Source: an uncultured Solirubrobacterales bacterium (GTDB lineage Bacteria > Actinomycetota > Thermoleophilia > Solirubrobacterales > Solirubrobacteraceae). From it: DNA of 64,000 nucleotides. Numbering within the stretch: position 1 is the first letter of the stretch; each line of letters opens with the position of its first letter. The position numbers were made by a program, and so were the translations under genes. Under the pieces are notes generated by a model, which worked only from the letters and a program-made list of their open reading frames with translations, made no database searches and was not told the DNA's origin. This document shows positions 1-64,000 of the stretch, one piece after another. The stretch is from NCBI GenBank assembly GCA_963733555.1, contig CAVTDO010000001.1:64913-128912 (forward strand), written 5' to 3'.

Positions 1-502
1 CGCGCGTCGAAGCTTCGATCTGCGGGAGGTAGCGCTCGTCGGCCAGCGCCTCCCGGATGTCGGCCTCGCTCAGGCCAACCGCCGTCCCTTCCTCGATCAG
101 CACCTGTTCGTCGCCGATGTCGCGCCCACGTCCCCAGTAGGCATCGAACAGCCGCGGATGTAGCGCGTCCAACAGGTCACGCTCCCGTGCCAGTTCACCC
201 AACAGGAGCGCCTTGCGGGAGTTGGGGATCCGGTCGATCGTCCCGGCGAAGGGCAGCCCAGCGGCCGCGAACATTGCGCGCTGGCGGTCGACGATTCCCG
301 GGCCGTAGCGGCGCTCGAGCTCTGCCATGGGAATGCCCTCCGGCGGATACTCGGGATGGAGGACGAAGGGCCGCCACTCGACCTGCGCGCCGAACCGGCG
401 CTCCAGCCACGCCGCCCGCTCGAGGCCGACGTAGCAGAAGGGTCATATGTAGTCGCTCCAGACGGTGACCCGCGGGGCCCCGTTGGCGCTCTCAATCGCC
501 AT
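1..502 (-). CDS. DsbA/FrnE-family thiol-disulfide oxidoreductase with in-frame TGA (putative selenocysteine, UxxC); 3' end runs off the window
   Basis: Manual translation from ATG 502: MAIESANGAPRVTVWSDYI-[TGA 445-443]-PFCYVGLERAAWLERRFGAQVEWRPFVLHPEYPPEGIP...IPNSRKALLLGELA...LFDAYW..., open to base 1. It matches the FrnE-type pattern SDxxCPxCY...WRPFxLxP. Confidence 0.88.
406..435 (-). promoter_or_regulatory. Candidate bacterial SECIS stem-loop
   Basis: Starts 7 nt 3' of the UGA. GCUACGUC pairs with GGCGUGGC (8 bp incl. G-U); upper stem GCCU/GGGC; loop CGAGC. Confidence 0.45.
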
Positions 503-514
503 TGGCTACCAGTG

Positions 515-769
515 CTACTGCCGATACCGCTCGACGGTGTCGGCGTCACGCACCTGGGCCTCGTCCGGGTTCTGCCCGAACTCCTCACGCGCGCGTCGTT
601 GCCGCAGCAGATCCCAGCAGCGATCCAGCTCTATCTGCACGGCGCGCAGCCTCTCGCGATCCGCCTCCAGCCGCGCCTCGTCGGCGCTGTCGGCCTCCTC
701 ACGATGCCGGATCTCATGCTCCTCGGAGACGAGGCTCTCGATCTGGGCCGCGATGCTCTGATCGTCCAT
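515..769 (-). CDS. DUF2630 family protein
   Basis: 84 aa, 'LVSEEH...LDRCWDLLRQRRAREEFG.NPDEA.VR...TVERY'. TAGGAT -10 box lies 6 nt before the ATG. Confidence 0.8.
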   Translation of the reverse strand: MDDQSIAAQIESLVSEEHEIRHREEADSADEARLEADRERLRAVQIELDRCWDLLRQRRAREEFGQNPDEAQVRDADTVERYRQ

Positions 770-829
770 GCCCCAATCCTAGACCCCGCCCCTTGTGTCG
801 TCGCGCGGGGCGCCTATACGATCCGCTCA

Positions 830-1183
830 GTGTCACGTTGGGATGCCTTCGTGGATGAGATTGCCAATGAGCTGCGTACGTGGCCCGGGGTCCGGATTGA
901 GCTGCAGCCTGACGACGTGCTCCAGGTGAAATACGAGACCTCCGAGCTCGGGCAGCTCTACCGCGACCCGGGGGTGGCGGAGCTGCCGGTCCTCGAGGCG
1001 GAGCACGACGAGCTGTTGGAGCACGGCGACGCCGAACCGGCCGAGCTGACCCCCGAGTCGAGCGGTGTCAGCCACACCATCCACGGACCCAGCGACGTCA
1101 CCGCCACGCTCGAGCTGTTCGACCGGCGCTACCGCGACGTGCGCGGCGAGGACGATCCCTACAGCTCCGAAGATCCAAGCTGA
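830..1183 (+). CDS. Luciferase-domain-like (DUF5519-type) small protein, tentative
   Basis: GTG 830 preceded by TACGAT; 'ELRTWPGV...ELGQL...ELL..G.AEP...HTIHGPSDV...LELF.RRY'. The upstream part of the track ORF overlaps other genes. Confidence 0.5.
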   Translation: MSRWDAFVDEIANELRTWPGVRIELQPDDVLQVKYETSELGQLYRDPGVAELPVLEAEHDELLEHGDAEPAELTPESSGVSHTIHGPSDVTATLELFDRRYRDVRGEDDPYSSEDPS

Positions 1184-1202
1184 CCGAGACGAGGAGGACG
1201 AG

Positions 1203-1499
1203 ATGATCGTGATGTTCACCGCCCGGCGCCTGAAGCCGGGGGCGTGGGACCAGTTCCGCCAGGCCTGGGACCCGGGCGACGCCATGCCACCAGGCTTCCA
1301 GCGCGCCTATCACGCCCGCAACATTCGGGACGAGGACGAGGTCATCTCGTTCGGCCTCTTCGACATGTCGGAGGACGATTACCGGCGCTGGCGTGAGGAC
1401 GAGGACGCTGGTGAGACCCAGCGGGTCGATCGCCTCTCGGCCTTCGTGGCCAACGAGTACGTCTCAGGCGTGTACGAGGTGGTCGACACGGTCGAGTAA
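1203..1499 (+). CDS. Hypothetical protein, dimeric alpha/beta-barrel (ABM-like)
   Basis: SD-like GAGGA before ATG 1203; 'RRLKPGAWDQFRQAW...RNIRDEDEVISFGLF'. Confidence 0.55.
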   Translation: MIVMFTARRLKPGAWDQFRQAWDPGDAMPPGFQRAYHARNIRDEDEVISFGLFDMSEDDYRRWREDEDAGETQRVDRLSAFVANEYVSGVYEVVDTVE

Positions 1500-1514
1500 C
1501 GGAGGGGCCGAGGC

Positions 1515-1883
1515 TCAGAGGCTGACGCCGCGGTCCTCCAGCCACTCGACGACGGTCTCCGGGGGATCGCCCTGCCACTCGGCCCGGGCCGCCAGGCGGA
1601 GGATCTTTTCAGGCTCGTCGTTCAGCTCGTCCCGCCGGTGGGCGAGATAGAGGATCACGGCCGTCGCGACCGCCACCGCGGGATCCTGGAGCTCCACGTC
1701 GGCGCCTTCCTCGGCGATGGCCAGCCGCTCCTCCAGGTTCTGGATCGCGGTCACCGGCTCATCAGCATCCTCGAACTGCTCCAGCAGGTCGCCGAGCCGG
1801 GAGTCGCTGCCGTCCGGATCAGCGATCTCGACCGCGCGCTTGACGATCTCGAACAGGGTTATCGGTTGCGGCTCAGTGGGCAA
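1515..1883 (-). CDS. Hypothetical protein
   Basis: 122-aa acidic ORF packed directly downstream of the thioesterase; coding-like composition. Confidence 0.65.
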   Translation of the reverse strand: MPTEPQPITLFEIVKRAVEIADPDGSDSRLGDLLEQFEDADEPVTAIQNLEERLAIAEEGADVELQDPAVAVATAVILYLAHRRDELNDEPEKILRLAARAEWQGDPPETVVEWLEDRGVSL

Positions 1884-1885
1884 GC

Positions 1886-2380
1886 TCAGACCCCCGAACC
1901 CCGAGCGCGGAGGATCGTCTCCCGCTCGGCCAGTCGATTCTCACGCCGCAGCTGCGCCTCGTGCTCGCGCCGCCTCTCATCGGGCGTCTCCGGCGTCAAT
2001 GGCCGCACTGGCGTCGGCTCACCCTCATCGCCGAGCGCCACCATCGTCAGGTAGGCGGTACACGTGTGGGCGATCTCTCCGCTCGCCACGTGCTCGGACT
2101 CGACCCGGACCCCGACCTCCATCGAGGTCCGCCAGGCCGCGTTGACGGTCGCCTTCACGGTTACCAACTGCCCCACAAAGACGGGATCTAAAAAGGTCAT
2201 TCGATCCATTCCCGCCGTCACCACACGCCGCCCGCTGTGGCGAATCGCCGCGATTCCAGCCACTTCGTCGCATAGCCGCATGATCGAGCCGCCGTGAACA
2301 TGGCCGGCGGTGTTGGCGTCCTCGATGCCCATCCAGTGGGTGAGGATCGATTCCGTCGCCGAGGGCGGGTGGGACTCCAC
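1886..2380 (-). CDS. Acyl-CoA thioesterase (hotdog fold, YciA-like)
   Basis: 'DANTAGHVHGGSIMRLCDEVAGIAA...VTAGMDRMTFLDPV.VG...SMEVGVRV...AYLTMVAL'. Confidence 0.9.
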   Translation of the reverse strand: MESHPPSATESILTHWMGIEDANTAGHVHGGSIMRLCDEVAGIAAIRHSGRRVVTAGMDRMTFLDPVFVGQLVTVKATVNAAWRTSMEVGVRVESEHVASGEIAHTCTAYLTMVALGDEGEPTPVRPLTPETPDERRREHEAQLRRENRLAERETILRARGSGV

Positions 2381-2392
2381 AGCGCTGGCACT

Positions 2393-2845
2393 CTACGCGC
2401 CTTCGCTCGCCGAGACCTCCTGTCCGTTGGCGGTCAGCGTCACGTCGATGTTTCCGCGCGTGGCGTTGGAATACGGGCACACCTGGTGGGCCTCCCGCAC
2501 CACCTGGGCGGCCTCGCCGGGATCCTCGATCGATGGGAGGTTGACGTCGAGCTCCGCGGCCAGCTTGAACCCCCCATCCCCCGTGGGCAGAAGCATGACC
2601 TTGGCGTCGATGGCCACGTCCCCGGCGTCGAGATGATGGCGGCGGGCGACCACGCCGAGGGCCCCCTCGAAGCAGGCAGCAAAGCCAACTGCGAATAGCT
2701 CCTCCGGATTGGTCCCGTCACCCTCGCCTCCGAGCTCCGGGGGAAGCCGCAGGTCGACATTGAGATTGCCGTCCGTCGTCTCGCCGTGTCCCGCGGCCCG
2801 GCCGCCGGTGACGTGCGCCTCAGCTGTGTAGATGACCTTCGCCAT
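2393..2845 (-). CDS. ohr: Organic hydroperoxide resistance protein (Ohr/OsmC family)
   Basis: MAKVIYTAEAHVTGGR...GTNPEELFAVGFAACF...AHQVCPYSNATRGNI; both catalytic Cys present; SD AAGGAG. Confidence 0.92.
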   Translation of the reverse strand: MAKVIYTAEAHVTGGRAAGHGETTDGNLNVDLRLPPELGGEGDGTNPEELFAVGFAACFEGALGVVARRHHLDAGDVAIDAKVMLLPTGDGGFKLAAELDVNLPSIEDPGEAAQVVREAHQVCPYSNATRGNIDVTLTANGQEVSASEGA

Positions 2846-2932
2846 GGTGTCTCCTTGGTTGAGCGTCTTGCCACATGATTGCGCCACACCCCTCTCCCCG
2901 CGGCGCTCTCGCCGGTCAGCCAGAATGTCGAG

Positions 2933-3841
2933 ATGAGCGCGGCGGCAGTACGTGCGAGCGGCGTCGTCAAGCGCTTTGGCACGACCTGCGCGCTCGACGA
3001 GGTCGACCTGACGGTTGACGAGGGCGAGGTTCGAGGGCTGCTCGGCCCCAACGGCGCGGGGAAGACGACCCTGCTTCGAATTCTCCTCGGCCTCCTGGCC
3101 GCGGATGCGGGATCGGTCGAGCTGTTCGGGCGAACGCCCGGGGACGGAAGCCGGAATGCGCTGGCCGGGGTCGCCGGTTTCGTCGAGGATCCGAGCTTCT
3201 ACCCCTACCTCTCGGGGCGCGCCAACCTTGAGCTGCTGGTCGAGCTCGACGATGGCGTCCCCCCCGCGCGGGTCGGCGAGGTGCTCGAGCGAGTGGGCCT
3301 CAGCCGGCGCGGGGCGGACCGGGTGAGCGGTTACTCGACGGGAATGAAGCAGCGCCTGGGCATCGCCGCCGCCCTGCTCCGGGCCCCTCGTCTCCTCCTC
3401 CTCGACGAGCCAACGGCGGGGCTTGACCCCGATGGGGTGCGCCAGGTGGGAGACCTGGTCCGGGAGCTCGCCGGACAGGGGGTCGCGCTCCTCATGAGCA
3501 GCCACCAGATCGGCGAGATCGAGGCAGTGTGCGATGGCTTCACCGTCCTGCGCTCGGGCGAAGTCGTATGGGCCGGGACGGCGCCGGAGCTGCGTGCGCA
3601 GGCGCCGGCCTCGGGCTACCGGCTTGAGACGAGCGACGATGCCCGCGCACTCGAATTGGCCCAGCGAAGCGACGGCGTCCGCGCAGCTCCGGACGAGCGC
3701 GGGGGGCTGGCTCTGGCCGTCGAGGCCGGGAAGCTCGATCCCTATGTGCTCGCCCTGGGGGCGGCGGCGATCGCGGTACGGCGCCTCGAGCTGACGGTGA
3801 GTCCGCTCGAGTCGATGTTCTTCACCCTCACCCGTCCATGA
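2933..3841 (+). CDS. ABC transporter ATP-binding protein
   Basis: Walker A GPNGAGKTT; signature YSTGMKQR; Walker B LLLLDEP; H-loop SSH. Confidence 0.95.
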   Translation: MSAAAVRASGVVKRFGTTCALDEVDLTVDEGEVRGLLGPNGAGKTTLLRILLGLLAADAGSVELFGRTPGDGSRNALAGVAGFVEDPSFYPYLSGRANLELLVELDDGVPPARVGEVLERVGLSRRGADRVSGYSTGMKQRLGIAAALLRAPRLLLLDEPTAGLDPDGVRQVGDLVRELAGQGVALLMSSHQIGEIEAVCDGFTVLRSGEVVWAGTAPELRAQAPASGYRLETSDDARALELAQRSDGVRAAPDERGGLALAVEAGKLDPYVLALGAAAIAVRRLELTVSPLESMFFTLTRP

Positions 3842-5127
3842 GCGCCGTCTGGGGCGTGTTCCGCGTCGAGCGGCGCAAGCTGAGCGCTCAGCCGGCGATT
3901 CGCCTGCTTGCGCTCGTCTGCCTGCTCGGCCCCTTCATCTTCTCGGCCATCCTCAAGGTCCAGAGCGGGAGCCCCACCGACACCCTCTACGGCGTATGGG
4001 TCCACTCGTCGGGCTACGCCGTCTCGCTGGTCCTGCTCGCCTTCTCTGGGACCTGGGGGATGCCCCTGATCGCCGGCATCGTCACCGGAGACATGTTTTC
4101 CTCCGAGGACCGGTATGGCACCTGGAAGCTGATCCTCACCCGCTCCCGCCGCCGGGGTGAGCTCCTGGCCGGCAAGCTGCTGGCGGCTGCCGTCTTCGTG
4201 ACCGGTCTGACGGCGCTCACCGCGCTGTCGAGCCTGGTCGCGGGGCTGCTCCTGTTCGGCGCTCACCCCGTCGTCAGCCTGAACGGAACCGTCTTCTCCT
4301 CCGGCCGCTCGCTCGGGCTCGTCCTCATCAGCTGGCTGATCTGCCTGCTCCCCACCCTCGCTTTCGCCAGCCTGGCGGCGCTTCTCTCGGTGGCCACCCG
4401 TAATGGGATCGTGGGCGTGATCGGGCCTGGCCTCGCCGCCCTGGCCATGCAGCTGCTCCTCCTCGTGGGGAGCGGGATCTGGGCCCACATGCTCCTCCTC
4501 GACTCGGCCTTCAACGCCTGGCACGGGCTCTTCACCGCGCACCCCTATTACGGGCCGCTGGGGGTCGCGGCGGCGGTGAGCCTCGTGTGGCTCTGCCTCT
4601 GCCTGCTCGCCACCTGGCGCCTGCTCGAGCGACGGGAGTTCGCCGGACCGCCCGTCGCTCGGCGGCAGGGATGGCTTGCCCCCGTGCGGGCGGCGGTGGC
4701 TCTGTGTGCGGTGATCGCACTGATTGCGGTGATGGGGAATCTCGGCCCGGCTGGCATCACCGCAGCCCGGCTGCGCGCCAGCCTCACTCCCGCGTTCAAC
4801 AACCTGACGCTGCTCCAGCAGCGTGAGCTCGGCCGAGCCGTCCCCCCCGGGGCCAAGCTGCGCATCCTGCCCAGCTGCAGCCGGCGCGGCGCCGGTCCCC
4901 GGGGGCCGGGAGATTGGGTCTGCACCATGGACGTCTTCATCCCCCAGCCCGGCGCTGTCCCCTTCCAGCAGACCCCGGTGACCTACGACGTGAGCGTGCA
5001 GTGGGACGGTTGCTACAAGGCCCAGTCTCCGCCCGCCTTCATCGGTCAGCAGACAATGCGAGACGCGGCCGGCCACCAGGTCATCAACCCGCTCTACACA
5101 ATCTACGGATGCTTCAACACGCTGTGA
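3838..5127 (+). CDS. ABC-2 type permease with C-terminal extracytoplasmic Cys-containing domain
   Basis: ATGA overlap with the ATPase; about 7 hydrophobic segments; 'EDRYGTWKLILTR..RRGELLAGK' motif; soluble tail with 4 Cys. Confidence 0.85.
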   Translation: MSAVWGVFRVERRKLSAQPAIRLLALVCLLGPFIFSAILKVQSGSPTDTLYGVWVHSSGYAVSLVLLAFSGTWGMPLIAGIVTGDMFSSEDRYGTWKLILTRSRRRGELLAGKLLAAAVFVTGLTALTALSSLVAGLLLFGAHPVVSLNGTVFSSGRSLGLVLISWLICLLPTLAFASLAALLSVATRNGIVGVIGPGLAALAMQLLLLVGSGIWAHMLLLDSAFNAWHGLFTAHPYYGPLGVAAAVSLVWLCLCLLATWRLLERREFAGPPVARRQGWLAPVRAAVALCAVIALIAVMGNLGPAGITAARLRASLTPAFNNLTLLQQRELGRAVPPGAKLRILPSCSRRGAGPRGPGDWVCTMDVFIPQPGAVPFQQTPVTYDVSVQWDGCYKAQSPPAFIGQQTMRDAAGHQVINPLYTIYGCFNTL

Positions 5128-6245
5128 GGGCACGGGCGTGGATGGCCGTGCTTGCCGTTATGTGCGCGGTGATCGCAGCCGGATGCGGGGGCGGGAAGGC
5201 ACGGAAGACCGCGGTGCGCAGGCAATGCCAGGCCACGATCGGCTTCGAGGGCCCGGCCCGGGAACCGCTGGGTAGACAGCAGCTCGCCTTCGCCCGCCTC
5301 GCCGTGGCCACCGACAACGCAACCGAGCACACAAGGATCAACCTGGTGGCGGCGGACACCGGACACAACCCCAGCCTCGCCGCCGACCGCTTCGCAGCTC
5401 AGAGCGCCGTCGCCGTGGTCGGCCCGGCCACCGACCCTCAGGTCCAGGCCGTGGGTCCAACGTTCGCCCGGGCCGGCCTCGCGTTCATCTCTGGATCGGC
5501 CACCGGGGCCTCCCTGACCGACGGTGCCAATCCCACCTTCTTTCGCGTCGTGCCCAGCGACAGCCTCGAGGGACCCCAGGAGGCACGCTTCATTCTCACG
5601 AGCCTCCGGCTTCGCGCCGTAACGGTGGTGGATGACGGGAGCGCGGCCGCGCGGCCGCTCGTGCGGGCGATTACGGCGAGCCTCAGGGGGGCCAAGATCC
5701 CCACCTTCCACCTCTCGGCGGTCGAGGGTGTGACGCCGCTTGGCTCGGTGGCGGCGCGCATCGGTCTCCTCACCTCGGTGGTCGTTCTGGCTTGGCACAA
5801 CCCGCGCGCGGCCGATCAGCTGGGCCGGATCCTGCTCGCCCAGCACAAGACGGTCACGCTCGTCGGCCCCAGCAAGCTGTTTGCCCCCGGGGCGTTCGCG
5901 ACCCCTGGGTCCTACGTAACCTCTCCCGCCCCGGACATCACCGCCCTTCCCGCCGACGCCACGATCGTCCAGCAGATCCAGAAGTCCGTGGGAGCGTTCG
6001 CGATCGCCGCCCCGCCCACCTACGTGGCCACCCACGTGATCGACACCGCGATCGCCGCCGTGTGCCGGTCCGGAAGGGTCCCGTCGCGCGGCGGCGTCCT
6101 GGCCGCGATCCGGTCAACCCACCAGCCGGGATCGATCCTCGGTGTGCCCATCAGGTTCCAAACCAACGGAGACCTGACCGACGGTAAGTGGTTCGTCTTC
6201 CACGTGGAGGCCGGTGGTCACTACGTGATGAATCCGCTGCAGTAA
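5124..6245 (+). CDS. Branched-chain amino acid-type ABC substrate-binding lipoprotein
   Basis: GTGA overlap; lipobox IAAGC; 'AVVGP...SAT..SLT.G..PTFFRVVPSD' Peripla_BP_6-like motifs. Confidence 0.8.
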   Translation: MRARAWMAVLAVMCAVIAAGCGGGKARKTAVRRQCQATIGFEGPAREPLGRQQLAFARLAVATDNATEHTRINLVAADTGHNPSLAADRFAAQSAVAVVGPATDPQVQAVGPTFARAGLAFISGSATGASLTDGANPTFFRVVPSDSLEGPQEARFILTSLRLRAVTVVDDGSAAARPLVRAITASLRGAKIPTFHLSAVEGVTPLGSVAARIGLLTSVVVLAWHNPRAADQLGRILLAQHKTVTLVGPSKLFAPGAFATPGSYVTSPAPDITALPADATIVQQIQKSVGAFAIAAPPTYVATHVIDTAIAAVCRSGRVPSRGGVLAAIRSTHQPGSILGVPIRFQTNGDLTDGKWFVFHVEAGGHYVMNPLQ

Positions 6246-6311
6246 TCGTCGAGGCGGGAGCGCCGGCAAAGTAGCCTTGGGGCCCCGCCCGCTCCCGGAG
6301 AGGAACTGCTC

Positions 6312-7496
6312 ATGGCCACCACCGCCCCCGCGTCGAAGATTCGGCCCAAGGACTTCCTGGAGATCGACCAGCTGCTCTCCGACGAGGAGCGCGACATCCG
6401 AGACACGGTGAGGGCCTTCGTGGCCGATCGCGTCCTGCCCTTCGTCGGCGACTGGTTCGAGGAGGCGACGATTCCGCTCGAGCTGGCTCGTGAGCTGGGC
6501 AAGATCGGCGTGCTCGGCATGCACCTCGAGGGGTACGGCTGCGCCGGTGCCAGCGCTACCGCCTATGGGCTCGCCTGCATGGAGCTCGAGGCGGGCGACA
6601 GCGGCCTGCGCAGTCTCGTTTCCGTGCAGGGCTCGCTGGCCATGTATGGCATCCACCGCTGGGGATCGGAGGAGCAGAAGCAGGAGTGGTTGCCGCGTAT
6701 GGCCGCCGGTGAGGCGATTGGCTGCTTCGGTCTCACCGAGCCTGATTCCGGCTCCGATCCCGGCTCGATGCGAACACGGGCGCGCCGCGACGGCTCGGAT
6801 TGGATCGTCCACGGGCAGAAGATGTGGATCACCAATGGCTCGGCGGCCGACGTCGCGGTGGTTTGGGCGGTCACCGATGAGGGGGTGCGCGGGTTTCTCG
6901 TCCCCAAGGGGACGAAGGGCTTCACGACCCAGGACATACATCGCAAGCTGTCGCTGCGGGCCTCGGTGACCTCGGAGTTGCTGCTCGACGACGTGCGGCT
7001 TCCCGAGTCGGCGGTCCTGCCCGAAGTCAGCTCCCTGCGCGGCCCGCTGTCCTGCCTGAACGAGGCGAGGTACGGAATCATCTGGGGCGCCGTCGGGGCG
7101 GCGCGGGCATGCTTCGAGGCCGCTCTCGACTACAGCTTGGAGCGCAAGCAGTTCGATCGCGCGATCGCCTCGTTTCAGATCCAGCAGCAGAAGCTGGCCT
7201 TCATGGCCCTCGAGGTGAACCGGGGCGCCCTGCTGGCCCTGCATCTGGGCCGGATGAAGGACGAGGGTCGGCTGCGCCCGGAGCACGTGAGCATGGGCAA
7301 GCTGGCCAACGTGAACGCGGCGCTCGAGGTGGCCCGGACGGCTCGGCAGGTTCTCGGCGCCAACGGAATCACGCTCGAGTACCCGGTCATCCGGCACATG
7401 AACAACCTCGAGTCGGTCGTGACCTATGAGGGCACGGCCGACGTCCACGCGCTGGTCATCGGCGGGGCCCTGACGGGGATCCAAGCCTTCCGTTAA
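6312..7496 (+). CDS. Acyl-CoA dehydrogenase (glutaryl-CoA dehydrogenase-like)
   Basis: 'GCFGLTEPDSGSDP', 'KMWITNG', 'LNEARYGIIWGA', 'TYEGT.DVH' motifs. Confidence 0.92.
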   Translation: MATTAPASKIRPKDFLEIDQLLSDEERDIRDTVRAFVADRVLPFVGDWFEEATIPLELARELGKIGVLGMHLEGYGCAGASATAYGLACMELEAGDSGLRSLVSVQGSLAMYGIHRWGSEEQKQEWLPRMAAGEAIGCFGLTEPDSGSDPGSMRTRARRDGSDWIVHGQKMWITNGSAADVAVVWAVTDEGVRGFLVPKGTKGFTTQDIHRKLSLRASVTSELLLDDVRLPESAVLPEVSSLRGPLSCLNEARYGIIWGAVGAARACFEAALDYSLERKQFDRAIASFQIQQQKLAFMALEVNRGALLALHLGRMKDEGRLRPEHVSMGKLANVNAALEVARTARQVLGANGITLEYPVIRHMNNLESVVTYEGTADVHALVIGGALTGIQAFR

Positions 7497-7564
7497 GTGT
7501 CCTGAGTCCTCGGGGCATTAGAACCGACGCACCGCCGCGTGCGCGTGTGTATGTTGCGCGTGCG

Positions 7565-10015
7565 ATGAGGCTCCCGATCCGCGGCAGGGGTTGGCGCATG
7601 ATCCTGTCCGCCGCTGCCTGCCTGGCCTTTGGAGTCCCCGCGGCCCAGGCCGGCGTGCCGAGCGGGATGCCGACCGATGTGCCCGCCGCCGCCAGCGCAC
7701 CGGACCCGTCCCTGCCGGAGCCGGCAAGCACGGCGTGGCCGTTCGCCAACACGTTCCCGCAGACGTCCGGCACCGGGCGCCTGGCCGGCGGCGCGTCGCT
7801 GTGGTCGGACTTCATCTACGACGACTATGGGGCGGCCGGGCCGGCGGGCCTGCCGACCTCGAGCTATAGCCAGAGCTCCGGCCTGGCCAACCGCAAGGGC
7901 AACTACGTCTATCCCCCTGGGCCGGCCGCCAACAACGGGGCCGACATCTTTCGCGCCGGGGTCGGACTGAAGGGCAACTACAGCTACTGGCGGGTCGACT
8001 GGGTGACGCTCGCCGACCCGAACGTGCCCATCGCCGAGTGGACCTTTGACACCGACAACAACCCGGCCACCGGCGCCTCCGCATGGCCAGCCGGGGCTGG
8101 GGTGAGCTCGGCGGGAATCGACCAGGCCCTGGTCGTCTCCAGCCGCGGCGCCTGGCTGATCAATCCGCTCACCGGCCTCCGCACCGATGTGGTCGCGGGC
8201 GGCGGCAGCCTCACGGTCGACGCCGCGTCCAAGTCCTTCATCGTGGCTGTCCCGCGGTCGTTGTTGCCGGTGAGCGGCGTCTGGAACGTCCGGCTGGGCG
8301 CCGGCCTGGCCGACGGGACCGGCCAGAACTTCGCTCCGGCCTACGTCAACAACGCCGGCGCCGGCCCCTCGAGCACCGCCGAGCGTCTCTACAACGTCAC
8401 CTTCCGCACCGTGGCCCAGGAGCCGCCCGGCTACACCGATCCCTCAACCGCCGCGCAGACCACCGCCCTCGAGCAGGCCCTGGGCGGCACTCCACTCGGC
8501 ACCGCGCTCGGAGTCGACGGCATCGTCAATTCCGTAAGCGGGAACTTCTGGGGGGAGAACGACCAGGCCGACACGCTGGCAGGCGGGGACGTGTCGAAGT
8601 TCTCCCTGCCGGTCAACTGGTCTCAGCTCGCAGCGGCCACCAACACCCCTGAGCCGCAACCGACGGGCTACAGCATGCGCTGGTATGTCTCGCGCCTGAA
8701 CCTCGGCTCCGGCCAGGTGATCAACGACGGGAACGAGGGCAACTTCAAGCCGACCCTGCTCGACCGCGTCCAGCCCTATTCGGTCTACGTGCCGACCACG
8801 TACCGGCCCGGACATCCGGTGCCCCTGACCTGGATCCTCCACTCGCTCGAGGTCAACTACAACCAGTACGGCGGCGACGATCCGCAGCTGCTCCAGCAGC
8901 TCTGCCAGGATCGGAACTCGATCTGCGCCACTACCGAGGGATACGGCCCGGCGGGCTGGTACTACAACGAAGCCGAAACCGATTTCTGGCAGGTCTGGAG
9001 GGCGCTCGCCGAGACCTATTCGCTCGACCCGTCGCGGACCGTCAGCAGCGGCTACTCGATGGGCGGCTGGGCCTCCTACAAGCTCGTGTTCGAGCATCCG
9101 GATGACTTCGCCGGCTCGCTGGTGCTCGACGGTCCGCTCGTGTGCGGGATCGAGGCCTACCCGGGCCAGAACGGAAACGCTTTCTCCGATCCCGCCTGCT
9201 CCCAGGATGGCCAGAGCCGCCCGTTCGTCGGCAACGCTCGCTGGATCCCCTACGTGATCGACCACACGTACGCCGATGAGCTCGTCCCCGTGACAGGGGC
9301 AATCGCCCAGGGCACGGCGTTCGACAACCTCGGTCAGCGTTACGACCTGTTCATCCACACCGGAGGAGATCACCTGGCCTTCGCGATCGAGGATCGCTTC
9401 AGCGATGCCGTCGCCGCGCTCGGCAACCCGATCCGCACCGTCAACCCGGGTGCCTTCAGCTACAGCTGGTATCCCAGCCTCAACAACGCGACCCTGGGCA
9501 TCGGGGCGACAGGTGACTACTGGCTGAGCGGCCTGGCGGCCCGGGACGGGTCCTACGGGAAGATCGCCACGATCAAGGCCGCCGACGAGGCTCGGCCTGA
9601 CGCGGCGGTCACTGACGAACGGTTCGGTCCCGCCCTCGTGACCCAGCCGCTTCCGGGCACTGAGACCGGGCTCTCCTGGAAGCTCGGAGCGCGGCCGAAA
9701 GCGCAGAAGCGGATGACGCTGACGCTGACCGACGTGTCGGCGCTCACGCTCGATGCCCTGGCGGCCAACCTCCGCCTCGGCACGATCACCCTCCACAGCG
9801 ACGGGAGCACGAGCTTCGCGATCGAGCACCTCCAGAAGGGAACCGAGGTCCTGAAGGACGGACGCCTGGTGACGCGGGCCGGCTCCCGCGGCCGCGCGGC
9901 GGTCACCGTCCACACAGGAACGACTGTCGTCAGGCTCGTGCGCCCGGCCCGGGCGGCCAAGAAGCGCTCACGCTCGAAGCCGCGGCGGTCCGTGACGGTT
10001 CGCTTTACCGGGTAG
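7565..10015 (+). CDS. Secreted multidomain alpha/beta-hydrolase (esterase/PHB-depolymerase-like), C-terminus ...KKRSRSKPRRSVTVRFTG
   Basis: Sec-type signal ending AAQA; nucleophile elbow GYSMGG; 'PLTWILHSL'; N-terminal beta-rich domain. Confidence 0.75.
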   Translation: MRLPIRGRGWRMILSAAACLAFGVPAAQAGVPSGMPTDVPAAASAPDPSLPEPASTAWPFANTFPQTSGTGRLAGGASLWSDFIYDDYGAAGPAGLPTSSYSQSSGLANRKGNYVYPPGPAANNGADIFRAGVGLKGNYSYWRVDWVTLADPNVPIAEWTFDTDNNPATGASAWPAGAGVSSAGIDQALVVSSRGAWLINPLTGLRTDVVAGGGSLTVDAASKSFIVAVPRSLLPVSGVWNVRLGAGLADGTGQNFAPAYVNNAGAGPSSTAERLYNVTFRTVAQEPPGYTDPSTAAQTTALEQALGGTPLGTALGVDGIVNSVSGNFWGENDQADTLAGGDVSKFSLPVNWSQLAAATNTPEPQPTGYSMRWYVSRLNLGSGQVINDGNEGNFKPTLLDRVQPYSVYVPTTYRPGHPVPLTWILHSLEVNYNQYGGDDPQLLQQLCQDRNSICATTEGYGPAGWYYNEAETDFWQVWRALAETYSLDPSRTVSSGYSMGGWASYKLVFEHPDDFAGSLVLDGPLVCGIEAYPGQNGNAFSDPACSQDGQSRPFVGNARWIPYVIDHTYADELVPVTGAIAQGTAFDNLGQRYDLFIHTGGDHLAFAIEDRFSDAVAALGNPIRTVNPGAFSYSWYPSLNNATLGIGATGDYWLSGLAARDGSYGKIATIKAADEARPDAAVTDERFGPALVTQPLPGTETGLSWKLGARPKAQKRMTLTLTDVSALTLDALAANLRLGTITLHSDGSTSFAIEHLQKGTEVLKDGRLVTRAGSRGRAAVTVHTGTTVVRLVRPARAAKKRSRSKPRRSVTVRFTG

Positions 10016-10031
10016 GGCAGCACTTCAAGCG

Positions 10032-10080
10032 TGAGCGTGATGGAAAAGTGTTCTCTATGACCACTTTTCCATCACGCTCA
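10032..10080. repeat. Perfect 19-bp inverted repeat (REP-like element / bidirectional terminator)
   Basis: TGAGCGTGATGGAAAAGTG-N11-CACTTTTCCATCACGCTCA between convergent genes; a related copy lies at 17101-17146. Confidence 0.8.
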
Positions 10081-10142
10081 GCCGGCACGGCACGCGTGTA
10101 AGGCGCCCGCAGCCTCTCGCTGCCTCAGCGGCGTCCGGCCGG

Positions 10143-11098
10143 CTAGACGACGCGGACCGGCGTGCCGATCTGGACGTGGCGCCCGAACCAAAAATCGTCG
10201 GAGATCCGCAGGCGGATGCAGCCGTGGGAAATCCGGCCCGGGATGGCCGAGGCGGGCGCCCCATAGGGACCGTGGATCCCGACCACTCCGCCGCCCGGCC
10301 AATCGGTCAGCGTGGAGTAGTCGGTGGTGCCGAACGCGTAGGGGTAATAGCCACTCGACCGGTCACCCACCAGGTTGAAGCTCTCATTGATCCAGAAGTG
10401 GCCCGTCGGAGTGGGCATGCCCCGCGCGCCGACGCCCACTGGAGCGCTCCAGATCTTGCTGCCGTTCTCGTAGAAGTACATGCGCATCTGCCCGCGGTTG
10501 ACGACGACCGCCTGGTGGGTCACGTGGAAGCGGTCGAGGGCGTTGCGCTGGACCCATCCGGTCCGGCCGTTCGGACGCCCGGGAATCCGGATGTCGACCC
10601 ACTCGCTGCGTTTGCTGGTCCAGTGGGTGCGAAGGAGCAGGTAGACCGAGTTGAAGCCGTCCTCCGTGTACCAGCTCAGGCGGCTGACCCGGTGGGACTT
10701 CGTGGACGGCTGCGAGTACACGTCGGCGATCCGGTGAACGTAGGCGAACTGCGTGAGGCTCATCTCGTTGGAGAGGATCTGATCGGCCGGAACCGACGGG
10801 GTGTGGGTTGTGGGGCTCTTGGTGCCCGTGCTGCCCGAGCCGGAGGAGCCGCCAGAGCCGGAGCCTGAGCCGCCGGAGCCGGAGCCGGAACCTGAGCCGC
10901 CGGAGCCGGAACCACCAGATCCGGGGTTCGTGCACCCGGGCACGGGGGAAGCGGGGGTGCCGGGCAGTCGACCGAGCGCGACGCGGTCTGCGTCACGCCG
11001 GAGGTCGATGCCACGGCGGTGGCACTGGGCAGGGCGAGCACAGCCGAGAGCGCGGCCAGCGACCCACCCATGCGTCCAAACAGCTTTCTCCCACGCAT
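10143..11098 (-). CDS. L,D-transpeptidase (YkuD family), secreted, with one frameshift near 10944-10948
   Basis: Catalytic 'GIHG...SHGCIRL'. The signal peptide is in another frame (ORF 10760..11098) and joins in-frame if one G is added to the G5 run. Confidence 0.85.
10831..10925 (-). repeat. Low-complexity Gly/Ser linker-coding repeat
   Basis: Encodes GSGGSGSGGSGSGSGSGGSGSGSGGSSGSGS; repeated ccggagccg units. Confidence 0.85.
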
Positions 11099-11188
11099 GT
11101 GCTCATTAGGGTAGCGAGAGCGAGAGATACCTACGCCGATAACCAGCTAGCGACACGGCCGAGGCCGCAGAGAGGTAGGTTTCCGGCC

Positions 11189-13102
11189 ATGCCAGGGCTG
11201 ACGACGCGCCGTGACCTCTTAAGGGGCGCGGCTGGGGGAATGGCCATCGGGGCCTCGGCGCTGGCCTACAACTCGTTGATCGCAAGGGCGCTCGCCAGCG
11301 CTCCGGCCTGCCCCTCGAGCCTCAACGACATCGAACACATCGTCATCTTGATCCAGGAGAACCGGTCCTTCGACCACTACTTCGGGACCTACCGGGGAGT
11401 GACCGGATTCGCCGATCCGCATGTCCTCCCGCTCAATGACGGCAGCGGGCTGACCATCTTCGCCCAGCCCGGCTACCCCGGCGGCTACGACGGCGGTCAC
11501 CTCTACCCCTTCCACATCGACTCGTACTCGAACGGCGAGTGCACGAACGACATCGACCACGAGTGGGGGCCCCAGCACACCTACTGGAATGGCGGCAAGC
11601 TCGACGGCTTCGTCAGCGGCCACCTCAAGGTTGACGGGAGCGCCAACGGGCCGCTCACCATGGGCTACTACACGCGCAAGGACCTGGCCTTCTACTACGC
11701 CCTGGCCGACGCGTTCACGCTCTGTGACCAGTACCACTGCTCGGTCATCGGGCCGACTGACCCCAACCGCCTGTACAGCTTCTCGGCCTGGCTCGATCCC
11801 GCCGGCACGAACGGCGGCCCGATCCTCTCGACCAGCACCTCGAGGGTTGGCCGCTACGGCACGCTGACCTGGACGACGATGCCCGAGCAGCTCCAGGCCC
11901 GGGGAATCAGCTGGAAGGTCTATGGCAGCGCCGATGGGAACTTCGGCGACAACGTGCTGCCCTACTTCAAGCAGTACAGCAACCCGACCCTCGCCGCCAA
12001 TGCGCTCGGCCCCACGTATCCGGGGACCTTCCAGGCCGACGTGGCCGCTGGGACGCTCCCCCAGGTTTCCTGGATCCTGGCGCCCCTGGTCGAGAGCGAG
12101 CACCCGCCGGGTCCCACCGAGTTCGGCGAGGTGGTCGCGGCGGACGTGCTGAACGCCTTGGTCTCGAATCCAGCTGTCTGGTCCAAGACGGCGCTGCTCG
12201 TCACCTACGACGAGAACGGCGGCTTCTTCGACCATGTTCCGCCGCCTGTCCCCCCCGCCGGCACCGCCGGGGAGTATCTGACCGTCAACCCGCTGCCTTC
12301 GGACGCCTCCGGGGTCGCCGGGCCGATCGGGCTGGGCTTCCGGGTTCCCACCCTGATCGTCTCGCCCTTCAGCCGGGGCGGCTTCGTCTGCTCGGACGTG
12401 TTCGACCACACCTCGCTGCTGCGCCTGCTCGAGACGCGGTTCGGCGCCGAGGTCCCGAATCTGTCCGCCTGGCGGCGCTCCGTAACGGGCGATATGACGA
12501 GCGCGTTCAACTTCGCCAAGGTCGACACATCGGTTCCCTCGCTTCCTCAACCCTCGGATGCGGACACGCGGATCACGACGGGCGCCTGTGCCGTGGGCGC
12601 GCCCCTCGACCTCGCCTCGCCCAGCAACACGACGCTCGACGTCCTCGAGGCCACCGTGGTGCCGCCCTATCCGGTCACCGTCAACTCGGCCCCGCCCCAG
12701 CAGGAGCCGGGCCATGCGGCAGCGCCGAGCGGGCCACTGTGCGGCCCCGGAGCGGCGAAGGCCCGCCTCACCGTCCGGGGTGTCCACGCCCGAACGTCCG
12801 GACGGTTCGACGCCGCCATCGCCAGCTTCTCCTACAGCGACCGTCATGCCAAGGCCGCGAATTTCACCGCCGAGATCCACTGGGGTGACGGCCACCGCTC
12901 CCGGGGGAAGATCGTCGCCGCGGGGTCCGGCTTCAAGGTGGTGGGCAAGCACCATTTCGCCAAGGCACGGATCTACCGCGTTGGTGTGACGATCACGGCG
13001 CCCGACGGGGCCAGGGCCACCGCGCACTCAGAGGTCACGGTGGTCCACTCGCGGGGGGCCGTCCGCCCGCGCGTCGCGGTGCGCCCGACCTTCACGGGCT
13101 AG
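11189..13102 (+). CDS. Tat-exported phospholipase C / phosphoesterase with C-terminal Ig-like domain, C-terminus ...RPRVAVRPTFTG
   Basis: Twin-arginine signal TRRDLL; 'EHIVILIQENRSFDHYFG', 'GPTDPNR', 'SEHP', 'TYDENGGFFDHV', 'GLGFRVP' motifs. Confidence 0.92.
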   Translation: MPGLTTRRDLLRGAAGGMAIGASALAYNSLIARALASAPACPSSLNDIEHIVILIQENRSFDHYFGTYRGVTGFADPHVLPLNDGSGLTIFAQPGYPGGYDGGHLYPFHIDSYSNGECTNDIDHEWGPQHTYWNGGKLDGFVSGHLKVDGSANGPLTMGYYTRKDLAFYYALADAFTLCDQYHCSVIGPTDPNRLYSFSAWLDPAGTNGGPILSTSTSRVGRYGTLTWTTMPEQLQARGISWKVYGSADGNFGDNVLPYFKQYSNPTLAANALGPTYPGTFQADVAAGTLPQVSWILAPLVESEHPPGPTEFGEVVAADVLNALVSNPAVWSKTALLVTYDENGGFFDHVPPPVPPAGTAGEYLTVNPLPSDASGVAGPIGLGFRVPTLIVSPFSRGGFVCSDVFDHTSLLRLLETRFGAEVPNLSAWRRSVTGDMTSAFNFAKVDTSVPSLPQPSDADTRITTGACAVGAPLDLASPSNTTLDVLEATVVPPYPVTVNSAPPQQEPGHAAAPSGPLCGPGAAKARLTVRGVHARTSGRFDAAIASFSYSDRHAKAANFTAEIHWGDGHRSRGKIVAAGSGFKVVGKHHFAKARIYRVGVTITAPDGARATAHSEVTVVHSRGAVRPRVAVRPTFTG

Positions 13103-13114
13103 GGCCCTGGCGCG

Positions 13115-13618
13115 TCAGAGCGTCAGCGTGAACGACACCCGCCCGGAATCGCACGAATCCGTCTGGCCGTTCGCCGCCCGGTAGTTCAGATGGAGCTCGA
13201 TCGTTCCGGTGAAGGTCGCCCGGGTGCGGTTGAGCTTTCCACTGATTGAGCGTGAGCCGCCGGTGATCGCCTCAGAACCCCCTGCGGAGGGGATCGGCGT
13301 CACCTTCGCCGCCCCGTGCACCGCGCCATTTCCGGCGATCGAAAGCTTGCCCCAGCCGTCCTCCGCGGTGAAGTCATCCTTGGCGCTGCAGGTCAAGGCC
13401 AGGGCAGAGACGACGCTGATCCGCTTACCGTTGCCGGTCACGGTGGCCAGCGCCGGCCACTCCTGCGAGGTCAGGCCGCTGAGATTGCGCCCTGCGGCCT
13501 GATCGCTGACACGGGCGGCGGAGGCCCGCGTGGCCGCTGCGGCCTGGCCGGCCTGCAGGAGGCCGAGGACAGCGAGCGCCACGACGAGCAGCCGGCGCCA
13601 GCGAATCGTCCCGGACAT
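13115..13618 (-). CDS. Secreted hypothetical protein
   Basis: Signal peptide MSGTIRWRRLLVVALAVLGLLQAGQAAA; beta-rich mature part with 2 Cys. Confidence 0.65.
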   Translation of the reverse strand: MSGTIRWRRLLVVALAVLGLLQAGQAAAATRASAARVSDQAAGRNLSGLTSQEWPALATVTGNGKRISVVSALALTCSAKDDFTAEDGWGKLSIAGNGAVHGAAKVTPIPSAGGSEAITGGSRSISGKLNRTRATFTGTIELHLNYRAANGQTDSCDSGRVSFTLTL

Positions 13619-13629
13619 GCGGCGGGGCA

Positions 13630-15254
13630 CTAGACCTTCGTCTCCACGAAGCGCTCGCGGAGGTCCGTCTTCTTGAACTTTCCCGTGGCCGTGCGGGGGA
13701 TCTCGTCGACGAACTCGAAGCGGTCGGGCAGCTGCCACTTGGCGAAGTGGCCGGACAGGTGCTCGCGCAGCTCCTCAGGGCTCGCCTCGGAACCGTCCCG
13801 GAGGACGACGACGGCGAGCGGGCGCTCGCCCCAGCGATCGTCGGGCATGGCGATGACCGCCGCTTCGGCCACCGACGGGTGCGCCATCAGGTTGTTCTCA
13901 AGGTCGACCGAGGAGATCCACTCACCGCCGGACTTGACCAGGTCCTTGGAGCGGTCGGAGATGCGGATGCACCCCTGGGGGTTGATCTTGACCACATCCC
14001 CGGTCTGGAACCAGCCGTCCTCGGTGAACTTCTCCTCGCCCTGGCCGCGCCAGTAGGCCGCGGCCACCCACGGCCCCCGGACCTCCAGCTCGCCCATCGC
14101 CTCATCGTCCCAGGGGATCAGCTCGCCCTCGTCATTGCGGGCCCGGATCTCGACAAACGGCGACGGGCGGCCCTGGCGGGCCCGGAACTCGTACTTCTCG
14201 TCCTCGGACGCGTCGTCGAGCTCGGGCGGGAGTCGGCAGATCGTCCCCATCGGCGAGGTCTCGGTCATCCCCCAGGCCTGGATGATCGTCGAGGCCGTGC
14301 TTGTCGAAGCCCTCGAGCATGCTCCGCGGCACCGCAGAGCCGCCGACGATCATGAGGCGCAGGGCGCTGAGGTCCCAGCGGTCGGGCTCGTTGTCGAGGG
14401 CCTGGAGGATGGCCATCCACACGGTGGGAACCCCCGCCGTGATCGTGACCTTCTCGTCGGCCAGGCAGCTCCAGCACGCTCTCGGCATCGAGCTTGGGGC
14501 CCGGGAGGACGAGTCCCGTCCCCGCGAAGGCGGCGACGTAGGGCAGTCCCCAGGCGTTGGCATGGAACATCGGCACGACCGGGAGGATCGTGTCCCGCCC
14601 GGAAATCGCGTGCGCGTCCGGGAGCGCCGCCATGAGCGAGTGCAGCACGAGCGCGCGGTGCGAATAGAGGACGCCCTTGGGCCGGCCGGTGGTGCCGGAC
14701 GTGTAACACATGGCCGCGGCGCGGCGCTCCTCGAGCGACGGCCATTCCATCGGCTCCGAGCCCTCGATCAGGGAGGCGTAGTCGATCGTCCCGTCGGGCA
14801 CGGAGCCGGAGCGCGAAACGACGATCACGTGGTCGAACTCCCGGGCGGAGCGGAATTTCTCGAACACCTCCAGCAACGTCTCGTCGACGATGATCGCCTT
14901 GTCCTCGGCGTCGGAGACGATGAACTTCAGCTCCTCCTCACTGAGGCGGGGGTTCATCGTGTGGAGCACCGCGCCCATCAGCGGGACGGCGAAGTACAGC
15001 TCCAGGTGCTCCGTCTGGTTCCAGAGCATGGTGGCCACCGGATCGCCGTCGCCGATCCCCAGCTCTTTGAGACCGCTGGCCAGCCGGTGCGCGCGCTCCA
15101 CGGTCTCGCCGAGCGTCGTGCGCTCGATCGATCCGTCGGGGCGGCGTGAGACGACCTTGCGACCCGGTGTCAGGTGCTCCGCACGTTCGACCAGAGCCGT
15201 CAGCGCGAGCGGAAAGTCATCCATCATCAGCCCGTGGGTCATCTTCTCGGTCAT
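13630..15254 (-). CDS. Long/medium-chain fatty acid-CoA ligase (AlkK/DmdB-like), two apparent 1-nt insertions (about 14466 and 14291)
   Basis: [45 protein letters not shown] and TGKFKK motifs are spread over three frames. Confidence 0.88.
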
Positions 15255-15355
15255 GGTCTCCTCCCGGATCGACTGAGCCTCTCGAACGCCAGACAGGATG
15301 CTGGTCTGGCGGCTCTCGTGCAACCCCCAGTAAACCGGATAGCGTCCGCCCGGCG

Positions 15356-16969
15356 ATGACCATCGCCCGTCCCGCAGAGCCGTTCCCGGATCCGTCGTGG
15401 TGGGGTTGGGGCGACCCGGCGCAGGTCCCCGTCCTTGAGGAGGCGGTGCGGCAGCTGCTGGTCGACGGGCTGGGGGTGCGAGGCGTCTCGCCTCACCCGG
15501 AGTCGCTGAGCGGCGTGAACGTGCCCCCGCCCCGCCTGGGCGGCGAGGTGGCGGCGGAGCTGGGCGACATCGTCGGCCCGTCCCAGGTCCTCTCCGATCG
15601 CGAGGTTCGCATCCGCCACACCCGCGGCAAATCGACGCCCGATCTGCTGCGCCTCCGCGCGGGCGACGGTGGCGCCGCGCCGGACCTCGTGGTCTGCCCC
15701 GCCTCCCATGAGGAGGTGCTGGAGGTGCTGGCCCTGTGCTCCCGCTCTCGGGTGGCCGTGGTGCCCTTCGGCGGCGGCACGTCGGTCGTCGGCGGCCTTG
15801 AGCCCGAAGCCGACGCCTTTGCCGGGGTGGTCGCGCTCGATCTGCGGCGTATGAACGCCCTCGTCGAGCTCGATCAGGTCTCCCGAGTGGCGGTGCTGGA
15901 GCCCGGGCTCCGCGCGCCGCAGGCCGAGGAGATGCTGGGCGAGCGTGGTTACACGCTCGGCCACTTTCCGCAGTCCTTCGAGTACGCGACGATCGGCGGG
16001 TTCGCGGCGGTGCGCTCGAGCGGCCAGGCCTCGGCCGGCTACGGCCGCTTCGACGAGATGGTCGTCTCGCTCCGCCTCGCCGCACCCGCGGGGACCCTCA
16101 CGCTGGGCCGGGCCCCGAAATCGGCGGCGGGGCCCGACCTGCGGCAGCTGGTGCTCGGGTCCGAGGGTGCCTTCGGCGTCATCACCGCGGTCGGTGTGGC
16201 GGTCTGCCCGCGCCCGGAGGTTCGCCGGTACGAGGGTTGGCGCCTTGAGTCGTTCCGGGCCGGGATCGAGGTTCTGCGCCACCTGGCTCAGGACGGACCG
16301 CGGCCGACGGTCCTGCGCCTCTCCGACGAGGTCGAGACCGCGCTCGACCTGGCTGCGCCGGGCGAGCTCGGGTCAGGGGGGCAGGGCGCGCTGGCCATCG
16401 TCGGCTTCGAGGGTGCCGAGGCCGAGGTGGGCGACCGGCGCGAGGCCGTGGCGCGCGTGATGGAGGCGGCGGGCGCCCAGCTCGACGCGGCGGCCGGGGA
16501 GGCCTGGGCGCGGGAGCGCTACCGCGGCCCCTACCTGCGCGACGCCCTGCTCGACGCCGGCGCCCTGGCGGAGACGCTCGAGACGGCGGCCTTCTGGGCC
16601 GCCCTGCCCACGCTCTACGAAGCGGTCGGATCGGCGTTGCGTGACTCGCTGAGCGCCCAGGGGACCCCGCCGGTTGTCCTCTGCCACGTCTCGCACGTCT
16701 ACCCGGCCGGGGCGTCGCTCTACTTCACCGTCGGCTGCGCCCAGGCGAACGACCCCCTGGCCCAGTGGCAGGCCGCCAAGGCGGCCGCCAGCGACGCGAT
16801 CATCGAGGCGGGGGGCTCAATCACCCACCACCATGGCATCGGCGTGGATCATCGGCCCTGGTTCGAGCGGGAGGTCGGTTCACTGGGGGTGAGCGTGCTC
16901 CGCGCGGTCAAGCGGGAGCTCGACCCGGCGGGGATCATGAACCCGGGGGTGCTGATCCCGCGTGAGTGA
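15356..16969 (+). CDS. FAD-binding oxidoreductase (alkyl-DHAP synthase-like)
   Basis: 'VVPFGGGTSVVGG', 'GHFPQSFEYATIGG', 'GSEGAFGVIT', 'HHHGIG', 'MNPG' motifs. Confidence 0.88.
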   Translation: MTIARPAEPFPDPSWWGWGDPAQVPVLEEAVRQLLVDGLGVRGVSPHPESLSGVNVPPPRLGGEVAAELGDIVGPSQVLSDREVRIRHTRGKSTPDLLRLRAGDGGAAPDLVVCPASHEEVLEVLALCSRSRVAVVPFGGGTSVVGGLEPEADAFAGVVALDLRRMNALVELDQVSRVAVLEPGLRAPQAEEMLGERGYTLGHFPQSFEYATIGGFAAVRSSGQASAGYGRFDEMVVSLRLAAPAGTLTLGRAPKSAAGPDLRQLVLGSEGAFGVITAVGVAVCPRPEVRRYEGWRLESFRAGIEVLRHLAQDGPRPTVLRLSDEVETALDLAAPGELGSGGQGALAIVGFEGAEAEVGDRREAVARVMEAAGAQLDAAAGEAWARERYRGPYLRDALLDAGALAETLETAAFWAALPTLYEAVGSALRDSLSAQGTPPVVLCHVSHVYPAGASLYFTVGCAQANDPLAQWQAAKAAASDAIIEAGGSITHHHGIGVDHRPWFEREVGSLGVSVLRAVKRELDPAGIMNPGVLIPRE

Positions 16970-17006
16970 CCATCTACCCCCCGACTGAGTACCCTTGCCT
17001 CGGCCC

Positions 17007-17096
17007 GGAGAGGTGCCGGAGCGGTTGAACGGGCGCGACTGGAAATCGCGTAACGGGGGTTGACCTCGTTCGGGGGTTCGAATCCCCCCCTCTCCG
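17007..17096 (+). tRNA. tRNA-Ser (GGA)
   Basis: Acceptor GGAGAGG/CCTCTCC; anticodon arm CGCGA-CTGGAAA-TCGCG; long variable arm; T arm GGGGG-TTCGAAT-CCCCC; discriminator G; CCA not encoded. Confidence 0.97.
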
Positions 17097-17100
17097 CCTC

Positions 17101-17146
17101 AGCGTGATGGATTTGGGCCCCTATAGGGTCCCTTTTCGATCACGCT
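17101..17146. repeat. Degenerate copy of the REP-like palindrome
   Basis: AGCGTGATGGA...CCCCTATAGGG...TTTTCGATCACGCT shares both arms with the 10032-10080 element; its right arm contains the serS stop codon. Confidence 0.65.
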
Positions 17147-18378
17147 CCCGCCGGCTCGAGGAGAGCCGGCGCTCCGTAGGGGACGAGCGCCGGCGGCAGG
17201 ACCACCGACCCGTCGTCCTGCTGGCCGTTCTCAAGCAGCGCGATCGTCGTCCGGGAGTTCGTGATCACGGTTCCGTTGAGCGTGTGCACGTGCGCGGGCC
17301 GTCCCTCCGATGCCGGGCGGTAGCGGATGTCGAGTCGCCGCGCCTGGTAGTCGGTGGTGTTCGAGCAGGAGGTCAGCTCGCGGTAGCGGCCCTGGCCGGG
17401 CAGCCAGGCCTCGATGTCGTATTTCTTGGCCGCCGAGGCGCCGAGGTCGTTGACCGCGATCGCCACCACCCGGTACGGGATGGCCAGCTCCTGGCAGATG
17501 GCCTCCTCGATGGCCAGCAGGCGCTCGTGCTCGGCCTCGCTCTCCGACGGGTCGACGAAGGCGAACATCTCCACCTTGTCGAACTGGTGCACCCGGAAGA
17601 TGCCCCGCGTGTCCTTGCCCGCGGCGCCGGCCTCCCGCCGGAAGCAGCTCGAGAACCCGGCGTAGCGACGCGGCAGCCCCTCGGCCTCGAAGATCTCGTC
17701 GGCGTGCAGCGAGGCCAGGGCGACCTCCGAGGTGCCGACCAGGTACAGGTCGTCCTCAGGCAGGTGGTAGATCTGCTGTTCGGTGTCAGGCAGGAACCCG
17801 GTTCCGTAGAGCGCCCGCTCCCGCACGAGCACGGGCGGGATCACCGGCTCGAACTTCTCCGCGCTCAGCCGCTCGAAGGCGTAACGGACGAGCGCGAGCT
17901 CCAGCAGCACGAGCTCGCCCTTCAGGTAGGCGAAGCGTGAGCCGGACAGCTGGGCCGCGTGCTCTATGTCGATCCGGGACCCGGCCAGCTCCAGGTGGTC
18001 ACGGCCCGTGGCCCCGGCATCGCCCACCTCCCTGAGCACCGTGTCCTCCGGCGGGGCATCGTCGTCCGGGAGGTTCGGCAGTGAGGCGAGCGCCCGCTCA
18101 CGTTCGGCCCGGACCGCGCTCTCCTCGTCGCTCAGCTCACGGCCCCGGGCCGCCCGGGCCGCCAGCTGCTCACGCTCCTCAGGCGTGGGCGGGCCGCTTC
18201 TTCCGCGTGAGGCGCGGTTCTGCTCGGACTGAAGCTCCTCGAGCCCGGTCCGGAGGGTACGCCAGCGCTCGTCGAGCTCCAGCACCCGATCGAGCGTCGC
18301 CACGGGTTCCGGACCCCGTCGCGCCAGCGCCGCACGCACGGCGTCCGGGTCGCGACGGATCAGGTGGATGTCGAGAAC
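17140..18378 (-). CDS. serS: Serine--tRNA ligase; the expected start position is a GTT codon
   Basis: N-terminal (V)LDIHLIRRDPDAVRAALARR; 'YLVGTSEV', 'FRREAGAAGKDTRGIFRVHQFDKVE', 'ELTSCSN', 'HTLNGT' motifs. Confidence 0.95.
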   Translation of the reverse strand, partial: VLDIHLIRRDPDAVRAALARRGPEPVATLDRVLELDERWRTLRTGLEELQSEQNRASRGRSGPPTPEEREQLAARAARGRELSDEESAVRAERERALASLPNLPDDDAPPEDTVLREVGDAGATGRDHLELAGSRIDIEHAAQLSGSRFAYLKGELVLLELALVRYAFERLSAEKFEPVIPPVLVRERALYGTGFLPDTEQQIYHLPEDDLYLVGTSEVALASLHADEIFEAEGLPRRYAGFSSCFRREAGAAGKDTRGIFRVHQFDKVEMFAFVDPSESEAEHERLLAIEEAICQELAIPYRVVAIAVNDLGASAAKKYDIEAWLPGQGRYRELTSCSNTTDYQARRLDIRYRPASEGRPAHVHTLNGTVITNSRTTIALLENGQQDDGSVVLPPALVPYGAPALLEPAGA

Positions 18379-18389
18379 CCGTTCGCTCC

Positions 18390-18989
18390 CTAGGTCTTGC
18401 TCTTGCCGCGCTTCTTGCCCTTGGCCTTGCTCGGCGTGCCCTTTTTCGGCGGGAACCTGCCCGACCCGGTCGACGTCACCTTGCCCGCCTGCTTGGCCTG
18501 AGAGGTGGCGCTCGTCGTCCCGGTTCCGGAAACGGCTGGGATCGCTCCGACCGGGTTCTTCGGTGAGTCACAGGGCACCACGCTCGGCACCTTCGGGGCC
18601 TGGCGCCCGGCGTAGGTGGCCACGAACATGGCCACCTCCTTGGCCTGCTGGCCGACGACGATGTTCTGGGGCATGATCGCGCCGGAGAAGCCGCCGTTCT
18701 CGATTGCGTAGAGCACGCGGGTGACCGGACGCTCACAGCGCTGGTCGAAGTTGGGCCCGTTGTTGTACTGGGCCGTGCGCACGTTCGCCGCCGACCCGTG
18801 GGTGGCGGCGTAGGAGAGCGTGTGGCAGCCGGCGCAGCGCTGGTTGAACAGGAGGGCGCCCTGATAGAGAGCGCCGTGAGACTTGGCGACCTGGACCGAC
18901 TCGGTGCCGAAGCTGGCGCACGCGGACAGCGCGCTCGCCACGGCGAGCATCGCGGTCGAGACCAGGAAGAGCTTGACTGGCCGGGCCAT
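18390..18989 (-). CDS. Monoheme class I cytochrome c lipoprotein with Lys-rich tail
   Basis: Lipobox LSAC; CAGCH heme-binding motif; GPNFD; distal Met in 'IMP'. Confidence 0.85.
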   Translation of the reverse strand: MARPVKLFLVSTAMLAVASALSACASFGTESVQVAKSHGALYQGALLFNQRCAGCHTLSYAATHGSAANVRTAQYNNGPNFDQRCERPVTRVLYAIENGGFSGAIMPQNIVVGQQAKEVAMFVATYAGRQAPKVPSVVPCDSPKNPVGAIPAVSGTGTTSATSQAKQAGKVTSTGSGRFPPKKGTPSKAKGKKRGKSKT

Positions 18990-19028
18990 GCGGGCCCGGA
19001 TGATACGCGGCAACTACGATCCGGCGCG

Positions 19029-19403
19029 ATGCGCAAGCTGCGAGCGGCCACTCGCCTGCTCCTCGTGGGCGCGGGCCTCGCGGCGCTGACCGGCTGCAGC
19101 CACACCACCACCGTCGGTGCCAGCCGAACCCTCCGGATCGCTCTGACCGAGTACCGCGTAATTCCCCAGAGCGTGGAGTCCAGCGCTGGGGAGCTCACCA
19201 TGGTGGTTGAAAACGACGGCCGGCTCGCCCACGACCTGGCCGTGTCCAGCCACGGGGTCATCGTCGGCCAGACGCCGCCGCTCCAGCCCGGGACCCGCAC
19301 CTACCTGGTGCTCACCCTGACCCCGGGGAGCTACCTGATGACCTCGACGCTCTTCTCCGATCAGGCGCTGGGGGCCTACGGGACGCTGAGAGTCCGTCGC
19401 TGA
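19029..19403 (+). CDS. Cupredoxin-like lipoprotein lacking canonical type-1 copper ligands
   Basis: Lipobox LTGC; 'EYRVIPQSV...AGELTMVVENDG...HDLAV...L.PG.....L.LTL.PGSY' fold pattern; no Cys/His/Met in the C-terminal ligand loop. Confidence 0.6.
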   Translation: MRKLRAATRLLLVGAGLAALTGCSHTTTVGASRTLRIALTEYRVIPQSVESSAGELTMVVENDGRLAHDLAVSSHGVIVGQTPPLQPGTRTYLVLTLTPGSYLMTSTLFSDQALGAYGTLRVRR

Positions 19404-19421
19404 GGGCGCGAGGCCGCGCCC
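19404..19421 (+). terminator. GC hairpin after the stop codon (possible terminator)
   Basis: GGGCGCG-AGGC-CGCGCCC; no U-tract. Confidence 0.4.
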
Positions 19422-19455
19422 GCGGAGGGGACGCCGCACGACGCGGACCAGGGAA

Positions 19456-19605
19456 GGTGCCCGCTCCCGGGCGCCGAACCAAGCCCTACCCCGGCGCCGG
19501 CCGATGAGACGTTCGCACCTGTAGTCATGCGCGATCGTCCTCCGACGGCGGCAACCAGGAGGCCGGCGCCGGGATCCTAACCCCTGCCTGCCGGGAGGGG
19601 GGACC
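19456..19605 (+). ncRNA. Structured RNA candidate with 6S RNA-like architecture (strand uncertain)
   Basis: Closing stem 19456-19470/19591-19605 (13 of 15 pairs); large C/A-rich internal bubble; perfect 13-bp stem 19490-19502/19561-19573; branched apex. Confidence 0.45.
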
Positions 19606-19622
19606 CGATATAACCGGCCGGG

Positions 19623-20123
19623 ATGGCCACCGAGCTGGATCCCGAACTCTTCCGTGAGGTGTTTGGCCGGTTCGCCACCGGCGTCGCCGTGGTGACCAGC
19701 GCGGGCCAAGGCCGCAGCGGCGGGATGACGGCCAACGCCGTGTGCTCGCTCTCCCTGGATCCGCTGCTCGCGCTCGTCTGCTTCGCCAACGAGGCCCGGA
19801 CGCTGCCGATCGTTCGGGAGGCCGGCCGCTTCGCGGTCAACGTGCTCGCCTCCGATCAGGAGGACCTGGCCGCCGTGTTCGCCTCCAAGCTGCCCGAGGC
19901 GGAGAAGCTGGACGCGGTCGCCCACCGGGTGGAGGGCGGCTTGCCGATCATCGAGGGGGCGCTCGCCTGGGCCACGTGCCAGCTGCGTGAGCTGATTCCC
20001 GGCGGAGATCACACAATCGCCATCGGCCAGGTCACCGCGATGGGCCTGGGCCGGGGCGAGCCGCTCATCTGGTACGGCGGTCGCTACCTCACGGGGCCCT
20101 GCGAGGGCGGCTCCGCCGCCTGA
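19623..20123 (+). CDS. Flavin reductase family protein
   Basis: 'FREVFGRFATGVAVVT...GMTANAVCSLSLDP', 'GGDHTIAIGQV', 'PLIWYGGRY'. Confidence 0.92.
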   Translation: MATELDPELFREVFGRFATGVAVVTSAGQGRSGGMTANAVCSLSLDPLLALVCFANEARTLPIVREAGRFAVNVLASDQEDLAAVFASKLPEAEKLDAVAHRVEGGLPIIEGALAWATCQLRELIPGGDHTIAIGQVTAMGLGRGEPLIWYGGRYLTGPCEGGSAA

Positions 20124-20125
20124 GG

Positions 20126-20569
20126 TCAGTGGGCGGTTTGGGCGGCGCGCAGAAGCAGCACGACTATCACCGCGGCCGCGAGAGTCATCACGCCGAGCTC
20201 ACGGCGCAGAATGGCCAGAACCACCGAGCGCTGCTCCTCGGCGGGTTGCTTTCCAACCGCCTGGGCCGACTCATAGCCGCGGGTGTCGAGCACGGACTGA
20301 GCCGAGGCGGCACGGAACGCCTCGGCAATGACCGAGAAGAGCAGCGGCAGCGCGCCGTAGATCACGTGCAGCTCGGGCGGCTTGTGACCGAGCGCGACGA
20401 GGACTCCGCCGAGCGCCACCTGGACCACGGTCACGGCCTGCGTCACACGCAGAAGCCGCCAAAACCAGGCGCTTGAGCTGACGCGCCACCACGCCCACAG
20501 GCCCCACACTCCGGTGACCCCCCACGCGGCGATGGTCAGGACCCCGACGACGAGATGAACCTGCTTCAC
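20126..20569 (-). CDS. Hypothetical membrane protein
   Basis: About 4 hydrophobic segments; 'ELHVIYGALPL' motif; GTG start assumed. Confidence 0.65.
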   Translation of the reverse strand: MKQVHLVVGVLTIAAWGVTGVWGLWAWWRVSSSAWFWRLLRVTQAVTVVQVALGGVLVALGHKPPELHVIYGALPLLFSVIAEAFRAASAQSVLDTRGYESAQAVGKQPAEEQRSVVLAILRRELGVMTLAAAVIVVLLLRAAQTAH

Positions 20570-20660
20570 GCAACCCCTCCGCACCGGCGGCGGCAGACGC
20601 ATAGGCTTGAGCCCTCGCTGAGGGCCGTACCGCCCCGAACATAGCCGCATTTCGCACTAA

Positions 20661-20707
20661 GTAACACTCTGTTACAAGGTACCCCTCCCCGGTGCTATAA
20701 CGCAAAA
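20661..20707 (+). promoter_or_regulatory. nuoA promoter: extended -10 (TGcTATAAC), leaderless, with upstream palindrome
   Basis: TATAAC at 20696-20701 lies 6 nt before ATG 20708; no SD; GTAACA-CTC-TGTTAC at 20661-20675. Confidence 0.6.
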
Positions 20708-21064
20708 ATGCTCCGTGACTACCTCCCAGCGCTCGTGTTCCTAGTTCTGGGCGGCGTCATCGGCACGCTCTTCGGCGTGCTCAACCTATTCCTCGGCCGC
20801 CGCCATCCGAGCCGGTCCAAGCAGGAGCCCTACGAATGCGGCCTGCCCTCGGAGATCCAGCGCGGCTTCCGCTTCGGGATCAGCTTCTACCTCGTGGCGA
20901 TGCTCTTCATCCTGTTCGACATCGAGGTCATCTTCATCTATCCGATCGCCGTCCAGCTCCGGGCCTTCGGGACCTTCGCCTTGAGCGAGACCGTGGTCTT
21001 CGTTGTGCTGCTGATGGTCGCCTTCGTCTACGTGTGGCGCCGCGGGGCCCTGCAATGGAACTGA
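20708..21064 (+). CDS. nuoA: NADH-quinone oxidoreductase subunit A
   Basis: 'KQEPYECG', '[14 protein letters not shown]', '[10 protein letters not shown]'. Confidence 0.96.
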
Positions 21065-21723
21065 AGCGTGAGCAGGTCGATCCGGCCGACCTCCGGATCA
21101 ACAAGCTCCGCGCCCACGACATGCTCCGGGATGACCTGGACGACGACGAGCTCGAGCGCTACGTCCAGGAGCGGGTCGTCACCACGACGCTCGACCGCGC
21201 CGTGTCCTGGGCCCGCGGCAACTCCTTCTTCCCGCTGACCTTCGGGCTCGCCTGCTGCGCCATCGAGATGATGTCGATCGTCGGAGCCCGGCTGGACATC
21301 GCGCGCTTCGGCTTCGAGGCCTTCCGGGCCTCACCGCGCCAGGCCGACCTGATCATCCTGTCCGGCCGGGTGTCGATCAAGATGGCTCCGGTCATCCGCC
21401 GCATCTATGACCAGATGCTCGACCCCAAGTGGGCCATCTCGATGGGGGCCTGCTGCTCGTCGATGGGCGTCTTCAACAACTACGCCCTCGTCCCGGCGGA
21501 CAAGTTCATGCCGATCTCCGTGCACGTCCCCGGTTGCCCGCCGCGTCCCGAGGCGCTCGCCCACGGAATCCTGCGCCTCCGCGATCAGGTGATGGGCAAC
21601 CCGCCCGCCGGCTGGCGTGAGCGCTACGCCGCCAACGGAACCGAGGAGCTGCTGGCCCCCGAACACGACGGCGACGGCGCCGAAGTCAACGTCTTCGTAC
21701 CCGGGGAAACCGCCGGTGCCTGA
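21055..21723 (+). CDS. nuoB: NADH-quinone oxidoreductase subunit B
   Basis: '[11 protein letters not shown]', 'ASPRQAD', 'SMGACCS', 'VPGCPPRPE'. Confidence 0.97.
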
Positions 21724-22225
21724 CGCCACCGGGCTTGAGCTGACCGCCCAGGAGCTCCGCGACCACGAGGAGGGGTCCGTACTCGACACGGAGTTTCACC
21801 GCGGGCGCGCCGTGCTCGTCATCGACCCCGGGAAGGTCAAGCCGGTGCTGACCCACCTCCAGGGTCAGGGGTACCGCTCCCTGGCCAGCCTCCACGGTGT
21901 CGACTATTACCCTCAGGAACCCCGCCTGGGGGTGCTCTACGAGCTCCTGGACATGGACCGCGTGGATCGCATCAGCGTCAAGGCGCGGGTCACCATCGAT
22001 GCGCCAGAGATCGACTCGGTGGTCGAGCTCTTCCCGGGGGCCGAGTTCCCCGAGCGTGAGGTCTACGACATGTTCGGCGTCGTCTTCAACGGCCACCCGG
22101 ACCTGCGCCGGATCCTCATGCCAGAGGACTACGAAGGCCATCCCCAGCGGCGGGACTTCCCCATCGGCGGCGAGCCGGTGCTCTTCACCTTCAACGAGCA
22201 GCAGTCCTACGGGAAGGACGTGTGA
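21716..22225 (+). CDS. nuoC: NADH-quinone oxidoreductase subunit C
   Basis: '[24 protein letters not shown]...GHPQRRDFP'. Confidence 0.96.
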
Positions 22226-23523
22226 TGGCCGCCGGCAGCCGTGAGTCGGTCGACGAGACCGCCCAGTCGGGTCGCGCCACCGCGTCGCTCACCGAGGACT
22301 ACCGCAAGCGGGAGCAGTCGGTGACCATCTCCGCCGAGCCGGCCGGCTCCGGCGAGACGCACGAGCTGATGACGCTCAACATCGGGCCCCACCATCCCGC
22401 CACGCACGGCGTACTGCGCCTGCTCACCACACTCGAGGGCGAGGTCATACGTGACGTCAAGCCGATCATCGGCTACGTCCACACCGGGATCGAGAAGACG
22501 GCCGAGGACAAGGCGTACTGGAAGGCCATCCCGGTCGTCGAGCGGATGGACTACCTGGCCTACTACTTCAACGCCATGGCCTTCTGCGGCGCCGTCGAAA
22601 CGCTGCTTGACATCGAGGTCCCTCCGCGCGCCCAGCACCTCAGGGTCATCCACATGGAGCTGAACCGGATCATGTCGCACCTGGTCTGGCTGGGCACGAG
22701 CGCGCTCGATCTGGGGGCCATCTCGATGTTCTGGTACTGCTTCCGCGAACGGGAGAAGATCCTCGACCTGTTCGAGATGTCCTCCGGCCAGCGCATGCAC
22801 ACGCGCTACTTCCAGGTCGGCGGGGTGATGGAGGACATTCCGCCCGGCTTCGCCCTCAAGCTGCGGCAGTTCATCAAGGACATGCCGAACCGGGCCGACC
22901 AGTACGCCGACCTCCTGTCCAAGAACCAGATCGTCATCGAACGTCTGCGGGGTACCGGGATCGTCGATCAGGAGACGATGCTCAAACTCGGCGTCACCGG
23001 TCCCCTGCTCCGGGCCACCGGTAATCCGTGGGACCTGCGCAAGGCCCATCCGTACTCAAGCTACGACCACTTCGAATTCAAGATCCCGGTCGGGACCGTG
23101 GGCGACAACTACGACCGCTACCGGGTCCGTCACGCCGAGCTCTACGAGTCGACGAGGATCATCGAGCAGGCGCTCGACGGTCTGCCCGAGGGGCCGTTCA
23201 TCACCACCGATCGGAAGGTCGCCCTGCCGCCACGCCACGAGCTGGCCACGAGCATGGAGGCGCTGATCCACCACTTCAAGCTCGTCACCGAGGGCTTCCG
23301 CGTCCCGCCCGGCGAGGCCTATTACCCGATTGAGGGGCCTCGTGGCGAGCTCGCCTGCTTCGTGCGCGCCGATGGCTCGGCCAAGCCGGCTCGCGTCCAC
23401 ATGCGCGACCCCAGCTTCGTCAACCTCCAGGCGCTCCGCCACATGGTCAACGGCGCCTACCTGGCCGACCTCATCGCCACGCTGGCCATGCTCGATCCGA
23501 TTCTCGGAGGCATCGACCGATGA
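22225..23523 (+). CDS. nuoD: NADH-quinone oxidoreductase subunit D
   Basis: 'NIGPHHPATHGVLR', 'GYVHTGIEK', 'ERMDY', 'EGPRGE', 'DPILGGIDR'. Confidence 0.97.
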   Translation: MAAGSRESVDETAQSGRATASLTEDYRKREQSVTISAEPAGSGETHELMTLNIGPHHPATHGVLRLLTTLEGEVIRDVKPIIGYVHTGIEKTAEDKAYWKAIPVVERMDYLAYYFNAMAFCGAVETLLDIEVPPRAQHLRVIHMELNRIMSHLVWLGTSALDLGAISMFWYCFREREKILDLFEMSSGQRMHTRYFQVGGVMEDIPPGFALKLRQFIKDMPNRADQYADLLSKNQIVIERLRGTGIVDQETMLKLGVTGPLLRATGNPWDLRKAHPYSSYDHFEFKIPVGTVGDNYDRYRVRHAELYESTRIIEQALDGLPEGPFITTDRKVALPPRHELATSMEALIHHFKLVTEGFRVPPGEAYYPIEGPRGELACFVRADGSAKPARVHMRDPSFVNLQALRHMVNGAYLADLIATLAMLDPILGGIDR

Positions 23524-24293
23524 GCGCCGTGCCCCGCTTCGGCCACGGGTCCCGCGTCCCCGGCTGGGACGAATCGGTCGACCTGACCAAGGACCCGGCG
23601 GTCATCCCCGACCGGGAGACGACGCCCGTGCCGCCCGCGCTGCGAGACGAGATCGAAGCCGCGATGGCCAAGTACCCCGATCGCCGCTCGGCCGCCATCC
23701 CCGCGCTTCACGCCGCCCAGCAGGTGCACGGCTGGTGCTCTCCGGAGGCGCTCCATCAGGTGGCGGCGGTCATGCAGGTGACGCCCGCCTATCTCACCTC
23801 GGTGGCCACCTTCTACGACATGCTCGAGAACCGCCCGGAGAAGGTCGGTCACCACGACGTGTACGTGTGCACGAACATCTCGTGCTCGCTGCGCGGAGCC
23901 CATGACGTGCTCGACGCGATGGTCGGAGCCGCCGCCCTGACCGACGGCGAGGTGCACGTGCGATCGTTCGAGTGCCTGGGCGCCTGCGACATCGCCCCGA
24001 TGGCCTCGGTCGACGGCGAATACGTCGGCCCCCTGACCCAGGAGGACACGCGCCAGATCGTCGAGGATCTCCAGGCCGGCCGCCCGGTCCTCCAGGAGAA
24101 GCAGCTGCGCTATCGCAAGGCGGCCGATCCCGGCGTCGCCGAGGAGGGCTCTGAGTGGTCGCCCCGCGGCGACGCTCCGCGCGCCGATACGGCCGGGCTG
24201 AGCGAAGAAACGAAGGATCTCGACCGCCCAGGACCGACCGCCGCCATCGAGGTGCCGGCGGACGAGGCCGAGGCTCAGGAGGACGACGAGTGA
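23520..24293 (+). CDS. nuoE: NADH-quinone oxidoreductase subunit E (acidic C-terminal extension)
   Basis: 'VCTNISCSLRG', 'ECLGACDIAP' 2Fe-2S ligands. Confidence 0.96.
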   Translation: MSAVPRFGHGSRVPGWDESVDLTKDPAVIPDRETTPVPPALRDEIEAAMAKYPDRRSAAIPALHAAQQVHGWCSPEALHQVAAVMQVTPAYLTSVATFYDMLENRPEKVGHHDVYVCTNISCSLRGAHDVLDAMVGAAALTDGEVHVRSFECLGACDIAPMASVDGEYVGPLTQEDTRQIVEDLQAGRPVLQEKQLRYRKAADPGVAEEGSEWSPRGDAPRADTAGLSEETKDLDRPGPTAAIEVPADEAEAQEDDE

Positions 24294-25621
24294 AGCTGCT
24301 CTTTGACCGGATCGATGAGCCCGGGCTGAACACACTGGAGGTCTACGAACGTCGCGGCGGATATGACTCGCTGCGCAAGGCGCTCGGAATGACCCCGGAG
24401 CAGGCGCTGGAGCAGATCAACGACTCGGGGCTGCGCGGCCGGGGCGGCGCCGGCTTCCGGATGGGCCAGAAGACGGGCTTTCTGCCCCACGGCGACATGG
24501 ACAAGTACCTCGTGTGCAACGCGGATGAGTCCGAGCCGGGGACGTTCAAGGACCGCGAGCTCATGCAGAAGAACCCGCACATGCTGATCGAGGGGATCGT
24601 CATCGCCTCCTGGGTGGCGGAGCTCGACCGGGCCTTCATCTACATCCGCGGCGAGTACCAGCACCAGGCCGACATCCTCGAGGCGGCGATCGCCGAGGCC
24701 CTGGAGGCCGGCTATCTGGGCCGGCAGATCCTCGACTCCGAGCACTCGCTCGAGCTCGTGCTGCACCGGGGCGCCGGCGCCTACATCTGCGGGGAGGAGA
24801 CGGGCCTGCTCGATTCGCTTGAGGGCAAGCGCGGCAACCCGCGCCTCAAGCCGCCCTTCCCCGCCATCGAGGGCCTCTACCACGGCCCGACGCTGATCAA
24901 CAACGTCGAGACGCTGTGCACGGTGCCTCACATCATCCGGATGGGAGGCAAGGAGTACGCCAAGCTCGGCACCGAGACCTCCACCGGAACCAAGGTGGTG
25001 TCGGTTTCCGGCGACGTCCAGCGGCCCGGCAACTACGAGATCGAGCTGGGAATCCCCTCCCGGGAGATCATCTACGGTCTGGCCGGCGGCCCGCCCGAGG
25101 GGCGTGAGGTCAAGTTCTGGTTCCCCGGCGGCTCGAGCGCGCCCGTGCTCACCGGGGACGATCTCGACGTTCCCTACGACTTCGACTCGCTGGCCAAGGC
25201 CGGGACGATGCTCGGCTCGGGAGCCATCATCGTGGTCGACGAGTCGCACACCGTGCTTGAGGTGGCCAAGAAGGTGGCCGGGTTCTACGCCCACGAGTCG
25301 TGCGGCAAATGCGTCCCCTGCCGGGAGGGCACGAACTGGACCGTGAAGATGCTCCGGCGAATCGAGGGGGGCGAAGCCACCCCGATGGACCTCGACATCA
25401 TGGCCGGGGTGCAGGAGCAGATCATCGGCAACTGCCTGTGCGTGCTGGGCGACGCCATGGCCATGCCGATCGGCTCGATGATCGAGAAGTTCCGCCCGGA
25501 GCTCGAGGCCGAGATCGAGGCCGCACGTCAGCGCGCGGACGCCGCCGCCCTGCACGATGTCGTCCCACTCGGCGTAGCCGACCCGCACTCCGGCCCGATG
25601 CCCGTCCACACCGCCCGCTGA
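24290..25621 (+). CDS. nuoF: NADH-quinone oxidoreductase subunit F
   Basis: 'GLRGRGGAGF', 'CNADESEPGTFKDR', 'GAGAYICGEETG', 'ESCGKCVPCREG', 'CVLGD'. Confidence 0.97.
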   Translation: MKLLFDRIDEPGLNTLEVYERRGGYDSLRKALGMTPEQALEQINDSGLRGRGGAGFRMGQKTGFLPHGDMDKYLVCNADESEPGTFKDRELMQKNPHMLIEGIVIASWVAELDRAFIYIRGEYQHQADILEAAIAEALEAGYLGRQILDSEHSLELVLHRGAGAYICGEETGLLDSLEGKRGNPRLKPPFPAIEGLYHGPTLINNVETLCTVPHIIRMGGKEYAKLGTETSTGTKVVSVSGDVQRPGNYEIELGIPSREIIYGLAGGPPEGREVKFWFPGGSSAPVLTGDDLDVPYDFDSLAKAGTMLGSGAIIVVDESHTVLEVAKKVAGFYAHESCGKCVPCREGTNWTVKMLRRIEGGEATPMDLDIMAGVQEQIIGNCLCVLGDAMAMPIGSMIEKFRPELEAEIEAARQRADAAALHDVVPLGVADPHSGPMPVHTAR

Positions 25622-25627
25622 GAAGAC

Positions 25628-28081
25628 ATGCCCAGACCTGAGCAGAAGAAGATCCAGATGACCATCGACGGCCGTGAGGTCGAGGCCGTCGAGGGGACGA
25701 TGCTCGTCGACGCGGCCAAGCAGGGCGACGTCGAGATCCCCTACTTCTGTTACGAGCCCAAGCTCGGCAACCCGGTGGGCGCCTGCCGCATGTGCCTGGT
25801 CGAGATTGAGGGCATCCCCAAGCTGCAGACGTCGTGTTCGACGCCGGTCAAGGATGGGATGGTCGTCCACACTCAGACCCAGCGGGTCAGGCACGCCCAG
25901 AACGCGGTGGTCGAGTTCCTGCTCGTCAATCACCCGCTGGACTGCCCCGTGTGCGACAAGGGTGGCGAGTGCCCGCTCCAGGACATCACCTTCGGGTGGG
26001 GGCTCGGGCGCAGTAGGTTCATCGAGCCCAAGCGCCACTTCATCAAGCCCCTCTCGCTCTCCCCGGTCATCGCCATCGACCGTGAGCGCTGCATCCTCTG
26101 CTACCGCTGTGTGCGCTTCTCCCAGGAGGTGGCCGAGGACTACCAGCTGATCTTCGCCGAGCGCGGCGCCGAGACGTTCGTCGCCACCCACGACGGGCAC
26201 CCGTACGTGGCTCCGTTCAGCGGCAACATCATCGAGCTCTGCCCCGTCGGCGCGCTGACCTCGAAGCCGTACCGCTTCCGGGCGCGGCCCTGGGACAACG
26301 AGGCTGCGGCTGGGATCTGCACCCTCTGCCCCTCTCAGTGCAACGTGGAGTTCACCGTGCGTGACGAGAAGGTCATGCGCGTGCTCGCCCGCGATGCCAA
26401 CGGCAACCCGGGCGTGGATGACGGCTGGCTGTGCGACAAGGGCCGCTTCGCCTATCAGGCCATGCACGTCGACGAGCGCATCACCGCGCCGATGGTCCGG
26501 GACGGCGGCCGCCTGCGCGAGGTTTCCTGGGAGCGTGCGCTCGAGGTCGCCGCAGGCCTGAAGAGCCACAAGGGCCGCACGGCCGCCCTGGTCGGAGGGC
26601 AGGCGACCAACGAGGAGGGATTCCTCCTCGGCCGCCTTCTCCGCGAGGGCCTTGAGTCGGGCGACCTCGACTCCCGCGCTGACGATGCCCCTTCGGTCGG
26701 CCTGACCCAGGCGCTGGCCGACCCGGCGCTTCAGGCCTCGGTGCCCGACCTCGAGTTTGCCCACACCATCATCGTCCTCGGCACCGATCCCCTCGACGAC
26801 ATGCCGATCCTCGACCTGCGGATCCGCAAGGGTGTCCGGCGCCGGGGAGTCAACCTGGTCGTGGCCACAGCCCGCCCGAGCGCGCTTGATGCGAACGCCG
26901 AGCGGGTGATCCGCTACGCCCCGGGCGGCGAGGCCGAGTTCCTCTCCGGCGTGGCCTCGGCCCTCGGGGGCCGAGACGCCTCGGCCGAAGCCCGGGGCCT
27001 GGCTGACCTCCTGCGGGACGGGGGCGAGGACGTCGTCATCGTGTGGGGCGAGCGCCTGGCCCCGGCCGCGCTACCCCACCTGCTCACGATCGCTGATCGC
27101 CTCGGATTGAGCGGACGGTCTGGTGCCGGCCTGCTGGAGATCCCGGCCGGATCCAACGGCCGCGGTCTGCGTGAGGCGGGGGTGCTGCCCGGTGCCGGGC
27201 CTGGCTACACCGGGCTCGACGAAGCCCGCGGCGCCACCGAGATCGCCGAGGCTGCGGCCGAGGGCGAGGTCACGGCGCTGTACCTGTACGAGACCGACCC
27301 CCTGCGTGACCGGGGCGATCGCGAGCTCTGGGAGCGCGCCATGCACCGCGCCGGCCTCGTCGTCGCTCACGCCTCGGTTCTCACCGAGGGAATCGCCGAG
27401 CACGCCAATGTGGTCTTCCCCGCCGACTCCTACGCCGAGAAGGACGGCACCGTCGTCCACCCCGACGGCCGCCTCCAGCGCCTGCGCACGGCGATCGCCC
27501 ACCCCCACGAGGTGCGGGCGGGCTGGTCGGTGATCGCCGAGGTGGCCAAGCGAGTGGGCCTGGACCTGGGCGTCCTGACCAGCAGCATGGCCTTCGCGCA
27601 GCTTGTCGAGGCGGTTCCGTTCTACGGCGGACTGACTTTGGAAGAGATCGGCGGCAGGGGTGTGCGCTGGCCCGAGCGTGAGGCGGCGTCGGATTTCACT
27701 GTGGGAGATAAGTCCAACATAGAGGCCAAAATCACCCAAACCCCTGCGGCGACGAACGGCGAACTCCGCCTTGGCACCTATCGCCCCATCTGGGCCTCCC
27801 CGGAGGTCGAGATCTCCCCCGCCCTCCAGTACACGATCGCCCGCCAACAGGCCGAGCTCTCGCCTGAGGACGCGCGCCGGCTCGGAATCGTGACCGGCGA
27901 GATCCTCGAGATCAGCCAGAACGGAACCTCCCTCCGGGCCAAGGCCGCCGTCCGTAGCGGCGTCCCTGAGGGGACGGTCTTCCTGGCCAGCGGGGTGGCC
28001 GAGGACTCGGTCAACGCTTTGACCGAGCCGCTGGTCGAGGTGCGCAAGGCCCACGCCACGCTCGAGGTGCACGGAGCGTGA
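25628..28081 (+). CDS. nuoG: NADH-quinone oxidoreductase subunit G
   Basis: 'GACRMCLVE', 'HPLDCPVCDKGGECPLQ', 'CILCYRCVR', and the N7-type 'CTLCPSQC...LCDKGRF'. Confidence 0.97.
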   Translation: MPRPEQKKIQMTIDGREVEAVEGTMLVDAAKQGDVEIPYFCYEPKLGNPVGACRMCLVEIEGIPKLQTSCSTPVKDGMVVHTQTQRVRHAQNAVVEFLLVNHPLDCPVCDKGGECPLQDITFGWGLGRSRFIEPKRHFIKPLSLSPVIAIDRERCILCYRCVRFSQEVAEDYQLIFAERGAETFVATHDGHPYVAPFSGNIIELCPVGALTSKPYRFRARPWDNEAAAGICTLCPSQCNVEFTVRDEKVMRVLARDANGNPGVDDGWLCDKGRFAYQAMHVDERITAPMVRDGGRLREVSWERALEVAAGLKSHKGRTAALVGGQATNEEGFLLGRLLREGLESGDLDSRADDAPSVGLTQALADPALQASVPDLEFAHTIIVLGTDPLDDMPILDLRIRKGVRRRGVNLVVATARPSALDANAERVIRYAPGGEAEFLSGVASALGGRDASAEARGLADLLRDGGEDVVIVWGERLAPAALPHLLTIADRLGLSGRSGAGLLEIPAGSNGRGLREAGVLPGAGPGYTGLDEARGATEIAEAAAEGEVTALYLYETDPLRDRGDRELWERAMHRAGLVVAHASVLTEGIAEHANVVFPADSYAEKDGTVVHPDGRLQRLRTAIAHPHEVRAGWSVIAEVAKRVGLDLGVLTSSMAFAQLVEAVPFYGGLTLEEIGGRGVRWPEREAASDFTVGDKSNIEAKITQTPAATNGELRLGTYRPIWASPEVEISPALQYTIARQQAELSPEDARRLGIVTGEILEISQNGTSLRAKAAVRSGVPEGTVFLASGVAEDSVNALTEPLVEVRKAHATLEVHGA

Positions 28082-29094
28082 TCGGACTCGCCGACGTCGC
28101 CTTCTATGAGCCGTGGTGGGTCCAGATCATCAAGGCCCTGGCCATCTTCGCCGTCATCTTCCTGCTCCTGCCGATCCTGATCGTCTACGAGCGCAAGCTG
28201 CTCGGCCGATTCCAGGCCCGCTACGGCCCCAACCGCGTCGGACCCTTCGGCCTGCTCCAGCCGCTGGCCGAGATCATCAAGTTCGCCACCAAGGAGCCCT
28301 CGCGGCCGGCCACCAGCATCGGCTTCCTGTACCGGATCGCCCCCATGATCTCGATCCTCACCGCGGTCTCGGCTCTGGCCCTGATCCCGTTCGGGAACGT
28401 TCAGCACATCTTCGGCCAGCGCGTTGGGCTCTACGGAATCGACGTCTCGGTCGGGCCCCTCTACGTATTCGCCTTCGGCGGGATCGCCTTCTACGGGATC
28501 ATGCTCGGGGGCTGGGCCAGCGGCTCGAAGTACGCCTTCCTCGGCGCGATGCGCGGCGCCGCGCAGCTCATCTCCTACGAGGTCTCCCAGGGTCTCGCCC
28601 TGGTCGGGTGCGTGATCACCGCCCAGACGCTGTCGCTCACCGGCGTCGTTCACGCCCAGTTGAGGCTGTGGTACTTCATCCCGCAGATCGTCGGGTTCCT
28701 CATCTTCCTCGTCGCCTCGTTCGCCGAGACCAACCGCGCCCCCTTCGACCTGCTCGAGGCCGACTCGGAGATCATCGGCTACTTCACCGAGTACGGCGGC
28801 ACCGGCTGGGTCGCCTACGAGTTCGCCGAGTACGCGAACATGATCGTCGTCTCCGGGATCATGGTCACGTTCTTCTTCGGAGGCTGGCTTCTGCCCTTCG
28901 GGATCCATCCCCCGGGCTGGGTCGACCCGATCGTCGTCCTGGCCAAGATCTTCCTCTTCCTGACCTTCTTCATTTGGGTCCGGGCGACGCTGCCCCGCCT
29001 GCGTTATGACCAGCTGATGTCCTTCGGCTGGAAGATCCTGCTCCCCCTGGCCACGCTCAACCTGCTCGTGACCGCAATCCTGGTGACCGTATGA
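28078..29094 (+). CDS. nuoH: NADH-quinone oxidoreductase subunit H
   Basis: '[19 protein letters not shown]', 'AAQLISYE', '[10 protein letters not shown]', '[13 protein letters not shown]'. Confidence 0.97.
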
Positions 29095-29621
29095 GCTACG
29101 ACCCCGGCGACGTGATCCAGGTCATCCGGGAGCCGTCGGTCTCGCCGGCGGCCAGCCTTTATCGCACCTTCGGCGAGACCCTCCGCGGACTGAAGACGAC
29201 CTTCGCGCGGATCGTCGAGGGCCCGGTGACGATCCAGTACCCGGAGGAGAAGACGCCGGTCTACCCGCGCTTCCGCGGCCGCCACAAGCTCCACCGTTTC
29301 GAGGACACCGGCCTTGAGAAGTGCGTCGGCTGCTCGCTCTGCGCCGCCGCCTGCCCAGCTGACTGCATCCGCGTCGTGGCGGCCGAGAACACCCCGGAGA
29401 ACCGGGTCTCGGCCGGCGAGCGCTACGCCGCCGTCTACGAGATCAACCTGAGCCGCTGCATCTTCTGCGGCTACTGCGAGGTCGCCTGCCCGTTCGACGC
29501 CATCACCATGGGCCACGACTACGAGCTCTCCGACTACACGCGGTCGGATCTCATCTTCACCAAGGAGATGCTGCTCGCCGAGGCGGTCGAGCGCACGCCG
29601 CTGCGGACGGAGGGCGAGTGA
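29091..29621 (+). CDS. nuoI: NADH-quinone oxidoreductase subunit I
   Basis: Two CxxCxxCxxxCP motifs ([12 protein letters not shown]; [12 protein letters not shown]). Confidence 0.97.
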
Positions 29622-29640
29622 GCATGCGGAGAGCCCACCC

Positions 29641-30318
29641 TTGAGCGCCGTCTTCTTCTTCATCGCCGCCATCGGCGCCCTGGCCGGCGCCATCGGCGTG
29701 GTGTCGTTGCGTGACCCCTTCTACAGCGTGCTGGCGCTGGCCTTCCATCTCGTCTCGCTGGCCGCGCTCTTCCTCCTTCTCCGGGCCGAGTTCGTGGCCG
29801 CCGCCCAGGTGGTCGTCTACGCCGGCGCCGTGATGGTGCTCTACGTGTTCGTGGTCGCCTACGTGGGGGGCGGCCAGGCTCTGCCCAGCGCGGGCGCCCT
29901 GCGGGTCCTGGGCCCGCTCTTCGCCATCGCCCTGGCCGTCGAGCTCTGCATCGCCATGCTCGGCACGGCGCTCGCCGGCGTCAAGCATGCGGGCGCGCCC
30001 TACGTCCACGGCTTCGGAACCCCGCAGCACATCGGAACCCTGTTCTTGACCAAGTTCCTCTTCCCCTTCGAGGCGGCCTCGATCCTCCTCCTCGTCGCCG
30101 CCGTGGGCGCCGTCGTCCTGGCCCGCCGCCGGGCCGGCCTTGAGGAGACCGACGAGCCCGAGACGCCGGACGACCTCCACATCACGGCCACTCAGCCCGG
30201 CTACGTGGGCACGATGGCCGAGGGCGCCGGGGTCCGCTCCGGTTCCCGCGAGGAGCCGCTCCAGCCGGAGGTTGAGACCGTTGGCGGCGCAGCCGACATC
30301 GACCGGGGAGGCTGGTAG
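29641..30318 (+). CDS. nuoJ: NADH-quinone oxidoreductase subunit J
   Basis: 'AQVVVYAGAVMVLYVFV', 'FPFEAASILLLVA.VGA'. Confidence 0.95.
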   Translation: MSAVFFFIAAIGALAGAIGVVSLRDPFYSVLALAFHLVSLAALFLLLRAEFVAAAQVVVYAGAVMVLYVFVVAYVGGGQALPSAGALRVLGPLFAIALAVELCIAMLGTALAGVKHAGAPYVHGFGTPQHIGTLFLTKFLFPFEAASILLLVAAVGAVVLARRRAGLEETDEPETPDDLHITATQPGYVGTMAEGAGVRSGSREEPLQPEVETVGGAADIDRGGW

Positions 30319-30618
30319 GTGGCCATCGGCTGGTATCTCGTCGTCTCGGCGCTCATCTTCTGCATCGGCGCCGGCGGCGTCCTCGCCCGGCGCAACCCTC
30401 TGGTCATCCTGCTCTGCCTCGAGCTGATGCTCAACGGAGCCAACCTGTCGCTCGTCGCCTTCGCTCGCATGTGGGGCACCGAGGCCGGCCAGATCTTCGC
30501 CCTGATCGTGATGGTTGTCGCCGCCTGCGAGGTGACGGTCGGCCTGGGGCTGATCGTGGCCATCTACCGGCGGCGGCTCCCGATCGACGTCGATGAATTG
30601 TCAGAGCTTCACGGCTAG
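30319..30618 (+). CDS. nuoK: NADH-quinone oxidoreductase subunit K
   Basis: 'RRNPL...LELMLN', 'VAACEVTVGLGL'. Confidence 0.96.
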   Translation: MAIGWYLVVSALIFCIGAGGVLARRNPLVILLCLELMLNGANLSLVAFARMWGTEAGQIFALIVMVVAACEVTVGLGLIVAIYRRRLPIDVDELSELHG

Positions 30619-32637
30619 ATGAAGGCCCCGTCGGTCACCACGTTCGCGTGGCTCGTGCTCCTGTGCCCGCTCGTCGGGACAGCGGTCATCGCGCTGAGCT
30701 ACCGCTGGCTCCCGGGCCGGAGCGCCGGGTGGATCGGGACCCTGGCCATCGCGCTGGGCTTCGGGTTCAGCGTGATCGTTTTCATCAAGCTCCTCGGCCG
30801 CAGCCCGGAGCACCGCGAGCTCACCTCAAGCCTGTGGAGCTACGACAACTCCGTCGGCGTCGACGCCAAGCTCCAGATCCTCGTCGACCCGTTGTCGGTG
30901 TTCATGATCCTGATCGTCTCCGGGGTCTCGTCGCTGATCCATCTCTATTCGGTCTCCTACCTGTGGGAGGACCGCGGCTACCGGCGCTACTTCAGCTACC
31001 TGAACTTCTTCGTCTTCTCGATGCTGCTGCTCGTGCTGGCGGGCAACTTCGTCCTCCTGATCGTCGGCTGGGCCTTCGTGGGCGCCGCCTCGTACCTGCT
31101 CATCTCGTTCTGGTACCGCCGCGCGACGGCCACCCGGGCCGGGCTCAAGGCGTTCGTCATCAACGTTGTCGGCGACGTCGGCCTCGTGCTGGGCACGTTC
31201 TTCCTGTTCAAGCACACCGGCACGGTCAGCTTCCTGAAGACGTTCCACGACGTTCGCCACGTCTTCGGCCACAACAGCCCCGACCTCGTGGCCGCCTGCC
31301 TGCTCCTGCTCGTGGGCGCGTTCGCCAAGTCGGCCCAGGTGCCGCTCCACACCTGGCTCCCGGACGCCATGGAGGGCCCGACACCGGTCTCGGCCCTGAT
31401 CCACGCCGCGACCATGGTCACCGCCGGCGTCTACCTGATCGCCCGTATGCACCCGCTCTTCGAGCACGCGCCCACGGCCGCCGACGTGGGGGCGATCGGC
31501 GGTTGCCTGACCCTGCTGATCGCGGCCACGATCGCCATCGTCCAGGTCGACCTCAAGCGCGTCATCGCCTACTCGACCATGTCCCAGATCGGCTACATGA
31601 TCATGGGCGTCTCCGTCGGCGCCTATTCCGCGGGCCTGTTTCACCTCATGACCCACGCCTTCTTCAAGGCGCTCCTGTTCATGGCCGCGGGCTCGATCAT
31701 CGGCGCCATGGCCGGCGTGCAGTCGCTGGACCGGATGGGCGGCTTCCGGCGGGCGCTGCCCTTCACCTTCCTGTGTTTCCTAGTGGGCGGCCTGGCCCTG
31801 TCGGGCCTGCCGCCCTTTTCGGGTTGGCTCTCGAAGGACGACATCATCGGTTACCTCGATCACCGGGGCGGGGGCTTTCTGATCCTCGGGATCGCCGGCT
31901 ACATCGGTGCGCTGCTCACCGGGATCTACACCTTCCGGATGATCTTCCGCGCCTTCCTGGGCGAGCCGGTGGCAGAAGCGCGGGAGCTCGAGCAGGGCCA
32001 CCTGGCCCACGCCGAGGTTCCCCGCAACCCGCTCACCGGCGAGGAGGAGGACACCGACGTCGGCTTCCCCGGCCCGGGTCACTTCATCGCCGAGCGCGAG
32101 TGGCCCATGAGGATCGCCATGGGCACCCTGGCGCTGCTTGCCGTGGTCGCCGGCGCGCTCCAGATTCCCGGCGTTGACGACGCCGTGGGCAAGTTCCTCG
32201 CTCCAACCTTTGCCGACTCTCGGCTGGCCAGCCTGCACGAATCCACCGGCACCTCCTGGGTCGGGCTCATCATCGGCGCGGTCATCGCCGTAGTCGGGAT
32301 CACCGCCGCCTACCGGATCTGGGTGGTCATGCCAGGCACCTCCACGTCACTCGAGGGGCGCCTGCCCTGGCTTCACCGGTTCCTGGTCAACAAGTGGTAC
32401 ATCGATGAGCTGATCGACTTCGCCGTGGTCAGGCCGGCGCTGTGGCTCGGGGGCGTGACGAGCGGGGGGCTCGAGCGGATCGTCATCGGCGACATCGTCA
32501 CCGGCGGGGCGACGGGCTTCGTCCGGGCGGGTTCGGCCGCGGTCAGGCGCGCCCAGACAGGCTTCCTGCGCTACTACGCCGCGGCCATGGTCTTCTTCAT
32601 CTCCGTCGTCGCCCTCTACTTCCTGGTCAGCAGCTAG
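30619..32637 (+). CDS. nuoL: NADH-quinone oxidoreductase subunit L
   Basis: 'VDPLS', 'KSAQVPLHTWLPDAMEGPTPVSALIHAATMV', 'HAFFKALLF'. Confidence 0.97.
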   Translation: MKAPSVTTFAWLVLLCPLVGTAVIALSYRWLPGRSAGWIGTLAIALGFGFSVIVFIKLLGRSPEHRELTSSLWSYDNSVGVDAKLQILVDPLSVFMILIVSGVSSLIHLYSVSYLWEDRGYRRYFSYLNFFVFSMLLLVLAGNFVLLIVGWAFVGAASYLLISFWYRRATATRAGLKAFVINVVGDVGLVLGTFFLFKHTGTVSFLKTFHDVRHVFGHNSPDLVAACLLLLVGAFAKSAQVPLHTWLPDAMEGPTPVSALIHAATMVTAGVYLIARMHPLFEHAPTAADVGAIGGCLTLLIAATIAIVQVDLKRVIAYSTMSQIGYMIMGVSVGAYSAGLFHLMTHAFFKALLFMAAGSIIGAMAGVQSLDRMGGFRRALPFTFLCFLVGGLALSGLPPFSGWLSKDDIIGYLDHRGGGFLILGIAGYIGALLTGIYTFRMIFRAFLGEPVAEARELEQGHLAHAEVPRNPLTGEEEDTDVGFPGPGHFIAEREWPMRIAMGTLALLAVVAGALQIPGVDDAVGKFLAPTFADSRLASLHESTGTSWVGLIIGAVIAVVGITAAYRIWVVMPGTSTSLEGRLPWLHRFLVNKWYIDELIDFAVVRPALWLGGVTSGGLERIVIGDIVTGGATGFVRAGSAAVRRAQTGFLRYYAAAMVFFISVVALYFLVSS

Positions 32638-34136
32638 TGACGCTGTCGATCCTCATCTGGCTTCCCCTCGTCGTTGGGCTGATCGCGGCGCTGATGCCGC
32701 GCCCGTTCGTGGGCTGGGCCACCGTGGCGGGCGGTGTCGTCACTCTGGGCGTGGCGATCTCGTTCCTGGCCCGCTTCAAGCTCGGGCAGGCCGGGCTTCA
32801 GTTCAGGACCGACCAGGTGTGGATCTCCTCGCTGGGGATCCACTACAAGCTCGGGCTCGATGGCTTGAACGTCGCCCTGATCGTCCTGACCTGCGTGCTC
32901 TTCACCGCCTCCCTGGCCTGGGCGGCCTTCCGGGAATGGGAGCGACCTCGCCTCTTCTACTTCCACTTCGGTCTCGCCCAGAGCGCCGTCCTCGGCGCCT
33001 TCTGCGCTCAGGATCTGGCTCTGTTCGTGGCCTTCTTCGACCTCATGCTGATCCCGTTCTACTTCCTGGTCGGGATGTGGGGCACGGGCGATCGCATCCG
33101 GGCCACGACCAAGCTCGTCGTCTACACCCTGGTCGGCTCGTTCTTCATGCTCGCGGCCGCGATCGCCACCGGGACGCTCGCCGCCTCCCAGCATGGCGCG
33201 CCCATCACCTTCGTCCTCAGCTCGCTCCAGCATCTGCCGCTCTCGCACGCCTCGCAGGAATGGATCTTCCTCTGCTTCGCCTTCGCCTTCCTGGTCAAGA
33301 TGCCGCTCGTCCCGTTCCACGGCTGGCTGGCCGACGGCTACAAGTCGATGCCGATCCCGGCCGTCGCCGTCTTCTCCGGCGTTGTCTCCAAGGTCGCCGC
33401 CTACGGCTTCCTGCGCATCGTCCTGCCCCTCTTCCCGTACGCGGCCGTGCACTTCCAGATGCTTCTGCTCGTGGTTGCGCTGGTCTCCATCCTCTGGGGG
33501 ACGGCCGTCGCCTTCACCACCCCCGACGCGCGGATGGTCGTTGCCTACTCGAGCGTGGCCCAGCTCAGCTTCATCACCCTGGGCATCTTCTCCCTGCGTC
33601 CCGAGGGCGCCCAGGGCGCACTCCTGCAGATGCTCAACCACGGGCTGGTCACCGCGCCCCTGTTCTTCATCGTGGCCGCGCTGGCCATGCGGGCCGGTGG
33701 CTCCGAGCTTCTGCGCGACATGGGCGGGGAGGCCTTCCGGGCCCCGGTGCTGGCGGCGCTCTTCCTGATCATCACCCTGGCCACGCTGGCCATGCCCGGG
33801 TCCTCGAACTTCATCGGCGAGTTCATGATCCTGCTCGGAGTCTTCAAGTCCAAGCTCGTCATCTCCATCATCGCCTTCACCGGCGTGGTCGGGGCCGCCT
33901 ACTACGCGCTCCGATTGTTCATCGGGAGCATGCACAACCGGGTCGGCCCGCTCGTGGCCTCACGTGATCTGCGCCTGGCCGACGCGGCTCCCCTCGCCGC
34001 CCTGGTCGCCGTGATCCTGGCCCTGGCCTTCTATCCCCAGTTCGGCCTGCGGCGCTCCGAACCGACGGTCCGCGCCGTGGTCGCGCCCGTGGCCGCGGCC
34101 GGAGCCTCGCAACCCACACGGGTGGCGCAGCGATGA
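32637..34136 (+). CDS. nuoM: NADH-quinone oxidoreductase subunit M
   Basis: GTG overlaps the nuoL stop; 'LGLDGL', 'FLVKMPLVPFHGW', 'YSSVAQL', 'AMPGSSNFIGE'. Confidence 0.96.
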   Translation: MTLSILIWLPLVVGLIAALMPRPFVGWATVAGGVVTLGVAISFLARFKLGQAGLQFRTDQVWISSLGIHYKLGLDGLNVALIVLTCVLFTASLAWAAFREWERPRLFYFHFGLAQSAVLGAFCAQDLALFVAFFDLMLIPFYFLVGMWGTGDRIRATTKLVVYTLVGSFFMLAAAIATGTLAASQHGAPITFVLSSLQHLPLSHASQEWIFLCFAFAFLVKMPLVPFHGWLADGYKSMPIPAVAVFSGVVSKVAAYGFLRIVLPLFPYAAVHFQMLLLVVALVSILWGTAVAFTTPDARMVVAYSSVAQLSFITLGIFSLRPEGAQGALLQMLNHGLVTAPLFFIVAALAMRAGGSELLRDMGGEAFRAPVLAALFLIITLATLAMPGSSNFIGEFMILLGVFKSKLVISIIAFTGVVGAAYYALRLFIGSMHNRVGPLVASRDLRLADAAPLAALVAVILALAFYPQFGLRRSEPTVRAVVAPVAAAGASQPTRVAQR

Positions 34137-35692
34137 TCGCCGTCCTCGCCACCGCACACCACCTCAAGGGCCCCCACATCGACTGGGCCGGGTTCTCTCC
34201 GCTGATCGCGGCCGCGGGCGGCGGCCTCGTGGTCCTGATGGTCGGCCTCTTCCGGGCTCGGTTCATCCGCCGCCAGATCGTCCCCGCGATATCGATCGTG
34301 AGCCTCCTGGCCATGATCGGGCTGGCTATCTGGCGCTTCCACCATCCGGCCTCGATCATCTCCGGCGCGCTCCGGATCGACGATCTCGCCCTGGAGGTCG
34401 ACATGCTCTTCGCGGCGTCGGGCATCGCCGCCGTGCTCCTGTCCTGGCGCGCCTTCGCGCCGCGGGAGGCTGGCCAGGGCGAATATCACGCCCTCCTGCT
34501 CCTCAGCATCTTCGGGATGGCGGTGCTCGTCTCGTCCCAGAACCTGATCACGCTGTTCCTGGGTCTCGAGCTCCTATCGATCCCGCTCTACATCCTCTGC
34601 GCCTCGGAGACCCGGCGGGAGGGCGCGCTGGAGTCAGGGCTCAAGTATCTGATCATCGGCTCGGTGGGCTCGGCCACCCTGCTCTACGGGCTCGCCCTCG
34701 TCTACGGCGCCACCGGCGCGACCGACTTCTCGGCCATCGGCGCCGTCGCGGGGACGGGCAAGCTCGCCGGAGGATCGCTCGGCGATCCGATGTTCCTCAC
34801 CGGCCTGGGCCTGATCATCGTCGGCTTCGCCTTCAAGGCTTCAGTGGCTCCGTTTCACCAGTGGACGCCCGATGTCTACGAGGGGGCCCCCACCCCGATC
34901 ACCGCCTTCATGGCCACGGCAACCAAGGCCGCCGCCCTCGTTGTGTTCCTGCGCTTCTTCGACGTGGCCGCGATCGGGGCCCAGAACACCTGGGCGCCGA
35001 TGGTCGCGGCGGTGGCGGCGGTCACGATGATCGTCGGCAACGTGGGCGCCCTGGGTCAGACCTCCCTGAAGCGGATGCTGGGGTACTCCGGCGTCGCCCA
35101 GGCGGGCTACATGCTCACGGGCGTCGTGGTGGGCACGCAACTGGGAATCCAGGCTACGGTCCTGTACCTGCTCGCGTACCTGGGCATGAACCTGGCTCCG
35201 TTCGCGGTGATCGTGGCCATGGAGCGTGAGCGGCCCGATCTCCGGGACGACATCACCGCCCTGAGCGGCCTCGGTGCCCGGAATCCCTGGCTCGCCTGGC
35301 CGATGACGATCGGCATGCTGGGCCTGGCCGGGATCCCCGGCACGGTCGGTTTCATCGCGAAGTTCCAGCTCATCAACGCGCTCGTCAGCGGCGCCTACAC
35401 CTGGCTGGCCATCGTGCTCGTGATCGGCTCGATGATCTCCCTCGGCTACTACCTGCGCGTCGTGGCCATGATCTGGATGCGTCCGGCGCTGGCCACCCGG
35501 CCGGTCATGGCCGGCGGCTCCCAGGAGGCCGACGCCGAGGCCCATGAGGCCACCGCCCCCCGCAGCCTGCATTTCGAGGTGGCCTACGTCGCCCTGGCCT
35601 CGTCCGCGGCGGTCATCGTCTTCGGCATATTCCCCTCGCCCCTATTCCACTTCGCCGCCCACGCCGGCCGTTCGATCGTCGGCCTGTTCTAA
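34133..35692 (+). CDS. nuoN: NADH-quinone oxidoreductase subunit N
   Basis: 'ESGLKYLIIGS', 'FKASVAPFHQWTPDVYEGAP', 'KRMLGYS', 'YYLRV'. Confidence 0.97.
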   Translation: MIAVLATAHHLKGPHIDWAGFSPLIAAAGGGLVVLMVGLFRARFIRRQIVPAISIVSLLAMIGLAIWRFHHPASIISGALRIDDLALEVDMLFAASGIAAVLLSWRAFAPREAGQGEYHALLLLSIFGMAVLVSSQNLITLFLGLELLSIPLYILCASETRREGALESGLKYLIIGSVGSATLLYGLALVYGATGATDFSAIGAVAGTGKLAGGSLGDPMFLTGLGLIIVGFAFKASVAPFHQWTPDVYEGAPTPITAFMATATKAAALVVFLRFFDVAAIGAQNTWAPMVAAVAAVTMIVGNVGALGQTSLKRMLGYSGVAQAGYMLTGVVVGTQLGIQATVLYLLAYLGMNLAPFAVIVAMERERPDLRDDITALSGLGARNPWLAWPMTIGMLGLAGIPGTVGFIAKFQLINALVSGAYTWLAIVLVIGSMISLGYYLRVVAMIWMRPALATRPVMAGGSQEADAEAHEATAPRSLHFEVAYVALASSAAVIVFGIFPSPLFHFAAHAGRSIVGLF

Positions 35693-35745
35693 AGGCCGCG
35701 CCGGATGCGGTGTCCGCCGCGTCAATCCCGGGTAGCCCGCCTCCC

Positions 35746-35955
35746 ATGGAAGATCGACGCAGCGACACCGAGGAGACCTTCGGGGATCAGTCCGCCCCGG
35801 GTGACGCCTCCAATCAGAACAACGAGGAGCCCTCGGCGCCCAGCGGCGGCAGCGGCGAGGCGCCGGACAAGGATGGCAGCAAGGAATCGACCGAAGACTC
35901 CGGCTCCTCCAAGGAAGGCAGCCAGTCGACCGGAAGCCCGGACGCCGCAGGCTGA
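35746..35955 (+). CDS. Small acidic, probably disordered hypothetical protein
   Basis: 69 aa, rich in S/D/E/G; fills the nuoN-thyX gap; start uncertain. Confidence 0.45.
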   Translation: MEDRRSDTEETFGDQSAPGDASNQNNEEPSAPSGGSGEAPDKDGSKESTEDSGSSKEGSQSTGSPDAAG

Positions 35956-36012
35956 GTAGCTCTCCCCGGCTCAGGCCGGGGACGCCGAGAGCGCCGCTAC
36001 GATCAGCGGCCC

Positions 36013-37599
36013 GTGGAGTACCCGGTCGAGAGCTTCACCGAGCCTGAGCGTGAGCGTCTGCGGGCGCATTTCACGAATCTCGACCGACCCGTCTTCGGGC
36101 TCGTCAACCTGCCGGAGACCGTCAAGGGGGCGCTCTTTGCTCGCTACAGCCGCTATCCCGGCACGCTGCGGCGGCTGTTCCTGGACGAGTTCGCCGCCGA
36201 TCTCCCGACCACCGGGGGTTGGGACGGCGGCGAGGGGGCTCGCGCGTCCGAGCTCTACGAGCGGATCTTCGTCGGCTTCGGTGATGACTCGGTGGCGCAG
36301 CTGGGCGGCGCCCACGTGGCCTGCGAGTGGGTCTCGAATGTCCTGACGAAGATCCTCCAGCGCCCACGGCTCGGCGCCTACCTCGAGCAGTCGACTCGCT
36401 ACATCGCCTACGACGCCCCCATGCCGGAGCCGCCTGGGGGCTATCGCTACTACCGGGACCCCGAGCTCGGACCGCACTACGTGGAAGCGATGGATGAGCT
36501 CTTCACCACCTACTCGCGCTCGCTTCCGCGTGTCGTCGCCTGGGCGGACCGGGAGTTCCCCCGGCGCGCCGACGAGCCGGGCCCGGCGCACGCCCGCGCC
36601 ATCAAGGCCAAGGCGCTCGACCTGCTCCGAGGACTCCTCCCGGCGAGTTCGCTCTCCCACATGGGGATCTACGCCACGGGCCAGACCTACGAGCAGCTGA
36701 TCCTCCATCTGATGGCCCACCCCCTGCCTGAAGCACAGTCCTACGGGCGGATGATCCTCGAGGAGATCCAGGCGGTGATGCCGAGCTTCGTGTCCCGCGT
36801 CGAGCGGCCGGAGCGGGGCGGCGAATGGGTCCGGTATCTGGAAACACGCACCCGGGCGGGGGAGCGCTGGTCCGAGCGCCTGGGGCTGCAGGAGCCGGGC
36901 GAGATGGATCCCGGCCCCTCGGTCAAGCTCCTGCGCGCCGAGGGCGATGAGGACGACCTCCTCGCCGCGCTCCTCTTCGAGTCAAGCCATGGGTCCGAGG
37001 AAGCGATCCGGGACGCCGTGGGTGGCCTGGGCGGCGAAGAGCGGGAGGAGCTCCTGGGCGCGCTGGTGGGCCGGCGCTCGAACCGCCGCCACCGTCCCGG
37101 GCGCGGCTTCGAGGCACTTCGCTACCGGTTCGAGATCGTCGCGGATTACGGTGCCTTCCGTGACCTCCAGCGTCACCGCATGTTGACCGTGCAGTGGCAG
37201 TCGCTCACTCCTGACCTCGGCGCCGGGGTCCCCGAGCAGGTCGAGCTGGCGGGCTGTGGCGATGACTACCGCCGGGCGCTTGAGATCTCGGCCACCGAGT
37301 ACGAAAGGCTGCGAGACCAAGGCCTGCCCATGGCGGCGCCCTATGCCCTCTGTCTCGGCTACCGGATCCGTTTCATCCTTGACCTCAACGCCCGGGAGGC
37401 GATGCAGCTGATCGAGCTCCGCTCGGGCCGCGAGGGTCATCCGAGCTACCGCGCCGTGGCCCATGAGATGCATTCCCAGATTGCCTCGGTTCACCCGGCG
37501 GTCGCGGGGGCCATGCGGCACGTCGATCGGGAGGCGGAGCCGCGGCTTGAGCGGATCCTCTCGGAGATGCGCAGCCACGCTCGGGCGGGCGGCGGGTAG
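36013..37599 (+). CDS. thyX: FAD-dependent thymidylate synthase, long tandem-domain form
   Basis: Two ThyX-like halves: 'LQRPRLGAYLEQSTRY' and 'YGAFRDLQRHRM'; 'GFGDDSVAQLG', 'IELRS...GHPSYR'. Confidence 0.85.
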   Translation: MEYPVESFTEPERERLRAHFTNLDRPVFGLVNLPETVKGALFARYSRYPGTLRRLFLDEFAADLPTTGGWDGGEGARASELYERIFVGFGDDSVAQLGGAHVACEWVSNVLTKILQRPRLGAYLEQSTRYIAYDAPMPEPPGGYRYYRDPELGPHYVEAMDELFTTYSRSLPRVVAWADREFPRRADEPGPAHARAIKAKALDLLRGLLPASSLSHMGIYATGQTYEQLILHLMAHPLPEAQSYGRMILEEIQAVMPSFVSRVERPERGGEWVRYLETRTRAGERWSERLGLQEPGEMDPGPSVKLLRAEGDEDDLLAALLFESSHGSEEAIRDAVGGLGGEEREELLGALVGRRSNRRHRPGRGFEALRYRFEIVADYGAFRDLQRHRMLTVQWQSLTPDLGAGVPEQVELAGCGDDYRRALEISATEYERLRDQGLPMAAPYALCLGYRIRFILDLNAREAMQLIELRSGREGHPSYRAVAHEMHSQIASVHPAVAGAMRHVDREAEPRLERILSEMRSHARAGGG

Positions 37600-37624
37600 A
37601 GCCGCCCGCAGCGCGCCCGCCGGC

Positions 37625-40492
37625 CTAGAGTCCTCTGACCCCGGCCTGGATCGTCACCGGCTCGATCCGTGAGCCGGTGAGCACGAGCGTCGCGTGCCAG
37701 CTGCCGCGGCTCGGCGCCACGAGCTCGGACAGGGTGACTGTGGCCTGGCCCCGCCGCACCACGGCATGGCCGAGGCCGATCACGGCTCCGCCCCGGGACA
37801 GGCGCATGCTCACGCTCCCCTGGATCTGGGAGTAGGCGGGGAAGCTCACGGCGCAGCGGATTCGGCTGCCCGCCCGGTGCGCGCACCTGACGTTCGCTGT
37901 CGGTCCCGACCCGGCCCGTCCCGCGCGCTCGATGAACCGCGTTCCAACCAGCCGGGTGTCGCCGTTGAAGTCGGTCAGCGTCCAGAGGGCCTCGTAGCGT
38001 CCGGGGACCAGCGCCGGCACAACGGCGCCACTGCGGGTGTCAACGTTGCGGAGGGTGAGAATCCTGGTCCCGCCGGCGGTGTAGATGCTCAGCGAGATCC
38101 GCGTCACCACGTCGGTGGGAAGAACGTCGTTGCTGGCCAGGGCGAGGCCGGACTCGGCCAGGGCGGTGAAGCGGCCGTACATGGTCTCGCCCTCTATCGG
38201 TGAGGTGTCCTCGATGTCGGGCACCTCGGTCTCGGTGACTCCGCCGCTGCGATCGTCGGTCTGGGCGATGCTGGTGCTGGGCAGGCCGGCCGCGTGCCCG
38301 TTGCTCGGACAGACCTGTCCGGTCAGCGCCGCCCCGCCCGTGGTCGGATTGGTGGGATCGGTCGGCAACCCCGCCGCCGTCGTTGTGGGCGGCTTGGTCA
38401 GCGGGGTGCCGAAGTAGTCGCCGGCCTGGCAGGTCCCCCCGCCGATGAACGCCTGCTCGCCGAGGATCCGCACCTTCAGATGGGCTACGCGCAGGGTGGT
38501 CAGGCTGCGTACGCCGTTGGACAGCGAGACCAGGTCGCCGCGGCGCACCCGTAGCGACGCCACCACGAGACCCGTGTTATCGGCGTTCGCCGGCGCGCGC
38601 TCGCGGCCATCGATGACCGTGTAGCGCTCACCGGGCACGAGCCCGGTGCAGGCGACCTCCTGGAACTCCAGGTCGGCCGTGCAGTTGGGAAAGCCCCCTG
38701 GGGTGAAGGTCGTGAGCGGGCTCTGGAAGGCCGGAAGCGAGCCTGCCTCGCCCACCGGCGCGGTGAGGCTGACCAAGCCGCCGAAGAGGTTGGGGGCGGG
38801 GGCCGTCGGCGCGTCGAAGGCGCGGTTGTCGTTGGAGGTCCAGGTCAGGGTGTCGCCACGCGTGATGTGCGGGGTGCTGGCCGTGGCCGCGTCGGTCTCG
38901 GTGTTGCAGAGTTCGTTGGGCGACTCCCTGGACGCGACGCCGTCGAGGGTGAAGCCGAGCGTTCCGACCTGGAAGCACGGGGCCATGGTCAGCGACGAGC
39001 CGCTCGGCCCGTTCGAGGCCAGGCTGCCCTCATCCATCGCCGTCCAGCCCATCCAGCCGGCCTCGGTGAACGGGTTTCCGCCGTTGCCGGTCAGGATCAC
39101 CTGATGGTTCGGCGTCGGCGCGTTCGCTCCCGTGTAGTCGATATCGATCTCATCCCGGTCGTCCCCCGGGGCATGCTTGCCCAGCGACAGGCGCCAGCTT
39201 CCGTCGCCCGCGGTGAGAGTCGAAGCGCGGGCCACGGTCACCGGACTGCCGCTCAGTCCCTCCCGCAGCAGCGAGACCTGGACCCGGATCCCGCCGCCGC
39301 CGGGCCGGTTGACGTTGCCGGTGATCACTGGGTTGAACTGCCTGAGGTTGACCTGGGGCAGGGGCAGCTGACTCGTCGTTGTGGAGCTCGACTGGACGCA
39401 GTCGGCGTTGCCCCCTGCGTCGGAGTTGGCCCAGATCTCCTGGAGCAGATACTCGTGCCCGTTGATCACCTGGTTATAGGGCGAGCCGTCGGGAGCGAAG
39501 CCGAGCGGGGTCCCAGTCTGGGGCCCGGTCTCACACTTGTCGGCCACCTCGTTGCCGTTGGGATCCATCCAGCCGTTGCCCTCGGGGTCGGTGATCGCCT
39601 CGTTGGTCTCGTGGCTGGCCGCGTCGATCGCCACCTCGGCGTCGGGGTACCCCTGCGGATCGGCACCGGGCCCCACCGGAGCCTCGATGATCGGGTCGAT
39701 GCCCACCGCGTAGATGGTCACCCCGTGTCCGCGGATGTCCGACACGGAGTGGTAGGCCGCGAAGGCATTCGTCCCGCACGAGCCGGGACCGATGCACTCA
39801 TCGACGCCGGGGGGCAGGAAGACCAACCAGAGGTTGGTCAGCCCCCGCGGGGTGCCTGGCGTGCTCTGGATGATGTCGTCGATTTCGGCCTGGATCTGAG
39901 CATCGGTGAGGCACACCGCGGTGCCGGCCGGCGAAGCGCACTGGTAGGTCTTGCTGGGGTAAGGGTCGGTGTCGTTGACCGAGTCGCTGGCCGGGTTGTA
40001 ACTGATGCTGTAGGAGCCCGGGACGATCTGAGCCGCCGTCGTCCCGGAGCCGTATTGGCGCGCGACGGTGAAGATGTTGCAGTCCGCATTGGTACACATG
40101 CCTGAAGAGCCGGTGGCGGCGGCGACGTCGCTGAAGAACTGCTGAATCAGCCCCGTGTAGGTTGGGGTTCCCCCGCCGGGTGAGCCCTGGAAGGGATGGC
40201 CGGGTGCATTCCAGAAGATCGTGTGCACCCTGACGCCACCCGACATCGCCGGGCCACCGTGGTAGAGGAGCGGCGTCAGGGCGCCGCTGGCGACGTCGTG
40301 GGCGACCAGGCGGCCCTGCCGGTCGGCTGGGGCCACCAGGCCGAGCGCGCCCTTTATCCGAGGCCGGAACGCCGTGGCGCCCTGAGCCGGCACCGCGAGC
40401 GTGAGTAGGCAGCCCAGCGCAGCCGCCATGAGGCTCAGCCTGGTGAGCAGCGTGAGGCCCCCGCGAGCCGTGTGGCTTGCTGTTTCTCGCAT
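37625..40492 (-). CDS. Large secreted protein with N-terminal Phi-1/EXORDIUM-like domain and about 500 aa of unassigned beta-rich domains
   Basis: Signal peptide ending AVPAQG; 'LLYHGGP.M...VHTIFW', 'FAAYHS', 'ASHETNEAITDP.GNGW.D..GNEVADKC', 'YLLQEIW' motifs. Confidence 0.65.
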   Translation of the reverse strand: MRETASHTARGGLTLLTRLSLMAAALGCLLTLAVPAQGATAFRPRIKGALGLVAPADRQGRLVAHDVASGALTPLLYHGGPAMSGGVRVHTIFWNAPGHPFQGSPGGGTPTYTGLIQQFFSDVAAATGSSGMCTNADCNIFTVARQYGSGTTAAQIVPGSYSISYNPASDSVNDTDPYPSKTYQCASPAGTAVCLTDAQIQAEIDDIIQSTPGTPRGLTNLWLVFLPPGVDECIGPGSCGTNAFAAYHSVSDIRGHGVTIYAVGIDPIIEAPVGPGADPQGYPDAEVAIDAASHETNEAITDPEGNGWMDPNGNEVADKCETGPQTGTPLGFAPDGSPYNQVINGHEYLLQEIWANSDAGGNADCVQSSSTTTSQLPLPQVNLRQFNPVITGNVNRPGGGGIRVQVSLLREGLSGSPVTVARASTLTAGDGSWRLSLGKHAPGDDRDEIDIDYTGANAPTPNHQVILTGNGGNPFTEAGWMGWTAMDEGSLASNGPSGSSLTMAPCFQVGTLGFTLDGVASRESPNELCNTETDAATASTPHITRGDTLTWTSNDNRAFDAPTAPAPNLFGGLVSLTAPVGEAGSLPAFQSPLTTFTPGGFPNCTADLEFQEVACTGLVPGERYTVIDGRERAPANADNTGLVVASLRVRRGDLVSLSNGVRSLTTLRVAHLKVRILGEQAFIGGGTCQAGDYFGTPLTKPPTTTAAGLPTDPTNPTTGGAALTGQVCPSNGHAAGLPSTSIAQTDDRSGGVTETEVPDIEDTSPIEGETMYGRFTALAESGLALASNDVLPTDVVTRISLSIYTAGGTRILTLRNVDTRSGAVVPALVPGRYEALWTLTDFNGDTRLVGTRFIERAGRAGSGPTANVRCAHRAGSRIRCAVSFPAYSQIQGSVSMRLSRGGAVIGLGHAVVRRGQATVTLSELVAPSRGSWHATLVLTGSRIEPVTIQAGVRGL

Positions 40493-40550
40493 CTTGTCGC
40501 CGCCCTCCCCCACGAGCGTCTGGCGACGGTAGCTCAGCTACTGGCGTCAG

Positions 40551-42128
40551 TCAAACGCCCGGTGACTGCTCCCGCTGGCGCAGCTCGATCCGCCTGATCT
40601 TGCCGGTCAGGGTCTTGGGCAATTCGTCCACGAACTCGACCTGGCGCGGGTAGGCGTAGGCGGAGAGGTGGTCGCGGACGAAGGCCTTGATCTCCTCGGC
40701 CAGGGCCTCCGTGGGCTCGTGGCCCGCAGCCAGCACGACGAACGCCTTGACGACGTTTCCGCGCCGCTCGTCCGGCGCGGCCACCGCCGCCGCCTCCGCG
40801 ACGGCCGGATGCTCCAGGCACGCGGACTCGACCTCGAAGGGCCCGATCCGGTAGCCGGCGGAGATGATCACGTCATCGGCGCGGCCCTCGTACCAGAAGT
40901 AGCCGTCCTCGTCGGTACGGGCGGCGTCCTTGGTGTGGAACCAGTCCCCGCCGAACACCTCCTCGGAGTCCCGTGGCCGGTTCCAGTAGCCCAGCGGGTA
41001 GTGGGGGTTGGAGCGCGCCTTGAGGCAGATCTCCCCCCGCTCCCCCTGCTTGACCGGGCGCTCGTCCTCGTCGAGGATCGCCACCTCCCACCCGGGCATG
41101 GGGCGCCCCATGGAGCCCTCACGGACCTCCATGAAGGGATAGTTGGCCACGAGCGGATAGGACTCGGTGAGACCGTAGTAGTCGAGCACGGTGAGGCCGT
41201 ACTGCTCCCGAAACCAGCGAATCGCCTCCGGGTTCAGGGGCTCTCCGGCGGAACAGACGATGCGGAACTTCTGCGGATACCTGGTCCCGGCGTCCTCGAT
41301 CGACATCATCGAGCGGATCGCCGTCGGAGTTCCGAATACGTTGGTCACCTCGTGGCGGGAGAGGAACGCCAGCTGCTTGTGAGGGTCGAACCCGCCCTCG
41401 CGCTGATAGACGGCCTGGACCGCGCCGTGCCGCCAGGGGCCGATGAGGGGGCAGATGCCGGCCGCCCACGCCCACTCACCCATACCGTGGAAGACCTCGC
41501 CGTCGCGCACGTCGTGGCAGTAGATGAACTCCTCGTGCGCGAGCAGGTAGCGGTGAGCGTGGAGGATGCCCTTGGCCAGGCCCGTGGTCCCGGAGGAGTA
41601 GTAGAGCTGGGCCGGGTCCTCCGCGGCGGTGTCGACACAGTTGAAGGCGGGGCCGCCCTGGCCCAGCAGCTCGTCGTCGAGGATCAGCAGGTGCTCGACG
41701 AGTGAGCGCTCGACGCGGTCGGCATTGGCGGCATTGGTCAGGAGCACCTTGGGCTGCGAGTCGGTCATCCGGTGACGAATGCCGTCATCGCCGTAGAGCA
41801 CGGACATCGAGAGGAGGATCGCTCCGGTCTTCCAGGTTCCGAAGAAGGCCGCCGCGGTCTCCGGCGTCGGAGGCAGGAGCATGGCCACGCGGTCGCCCGG
41901 CTCGACGCCATGAGCGGCGAGCACGTTGGCGAAGCGGTTCGATTTCTCCTGGATCTCGCCCCACTCGACCCGCCGGACCGTGCCCTGGAAATCCTCGTGG
42001 ATCATCGCCAGCTTGTCTGCGGGATGGCGGTCGCAGACGTCGGCGGCGATGTTGTAGCGCTCTGGCACCACCCAGCGGTGCTCGTCGCGGGCCTGCTCGT
42101 AGGAGGTGATGCGGGCGGATGAGGTCAT
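40551..42128 (-). CDS. Short/medium-chain acyl-CoA synthetase (AMP-binding)
   Basis: 'YYSSGTTGLAKG', 'SAGEPLNP', 'DYYGLTES', 'GRADDVI.SAGYRIGPFEVE', 'KTLTGKIRR'. Confidence 0.92.
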   Translation of the reverse strand: MTSSARITSYEQARDEHRWVVPERYNIAADVCDRHPADKLAMIHEDFQGTVRRVEWGEIQEKSNRFANVLAAHGVEPGDRVAMLLPPTPETAAAFFGTWKTGAILLSMSVLYGDDGIRHRMTDSQPKVLLTNAANADRVERSLVEHLLILDDELLGQGGPAFNCVDTAAEDPAQLYYSSGTTGLAKGILHAHRYLLAHEEFIYCHDVRDGEVFHGMGEWAWAAGICPLIGPWRHGAVQAVYQREGGFDPHKQLAFLSRHEVTNVFGTPTAIRSMMSIEDAGTRYPQKFRIVCSAGEPLNPEAIRWFREQYGLTVLDYYGLTESYPLVANYPFMEVREGSMGRPMPGWEVAILDEDERPVKQGERGEICLKARSNPHYPLGYWNRPRDSEEVFGGDWFHTKDAARTDEDGYFWYEGRADDVIISAGYRIGPFEVESACLEHPAVAEAAAVAAPDERRGNVVKAFVVLAAGHEPTEALAEEIKAFVRDHLSAYAYPRQVEFVDELPKTLTGKIRRIELRQREQSPGV

Positions 42129-42191
42129 GGGCGCATGATTGCGCTCCGCCGCCGCCGCCTCAACCGACAGTAAGCTGTGAGCTGAGAGGAG

Positions 42192-43416
42192 ATGGATTTC
42201 GCAATCGGAATCCTGCTTGGGGTAGGGCTTGCCCTGATCATGGCCGCCGCTTGGACGGTCATCAAGGCTCGGCGCGCGCAGGAGGCGCCGGAGGCGATCG
42301 GAATGCAGTCCGCGCTCCATGCCGCCACGGCAACGCTCCCGCATCTGCGCCGAGGACTGACGAGCCGAAGCGCCGAGAAGGCGGTCCCCCATCTGCGCGC
42401 CCTCACCGGCGCCGCGGCGATCGCGCTAGCCGACACCCGAGCCGTCCTGGCGATCGACGGCGAGGGGCGGGAGCAGGTGCGCCCGGGCGACCTCCTATCC
42501 GCGGCTGCTGGCCCGCACGCCGGATCACCGTGTCCACATCGAGCCCCGCCTCGTCTCCTCGGATCCCACCTGCCCGCTGCGCTCGGCGGTGCTGGCGCCG
42601 CTGGTCGTCCAGGGCAAGCGCGTGGGAACGCTGATCGCCTTCTACCGCGCCGTCGGGCGCCCGAGCCAGGCCGAGCTCCGAGTCGTCCAGGAGGCGGCGA
42701 GCCTGGTCTCGGCCCAGGTCGAGCTCTCGGTGGTGGCCGAGCAGGAGCGGCGTCTGGCCCAGGCCGAGCTGCGCGCGCTGCGGGCCCAGATCTCCCCGCA
42801 CTTCATCTACAACGCGCTGGCCGCCGTGGCGGGCGAGATCCACGACCGCCCCGAGGAGGCCCGGGAGCTCCTGATCGACTTCGCCCAGTTCACGCGCTAC
42901 CTGTTCCGCGACGGACGCTCCTACGTCACGCTGGGCGAGGAGATCGACCACGTCGAGCGCTACCTGCGCCTCGAGCAGGCCCGCTTCCGCGGACCTCAGC
43001 GTGACGATCGACGTTCCCGCCGAGGCGCGCGGCGCCGTGGTCCCCGCGATGTCGATCCAGCCGCTGGTCGAGAACGCGGTCCGGCACGGGGTCGAGCGGC
43101 GGGCCGGATCCGGGCGGGTCGAGATCGTCGGCCCGGATCACGGGCGGCGACGTCGAGCTGCGGGTGTGCGACGACGGCGCCGGGATCGAGCCCGAGCGCG
43201 TGCCCGTCGGTGCTGGCCGGCGCGGGCGGCGGAATCGGCGTCTCGAACGTGGACGCGCGGCTGCGGGCCACGTTCGGGGAGCGCTACGCGCTGCGGATCG
43301 AGTCCGGGGTCGGGCGTCGGGACGACGGCGGTGATGACGGTCCCGAACCTCCAGGCCGAGCCGCGAGCGGACTCGAGCTGGCGCCAGCCCATGGCCGCGA
43401 TGAGCACAGCGGCTGA
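42192..43416 (+). CDS. LytS/YehU-type sensor histidine kinase, several frameshifts
   Basis: One N-terminal TM; 'AELRALRAQISPHFIYNAL', 'VTLGEEIDHVERYLRLEQARF', 'MSIQPLVENAVRHG', 'DDGAG', 'GIGVSNV' across three frames. Confidence 0.85.
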
Positions 43417-44155
43417 AGATCCTCGCCGTCGACGACGAGCGCTCGCAGCTCCAGGATCTGGCCCGCCTGCTCCGCGGCTTCGCCGATGGTCGAGACGGTC
43501 GCAGTGCGCCGGCGACGGCCACGACGCGCTGGTCAAGGCCTCGGCCGAGTCCTACGACGCGATCTTCCTCGACGTGCGGATGCCGGATCTCGATGGCCTT
43601 GAGCTGGCCCGCGTGCTCCGCCGCTTCGCCGCGCCCCCGCAGCTCGTGTTCGTCACCGCCTACGACACGGCGGCCGTCGACGCCTTCGAGCTCCACGCCC
43701 TGGACTACCTGCTCAAGCCGGTCGGCCGCCGGCGGGTCGAGGAGGCGCTCGAGCGGGTCGCGGCGGCGGTCGGCCGAGTCGCCGAACGGCGAGCAGCGAG
43801 ACGCGACCGTCAGGCGGCGAGAGCGAGGTCGTGGCCGTGGCCAACGTGCGCTCGGGCTCGACCCGGCTCGATCCCCCGCAGCTCGATCCTCTACGTCCAG
43901 TCGCACGGCGACTTCGTGCGCGATCGTGGTCGAGGACGGCCGCTATCTGCTGCGCTCCACGCTGACCGACCTGGAGCATCGCTGGGAGCCGCACGGCTTC
44001 GTCCGCGTCCACCGCCAGTACGTGGCCAACCTCAACAAGGCCGTCGAGCTCCGCCCCCAGTTCGGCGGCACCGCCGAACTGGCCTTCGCCGACGGCCGCA
44101 CGATCCCCGTGGCCCGCCGGCACGTGGCCGAACTGGGACGCGACTGCGCGCTTAG
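43400..44155 (+). CDS. LytTR-family response regulator, several frameshifts
   Basis: 'KILAVDDE', 'FLDVRMPDLDG', 'FVTAY...AFELHALDYLLKP', and LytTR 'GFVRVHRQYVANL...IPVARR'. Confidence 0.85.
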   Translation: MSTAAEDPRRRRRALAAPGSGPPAPRLRRWSRRSQCAGDGHDALVKASAESYDAIFLDVRMPDLDGLELARVLRRFAAPPQLVFVTAYDTAAVDAFELHALDYLLKPVGRRRVEEALERVAAAVGRVAERRAARRDRQAARARSWPWPTCARARPGSIPRSSILYVQSHGDFVRDRGRGRPLSAALHADRPGASLGAARLRPRPPPVRGQPQQGRRAPPPVRRHRRTGLRRRPHDPRGPPARGRTGTRLRA

Positions 44156-44192
44156 GGGCGAGGGTTATGGGGAGGGGCTCAGAGGTGAGAGG

Positions 44193-44255
44193 CCTGCGGG
44201 CCGCTCCGAAAGGGTTCGCGCGCTAAGCGCAACGCCTTTCGGAGTGGCCCGCAGG
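44193..44255. terminator. Long hairpin between convergent lytR-like and acs genes
   Basis: 21-bp arms CCTGCGGGCCGCTCCGAAAGG / CCTTTCGGAGTGGCCCGCAGG (one G-T) with further inner pairing. Confidence 0.65.
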
Positions 44256-44263
44256 GTCCCGAT

Positions 44264-46412
44264 CTACTCGGACTTAGACCCGAACTCCGCGATCTCCTTC
44301 TCCTCCTCCTTGGAGAGCTCCTGGGTGTCCTCGCCGCGCTCCTTCTTGGTCGCCCTGGACCTGATCCGGATCTGCTCGACGACCTCCGGGTTGGCGAGCG
44401 TCGAGACGTCGCCGACGTCGGCGAAGTTGGAGATGCCGGCGATCACCCGGCGCATGATCTTGCCGACGCGGGTCTTCGGCATGTCGGGCACGACCCACAC
44501 GTTCTTGGGCCGGGCGATCTTGCCGATGTCCGTACTCGATCTGCGTCGGAGACCTTCTTGGCCACCTCCTCGTCGCGGCCCTCGACCTCCGGCTTGAGCG
44601 CGATGTACATCTCGACCACCTTGCCGCGCGTCTCGTCGAACACCGGGCACCGCGGCGGCCTCGGCCACCTCGTCGACCTCGATCGCCGCGGACTCGAGCT
44701 CCTTGGTCCCGAGGCGATGGCCGGCGACGTTGATCACGTCGTCGATCCGGCCCAGGATCCGGAAGTAGCCGTCCTCGGACTGCTGGGCGCCGTCGCCGCA
44801 CATGAACGGCCAGTCCTGCCAGTCCTTGCTGTTCGAGTCCTTGTTGAACCGCTTGTAGTAGGTGTCGATGAACCGCTCGTCCTGGCCCCACACGGTGAGC
44901 ATCCGGCCCGGCCACGGGTTGCGCACGCAGATGTAGCCCGCCTTGCCCGAGCCCTTGGGGATCTCCTCGCCGTTCTCGTCGTAGATCACGAGCTGGATGC
45001 CCAGCGCCGCGGGTCCGCAGCTGCCGGGCTTCATCGGCTGCAGGAAGGGCAGCGTCGAGCCGAGGAAGCCGCCGGTCTCGGTCATCCACCAGGTGTCGGT
45101 GATGGCCGCCTCGCCCTTGCCCGACGACCTTCCAGTACCAGCGCCACACGTCGGGCTCGATCGGCTCGCCCACGGTGGTCATGGTCTTGAAGTGGTAGTC
45201 GTACTTCGCCGGCTCGTCCGGCACCGACCTTGCGCAGCATCCGGATCGTCGTCGGCGCGGTGTGGAAGATGTCCACGCCGAGCTTCTCGGCGATCCGCCA
45301 CGGCCGCCCGGCATCCGGGTAGGTGGGCACGCCCTCGTACATGACGGTCGTCGTGCCCAGAGCCAGCGGCCCGTAGACGATGTAGGAGTGCCCGGTGATC
45401 CAGCCGATGTCGGCGAAGCACCAGTAGGTGTCCTCGGGGTGGATGTCCTGGTAGTACTTCGACGTCCCGGTGACGTAGCTCAGGTAGCCGCCGATCGAGT
45501 GCTGGGCGCCCTTGGGCCGGCCGGTCGTGCCGCTCGTGTACATCAGGAACAGCGTGTCCTCGGCCGCCATCGACTCGGGCTCGACCTCCTGGCCCTCGTA
45601 GTCCTTGAGCAGCTCGTCGACGAAGTAGTCGCGGCCCTCGACCATCTCCGACTCGGAGTGGTACTCGCCGGGGATGCGCCGGAAGACGAGGATCTTCTCG
45701 ACCTCGATCCCCTCCTTCTTGGCCGCCTCGACCGCCTCGTCGGCCTTGATCTTGTGGTCGATCAGATCGCCGTTGCGGTAGTAGGCATCCATCGTGACCA
45801 GGATCGTGCTCTTGGCGTCGCCCATCCGCTGGCCCGCAGGCCGCGCCGCTGAAGCCGCCGAACACCTGCGAGTGGATCACGCCCAGCCGCGCGCAGGCCA
45901 GCATCGCCACCGGCAGCTCGGGGACCATCGGCATGTGGAAGGTGACCCGGTCCTGCGGCTTGACGCCGCAGAAGTCCTTCAGCAGCGCGGCGAACTCGTT
46001 GACCCGGCGGTGCAGCTCCTTGTAGGTGATCTCGACCGGTCTCGTCGTCCTCGGGCTCGGCGACCCAGATGATCGCGTTCTCATCGCCGCGTGACTCGAG
46101 GTGCCGGTCGACGCAGTTGACGCACGCGTTCAGCTTCCCGCCGACCCACCACTTGAAGAACGGCGGGTTGCTCGTGTCGACGATCTCATCCCACTTCTTG
46201 TCCCAGTCGAGCAGCTCGGCGTACTCGACGAAGCAGTCCGGGAAGTTCTCCGGAGCGAAGCGCTCGAGGATCGACTTGTCGTTGGCGTTCGCCTGCTCCG
46301 TGTACTGCTCAGGCGGCTCGACGTACTCCTCTTCCCGCCAGTGGACGGCGATCTTGTCCTCGGAGTACTCGACCTCCTCCTCCGTGGCCGTGTCCTGGGT
46401 CGTGTCTGCCAT
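44264..46412 (-). CDS. acs: Acetyl-CoA synthetase (AMP-forming), multiple frameshifts
   Basis: '[14 protein letters not shown]', '[12 protein letters not shown]', '[20 protein letters not shown]', 'VGEPI', '[16 protein letters not shown]', 'PKTR.GKIMRR' across frames. Confidence 0.92.
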
Positions 46413-46564
46413 CGAGAGCCTCTCCTTCTCCGCTTGCGGGATCGACGAGCGCGACCGAGGCGCCGGCCCGGAGCGCCGGCGCCCTGGCGCTACAGATATG
46501 CGGCGAATCTGCCTGTTTACGTTACTACCAGCAGCCAGGCCGCTACCGTCGCTGCGGTCGAGGT

Positions 46565-47273
46565 TCAGACCCTCCTGAGCGGGAACACCGGCAGCAGACG
46601 ACCGCGGCCGAACGTCGAGTTGATCACCGCCGCAAACGACGCGTACCAAGCCGCGATCGCGGTCGCGATCCCGACGTAGCCACCGATCTTGATCGTGCGT
46701 TGATCGCGGCATGACCACCGGCCAGCGCCGAGTTGCCGATGCCCAGGAGGATGAACGTGATCGCCAGCAGCAGGAACACCAGCGCGACGGCCCCGGTTGT
46801 CCGCAGCGAGGCGAAGAACATGTAGGTGGTGAAGATCCCCCACATCCACAGGTACAGACCGAGCCCGCTGAACACCTCGGTCGGCGCGTTCTCGCCGCAC
46901 TGAATGCACGATGAAGTAGAACGAGATCCAGAAGGCGCCGTAGGAGCAGAACGCCACCGCACCGAACGTGTTGCCGGTGCGGAACTCCCACATCCCGGCC
47001 AGCGAGCTGGGCGATGCCGCCGTAGGCGAGCGCCAGCCCCGCAACCATCGGCAACAGGCCGCCACCCGGCGCGGCGTGGCTGCCGACCAGCTTCGAATTG
47101 ATCAGGCTGAGCACGAACGTCGTACCGGCGAACCCGGCCAGGCCCAGCGGACCCGGATCGGCAGGGGTCCACCCCGCCATGGCGCCCCGCCCACCCGTGG
47201 GATCCGGCGCCGGGGCCACGTCCGCCTCCCGCGCACACACCACCGGCCCGGGACCAACTCGACCAGCTTCCAT
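46565..47273 (-). CDS. satP: Acetate uptake transporter, GPR1/FUN34/SatP(YaaH) family, frameshifted
   Basis: 'ADPGPLGLAGFAGTTFVLS', 'YGGIAQL.AGMWEF..GNTFGAVAFCSYG.FW', 'GGYVGIATA..AWY' across frames. Confidence 0.85.
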
Positions 47274-47369
47274 CTCATTCCTCCTGTCCGTATTGACGGA
47301 TCGGTCGCGGCAATCTGCTCCGCGGAGCGGGAGGTCGGCAAGGAGGATCGGCGGACGGCCCCCGGCGCG

Positions 47370-47400
47370 CGACGAGCGGTCGCTCACCGCCGACGAGCGG
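47370..47400. promoter_or_regulatory. Direct repeat, candidate LytTR binding site
   Basis: CGACGAGCGG at 47370-47379 and 47391-47400 (identical, 11-nt spacer, 21-bp period), about 100 bp upstream of satP. Confidence 0.55.
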
Positions 47401-47422
47401 CAGCCGCTCGCGGAACCGGCGC

Positions 47423-48301
47423 CTAGTTGCGCCGCTTGCGCTTGCGCTTGGGGGTCGTCGACCGGGTCGCCCGAGTCGTAGCGGGCACCGGGTCGGCGGG
47501 CTGACCGTTGGCCTGCCGTGACGGCTTGGCGCCGCTGGCCGCCGCGCTGGCGTGGCTCCGCTGGCGCTGCTCGCGCACTCGGCGTTCGCGGGCCAGGGCA
47601 CCGCCTCGCCGGTTCGCCAGGCCGGCGGATCGCCGTTCGGCCAGCGGCCGGCCAGCAGGTAGCCGACGGCGAGCAGCCAGAACACCTCGATCAGCAGGGC
47701 CGGCGCGCTGCCGATCAGCAACAGCGAGGCCGCGGCCGCGGCAATGCCCAGATAGCCGAGGAACTGCGTGAGCAGCCCGACGCGCATCGCGTTCAGCGCC
47801 ACGAGCACGAACCCGACCGCCAGCAGCAGCGACCCGAGCAGACCTGCGTACTGGAGGATGGCCACCGCCGCCGAGCTCAGCAGCGTGTTGGCCTGGGGAT
47901 AGGTCTGGGTTCCGTGGGTGGCGAACTCGTGGGCTTGCTCGGTGATCAGGATCGCGTAGGCGAGACCGCCGAGGGCGGCCAGGACGGCGCCGACGACGGC
48001 CGTGATCAGAATTCCCTGCGAGGTCTCGGGTCGCCGGGCCTTCACGGCCCGGAAGAGGAAGGCGAGCGTCAAAGCCAGGCCGAGCAGCCCGAGGGCATTG
48101 ACCAGCGCGCCGACGATCTCCAGCGCCGCCGCGCCTGTCTGGTGACCAGCAGCTGAACGGTCAGCTCGCTGACCTTGGGCTGGGGTCCCGCGGCCTGGAC
48201 GACCGCGCCGGCCGAACAGCAGCAGTCCGGCCGGCCGCCGAGAAGAGACCGACGCGCGGGCGTTGCCGCAGTTCGGTGGACACGTGATCGACCCTGGGCA
48301 T
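47423..48301 (-). CDS. Hypothetical membrane protein with basic C-terminal tail (PKRKRKRRN), frameshifted
   Basis: About 5 hydrophobic segments in the 47275..48312 frame; ends lie in other frames. Confidence 0.55.
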
Positions 48302-48345
48302 GGGGCGGCCAATGGTAGACGCCAGGTACGGTCCGGCCGGTGCCG

Positions 48346-49311
48346 GTGAGTCCAGCCGCCACCGAGCGTCAGCGCGCCCGCTAGTGCCCGGCCTGCGGAG
48401 GCGAGCTTGCCCGCTGGCGCTCGGTTGGTTCGCTCCGATCCTGGGCTGGTGGGGCAGCGCTTCGAGCTCCTGCGCTGCCGGCGCTGCGGAACCGGCGGTC
48501 ACTGTGGGCCGGGCACCTGAGGCCTCCACGAGGCCGGCGCCTACCGGCCGGGCACCCCGCGGCTCTATACGCCGGCGCGCCCCGGTGCTCTCCCTGTTCG
48601 ACCGCCAGCGCCTGACTCTGGTTCGGGCGCTTGGTGCCGCCGCCGGCGCGGCTCCTCGACGCCGGCGCCGGACGGGGACGGTTCGTGATCGCCGCCAAGC
48701 AGGCCGGGTATGAAGCCGTCGGGATCGAGCCGTCGCAGCGCGGCGCTCAGGCGGCGGCGGCAACCGGTGCCCGGGTGACAGCGCGCGTCCATCGAAGAGG
48801 CGCGCGTCGAGCCCGGCTCGCTCGACGTGGTGACGCTCTGGCACGTGCTTGAGCATCTCGACGACCCCGTCGCGGCGCTCGCCACGATCGGATCGTGGCT
48901 CCGGCCCCAGGGCGGCCTCCTGGTCGGCGTCCCCAATCTGGCCAGCCTCCAGGCGCGGCTCGGCGGCGATCGCTGGTTTCACCTCGACGTCCCCCGCCAC
49001 CGCCTCCACTTCACCGCGCCCGGCTTGCGGGCTCTGCTCGGCCGCCAGGGCTTCACCGTCCTCGGCGTCCGCCACCTGCTGCTGGAGCACAACCCGTTCG
49101 GGATGTGGCAGACATGGCTGGACCGCGCTCACCACCCACCCGTCCTACGTCTACAACCTGCTCAAGCGCAACGCGCCACTGCGCTCGCCCGACCTGGCCA
49201 TCGCTGCTGGCATGCCTTCCCGCTGGCCCCGGTGGCGGCCTGGCCGAGCTGGCGGCGGGGGTGGCCGGCCGGGGCGGCACCGTCGCCGTTCTGGCCCGGC
49301 GGGACGGGTGA
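48346..49311 (+). CDS. Class I SAM-dependent methyltransferase with N-terminal Cys4 ribbon, frameshifted; start uncertain
   Basis: CPACGG...RCRRCG; 'LLDAGAGRGRF...GYEAVGIEPS'; 'DVVTLWHVLEHLDDP..AL......LRPQGGLLVGVPN'. Confidence 0.75.
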
Positions 49312-49334
49312 CGCCACGGGCTACCATCTCGTCC

Positions 49335-49606
49335 ATGGAAGGAAGTGGCTTCGCAAACTCTTCGGCGACCCGGACGACCTTCAGCGCAGACTCGGCGAGT
49401 TCGCCGAGCAGATGCAGGGAGCCCAGCGCCTGGCCTGGGCCGACAACGCGATCAAGCTGGCCGTCGACCTGACGGTGGCGGCGATGAACCGCATCAACAT
49501 TCAGGGCACGACCGAGCAGCAGTCAGAGCAGCTGCGGGCCGTGATGGCGCTCGTGTTCCCTGAGGCCGTGACGCTGGTTCGCGAGGCCCGCGAGGGCCTC
49601 CAGTAG
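49335..49606 (+). CDS. Small helical hypothetical protein, probable frameshift near 49355
   Basis: MEGSGFAN joins LFGDPDDLQRRLGEFAEQMQ...REGLQ if one base is restored. Confidence 0.5.
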
Positions 49607-49611
49607 CGGCT

Positions 49612-50064
49612 CTAGCGCTCCTCGGGTGAAACCTCGCCGACGGCCTCGTGGAGGCCGCGGGAGAGCGCGATTTCGACGGCGGCGATGGACAGGTAGGCCC
49701 AGGTCGATAGCAGCGCGCCGAGAAACCAGGCGCTCGAGCCGCCGATCCCCCAGCCCAGGAGAGCGGCGATGCCGACCCCCGCGCTCGTTGACACGACCGC
49801 GAACGCGGTGGCCAAGGCGACGACGACCGGAGGCTCGCGGTCGACCCGGCGCCGGAATCCGCGTGTCACCAGCGCGCTGACCACGGCGAAGGCGAGGCCA
49901 TTGGCCAGCACAAAGAGGAAGATTCGCGGGACGCTGTCCGGTGCATCGGTCCGCTCCAGGACCGCGAACGACGCCGTGGCCGTGATCGAGTAGCCGTAGG
50001 CCAAGCCGTTGTTGCGCGTGGCCATGCCCAGGCCACGCACGTAGTGATCACCAAAGCGGCGCAT
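49612..50064 (-). CDS. Hypothetical membrane protein
   Basis: 150 aa with about 4 hydrophobic segments; 'RNNGLAYGYSIT' motif. Confidence 0.7.
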   Translation of the reverse strand: MRRFGDHYVRGLGMATRNNGLAYGYSITATASFAVLERTDAPDSVPRIFLFVLANGLAFAVVSALVTRGFRRRVDREPPVVVALATAFAVVSTSAGVGIAALLGWGIGGSSAWFLGALLSTWAYLSIAAVEIALSRGLHEAVGEVSPEER

Positions 50065-50131
50065 CGCCCTGCGCTACCCACCCCCGACCTCCGGTACGCA
50101 AAGCACCGGATTTCAGTGTGACTGATCTAAC

Positions 50132-50590
50132 TCAGCCCTGCAGCGCCCCGAGCACGAGATCGTCGTGCTCGGCCGGCTTGACGTTGCGCAGAACCTCCTG
50201 GATGACGCCGTCGGCGCCGATCACGAACGTCGTCCGCTCGTTGCCCATGTACGTGCGCCCGTACATCGACTTCTCGACCCAGACGCCGTAGCCCTCAGCC
50301 ACCGAGTGATCCTCATCGGCCAGCAGCGTGAAGCCGAGGTCGAACTTGTCGTCGAACTTGGCCACATTCTTGACCGGGTCGGGCGAGATGCCGAGAACGA
50401 CAGCTCCGGCGGCGTCGTAGTGGGCACGGCGGTCTCGAATTCCGCACGCCTGGATGGTGCACCCCGGGGTATCCGCCTTGGGGTAGAAGTAGACGACGAC
50501 CTTCTGGCCCTGCAGACCGGACAGGCTGACCGGGTCGCCGTGCTGGTCGGGGAGCGTGAAGTCAGGTGCCGTGTCGCCGGTTTCGAGCAT
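50132..50590 (-). CDS. bcp: Thioredoxin-dependent thiol peroxidase (Bcp/PrxQ)
   Basis: 'VVYFYPKADTPGCTIQAC', 'GISPD', 'ERTTFVI'; leaderless TAGGAT-N6-ATG. Confidence 0.95.
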   Translation of the reverse strand: MLETGDTAPDFTLPDQHGDPVSLSGLQGQKVVVYFYPKADTPGCTIQACGIRDRRAHYDAAGAVVLGISPDPVKNVAKFDDKFDLGFTLLADEDHSVAEGYGVWVEKSMYGRTYMGNERTTFVIGADGVIQEVLRNVKPAEHDDLVLGALQG

Positions 50591-50604
50591 GGCTCGATCC
50601 TACG

Positions 50605-51534
50605 TCAGAACTCCCGCAGGCCCCCGCCCAGCCCCAGGAGCAGCCCATCGGCGCCCACCGCGGGGCTCGTGGTCACGAACAGCACCACGCCTGGCTCAGG
50701 CGCGGTGATCACCTCGAGCTCATCGCCGAAGGGGTCGAGGATGGCGCCGAGTCGCTCCCCGGCCTTCACCTCGGCGCCCGTCTGCGTCTCGGCCTGCCAC
50801 CAGCCCGCGGTCCGCGAGCGCGGCCAGATGAAGCGCTCGACCAGCCTCTGGGCGGGCGGCGGGGGCGACGGTTCGCCGGGAAGCATCCCCACTGTGCGCA
50901 ATGCGTTGGTGACTCCGCGGAGCTGGCGGTCGACCTCGGCCGGCTCGAGCAGGCCGCAGCCCCCGGCCTCCGCCATCACGCCCGGGATCCCGGCCGCCGC
51001 GGCGGCGGAGGTCGACATCCCACCGAGGTGATCGGTCCGGTCGCAGACGACATAGCCAAAGCCGAAGGCCCGGGCCAGTTGCTGGGAGCGCTCGGCCTGG
51101 GGCGAGTCGTCATATATGGCGAAGGGCTCGAGCGCCTCCACCATGTCCCCGCCATGCAGGTCGATGAGCAGATCGCTGCCGGCGACGAACTGGCTGAACA
51201 CGTGGTGGGCCAGGACCTGGGTGAAGGAACCATCGGGGTCACCCGGGAAGCTCCGGTTCAGGTTCCGGCCGTCCTCGGGCACCACGAAGGGCGAGCGGGC
51301 CGCAAACGAGGTCGGTGAGACGAGCGGCACGGCGAGGATCGAGCCGCGCAGGGACTCGGTGTCCAACTCCCGCATGAACCGCCGCACGGCGGCGATGGCG
51401 GGGTACTCGCCTCCGTGCACTCCGGCCATCAGACAGAGCCGAGGGCCGTCCTCTGCCCCCTGGGCCTCGAAGACGGGCCACTCGAGGCCGCTCAGCGCAG
51501 GAGCCGAAGAGGTGACGATGCGCCGGCTGACCAT
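50605..51534 (-). CDS. Succinylglutamate desuccinylase/aspartoacylase (M14) family protein
   Basis: 'AGVHGGE', 'NLNRSFPG', 'LIDLHGG', 'EAGG', plus a C-terminal biotinyl/lipoyl-like segment. Confidence 0.88.
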   Translation of the reverse strand: MVSRRIVTSSAPALSGLEWPVFEAQGAEDGPRLCLMAGVHGGEYPAIAAVRRFMRELDTESLRGSILAVPLVSPTSFAARSPFVVPEDGRNLNRSFPGDPDGSFTQVLAHHVFSQFVAGSDLLIDLHGGDMVEALEPFAIYDDSPQAERSQQLARAFGFGYVVCDRTDHLGGMSTSAAAAAGIPGVMAEAGGCGLLEPAEVDRQLRGVTNALRTVGMLPGEPSPPPPAQRLVERFIWPRSRTAGWWQAETQTGAEVKAGERLGAILDPFGDELEVITAPEPGVVLFVTTSPAVGADGLLLGLGGGLREF

Positions 51535-51662
51535 GTAGGCGAAGTCTGCCAAGCCGCCGTGGAGCACCGCGAGCCCGGAGTTGACCGGCCAGTGCTTCGG
51601 TGGGAAGATCGCGTCGACCGAGGGCGACCCCGCCGGTGCGGCGGGCAGAGGAGGAGGGGCCG

Positions 51663-52334
51663 ATGACGGACTGGCATATCGAGGGTGAGTGGTACAAGAA
51701 CTGTAATTGCGATCCGGGATGTCCGTGCGACTACAACCAGCGGCCGACGCACGGCAACTGCGAGGGCCTCGTGGCCATGCGGATCACCAAGGGCTACTTC
51801 GGAGCCACCGACCTGAAGGGCGTCAAGTGGGGCGGGATCGTCAGCTGGCCGGGCGCGCTGCACGAAGGCAACGGACAGGTGCAGCCGTTCGTGGACTCGG
51901 CGGCGAGCGATGCACAGCGCGACGCCATCTTTCAGATCGCCAGCGGCCAGCACGGCGACACATTCATGGAGGTGTTCTCGTTCATCTGTCCAACCGTGCA
52001 CGAGCCGCTCGTCGCCCCGGTTGACTTCGAGTTCGACATCGAGAGCCGCTCCGGGCGGATTCGCGTGGGCGAGTCTGTCGAGTCCGAGGTGGAGACACTG
52101 CGGGGGATCGACCCGCCCAATCCCTATCGGGTGCTCGTGCGCATCCCGGGCGGGATGGAGTACACCGGCCCCGATCATGAGGCCGAGACCGCACTGGCCA
52201 AGCGCATCTCCGTGCGCGGACCGATCGAGTTCGAGATCACCGACGGCCACAGCTCGATGGCCTACGTCCATCATGGCAGCGACCTCCAGACCGCCGAGTA
52301 TCACCCCACGGTGGTGGAAAAGGCGTTCGAGTAG
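51663..52334 (+). CDS. DUF1326 family protein
   Basis: 'W.IEGEWYKNCNCDPGCPC...PTHGNCEG', 'WPGALHEGNG'; strong SD GGAGGAGG. Confidence 0.88.
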   Translation: MTDWHIEGEWYKNCNCDPGCPCDYNQRPTHGNCEGLVAMRITKGYFGATDLKGVKWGGIVSWPGALHEGNGQVQPFVDSAASDAQRDAIFQIASGQHGDTFMEVFSFICPTVHEPLVAPVDFEFDIESRSGRIRVGESVESEVETLRGIDPPNPYRVLVRIPGGMEYTGPDHEAETALAKRISVRGPIEFEITDGHSSMAYVHHGSDLQTAEYHPTVVEKAFE

Positions 52335-52343
52335 GGGTCAGGA

Positions 52344-53261
52344 ATGGCTGACGGGATCATTGCCGGCGGCCGGCCGGATGTAGCGCGCCTGCGACGCTCG
52401 CCGGCGCTGTTACCCGCCGCCCTGGCTGCGGCGGCGATCGTGACCTGGGTGGTGACGATCGACCGCATGCGGGGGATGGACGCCGGTCCTGGGACCAATC
52501 TCGGCGGCTTCGGCTGGTTCGTCGGCGTGTGGGTGACGATGATGGCCGCGATGATGCTTCCCTCGGTGATGCCGATGACGCTGGTCTTCGCCCGGGTCAG
52601 CGCCGAGCGCCAGCGGCGGGGCCGGAGCTTCGTCCCGACCTGGGTGTTCGTGAGCGGTTACCTCGCCGCCTGGACCGCCTACGGTCTGCTGGCCTACGGG
52701 ATCTTCCGGACCATCCAGTCGGCCCACCTCCATGCGTTCTCATGGCACGCCCAGGGCCCGCTGATCGCCGGCGGTGCGATCGTGGCCGCCGGCCTCTACC
52801 AGCTCAGCCCGCTCAAGCGGGTCTGCCTGCGTCACTGCCGGTCGCCGATGCACTACGTCCTGGGCGGCTGGCGCCCAGGATGGCGGGGCGCCGTGCGCAT
52901 GGGACTCGAGCACGGAGCCTTCTGTGTCGGATGCTGCTGGGGGCTGATGCTGATCCTGTTCGCCCTAGGAATCATGAGCATCGTGTGGATGCTCGTGGTG
53001 GCGGGGCTGATCCTGGCCGAGAAGGCGCTGCCCTTCGGCGAGGGCCTCTCACGCGTGTTCGCCGTGGCGTTCGTGGCGGCCGGGATCTGGGTCGCCGCGG
53101 CGCCGTCCAGCGTCCCGGGCCTCACGCAGCCGGATAGCGCCCAGGCCATGAAGGCGATGACCTCGATGCGGGCCATGCCCGGCCCAACTCACATGGGCGC
53201 GCAGAAGAAGGCCGGCTCGATGGGGACGAAGAAGAAGGCGGACTCGATGAAGATGAAGTAG
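52344..53261 (+). CDS. DUF2182 family predicted metal-binding membrane protein
   Basis: 'W.TMMAAMMLPS', 'YQLSPLKRVCLRHCRSP', 'FCVGCCWGLM', 'AEK'; Met/Lys-rich tail. Confidence 0.9.
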   Translation: MADGIIAGGRPDVARLRRSPALLPAALAAAAIVTWVVTIDRMRGMDAGPGTNLGGFGWFVGVWVTMMAAMMLPSVMPMTLVFARVSAERQRRGRSFVPTWVFVSGYLAAWTAYGLLAYGIFRTIQSAHLHAFSWHAQGPLIAGGAIVAAGLYQLSPLKRVCLRHCRSPMHYVLGGWRPGWRGAVRMGLEHGAFCVGCCWGLMLILFALGIMSIVWMLVVAGLILAEKALPFGEGLSRVFAVAFVAAGIWVAAAPSSVPGLTQPDSAQAMKAMTSMRAMPGPTHMGAQKKAGSMGTKKKADSMKMK

Positions 53262-53268
53262 CGCCCGG

Positions 53269-54113
53269 CTACTTCAAGAGCCGGGACAGCCGCCGGTCCT
53301 TGAGCACCTTGCCCTCGGTCTGGCAGGTCGGGCAGTAACACATCACGTAGTCCTCGTAGAAGACGGCCTCGAGGCGATCACCGCAGCGTGGACAGGCCTC
53401 GCCCTGATGGCGGTGGACGGTCAGGGGTATCGGCAGCTTGTCCGGGATGGGCAGCGAGACCACCTGCTCGTAGTGGGTGATGGCGTCGCCGAGCCGACCC
53501 ACGATTGCCTCCCGCAGGCGCTCCGCCTCATCGCCCTCCAGATCGGAACCGCGCTTGAACGGCGAGAGCATCGCCGTGTGGAGGATCTCGTCGACCCAGG
53601 AGCGGCCGATGCCGGCGATCACGTCCTGGTCACGGAGCAGCGCGTAGAGCGGCCGCGGCTGATCGAGCAGCTCCACGAGAGGCGGCGGGTCCGGCCAGGC
53701 CTCGGGACCGAGTGCGAGCAGCGTCTCGTCGTCGTCGAGCGCGGGTGTGCGCAGCAGCTTGACCCACGCCCGTTGCCGGGTCCCGAACTCCCGCAGCCGG
53801 AGCTCCCGGCCGTCGGTCAGGCGTACGAGCAGGCGGGAAGTCCGATCCCGCAGCGAGGCGCGGGTGTCGAAGAGCTGGAGGCGGCCGGCCGACATCAGGT
53901 GCACCAGGAGCGAGAGCCCCCGTCGAGCTCGAGCACGAACAGCTTTCCGCGCCGGTGCACCCAGAGGAAGCGCTGACCCGTGAGATCCGAGAGAGGCGGA
54001 TCGAAACTCCGCAGGGCGTTGACGCCTGGAGCCAGCGCGGATTCCACCTCAGCGCCGCTCAGGGCAGCGTCCAGGCGACGCGCGGTGATCTCGACCTCAG
54101 GTAGCTCAGGCAT
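53269..54113 (-). CDS. Fpg/Nei family DNA glycosylase, frameshift in C5 run at about 53917-53921
   Basis: N-terminal MPELPEVE; 'RRGK'; 'HLMSAGRL'; H2TH 'AGIGRSWVDEIL'; zinc finger CPRC...CPTCQ. Confidence 0.88.
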
Positions 54114-54159
54114 CTCTCCACATTTCAGGTTAGCCCCGGCCGATACTCTCCGGCCTGAC

Positions 54160-55236
54160 ATGACTGTCACGCTCGCCCCCGACGACATCGTGCAGACCCA
54201 CAGCGAGGCGGCCGGGAACTCCCGGGAGCCGCTGCTGATCATCGAACCGCTGGCCGAGTTCCTGTCCGCCCATGGCCTCGAGGCGCCCGAAGGCCTGACG
54301 GGAGACCCGATCGGTGACGGGCACTCGAACGTCACCTTCATGCTCTCAACGGGCGTCGTGCTCCGCCGGCCGCCACGCGGGCCGCTGCCCCCGAGCGCCC
54401 ACGACGTACTCCGTGAGGCGCGCCTGCTGCGGGCGCTGGAGCCGACACCGGTGCGGGTCCCGCGCGTGCTTGCCGTGTGCGACGACACCGAGGTGATCGG
54501 CTCGCCCTTCTACATCATGGAGGAGATCACGGGTGAGGTCATCACCGACTCGCTCCCGACCGAGCTCGACAATCCCGAGCAGCGGGCGGCCATCGCGGAC
54601 CAGCTGATCGACGCCCTGGTTGAGCTCCATGCCGTCGACTGGCGCGCCGCCGGCCTCGAGGGCTTCGGCAAGCCGAGTGGCTACCTGGAGCGCCAGCTGC
54701 GCCGCTTCGGAGGTCTGTGGGAGCACAACAAGACGCGCGAGCTCTCGGAGGTCGAGACGATCGGTGCCTGGCTGAGCGAGAACCTGCCGGAGTCCCCACC
54801 CGCGACAGTCGTCCACGGCGACTACCGGCTCGGCAACACGATGTTCGCCGCCGGGGCGCCCGCGCAGCTCGTGGCCATCTTCGATTGGGAGATGGCCACT
54901 ATCGGTGATCCGCTGGCCGATCTCGGCTACATGGTCATGCAGTGGGCCCAGCCCGACGATCCGCCATCGAAGTTCAGCCTGCACACAGTGACGCGGCTGG
55001 AGGGCTTCCCCACGCGGGAGGAGCTGGTCAGCCGGTACGAGGCGCGCTCGGGCCGCTCGATGAGCGCGCTCAACTGGTACGTGACTCTCGCCCTGTGGAA
55101 GGCGGTCGTGTTCATGGAAGGTAACTACAAGCGCGCCCTCGCCGGTTCGACCGACGATCCTTACCTGAAGTCCTTCGGTGACGGGGTGATCGAGATCGCC
55201 CAGCGCGCCCTGCGGGTCTCCCAGCATGGCCTCTGA
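54160..55236 (+). CDS. Phosphotransferase family protein (APH; ACAD10/LvaA-like kinase domain)
   Basis: 'GHSNVT', 'VLRRPP.GPLPPSAHDV.RE', 'VVHGDYRLGN', 'IFDWEMATIGDPLADLG'. Confidence 0.9.
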   Translation: MTVTLAPDDIVQTHSEAAGNSREPLLIIEPLAEFLSAHGLEAPEGLTGDPIGDGHSNVTFMLSTGVVLRRPPRGPLPPSAHDVLREARLLRALEPTPVRVPRVLAVCDDTEVIGSPFYIMEEITGEVITDSLPTELDNPEQRAAIADQLIDALVELHAVDWRAAGLEGFGKPSGYLERQLRRFGGLWEHNKTRELSEVETIGAWLSENLPESPPATVVHGDYRLGNTMFAAGAPAQLVAIFDWEMATIGDPLADLGYMVMQWAQPDDPPSKFSLHTVTRLEGFPTREELVSRYEARSGRSMSALNWYVTLALWKAVVFMEGNYKRALAGSTDDPYLKSFGDGVIEIAQRALRVSQHGL

Positions 55237-55873
55237 TAACGGCCCCGTGCGGGCCGTGGCGGGGCGCCGCTACTCCGGCCTGCTCGTGGATTGGGGGGGC
55301 GTGATGACGAGCGACGTGTTCGACACCTTCCGCGCCTTCTGTGAGGCCGAGGGGCTTGAGCCGGACACATTGCGCCAGCGCTTCCGTGAGGACCCACGCT
55401 CCCGGGATCTCCTGATCGCGCTTGAGACCGGCGAGCTCGAGGAGGACGAGTTCGAGCCGCGGTTCGCCGAGGTCCTGGGAGTCGAGCCGCAAGGGCTGAT
55501 CGACCGGATCTTCGCCGGTGGCCGACCTGACGAGGAGATGCTGGTCGCGGTGCAACGCGCGCACGATCAGGGAGTGCGAACAGGACTGATCTCGAACTCC
55601 TGGGGCACCCGGCGCTACGACCGGGAGCTCCTCGGCCGCCTCTTCGACGGCGTGGTCATCTCAGGCGAGGTTGGGATCCGCAAGCCGAGCCCTGAGATCT
55701 ACACCCTCGGAGCCGAGCGCATCGGCCTCGCGCCTAGCCAGTGCGTGTTCGTCGACGACCTGCCGTTCAACCTGAAGCCCGCGGCCGAGCTGGGGATGGC
55801 CACCGTCCGTCACAGCGCGGCGGCCGAGACGATTGCCGAGCTCGAGCCGCTGCTGGGCGTCGAGCTGCGGTAG
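55226..55873 (+). CDS. HAD-superfamily hydrolase (ACAD10 N-terminal-like)
   Basis: 'LLVDWGGVMT', 'GLISNSW', 'SGEVGIRKP...IY', 'VFVDDL..NL..A'. Confidence 0.88.
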   Translation: MASDNGPVRAVAGRRYSGLLVDWGGVMTSDVFDTFRAFCEAEGLEPDTLRQRFREDPRSRDLLIALETGELEEDEFEPRFAEVLGVEPQGLIDRIFAGGRPDEEMLVAVQRAHDQGVRTGLISNSWGTRRYDRELLGRLFDGVVISGEVGIRKPSPEIYTLGAERIGLAPSQCVFVDDLPFNLKPAAELGMATVRHSAAAETIAELEPLLGVELR

Positions 55874-55978
55874 AAAACCGCTTCGGCCCGGAAAGGCCGT
55901 CCGGGGGCCTCGGTCTACAGGGCGTACACCGGGTGATCCGGCGCTCGGTCCGGGCTCAGACCGCGACCACTGGGCGGG

Positions 55979-57517
55979 TCAGTCCCGCTTTCCGCGCCCG
56001 TAGAGGAACTTGACCAGCCCGCGCAGCGCCTGGGTACGCAGCTTCGTGTAGGGGAACATGTGCAGGTCTCGCTTGGGCGCCAACCGGGTCACGAGAAGCG
56101 ACTGAACCTTGGTGTACTTGCGGATCCCCGCGGCGCCGTGCCGAGTGCCGAGGCCGGACGCCTTCCAACCCCCCATGGGAAGGTTGAGCGCCGTGTAATT
56201 GACCTGGGCGTCGTTGACGCACACAACGCCGGCCTGGACCCGGCGCGCCAGGGCCTCGCCACGACCCACGTCGCGGGTCCACACGCTGGCCTGAAGCCCG
56301 TACGGTGAGTCGTTGGCCAGACGGAGCGCCTCCTCGGCGTCGCCGACCTTCATGATCGGGAGCGTTGGCCCGAACGTCTCCTCGCGCATGATCTTCATCG
56401 AATGGTCGACATCAACCAGCACGGTGGGCTCGAAGAAGCGCCCGGCTTCACGCCGGCCGTGGCCGCCCACAAGGACTCGGGCTCCCTTGCTCACCGCGTC
56501 CTGGACGTGATCCTCGATGATGTCGAGCTGGGGCGGGAAGGTGACCGCGCCGACGTCGACCGAACCGATGCCGCCGGGGGGACCCTGGCGGAGCTTGCGC
56601 ACGTTGTTGGTCACCTTCTCGACGAAGGCGTCATACACCGGTGCCTCGACGTAACAGCGCTCCACCGAGATGCATACCTGGCCGGCGTTGTTCATCGAGT
56701 AGAAGGCGGCGGCGTTGGCGGCACGATCGACGTCGGCGTCGGCGCAGACGATCATCGGGTCCTTGCCCCCCAGCTCGAGGTAGCAGGGGATGAGGCGCTC
56801 GGCGGCGGCCTTCATGACCTTCTTGCCCGTCGCCGTCGAGCCGGTGAACATCATGCAGTCGACGTGCTGGATGAGCGCCGCGCCCGTCGAGCCATCGCCG
56901 GTGGCGACCTGGAAGACACCGTCCGGAAGCCCGCACTCACGCAGCATCTCCTCCATCAGGAGCGAGCTCAGCGGCGTCTCCTCACTCGGCTTGAGGATGA
57001 CGCTGTTACCCGCCGCCATGGCCGGGATGCAGTCGCCGAACGAGTTCGTGATGGGGTAGTTCCACGGGCCGATGACGCCCACGACCCCGAGCGGGGCGTA
57101 GCGGATGACGAGCTTCTTGCCCGCCACGAGCGGGTTGTTCCACGACGGCACAGCTTCGTCGGCCAGATACTTCGGCGCCTGCTTGGCCCAGAAGCCGAGC
57201 GCCCCCACGGTGTAGCCGTAGTCCGTTATCTGGGCGTCCTCCACCGTCTTGCCTGACTCGGAGCAGACGACGTCGATGATCCTCTCGACATTGTCGACCA
57301 TCCACTTCTGGGCCCGCCGGAGCACGCGGCCACGCTCCTCGAAGCCCGCCTGCTCCCAGGCCGGCTGGGCCGCGCGCGCGCGCTCGGCCATCTCCCGGAG
57401 CTCGGCCTCGCCGAGCAGCGGAACCGTCGTGAGCAGCTCACCGGTGGCCGGGTTCTCGACTCCGATCGTGGCCGCGGACCTGGATCCGCTCGACGGTTGC
57501 TCGGTGACGCTCGCCAT
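55979..57517 (-). CDS. Aldehyde dehydrogenase (succinate-semialdehyde dehydrogenase-like)
   Basis: 'GPWNYP', 'FTGSTATG', 'ELGGKDP', 'GQVCIS', 'EETFGP'. Confidence 0.93.
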   Translation of the reverse strand: MASVTEQPSSGSRSAATIGVENPATGELLTTVPLLGEAELREMAERARAAQPAWEQAGFEERGRVLRRAQKWMVDNVERIIDVVCSESGKTVEDAQITDYGYTVGALGFWAKQAPKYLADEAVPSWNNPLVAGKKLVIRYAPLGVVGVIGPWNYPITNSFGDCIPAMAAGNSVILKPSEETPLSSLLMEEMLRECGLPDGVFQVATGDGSTGAALIQHVDCMMFTGSTATGKKVMKAAAERLIPCYLELGGKDPMIVCADADVDRAANAAAFYSMNNAGQVCISVERCYVEAPVYDAFVEKVTNNVRKLRQGPPGGIGSVDVGAVTFPPQLDIIEDHVQDAVSKGARVLVGGHGRREAGRFFEPTVLVDVDHSMKIMREETFGPTLPIMKVGDAEEALRLANDSPYGLQASVWTRDVGRGEALARRVQAGVVCVNDAQVNYTALNLPMGGWKASGLGTRHGAAGIRKYTKVQSLLVTRLAPKRDLHMFPYTKLRTQALRGLVKFLYGRGKRD

Positions 57518-57552
57518 GTCTCTGCCTCCCTCGAACCTTGGACTACCCAAGC

Positions 57553-58008
57553 CTAATCGAGCTCTATCGACTCGATGCGCGGCGGATCGAGCGGCCGGTC
57601 ACCGGCGTCGGTGGGGAGCGCCTCGATCGCGTCGACCACCTCCATGCCTCCGGTCACCTGGCCGAACACCGTGTGCTTGCCGTCGAGCCACGGGGCGGCA
57701 CCGGTGGTGACGATGAAGAACTGCGACCCGTTCGTATTCGGTCCCGCATTGGCCATGGCCAGGGCGCCCCGGACGACCTTGCGCTGGTTGATCTCGTCCT
57801 CGAACGTGTAGCCCGGGCCGCCGGTTCCGGTCCCCTGGGGGTCGCCGCCCTGGATCATGAAGTCACGGATGATCCGGTGGAAGATGACGCCGTCGTAGAA
57901 GTTCTCCCGCGCGAGTTTCGAGAAGTTCTCGACCGTCTTGGGGGCATCGTCGTCGAACAGTTCGAGCTCGAGCGTGCCCTGGGTTGTGTGCATCTTGGCT
58001 GTAGACAT
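57553..58008 (-). CDS. Peptidyl-prolyl cis-trans isomerase (cyclophilin)
   Basis: '[14 protein letters not shown]', '[18 protein letters not shown]', 'LDGKHTVFG'. Confidence 0.95.
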
Positions 58009-58033
58009 GACGTCGAGCCTAGCCCAGCCGCCC

Positions 58034-59455
58034 TCAGGCCCGTGCCGGCTCCAGGCGCAGGCGCTGGCCGCGGACCTCGGTGCCGCTGACCAGGTCGACC
58101 ACGCGCTGCGCCTCCTGGGCCGGAACCTCGACGAAGGCAAAGCGCTCGAGCACGCGAACATTGCGGACCGCCTCGCCGTCAAGCCCGGTGGCGGCGGTGA
58201 TCGAATGGATGATGTCTGACGGCTCGAGCCCGGCCGCCCGGCCGCCGGAGACGATCAGCTTCCGCGCTTCGCCGTCGCCGGTCGGAGGATCGTGGGGCTT
58301 GGAGTGACGCCGCGGCTTGGGCTTGACCGGCGCCGGCGCCACGCGGGCCTCCGGCGCCCACGGGGCCAGCTCCACGCCGGCGTGGCGCTCGATGGCCTCG
58401 ATCTCACGCTTCTGGCGAGACTCGAAAAGCGTGATGGCCCGGCCGCTGCGCCCCACCCGGGCCGTACGCCCGATGCGATGCACGTACACATCGGGTGAGG
58501 TGGGGACGTCGTAGTTGATGACGACCGAAACGCCGGAGATATCCAGCCCCCGGGCGGCGACATCGGTGGCCACGAGCAGCGGCAGACCCCGCTCCTTGAA
58601 CGCGATCATCACGCCGTCGCGGGCTCCCTGGGTCATGTCCCCGTGCAGGGCGCGCGCGTCCATTCCGCGGTCACGGAGCTTGTGGTAGAGGTCCTCGCAG
58701 CGGATCTTGGTGCGCACGAAGACGATCGCCTGCTTCGGGCGCTCGGACTGGAGCACCTCGATCAGCCGGTCGGTCTTCTCACGCGCGGGAACCTCAAGCG
58801 CGAACTGCTCGACCGTGTCGACGGTCAGCGTCGCCGCCTCCACCTTCACCGTCACCGGGTCGTAGAGGTACTTCTCGGCCAGCCTGCGGATCGGGGGCGG
58901 CATGGTGGCGCTGAAGAGCGCCGTCTGACGGCTGGAGGGGGTGAGCGAGAGGATCCGCTCCACGTCCTCGATAAAGCCCAGGTCGAGCATCTCGTCCGCC
59001 TCGTCGAGGACGACGAAGCGGCAGGAATGAAGGAGGAGGCTGTGGCGGGAGATCAGATCCTTGACCCGTCCCACGGTGCCGACCACGATCTGGCCGCCCG
59101 CCCGGAGCTGCGACTGCTGGCTCCGGATCGGCGCCCCGCCGAACACCGCCACCACGTCGACTCCGCTACGCGACCCGTAGGTCCGAAGCGCCTGGGTGAC
59201 CTGGATGCAGAGCTCCCGCGTCGGCGTGAGCACGAGGCCCTGGACCTCGTCCTCGTCGGGATCGACGTACTGGATCATCGGCAGCCCGAAGGCCGCCGTC
59301 TTGCCTGAGCCGGTCTGGGCCTGGCCGATCACGTCCTTGCCCTGGAGCAGCGGCGGAATCGCCTGCTCCTGGATCGGGCTCGGCGCCTCGTAGCCCACCT
59401 CGTGCAGCGCGTCGAGGATCTTGGGACCCAGCCCCAGCTCGGCAAAGCTCGTCAT
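58034..59455 (-). CDS. DEAD-box RNA helicase with C-terminal DbpA-type RNA-binding domain (DeaD-like)
   Basis: Q motif, [30 protein letters not shown] and HRIGRTAR motifs. Confidence 0.95.
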
Positions 59456-59570
59456 CGATCTGGCCCCTGCGCAGAGGTGAGCCCCGACATAAAGAAATCC
59501 ATTGCCTTGGAAGATAGCTGCGAGGGCGCCTTCGACCTTCGGCCGTCGCTCCCGGCAGCGACTTCCCAGG

Positions 59571-59608
59571 TGATATAGTTCGGTGCCGAATGATTCGGAA
59601 CCTAATCA
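59571..59608 (+). promoter_or_regulatory. Extended -10 (TGaTATAGT) overlapped by two tandem 18-bp palindromes (candidate MarR operators)
   Basis: TAGTTCGG-TG-CCGAATGA (59576-59593) and TGATTCGG-AA-CCTAATCA (59591-59608). Confidence 0.55.
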
Positions 59609-61070
59609 ATCATGGCTGACACCGCGCGACCGCATCGAGCGCCACGTGTGGCTGATCTGCGGGGTCGTGATCATCGGCTCCGCGATGTCGATCCTCGACA
59701 CGACGATCGTCAACGTCGCCCTGGAAACCCTCAGCCGCGAGCTTCATTCGACGATCAGCCAGATCCAATGGGTCGTGACTGCCTACATGCTCGCTCTGGC
59801 CGCTGTGATCCCGATCTCAGGCTGGGCAGCGGGGCGCTTCGGCGCGCGGCGGATGTACGTCACCTCGCTGATCCTCTTCACCGCCGGTTCGATGCTGTGC
59901 GGGCTCTCGACCAGCACGACCGAGCTCGTGGTCTTCCGCGTGCTGCAGGGCGTGGGCGGAGGCATGATCATGCCGCTGGGGATGATGATGATGGCCGGGG
60001 CGGCCGGGCCCAAGCGGATGGGTCGCGTCATGAGCGTGGTCGCGATGCCGATGATGCTGGCGCCGATCCTCGGCCCGGCACTCGGCGGACTGATCGTTCA
60101 GAACACCTCGTGGCGATGGATCTTCTACGTCAACGTCCCGATCGGCGTGATCGCGGTGATCGCCGCGCTGCGCATCCTGCCGGAGGGGAAGTCGGGGTCG
60201 CCACGCCGGCTCGACTACCGGGGGCTGGCTTACATGGCGGTCGGCCTCCCGCTGCTCACCTACGGCCTAGCCGAGGTGGGGAGCACGGGCAGCTTCACCT
60301 CGACCAAGGTCATCATCCCGGTCCTCGCCGGGCTCGCCCTGATCGGCGTCTTCGCAGTTCACGCCCTCCGAGTACCCAACCCGCTGCTCAACCTGCGGCT
60401 GTACAAGCGCCCGACCTTCTCCACGGCTTCGGTGGCCACGTTCTTCCTGGGTGCCGCCCTGTTCGGCGGAATGATCCTGCTCCCCCTCTACTGGCAGAAC
60501 ATCCGCCACGAGAGCGTCGTTGACACCGGCCTGCTGACCGCGCCGCAGGGCCTCGGCATGGCGCTCATGATGCCCATCGTCGGCAGACTCACCGACCGGT
60601 TGGGTGGCGGGCCGCTGACTCTGTTCGGCGTGACGCTGACGACGCTGGCCACGATTCCCTTCGGCCTGATCGGCGCCCACACCTCGATCGTCTGGCTGTC
60701 GGTGGCGATGCTCGTCCGGGGGATGGGCATCGGCTTCGCGATGATGCCGGCGATGACCGCCGCGTTTGCCGCACTCGAGCGCTCGGAGCTGGCCGATGCC
60801 ACCCCGCAGCTGAACGTGGTCCAGCGCACCGGCGGCTCCCTCGGCACCGCCGTGCTCGCGGTCGTGCTGCAACGGGCGGTGAGCGGCACCCACGGCGTGG
60901 CCGCGGCCGCCTCTGGCTATGGCACGGCGTTCTGGGCCGCGGCAGCGCTGACCGCGGTCGCGATCATCCCGTGCTTCATCCTCCTGCGAGCCGAGCGGGC
61001 GGCACGTAGGGCCCATCCGGACGTGGGGCCGCCCTCCAGCGAGGCGGCCCTGGAGGCGGCCGCGGCGTGA
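59583..61070 (+). CDS. DHA2 (EmrB/QacA) MFS efflux transporter; start uncertain
   Basis: 'LDTTIVNVAL', 'WVVTAYML', 'FRVLQGVGGG', 'GPALGG', 'W.WIFYVNVPIG'. Confidence 0.93.
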   Translation: MPNDSEPNQSWLTPRDRIERHVWLICGVVIIGSAMSILDTTIVNVALETLSRELHSTISQIQWVVTAYMLALAAVIPISGWAAGRFGARRMYVTSLILFTAGSMLCGLSTSTTELVVFRVLQGVGGGMIMPLGMMMMAGAAGPKRMGRVMSVVAMPMMLAPILGPALGGLIVQNTSWRWIFYVNVPIGVIAVIAALRILPEGKSGSPRRLDYRGLAYMAVGLPLLTYGLAEVGSTGSFTSTKVIIPVLAGLALIGVFAVHALRVPNPLLNLRLYKRPTFSTASVATFFLGAALFGGMILLPLYWQNIRHESVVDTGLLTAPQGLGMALMMPIVGRLTDRLGGGPLTLFGVTLTTLATIPFGLIGAHTSIVWLSVAMLVRGMGIGFAMMPAMTAAFAALERSELADATPQLNVVQRTGGSLGTAVLAVVLQRAVSGTHGVAAAASGYGTAFWAAAALTAVAIIPCFILLRAERAARRAHPDVGPPSSEAALEAAAA

Positions 61071-61522
61071 GCGTCCGGACTGAGACCCGGGGCGAGGTCC
61101 TGGAGGCAGTCGGGCGTGCCTTCAAGGGCGTCAGCGCCGCCCAGCGGCGCCTGCGGGCGCGCTATTCGCATCGCCCCGGCGAGCTCAGCTACGCCCAGTA
61201 CGGGCTCCTCTTCGGTCTCTACTTCGGCGAGCCCATGTCCTCACGTGACCTGGCCGCCGCCGCCGACGTCTCACCCGCCACCGCGGCTGAGATGCTCGAC
61301 GGGCTCGCGGCTTCAGGCCTCGTCGAGCGCGTTCGCTCCGAGGACGACAAGCGGATCGTCCTCACCTCGCTGACCGAGCGCGGCCGGGCCGTGGTCGATG
61401 AGCGGCGCGCCCAGTACGAGCCCTCCTTCCGGGCGGCACTCGACGGCTTCAGCGACGCGGAACTCCGCTCGGCCGCACGCGTGCTCGACGCGCTCCGCCA
61501 GATGTTCGACGAGCTGGCCTGA
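61067..61522 (+). CDS. MarR family transcriptional regulator
   Basis: GTGA overlap; 'LS.AQY.LL', wing 'GLVER.RS.DDKR.V...LTERG'. Confidence 0.92.
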   Translation: MSVRTETRGEVLEAVGRAFKGVSAAQRRLRARYSHRPGELSYAQYGLLFGLYFGEPMSSRDLAAAADVSPATAAEMLDGLAASGLVERVRSEDDKRIVLTSLTERGRAVVDERRAQYEPSFRAALDGFSDAELRSAARVLDALRQMFDELA

Positions 61523-61525
61523 GCC

Positions 61526-62413
61526 TCAGGCGAAAGCGACCCGGCCGGCCAGGTGCGGCGTTCCCTTGCCCGCCCCCCGCACCGCGAAGCGGATCCCGGT
61601 CGCCTCTGACTGTTCCTGGAACTCCACCGTGGCCGGGAGCAGGATCGGCTTCTTGAACTCGACCTCGACCGTGTAGGCCTCGGGAAGGCGCGGGTCCAGG
61701 GCGGCCAGGCACCTCGCCTTGGTCCACATCCCGTGGGCAATCGCGGTGGGAAAGCCGAACAGCCGCGCGCTCAGGGAATGGATGTGGATCGGGTTCATGT
61801 CACCGGACACGGAGCCGTAGCGCCGTCCCAGATCCCCGGGCAGGCGCCAGGTGGCGGTCACGGGGAGCTGTGGCTCCTCGTTCCCGTTGCGCCGCTTCTC
61901 GCTCCCATCGCCGGAGCCGCCTCCACGCTTGAGATAGGTCGAGTCCTCTTCCCACGCCAGCTCGTCACCCACCCGGGTCTCGGTGCGAAACACGAACTGC
62001 TGGCCCCGTGGATGGTCCTTCAGGTCGGTCGCCCAAACCCGGATCTCCAGCTCCTGGCTGATCCGGATCGGCCGGTGCTGAACGATCCGGTTGGCGATGT
62101 GCACGAGCCCCAGGGCGGAAAACGGGAAGCTCGAATCCGTCATCAGCGAGAGCTGAAGGGGGAAGGCGAGCATGTGTGGGTACGTGGCCGGAAGCTGATC
62201 CCGGAGGGGGAACTTGCACACGCGGTCGTAGTCGCCCAGGCGCTCGCGATCCACCGTCACGTTCTCGAGGACGAGCGTCAGGTCCGGTAGGCCGCCGTCC
62301 CCGCCACCGGATCCCACGAAGGGCAGACGGGAGGCCCCTGGGATGGTCGCCGCGCCGGCGCGGGCGAACAGGCGGAGCATGCTCGGGGAGCTGGAGAGGA
62401 TGCGCTCGCTCAT
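61526..62413 (-). CDS. MaoC-like double-hotdog acyl dehydratase (HtdX-like)
   Basis: 'TYPHMLAFP', 'GLVHIANRI', 'YGSVSGDMNPIH', 'IAHGMW'. Confidence 0.88.
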   Translation of the reverse strand: MSERILSSSPSMLRLFARAGAATIPGASRLPFVGSGGGDGGLPDLTLVLENVTVDRERLGDYDRVCKFPLRDQLPATYPHMLAFPLQLSLMTDSSFPFSALGLVHIANRIVQHRPIRISQELEIRVWATDLKDHPRGQQFVFRTETRVGDELAWEEDSTYLKRGGGSGDGSEKRRNGNEEPQLPVTATWRLPGDLGRRYGSVSGDMNPIHIHSLSARLFGFPTAIAHGMWTKARCLAALDPRLPEAYTVEVEFKKPILLPATVEFQEQSEATGIRFAVRGAGKGTPHLAGRVAFA

Positions 62414-62421
62414 GAGAGCAC

Positions 62422-63831
62422 CTAGGCCCCGATCAGGCTCTGCCCGCAGACGCGGGTCACGTTCCCGTTCACGCCTGCCGAGGCCGGGCTGGCGAACCAA
62501 GCGATGGTCTCGGCCACGTCAACGGGCAGGCCGCCCTGCTGGAGGCTGCTCATGCGCCGGCCTGCCTCCCGGGTGGCGATCGGCATGGCCGCTGTCATCT
62601 GGGTCTCGATGAACCCGGGAGCGACCGCGTTGACTGTGCAGGCCCGCTCGGCCAGAGGGCCGGAGTAGGCCTCGACGATCCCGATGATCCCCGCCTTCGA
62701 GGTTGAGTAGTTGGTCTGGCCGGCATTCCCGGCAATGCCGCTGATCGAGGAGACGAGCACCACGCGACCGTTCTCCCGCACCGCCTGGCGCCGGAACAGG
62801 GCCTCGTCGATCCGGTGCGGCGCACGCAGGTTGATGTCGATGACCATCCGCCACAACTCATCCGTCATCCGCCCGAGCGTCTTGTCCCGGGTGACGCCGG
62901 CGTTGTGCACGACGACGTCGACGCCACCGTGGTTCTCGAGCACGTGGGAGGCGATCCGCTCCGGAGCGTCCTCGTCCGTGATATCGAGGGCCAGCGCCGA
63001 TCCCCCGAGGCGCGCCGTCACCTCGCCGAGTTGCTCCTCCTGCGCGGGCACGTCCACGCCGACCACGTGCACGCCGTCCCGGGCCAGCACCTCGGCGATC
63101 GACGCGCCGATCCCGCGTGAGGCCCCGGTGACGATGGCGACCTTGGCCGCCAGGGGACGGTCCCAGTCGATCCCCTCCCAACTCGCCACGGCCCGCCCGA
63201 TCCGCACAACCTGGCCTGACACGTACGCCGACTTGGGCGAGAGGAAGAACCGCAGAGTCGACGCCACCTCACCCTCGGCTCCGTCGGCCACGTAGACGAG
63301 CTGAGAGGTCGAGCCGCGACGGACCTCCTTGCCCATCGACCGCGTGAGACCCTCGAGCGCCCGCTGGGCCACGTGCTGTTGCGGGTCCTCGATCTGGTCG
63401 GGTGGGCGCCCCAGCACGATGATGCGGCCGTTGGCCCGGACCCGGCGGATCGTGGCGTGGAAGAACTCGTACACCTCGAGAAGGTCGGCCGGGTCGGCGA
63501 TCCCGCTCGCGTCGAAGACGACGGCCTTGAACCGGTCCTCCTCGTCAGCCGTCTCGGGATTGAAGATGCCCGCGTTGATCCCCGCGTCGGCCGCCGCCTG
63601 CCGTGCCTCCTCCTGAAGCGGCGTGCGCACCTCAGCCTCGATCGCGGCCAGCGTCTGCGCGATGCCGGCGACGAGGGTCGAACCGGCGGCGGCGCCGAGC
63701 AGGACCGGCCCGTCGATCACCGGTTGGCCGGGCTTGTAGCGCTGGAGCGGAGTCGGCGCGGGGAGCCCGATCTGCTTGGAGAGCATCTTGCCCACCGGGG
63801 TGTTGATCAGCTGCTGGTAGCGGTCGGCCAT
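62422..63831 (-). CDS. fabG4: 3-oxoacyl-[ACP/CoA] reductase, high-molecular-weight FabG4 type
   Basis: N-terminal extra domain plus SDR 'TGASRGIG', 'HNAGVTRD', 'NYSTSKAG', 'VAPGFIET', 'RVCGQSLIGA'. Confidence 0.88.
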   Translation of the reverse strand: MADRYQQLINTPVGKMLSKQIGLPAPTPLQRYKPGQPVIDGPVLLGAAAGSTLVAGIAQTLAAIEAEVRTPLQEEARQAAADAGINAGIFNPETADEEDRFKAVVFDASGIADPADLLEVYEFFHATIRRVRANGRIIVLGRPPDQIEDPQQHVAQRALEGLTRSMGKEVRRGSTSQLVYVADGAEGEVASTLRFFLSPKSAYVSGQVVRIGRAVASWEGIDWDRPLAAKVAIVTGASRGIGASIAEVLARDGVHVVGVDVPAQEEQLGEVTARLGGSALALDITDEDAPERIASHVLENHGGVDVVVHNAGVTRDKTLGRMTDELWRMVIDINLRAPHRIDEALFRRQAVRENGRVVLVSSISGIAGNAGQTNYSTSKAGIIGIVEAYSGPLAERACTVNAVAPGFIETQMTAAMPIATREAGRRMSSLQQGGLPVDVAETIAWFASPASAGVNGNVTRVCGQSLIGA

Positions 63832-63833
63832 GA

Positions 63834-64000
63834 CTATGCCTCCATGATCGCGGTCACGCCCATGCCGCCGGCGGCACAGATCGAGATGAGGCCCCGGCTG
63901 CCCGGGCCCTTCTCCTGGAGCTCCTTGGCCAGGGAGGCGACGATCCGGCCGCCCGTGGCCGCGAACGGGTGTCCAGCGGCGAGAGAGCCACCGTGCACGT
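63834..64000 (-). CDS. Acetyl-CoA C-acyltransferase (thiolase, FadA2-like), C-terminal fragment
   Basis: 'HGGSLAAGHPFAATGGRIVASLAK...GLISICAAGGMGVTAIMEA*'. Confidence 0.9.
   Translation of the reverse strand, partial: VHGGSLAAGHPFAATGGRIVASLAKELQEKGPGSRGLISICAAGGMGVTAIMEA

What the first reader, a model, noticed from the sequence alone, without database searches (positions are those of the whole stretch)
7565..13102. Shared C-terminal 'basic stretch + FTG-stop' tail on two unrelated secreted enzymes: candidate undescribed protein-sorting signal
Seen: the Sec-type hydrolase ends ...RPARAAKKRSRSKPRRSVTVRFTG* (10015) and the Tat-type phospholipase C ends ...HSRGAVRPRVAVRPTFTG* (13102). The codons differ (TTT ACC GGG vs TTC ACG GGC), so this is not a recent DNA duplication. 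There is no TM helix or charged tail after the motif, unlike classical LPXTG/LAXTG sortase signals. Each tail follows a beta-rich C-terminal domain. Inference: a lineage-specific terminal signal for surface attachment, processing (T-G is the bond sortases cleave) or wall binding. I know of no named family for it, and two examples are a small sample.
Basis: partly seen in the sequence, partly recalled or inferred. Interest (0 to 1): 0.78.

Follow-up and report, generated by a model that had tools for sequence, protein, structure and literature searches.

The report
Bare FTG-end cell-wall anchoring signal
About 33 exported enzymes of this soil actinobacterium end in a positively charged stretch followed by exactly Phe-Thr-Gly, and genes with this ending lie beside one subfamily of wall cross-linking enzymes (L,D-transpeptidases) far more often than chance, which suggests an undescribed, sortase-independent way of fastening proteins to the cell wall.

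Summary
Both window proteins end in FTG-stop, as do about 33 proteins of this 3.66 Mb Solirubrobacterales genome (0.5 expected). They belong to more than 15 unrelated enzyme families. Nearly all have Sec or Tat leaders and an Arg/Lys/His-rich, acid-free stretch before P-x-F-T-G-COOH. No NCBIfam model and no paper I could find describes the tail.

Three of the genome's seven YkuD genes touch FTG genes (p=2e-4). In two cargo families the tail predicts a neighbouring YkuD gene:
- Window hydrolase family: 7 of 8 FTG homologues against 0 of 35 others.
- Ice-binding-like family: 16 of 21 xTG-COOH homologues against 4 of 54 others.

In the second family, many tail-less homologues carry LAXTG/LPXTG sortase signals in the same position. 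Six of 23 FTG-bearing genomes show no sortase.

Best reading (inferred, untested): a C-terminal wall-anchoring signal served by this transpeptidase subfamily. The enzyme probably cleaves Thr-Gly, with Gly standing in for the D-Ala leaving group, and joins Thr to peptidoglycan. Related genomes have one adjacent substrate; this genome has about 33, dispersed and polybasic.

The parts
7547..10015 (+). Exported alpha/beta-hydrolase-type enzyme, 822 aa from GTG 7547 (the likely start is ATG 7565). First FTG-tailed cargo.
   Evidence: ORF and translation. Weak Peptidase_S9 hit (PF00326, 4.6e-5) and weak similarity to extracellular PHA-depolymerase catalytic domain (35.7 bits, below cut-off). GYSMGG serine motif. 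8 of 43 complete homologues end in FTG.
7565..7654 (+). Sec-type signal peptide of the hydrolase (MRLPIRGRGWRMILSAAACLAFGVPAAQAG).
   Evidence: Read from the sequence; no predictor was run.
9698..9940 (+). All-beta C-terminal domain that precedes the tail.
   Evidence: AlphaFold2 on a 37-sequence alignment: residues about 700-780 of the construct have pLDDT 90-95 and are strands only.
9941..10012 (+). Tail 1: polybasic stretch plus FTG (RPARAAKKRSRSKPRRSVTVRFTG). FTG codons at 10004-10012, stop at 10013-10015.
   Evidence: Last 20 residues have pLDDT below 50. In the G151 orthologue the tail is 20/30 identical against 79% for the core, and FTG is kept.
10032..10080 (.). 22-nt inverted repeat (95% complementary, 5-nt loop) in the 127-bp spacer between the convergent hydrolase and transpeptidase genes. 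Probably a two-way terminator hairpin without a T-run.
   Evidence: The consensus terminator scan found nothing.
10143..10943 (-). YkuD-type L,D-transpeptidase ('Y3'): Gly/Ser linker, N-terminal beta domain (RIPGRPNGRTGWV) and catalytic domain with H...SHGCIR. Candidate enzyme for the tails.
   Evidence: PF03734 1e-17. Catalytic H163/S178/H179/G180/C181/R183 are invariant in 30 subfamily members. AlphaFold pLDDT 85.8; Foldseek top hits are B. subtilis YkuD 1y7m and LdtMt2. Orthologues in 25 species have FTG ORFs in 16 loci.
10760..11098 (-). ORF carrying the transpeptidase's signal peptide (MRGRKLFGRMGGSLAALSAVLALPSATAVAS), in a different frame from the catalytic ORF. This is an apparent frameshift or an assembly indel.
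   Evidence: Three-frame translation. The nearest orthologue, L081, has leader, linker and catalytic part in one frame.
11189..13102 (+). Tat-exported phospholipase C / phosphoesterase family protein (637 aa) with an extra C-terminal domain. Second FTG-tailed cargo.
   Evidence: PF04185 5.5e-108 over residues 48-419. Of 80 homologous loci only the 74%-identical Solirubrobacterales one (L001) keeps the extra domain and FTG; the others end just after the catalytic domain.
11189..11296 (+). Tat-type signal peptide (MPGLTTRRDLLRGAAGGMAIGASALAYNSLIARALA).
   Evidence: Twin-arginine motif read from the sequence.
13046..13099 (+). Tail 2: HSRGAVRPRVAVRPTFTG. FTG codons at 13091-13099, stop at 13100-13102. 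There is no Lys in the last 45 residues.

Best explanation
The tail is a C-terminal cell-wall sorting signal of exported proteins in Solirubrobacterales and related Actinomycetota. Its partner is a distinct subfamily of YkuD L,D-transpeptidases (Y1/Y2/Y3 in this genome; Y3 lies between the two window genes), not a sortase.

Proposed course of events:
1. The protein crosses the membrane by Sec or Tat. Leaders are shown.
2. The unstructured, acid-free polybasic stretch keeps the C-terminus at the anionic membrane or wall surface and acts as a spacer. This is inferred.
3. The catalytic Cys of the transpeptidase attacks the Thr-Gly peptide bond of ...P-x-F-T-G-COOH. The achiral terminal Gly plays the part of the D-Ala leaving group of a tetrapeptide stem, and a thioester forms. 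This is inferred.
4. The side-chain amine of the diamino acid of a peptidoglycan stem resolves the thioester, leaving the protein joined through Thr, the same linkage a sortase makes. This is inferred.

Related genomes have a 'dedicated' form: one ice-binding-like FTG protein directly in front of a Y1-type enzyme. This genome and its nearest relatives also have Y2/Y3-type enzymes and a dispersed set of 12 to 33 substrates, a 'housekeeping' form.
For: Properties of a sorting signal:
- About 33 proteins of more than 15 unrelated Pfam families share the tail: GH94-like, GH31, GH3, S8, S15, penicillin amidase, tannase-like, lipase, PLC, cadherin/PASTA adhesin, ice-binding-like and others.
- Nearly all have Sec or Tat leaders.
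- The tail evolves faster than the core, yet keeps its composition and an invariant FTG.

Link to YkuD:
- Three of the genome's 7 YkuD genes directly flank 5 FTG genes. In the permutation test, 6 YkuD genes mapped to my gene calls and 3 were adjacent (p=2e-4). A fourth, Y1, has a secreted PPVTG-COOH protein 1.7 kb away.
- YkuD is the only envelope-related family that recurs among the neighbours of FTG genes.
- Window hydrolase family: 7 of 8 FTG-ended homologues have a Y3-type YkuD within 2.5 kb, against 0 of 35 others (p=2.5e-7). The gene arrangement takes two different forms.
- Ice-binding family: 16 of 21 [F/V/L]TG-COOH homologues have YkuD within 1.5 kb, against 4 of 54 others (p=8e-9). 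At least 24 of the others end in a hydrophobic helix plus basic tail, many after an LAXTG or LPXTG motif. The bare tail therefore stands where relatives carry a wall-anchoring signal.
- Direct FTG-to-YkuD adjacency was found independently in other families of the order (G230, G221 twice, G199, G169) and in same-genus genomes (G005, G017, G219, G252, G101). About 0.2 such pairs were expected in the order sample.

Enzyme competence:
- The full H...SHGC-R motif is invariant in 30 subfamily members, and the fold is YkuD.

Against sortase:
- There is no hydrophobic segment after the motif.
- The genome's single sortase has a canonical LPYTG + helix + RR substrate.
- Six of 23 FTG-bearing genomes show no sortase, including genomes 95% and 91% complete.

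Chemistry:
- YkuD enzymes are known to anchor proteins to peptidoglycan and to swap the terminal residue of stems (review PMC12729407). That they accept Gly at position 4 is from my own knowledge.
Against: - There is no experiment. All support is genomic context and sequence statistics.
- About 27 of the 33 FTG genes here are not next to any YkuD gene.
- The window's own YkuD gene reads as frameshifted between leader and catalytic part, so Y3 may be inactive in this strain, or the assembly may be wrong.
- All known protein anchoring by YkuD enzymes uses the protein as amine acceptor, not as acyl donor, and is known only in Gram-negative bacteria. A protein C-terminus as donor has no precedent.
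- P-A-F-T-G loosely resembles the class E motif LAXTG, and most FTG genomes, including this one, do have a sortase.
- The association tests are not corrected for shared ancestry. The 8 FTG hydrolases are probably one clade.
- The phylogenetic profile across 120 genomes of the order is weak: 4.4 against 3.3 raw pattern hits (p=0.01). Raw pattern counts are mostly noise.
- Gene calls and signal-peptide calls are my own heuristics.
Confidence: 0.55

Rival explanations
1. The tail is anchored by the same L,D-transpeptidases but in the classical direction. The enzyme takes a peptidoglycan tetrapeptide as donor and an amine of the protein, a Lys side chain in the polybasic stretch, as acceptor, as for Braun's lipoprotein. 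FTG-COOH would only dock the tail to the enzyme.
For: All known YkuD-mediated protein anchoring works this way, and Lpp and OutB have basic C-termini (VRTYKK, VRTTKK). The tails here are rich in Lys, Arg and His. The same gene-neighbourhood evidence applies.
Against: Lys is not conserved. Five of 33 tails, including the window PLC, have no Lys in the last 40 residues. Many relatives' tails are barely basic (e.g. ...DVVTPSAPTFTG...RCESRAIHFTG). The invariant part is the extreme C-terminus T-G-COOH, which carries no amine.
Confidence: 0.12
2. The tail gives non-covalent retention or is a processing tag. The polybasic stretch binds anionic wall polymers or membrane lipids. FTG-COOH is bound by a receptor domain, for instance the N-terminal beta domain of the neighbouring enzyme, or marks the protein for a C-terminal protease. 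The YkuD neighbours would merely remodel the wall locally.
For: Extreme positive charge with almost no acidic residues. Several proteins in the genome have polybasic ends without FTG. Most FTG genes are not beside a YkuD gene.
Against: This reading does not explain the strictly invariant T-G at the very end. It does not explain FTG tails with little charge in relatives. It does not explain why the tail replaces covalent sortase signals within one cargo family, or why the neighbour is always a catalytically intact Cys transpeptidase.
Confidence: 0.15
3. The genome's sortase handles the tails. P-[AGS]-F-T-G would be a shortened LAXTG-type motif, cleaved between T and G. The polybasic stretch would hold the substrate at the membrane in place of the usual helix.
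For: T-G is the sortase scissile bond. One sortase, closest to class E, is present here and in 17 of 23 FTG-bearing genomes.
Against: No hydrophobic segment or downstream charged tail is present. FTG genes neighbour YkuD genes and never the sortase. Six of 23 FTG-bearing genomes lack a detectable sortase (binomial p of about 0.008 if only assembly gaps were to blame). Within the ice-binding family, LAXTG + helix and FTG-COOH + YkuD are alternatives.
Confidence: 0.08
4. Chance, or a DNA-level artefact such as a repeated element or terminator that happens to encode FTG-stop.
For: The raw DNA pattern TTYACNGGNTGA gives up to 16 spurious hits in some genomes.
Against: 29 observed against 0.48 expected. 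There are 18 different 12-mers and three stop codons. The hits are confined to long, exported ORFs. The tail is conserved in orthologues at 79-87% core identity.
Confidence: 0.01

Closest known systems
Sortase with the LPXTG / LAXTG cell-wall sorting signal (Gram-positive bacteria; class E in Actinomycetota)
   Same: Both are C-terminal signals on Sec-exported surface proteins and enzymes. Both have T-G as the last conserved dipeptide. Both are served by a Cys transpeptidase. Both exist in 'dedicated' (adjacent gene) and 'housekeeping' (dispersed substrates) forms. Homologues of the same cargo family carry one signal or the other.
   Different: Here the protein ends at the Gly, with no hydrophobic helix and no charged tail after the motif; the charge lies before it. 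The linked enzyme has the YkuD fold, not the sortase fold. Six of 23 carrier genomes show no sortase.
Attachment of Braun's lipoprotein Lpp (and OutB) to peptidoglycan by YkuD L,D-transpeptidases LdtA/B/C (E. coli, Dickeya); detachment by DpaA
   Same: The enzyme family is the same. The extreme C-terminus of the protein is the recognised part, and the C-terminal region is basic (review PMC12729407).
   Different: Those systems are in Gram-negative bacteria and serve one or two lipoprotein or membrane-protein substrates. The terminal residue is Lys or Arg and acts as amine acceptor. Here there are dozens of soluble exported enzymes in a Gram-positive-type lineage, the terminal residue is Gly, and no amine is conserved.
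L,D-transpeptidase-mediated attachment of outer-membrane beta-barrel proteins through their N-termini (Brucella, Agrobacterium, Coxiella, Legionella)
   Same: YkuD enzymes tie many different proteins to meso-DAP.
   Different: The linkage is through the N-terminal amine after leader cleavage. There is no C-terminal motif, and the bacteria have two membranes.
Tripartite C-terminal sorting signals with dedicated processing enzymes (PEP-CTERM/exosortase, GlyGly-CTERM/rhombosortase, PGF-CTERM/archaeosortase, MYXO-CTERM)
   Same: Short, lineage-restricted C-terminal tags shared by many unrelated exported proteins and found by genome-wide counting.
   Different: All of those consist of motif + membrane helix + basic cluster and are cut by membrane-embedded enzymes. 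The FTG tail has no helix and matches none of the NCBIfam models.

Membership tests
Sortase-dependent cell-wall sorting signal | LPXTG-type pentapeptide (LAXTG for class E) | tested here: inconclusive
   T-G is invariant. Position -5 is P in 20 of 33 tails and A in 7; position -3 is always F. The register is therefore P-x-F-T-G, not L-P/A-x-T-G.
Sortase-dependent cell-wall sorting signal | Hydrophobic membrane-spanning segment after the motif | tested here: not met
   All 33 proteins stop directly after the Gly.
Sortase-dependent cell-wall sorting signal | Positively charged tail after the hydrophobic segment | tested here: not met
   The basic residues lie before the motif, not after it.
Sortase-dependent cell-wall sorting signal | A sortase gene in every genome that carries the signal | tested here: not met
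   PF04203 is absent from 6 of 23 FTG-bearing genomes, including G230 (95% complete) and G169 (91%). These are metagenome-assembled genomes, so absence is not proven.
YkuD L,D-transpeptidase (the window gene 10143-10943) | Pfam PF03734 match above the gathering score | tested here: met
   65.5 bits against a cut-off of 23.4.
YkuD L,D-transpeptidase (the window gene 10143-10943) | Catalytic motif H-x(14-17)-[S/T]-H-G-C-h-R | tested here: met
   IHGPYGAPASAIPGRISHGCIRL. H163, S178, H179, G180, C181 and R183 are invariant in 30 subfamily sequences.
YkuD L,D-transpeptidase (the window gene 10143-10943) | YkuD fold | tested here: met
   AlphaFold pLDDT 85.8, pTM 0.83. Foldseek: 1y7m E=5.8e-8, plus LdtMt2, Ldtfm and others.
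YkuD L,D-transpeptidase (the window gene 10143-10943) | Export signal in frame with the catalytic domain | tested here: not met
   The leader ORF (10760-11098) is in another frame. Orthologue L081 is intact.
Lpp-type substrate of L,D-transpeptidases | C-terminal Lys (or Lys-Arg / Lys-Lys) supplying the epsilon-amine | tested here: not met
   The terminal residue is Gly in all tails, and 5 of 33 have no Lys in the last 40 residues.
Lpp-type substrate of L,D-transpeptidases | Covalent bond to meso-DAP of peptidoglycan | not testable with these tools
   Needs muropeptide mass spectrometry.
Tripartite sorting signals (PEP-CTERM, GlyGly-CTERM, PGF-CTERM, MYXO-CTERM and the like) | Match to a curated model; motif followed by a helix and a basic cluster | tested here: not met
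   Ten tails scanned against NCBIfam at E up to 10 gave no sorting-signal model. No helix is present.
Phosphoesterase / non-haemolytic phospholipase C family (window 11189-13102) | PF04185 match over the whole catalytic domain, and a Tat leader | tested here: met
   361.7 bits over profile positions 1-354 of 356. The TRRDLL twin-arginine motif was read from the sequence.

The most novel reading that the evidence does not exclude
A subfamily of YkuD L,D-transpeptidases works as a second, sortase-like surface-display machine of Gram-positive-type bacteria. It would take a protein C-terminus ending in [F/V]-T-G-COOH as acyl donor, release the single terminal Gly in the way a D-Ala is released from a tetrapeptide stem, and ligate the Thr carboxyl to peptidoglycan. 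No membrane-spanning signal would be needed. The system would come in dedicated (adjacent substrate) and housekeeping (dozens of polybasic-tailed substrates) forms across Thermoleophilia and some Actinomycetes.
Probability: 0.35. Interest if true: 0.9.

Novelty: new variant of a known kind. Interest (0 to 1): 0.8.

Why it matters
Sortases are the textbook route for covalent surface display in Gram-positive bacteria. L,D-transpeptidases are known to tie proteins to the wall only in Gram-negative bacteria, and only with the protein as acceptor.

A three-residue bare C-terminal tag served by an L,D-transpeptidase would have several consequences:
- It would add a second covalent display route and a new reaction for a well-studied, drug-targeted enzyme family.
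- It would explain how abundant, poorly cultured soil Actinomycetota (Solirubrobacterales) keep dozens of hydrolases on their surface.
- It would allow thousands of 'hypothetical' endings to be annotated.
- It could give a very small ligation tag for protein engineering.

The idea is directly testable with a peptide, a purified enzyme and mass spectrometry.

Tried and rejected
- Raw counts of the DNA word TTYACNGGNTGA as a census across 151 genomes of the class and 121 of the order. One family (f9, about 60% G+C) looked enriched, but all 16 sites inspected in G030 were short out-of-frame ORFs, and none of its YkuD genes was convincingly adjacent. The census is noise-limited. The profile against the Y3-type enzyme is only weakly positive, so I do not lean on it.
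- A stricter word (SCNNNNTTYACNGGNTGA) improves the signal, but I did not run it on collections.
- NCBIfam scan of ten tails found nothing. NCBIfam names none of Y1, Y2, Y3 or Y7 above cut-off.
- Clustering the neighbours (two genes either side) of all FTG genes showed no recurrent envelope family other than YkuD.
- Y7 (G000 C2:386749-387486) is a divergent YkuD-like protein with TAGCVAL instead of SHGCIR, convergent with an FTG gene. I suspected a DpaA-like detaching amidase, but it has no hit in the PDB sequence search and none in NCBIfam. This stays a guess.
- L206 looked like a natural fusion of an ice-binding protein with the transpeptidase. The junction reads ...RRPSGFAG followed by the enzyme's own leader, so it is a read-through or an error, not a designed fusion.
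- PLC homologues give no tail-swap contrast. Outside Solirubrobacterales they simply lack the extra domain.
- The full-length model of the hydrolase is too poor (pLDDT 52.9) for a fold search.
- I did not use the big profile search for the tail, because a 40-residue low-complexity profile would mostly return noise.

Full report
**1. The observation**

- 7547-10015 ends ...RPARAAKKRSRSKPRRSVTVRFTG*.
- 11189-13102 ends ...HSRGAVRPRVAVRPTFTG*.

The FTG codons differ: TTT ACC GGG against TTC ACG GGC. The first protein has a Sec-type leader and only weak alpha/beta-hydrolase signatures (Peptidase_S9 4.6e-5; PHA-depolymerase-like 35.7 bits). The second has a twin-arginine leader and a full Phosphoesterase/PLC domain (5.5e-108). 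Nothing follows the Gly in either.

**2. Is it more than chance?**

The whole genome (3.66 Mb, 7 contigs) was laid in the Python box and genes were called with a self-trained codon-usage score.
- Of 2997 called genes, 29 end in FTG, against 0.48 expected from composition (p=4e-41). FTG is the second commonest C-terminal tripeptide after AAA.
- One of the 29 is a leaderless alpha/beta hydrolase without a basic stretch, the single chance case one would expect.
- Five further genuine cases were hidden by my gene caller. The total is about 33.
- FTG-stop is spelled in 18 different 12-mers with all three stop codons. This is peptide-level conservation, not a DNA repeat.
- Position -5 is Pro in 20 of 33 tails and Ala in 7. 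Position -4 is small or Arg. Positions -6 to -14 are Arg-rich.
- The 30 residues before FTG hold 9.9 K+R, 2.1 H and 0.18 D+E, against 3.6, 0.6 and 3.6 elsewhere.
- A crude leader test is positive in 23 of 28 FTG proteins against 27% of other proteins (p=1.6e-9). By eye about 31 of 33 have a Sec or Tat leader.

The cargo spans more than 15 unrelated Pfam families:
- glycoside hydrolases: GH94-like (two), GH31, GH3;
- peptidases and amidases: subtilase, S15 peptidases (two), penicillin amidases (two);
- other hydrolases: Abhydrolase_10, tannase-like DUF6351, class 2 lipase, PLC;
- others: BNR, DUF7507 (two), an ice-binding-like protein, and a cadherin/Big_9/PASTA adhesin.

Many unrelated exported proteins sharing a short terminal tag is the hallmark of a sorting signal.

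**3. Organism and conservation**

The nearest loci for three different window genes all come from Solirubrobacteraceae or Solirubrobacterales metagenome-assembled genomes.

In the nearest relative reached (G151), 11 of 13 pattern sites are long ORFs with a basic stretch and FTG. Seven of them were matched by BLAST to FTG proteins of this genome. Core identity is 79-87% over most of the length in six of the pairs. The 30 residues before FTG are only 37-67% identical and carry indels, yet composition and FTG are kept.

The AlphaFold model of the hydrolase is poor overall. It does give a confident all-beta domain directly before the tail and a disordered last 20 residues.

**4.

Between the two window genes, on the minus strand (10143-10943), lies a YkuD L,D-transpeptidase (PF03734, 1e-17).

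The genome has seven YkuD genes, and three are in direct contact with FTG genes:
- Y3 in the window lies between two FTG genes.
- Y2 (C2:1551057-1551782) lies between two FTG genes on the same strand.
- Y7 (C2:386749-387486) is convergent with one FTG gene.

Permutation over gene order gives p=2e-4.

Y2 and Y3 are 42% identical, and Y1 is 31-33% identical to both. Together they form a subfamily with an N-terminal beta domain (RIPGRPNGRTGWV) and a fully conserved catalytic H...SHGC-R motif. The predicted fold is YkuD (pLDDT 85.8; Foldseek 1y7m, LdtMt2).

Y1 has a secreted PPVTG-COOH protein three genes away. No other envelope-related family recurs among the neighbours of FTG genes.

**5. Tests in other genomes**

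(a) Y3 orthologues. 25 loci from other species hold 18 FTG-ended ORFs in 16 loci, against one ORF for the five permuted tripeptides.

(b) The window hydrolase family. Of 43 complete homologues, 8 end in FTG and 7 of those have a Y3-type gene within 2.5 kb, either convergent downstream or divergent upstream. The 35 with other endings have none (p=2.5e-7).

(c) The ice-binding-like family (PF11999), using the genome's own FTG member as query.
- Of 75 complete homologues, 21 end in [F/V/L]TG-COOH.
- Fifteen end in FTG. They come mostly from genomes labelled Solirubrobacterales, Thermoleophilaceae or unclassified Actinomycetota. Where a YkuD gene is nearby, it follows on the same strand 41-445 bp downstream.
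- Six end in VTG or LTG. Most come from Streptosporangiales or unclassified Actinomycetota, and four of them have a divergent YkuD gene upstream.
- 16 of the 21 have a YkuD gene within 1.5 kb, against 4 of 54 others (p=8e-9).
- At least 24 of the others end in a hydrophobic helix and basic tail, many of them after an LAXTG or LPXTG motif, that is, in sortase-type signals.

Within one cargo family, the bare xTG end plus a YkuD neighbour and the sortase signal are alternatives.

(d) Coordinates alone reveal FTG-to-YkuD pairs less than 300 bp apart in G230, G221, G199 and G169, which belong to other families of the order. About 0.2 such pairs were expected (p=6e-5). All were verified in sequence.

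(e) Four same-genus genomes that lack a Y2/Y3-type enzyme each have one clear signal-type FTG protein among the sites inspected. It is the ice-binding-like one, directly in front of a Y1-type enzyme. The other pattern sites inspected in G005 and G017 are short noise ORFs, apart from one long ORF in each whose tail is not polybasic.

This suggests a dedicated pair in most relatives, and an expansion to 12-33 dispersed, polybasic substrates where Y2/Y3-type enzymes are present (this genome, G151, G158).

**6. Sortase as the alternative**

The genome has a single sortase, closest to class E, and at least one canonical substrate (LPYTG + helix + RR). FTG genes never neighbour it. Six of 23 FTG-bearing genomes show no sortase domain at all, including genomes estimated 95% and 91% complete. 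If the absences were due only to assembly gaps, the binomial p would be about 0.008. Sortase is therefore unlikely to be the general partner, though it is not excluded in this genome.

**7. Mechanism**

Shown:
- export leaders;
- an unstructured, acid-free tail;
- an invariant T-G at the free C-terminus;
- a statistically strong and repeatedly rearranged linkage to a catalytically intact Cys transpeptidase subfamily;
- substitution for sortase signals within a cargo family.

Inferred: the enzyme treats ...Thr-Gly-COOH as it treats ...DAP-D-Ala-COOH of a tetrapeptide stem. Gly is achiral and can stand in for D-Ala. Gly would be released, a thioester formed, and the Thr carboxyl passed to the side-chain amine of a stem peptide.

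Known YkuD activities include protein anchoring, detachment and exchange of the terminal residue (review PMC12729407). Acceptance of Gly at position 4 is from my own knowledge.

The classical direction, with the protein as amine acceptor, is less likely. Lys is not conserved: 5 of 33 tails, including the PLC tail, have none. The invariant end carries no amine.

The polybasic stretch is best seen as a clade-specific retention and spacer element. Relatives' tails can be nearly uncharged.

**8. What is known**

A December 2025 review lists YkuD-mediated protein anchoring only for Gram-negative bacteria (Lpp, OutB, outer-membrane proteins, some lipoproteins). In all of these the protein provides the amine. 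Four full-text searches found no description of an FTG or xTG-COOH signal, or of YkuD-dependent display in Actinomycetota. NCBIfam has no model for it.

Two earlier notes of this scan, from other genomes, proposed an FTG tail linked to an L,D-transpeptidase. I treated them as leads. The ice-binding pairing they describe was re-derived here from independent loci and extended with the tail-swap contrast, the hydrolase family and the genome-wide expansion.

**9. Caveats**

- The window's own transpeptidase reads as frameshifted between its leader (10760-11098) and the catalytic ORF. The L081 orthologue is intact.
- The association tests are not corrected for phylogeny.
- Gene and leader calls are heuristic.
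- The raw pattern census is noisy.
- Nothing has been tested at the bench.

**10. Verdict**

The likely partner enzyme is identified as a YkuD subfamily.

My confidences:
- the tail is a genuine sorting-type signal functionally tied to this enzyme subfamily: about 0.8;
- covalent wall anchoring by that enzyme: about 0.55;
- the donor (Thr-Gly cleavage) chemistry: about 0.35.

Noticed in passing
window 10760-11098 and 10143-10943 (minus strand): The L,D-transpeptidase's signal peptide and its catalytic part are in different reading frames, overlapping in a Pro/Gly-rich stretch. The nearest orthologue (L081) has them in one frame. This is either a pseudogene or a homopolymer indel of the assembly.
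   Followed up: partly
window 10032-10080: A 22-nt inverted repeat (95% complementary, 5-nt loop) in an AT-richer 127-bp spacer between the convergent hydrolase and transpeptidase genes. It is likely a shared terminator hairpin, though it lacks the T-run of the consensus.
   Followed up: partly
window 13115-13738 (minus strand): A 207-aa exported protein with no Pfam or NCBIfam match, convergent with the PLC gene with only 12 bp between the stops. It ends in ...RVSFTLTL and has an internal RATFTG.
   Followed up: no
G000 C2:386749-387486 (outside the window; locus L178): A divergent YkuD-like protein (Y7) with TAGCVAL in place of SHGCIR, lacking the Arg after the Cys, convergent with an FTG-tailed hydrolase. 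It could be a DpaA-like detaching amidase, but it has no PDB or NCBIfam hit.
   Followed up: partly
L198, L200, L211, L215, L216, L228 (Nonomuraea, Sphaerisporangium and other Streptosporangiales / Actinomycetota): Ice-binding-like proteins ending in ...PVTG or ...RLTG-COOH, often after His-rich or Pro-rich spacers. Most have a YkuD gene nearby, upstream on the opposite strand; the one read in full (L211) has a lipoprotein-type leader. This looks like a VTG/LTG variant of the same signal in another class.
   Followed up: partly
G000 C3:263387-299167 and C3:302377-337164 (outside the window): Two neighbouring giant ORFs of about 11,900 and 11,600 aa with polybasic C-termini that do not end in FTG. 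Two smaller proteins (C3:519796-521304, C4:12370-13092) also end in Lys/His/Arg runs without FTG.
   Followed up: no
L206 (Actinomycetota MAG), 1902-3941: The ice-binding gene and the downstream transpeptidase are read as one 679-aa ORF. The tail is ...RRPSGFAG and there is no stop codon, so this is a read-through variant or sequencing error at the FTG-stop position.
   Followed up: partly
G000 C2:1550089-1554222 (outside the window; loci L177, L179): A compact same-strand cassette: a small Gly-rich FTG protein, then the Y2 transpeptidase, then a 765-aa collagen-like (G-x-T repeat) protein with a Lys-rich FTG tail. It is conserved in G151 with two collagen-like FTG ORFs.
   Followed up: partly

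Follow-up and report, generated by a model that had tools for sequence, protein, structure and literature searches.

A candidate small-RNA gene with a covarying hairpin and a putative promoter of its own in Solirubrobacterales

RESULTS

Genomic context

The DNA analyzed here (the window) is a stretch of 64,000 nucleotides from an uncultured Solirubrobacterales bacterium (family Solirubrobacteraceae). A sequence-only reading had flagged positions 19456-19605, which fall in a 219-nt gap between a cupredoxin-like lipoprotein gene and a flavin reductase gene. The former (19026..19403, + strand; real start MRKLRAATR..LTGC, stop at 19403) encodes a product whose match to Pfam Cupredoxin_1 is weak (E 4e-4, below the cut-off). 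It is the usual upstream neighbor of the element described below and is co-oriented with it. In 30 of 66 loci, its stop codon lies at -50 to +13 nt relative to the element's AGG, and a promoter of the element would therefore overlap the end of the cupredoxin gene. Orthologues of this protein in other families carry the pattern C-x4-H-x4-M (C-T-V-x-D-H-x-x-L-G-M), and the type-1 copper ligands have been lost in the genus of the window, where the corresponding residues are S-T-L-F-S-D-Q-A-L-G-A (C to S, H to D, and M to A).

The flavin reductase gene (19623-20123, +; Pfam Flavin_Reduct, PF01613, E 1e-40) has a promoter-like box of its own, TATAAC-N8-ATG (19609..19625, +), which is separate from the element and stands at the same distance from the flavin reductase ATG in relatives. 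Boxes of this kind, TATAAC/TATGAT-like and located 8 to 9 nt before an ATG or GTG, form a second putative promoter type of leaderless genes; in relatives, they are also found at a cytochrome c-like gene. That gene is arranged head-to-head with the element, and its AT-rich box is 6 to 60 nt from the AGGA block. Its counterpart in the window is a weak cytochrome c-like open reading frame (ORF) (18390-19013, −), while those of relatives are clear cytochrome c-like lipoproteins. Downstream of the flavin reductase gene are a four-helix membrane protein that is conserved and has no Pfam match (20126-20650, −) and nuoA/nuoB (20708-21723, +). The surroundings are thus respiratory genes, near serS, and a tie between the role of the element and respiration would be a guess. 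In one sister family, the gene downstream of the element is RsbW-like (anti-sigma kinase-like) and convergent.

Distribution and copy number

The element was present in ca. 30 of 36 genomes of the genus, at 75 to 90% identity and always near serS in the same neighborhood. Using a covariance model built from 30 sequences, we found full-length copies in 64 of the order's 201 sampled genomes, with exactly one copy per genome. The carriers belonged to the family of the window (33 genomes), a second family (29), and a third (2), while two other families had none; many genomes of the window's own family lack the element as well. In the genome of the window, the next best match scored 24.6 bits versus 108.7 bits for the element, and by BLAST, the next best match was short. 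Given that there is one copy per genome instead of many, dispersed palindromic repeats of the REP type were discarded as an identity.

Outside the order, a sample of the rest of the class gave three weak matches (E 7e-4 to 9e-3, the E values of the model being approximate), and a broader model gave no match in a 401-genome sample of the rest of the phylum. In a specificity control based on named contigs, matches were found only in uncultured Solirubrobacterales, Solirubrobacteraceae, and Conexibacter metagenome-assembled genomes (MAGs), and chance matches to the pattern in other phyla were rejected by the covariance model. The element is confined to Solirubrobacterales, soil bacteria. No publication about RNA motifs of Conexibacter or Solirubrobacterales came up in a literature search.

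Two helices conserved by compensatory changes

The core of the element is P2, a perfect 13-bp G+C helix formed by the arms CCCGGCGCCGGCC (19490..19502, +) and GGCCGGCGCCGGG (19561..19573, +), which enclose 58 nt. Within it lies the hairpin P3 (19508..19539, +; GACG..CGCA/UGCG..CGUC), in which 19508-19517 pairs with 19528-19539 around a variable apical loop (19518-19527). The two helices, both present in the minimum-free-energy fold, are separated by an asymmetric internal loop, with a short 5' side, GAUGA (19503..19507, +), that varies from 2 to 6 nt in the alignments, and a conserved 3' side of 21 nt, CUCCGACGGCGGCAACCAGGA (19540..19560, +). Compared with shuffled sequences, the fold had a z score of -2.74 for 19456-19605 and of -3.38 for the RNA proper (19488-19585).

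We evaluated pairing across 61 distinct homologues aligned to the covariance model, a type of alignment that favors the pairs of the model. With this proviso, 96.9% of the pair cells of P2 and P3 were standard pairs (90.4% in shuffles), two-sided changes occurred at 16 of 22 pairs, and there were 60 compensatory cells versus 9.1 in shuffles, none of 500 shuffles reaching as high a value. Compensatory examples were also evident in the raw sequences, and the signal was lost when the pairing partners were slid. By helix, P2 had two-sided changes at 10 of 13 pairs, with 97.2% of its cells paired in the family alignment, and P3 covaried at all four outer pairs and two of three inner pairs. The apical loop of P3 ranged from ca. 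8 to ca. 50 nt between species. Insertions of 20 to 40 nt at this tip were seen in loci L030 (about 1490-1652), L051, L055, L063, and L066, with the rest of the RNA unchanged.

The sequence of the P2 arms is itself nearly invariant, which we counted against a small-RNA gene. Each arm also holds a perfect 10-bp palindrome, CCGGCGCCGG, so the locus could act as DNA: as a pair of palindromic protein sites (two copies of CCGGCGCCGG), as a cruciform, or as an ancient palindromic repeat that has become immobile. We regard a DNA-level element as decidedly improbable: there is one copy per genome, with the gap in score between the first and second matches of the own genome given above, and the changes that do occur break the palindrome within an arm, keep the pairing between arms, and often produce G·U on one strand. 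Strand asymmetry was evident when one-sided changes were counted. Read on the + strand, they gave 59 G·U pairs and 34 mismatches, whereas the opposite strand would have had 13 and 80, respectively. Therefore, the molecule that folds is a + sense RNA or at least a + sense single strand.

Other foldings fared differently. A hairpin at the 5' side, P1 (GGUGCCCG/CGGGCGCC), forms in the window, but it was rejected on a family mean z of +0.07 versus shuffles. Pairing of GCGnCGAA with the 5' strand of P3, inspected by eye, was unconserved, and a search across the family for a conserved pairing partner of the loop strand 19540-19560 returned none. A small ORF or other coding reading was likewise discarded, since there is an invariant 11-mer and no start codon, and the loop indels do not come in threes.

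The sequence-only reading had proposed an RNA of ca. 150 nt with a 6S-like rod and a central bubble. Its perfect stem is P2, present in the minimum-free-energy fold and covarying in the 61 homologues. Of its two apical hairpins, GACG..CGCA/UGCG..CGUC corresponds to the covarying P3, while CUCC/GGAG is unconserved and restricted to this genome. The closing stem, GGUGCCCGCUCCCGG/CCGGGAGGGGGGACC, did not hold. Although 13 of its 15 positions are complementary here, it is absent from the minimum-free-energy fold, RNAfold preferring local hairpins, and across the family, the 5' and 3' flanks paired no better than permuted pairs. With the closing stem and the CUCC/GGAG hairpin unconserved, the bubble is absent as described: its 5' strand would be the spacer and initial leader of a putative promoter (see below), and its 3' strand is an unconserved spacer that leads up to the promoter-like box of the flavin reductase gene. 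No more than ca. 90 nt of RNA are conserved. The proposed check by covariation in relatives did bear out P2 and P3, both kept by compensatory changes in ca. 60 genomes of Solirubrobacterales.

Loop strand and 3' end

Within the 21-nt strand of the internal loop, CGGCGGCAACC (19546-19556) was invariant in 30 members of the genus. The stretch CGGCGGC(A/G)A in the same strand was retained throughout the order, and the CCUCC part was not found in all families. Sequence conservation ends after P2, where a pyrimidine- or A-U-enriched tail (19574..19585, +) is the likely region of the 3' end. Many relatives have tails such as GGGGCUCUAAUUUC at this point, A/U or pyrimidine enriched and not clean U tracts. 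A simple terminator scan called no intrinsic terminator.

A two-block motif upstream of the hairpin

Conservation resumes upstream of P2 in two short blocks. The first, -35-like, is G-n-AGG-A (19453..19458, +; here GAAGGT), in which AGG was invariant and the G at -2 nearly invariant among 51 aligned members. The second, -10-like, is GCGnCGAA (19471..19478, +; here GCGCCGAA), with G and GAA invariant and C nearly so. The putative promoter spacer between them (19459..19470, +), which forms a hairpin with its neighbors in the genome of the window, is fixed in length and free in sequence. Measured from the A of AGG, the G of GAA stood at a distance of 21 nt in 58 of 59 members, and the spacer columns held ca. 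0 bits. A fixed distance and an information-free spacer without indels are typical of two sites recognized on DNA, and the conserved 5' half (19453-19478) is best read as a putative promoter. A simple sigma-70 promoter scan made no call. The spacing GGA-N16-CGA is that of extracytoplasmic function (ECF)-type promoters. The resemblance of the 5' bubble strand to that of Escherichia coli 6S RNA, pointed out in the sequence-only reading, maps to a part that is most likely the -10 block plus the initial leader of this putative promoter.

The same motif recurs elsewhere in the genome, before leaderless genes. A position matrix of the two blocks gave 16 genome matches at ≥16 bits, versus 6 in a reversed/complemented control, and an ORF of at least 100 aa began within 4 to 17 nt after 8 of the 16 matches, versus 13% at random positions. 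Pfam identified as true gene starts after the motif those of TMEM175, DivIC/FtsB, an XerC/D-like recombinase, and HD-GYP. At the TMEM175 gene, the motif was kept across the genus: 12 of 14 close orthologues had it at -33/-34 relative to the GTG or ATG, while the spacer and the upstream flank were variable. The match before a DivIVA-like gene was a false positive: there, the “motif” falls within the end of the coding sequence of the preceding gene, and a ribosome-binding site accompanies the real ATG. Since one high-scoring match is coding sequence, the motif matches are not all promoters. Examples of motif sites in the own genome are C5:93315-93960 (−), C2:622933 (+), C2:209153 (+), C4:224037 (+), and C2:1006826 (−), where C2, C4, and C5 are contigs; the leaderless genes led by the motif encode a TMEM175 channel, DivIC/FtsB, two XerC/D-like recombinases, HD-GYP, and others. 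The DivIVA-like coiled-coil protein (157 aa; C2:1034095-1034565, −), whose gene is the second of an operon, with a ribosome-binding site, is 76 to 97% identical across the order, which is unusually conserved for this group.

With the pattern AGGR-N16-CGAA, there were 133 genomic sites, and ORFs of ≥120 aa following them had their start codons clustered 9 to 10 nt beyond GAA: 6 plus 6, that is, 12 at these two offsets versus ca. 2.4 expected and about one at each other offset. We therefore propose AGGR-N16-CGAA followed after 9 to 10 nt by a start codon as a candidate promoter class of leaderless genes. Among 59 members of the RNA family, 47 had a pyrimidine at position +9 after GAA and 40 a purine at +10; pyrimidine/purine is the usual -1/+1 pattern at transcription starts. 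The P2 arm begins 10 to 12 nt after GAA, and in the leaderless genes with the same motif, the start codon is at +10/+11. From these coincidences we infer that the motif works as a promoter here too; the predicted transcription start would be the A at 19488 (+), preceded by T and located two bases before P2.

The blocks could instead be part of the RNA, with AGGA...CGAA forming a pseudoknot with the loop UCCUCC in a transcript of ca. 135 nt, derived either from the 3' end of the cupredoxin mRNA (a 3'-untranslated region [3'-UTR]-derived small RNA) or from promoters farther upstream. In many loci, the cupredoxin stop codon abuts or overlaps AGGA, and complementarity between the AGGA block and the loop can be found in examples such as GUGAAGG/UCUUCAC and GCAGGA/UCCUGC. 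The AGGA:UCCU duplex had an energy of -8.6 kcal/mol within sequences versus -8.2 kcal/mol in permuted ones, a value reached by ca. 3% of the permutations, with kinship ignored. If this pairing is real, the 5' half belongs to the RNA. However, the 21-nt spacing is fixed, with a free spacer that has no indels, unlike the loops of the RNA (that of P3 varies freely) and shows no hairpin signal, and the same two blocks stand at a fixed distance before protein start codons. A 3'-UTR origin is also at odds with the inverted copies (see below), which have no upstream cupredoxin gene and are still conserved. On balance, we consider the longer, pseudoknotted RNA unlikely and retain the reading of the blocks as a putative promoter.

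Inversion and persistence without neighbors

In 6 of 30 genomes of the genus and in one genome of another family (loci L013, L022, L027, L029, L032, and L035 in the genus and L067 in the other family), the complete unit (AGGA through P2) was found inverted between the same two genes. The inverted segments span ca. 140 to 200 bp, contain the RNA gene only, and have no obvious flanking inverted repeats. Since the inner spacer is not self-complementary, the inversion is not an alignment artifact. On the flavin reductase tree, the best topology needs four changes of orientation, while the well-supported branches alone force only one. An invertible switch operated by recombination between the 13-bp arms was rejected: the 5' blocks, which are outside the arms, are part of the inverted segment.

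The unit is likewise retained in genomes that lack the cupredoxin gene, the flavin reductase gene, or both. Since it stays conserved when inverted and when its neighbors are missing, it behaves as an independent gene and not as the leader or trailer of a neighbor. This bears on the possibility of a cis element, which might terminate the cupredoxin transcript or stabilize its 3' end or, like a riboswitch, attenuate read-through into the flavin reductase gene. The commonest order, cupredoxin, element, and flavin reductase on one strand, would suit such a role, as would the strong G+C stem of P2 followed by a U/pyrimidine-enriched tail. Nevertheless, we judge it improbable. The element is inverted relative to both neighbors in at least seven genomes, where the G·U pairs remain on the strand that is sense for the element, and is present without the cupredoxin and/or flavin reductase gene, a convergent gene being next in one family. 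Moreover, the flavin reductase gene has its own TATAAC-N8-ATG box, and a terminator has no need for an invariant 11-nt loop sequence. A riboswitch or another cis-regulatory leader, which would keep one position and orientation ahead of a single gene family, was set aside, as the gene downstream may be the flavin reductase, a convergent membrane protein, or the convergent RsbW-like gene and the unit is inverted in at least seven genomes.

Comparison with known RNA families

Searched with Rfam 15 at the gathering thresholds, the whole window yielded only a tRNA-Ser, and the region 19300-19750 at E ≤ 10 yielded nothing but two chance matches inside the flanking genes. In 15 homologous loci, Rfam gave nothing at E ≤ 1. 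Resemblances to a T-box, a hammerhead, and a tRNA-Sec were not borne out by Rfam. The genome has its signal recognition particle (SRP) RNA (RF00169) at a separate locus (C4:148693-148789, 61.5 bits). Where a Y RNA occurs, the genome encodes a Ro60/Rsr (TROVE) protein, usually adjoining the RNA; a Y RNA was set aside, there being no match to PF05731 (TROVE/Ro60) in the own genome, which is 90% complete. Ms1, an RNA of Actinomycetes of ca. 300 nt that binds core RNA polymerase, was set aside on length.

For 6S RNA, the check put forward by the sequence-only reading came out negative: at E ≤ 10, RF00013 matched neither the region nor any other part of the genome. Across the order, 86 of 201 genomes, distributed in three sister families, each had a single 6S RNA by the same model, which detected none in any sampled genome of the window's family; an nhmmer profile made from the 6S RNAs of the order also had no match in the own genome. 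Ten sister-family genomes contained both a genuine 6S RNA and this element, on different contigs or at different positions. Two 6S RNAs coexist in Bacillus, so co-occurrence alone is not decisive. Taken together with the failure of the model, the lack of a conserved rod, and the size of ca. 90 nt, it led us to reject an identity as 6S RNA. The element could still be a 6S/Ms1-like polymerase-binding RNA in miniature, with P2 as the closing stem, the internal loop as the bubble, and P3 as the terminal stem. It is single copy with both ends paired, and RF00013 finds no 6S RNA in the whole family of the window and one per genome in three sister families. However, we hold this to be very improbable, as the model does not match, the length is ca. 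90 nt versus 150 to 200 nt in 6S RNA, the loop is very asymmetric, with sides of 5 and 21 nt, the closing stem and bubble first proposed are unconserved, and the RNA coexists with true 6S RNA in ten genomes and is missing from many genomes of the family without 6S. Of the initial alternatives, “6S/Ms1-like or a novel noncoding RNA (ncRNA),” the second has stood, the RNA being conserved, covarying, single copy, and without an Rfam match, while the 6S/Ms1-like rod has not.

DISCUSSION

We consider it reasonably probable that 19453-~19585 (+) of the window is an autonomous small-RNA gene, with a putative promoter of its own and a hairpin of ca. 90 nt. As we picture it from the alignments, G-n-AGGA, 16 free bases, and CGAA (19453-19478) would direct initiation ca. 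10 nt after GAA, at A19488. The transcript would extend to 19575-19585 as a hairpin with its first and last bases locked in the 13-bp P2. Beyond P2 would come the short 5' loop strand, a P3 of 9 to 10 bp with a variable tip, and the 21-nt unpaired strand with CGGCGGCAACC, and the pyrimidine-rich tail after P2 would be the end of the RNA. We infer action in trans as the most likely mode, by which a stable, end-protected hairpin would display a conserved single strand to a conserved partner. The partner may be mRNAs, the strand being C rich and anti-Shine-Dalgarno-like in the family of the window, or a protein. A search of the own genome for 12-mers complementary to the loop strand gave matches at chance level, inside genes only.

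The failure to detect 6S RNA throughout the family of the window leaves a small opening for a substitute. A miniature polymerase- or sigma-binding RNA, with its own alternative-sigma promoter, might take on 6S-like duties where no 6S RNA is detected. We give this only a slim chance; many genomes of that same family do not have the RNA.

Thermoleophilia are abundant soil bacteria, almost entirely uncultured, and to our knowledge, virtually nothing has been established about their RNA biology. What is new here is a previously undescribed, covariation-supported RNA family with predicted ends. The candidate promoter class, AGGA-N16-CGAA-N9/10-start, would help in the annotation of Thermoleophilia genomes, and a whole family without a recognizable 6S RNA is a further observation gained. 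No principle is overturned, and until a partner is found, the RNA joins the orphan structured RNAs.

Among known systems, the putative promoter is closest to those of the ECF type (group 4 sigma factors), whose consensus is AAC-N16/17-CGT. It shares with them two short blocks at a rigid distance, a free spacer, and a start a few bases downstream. It differs in that AGGA and CGAA are not known to match any consensus and in that it would drive leaderless mRNAs as well as an RNA gene.

The hairpin itself invites three comparisons. Like 6S RNA (RF00013, ssrS), it is single copy and noncoding, with paired 5' and 3' ends, an internal loop, and a terminal helix. However, it is half as long (ca. 90 versus 150 to 200 nt), its loop is strongly asymmetric (5 versus 21 nt), and nothing connects it with RNA polymerase. 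Bacterial small SRP (4.5S) RNA is also a single-copy, single hairpin of ca. 100 nt, with clamped ends and a conserved internal loop, but in the element, the conserved loop is near the base and not at the tip, and the sequences are unrelated. Finally, the element resembles 6C RNA (RF01066), an actinobacterial small RNA with a C-rich seed, in being a small, stable, G+C-rich hairpin RNA with a C-rich single strand. As in other small RNAs with such seeds, its CCUCC could pair with purine-rich ribosome-binding sites. Unlike 6C RNA, whose model it does not match, it would present its seed in the internal loop of one long hairpin and not in the C-rich apical loops of two.
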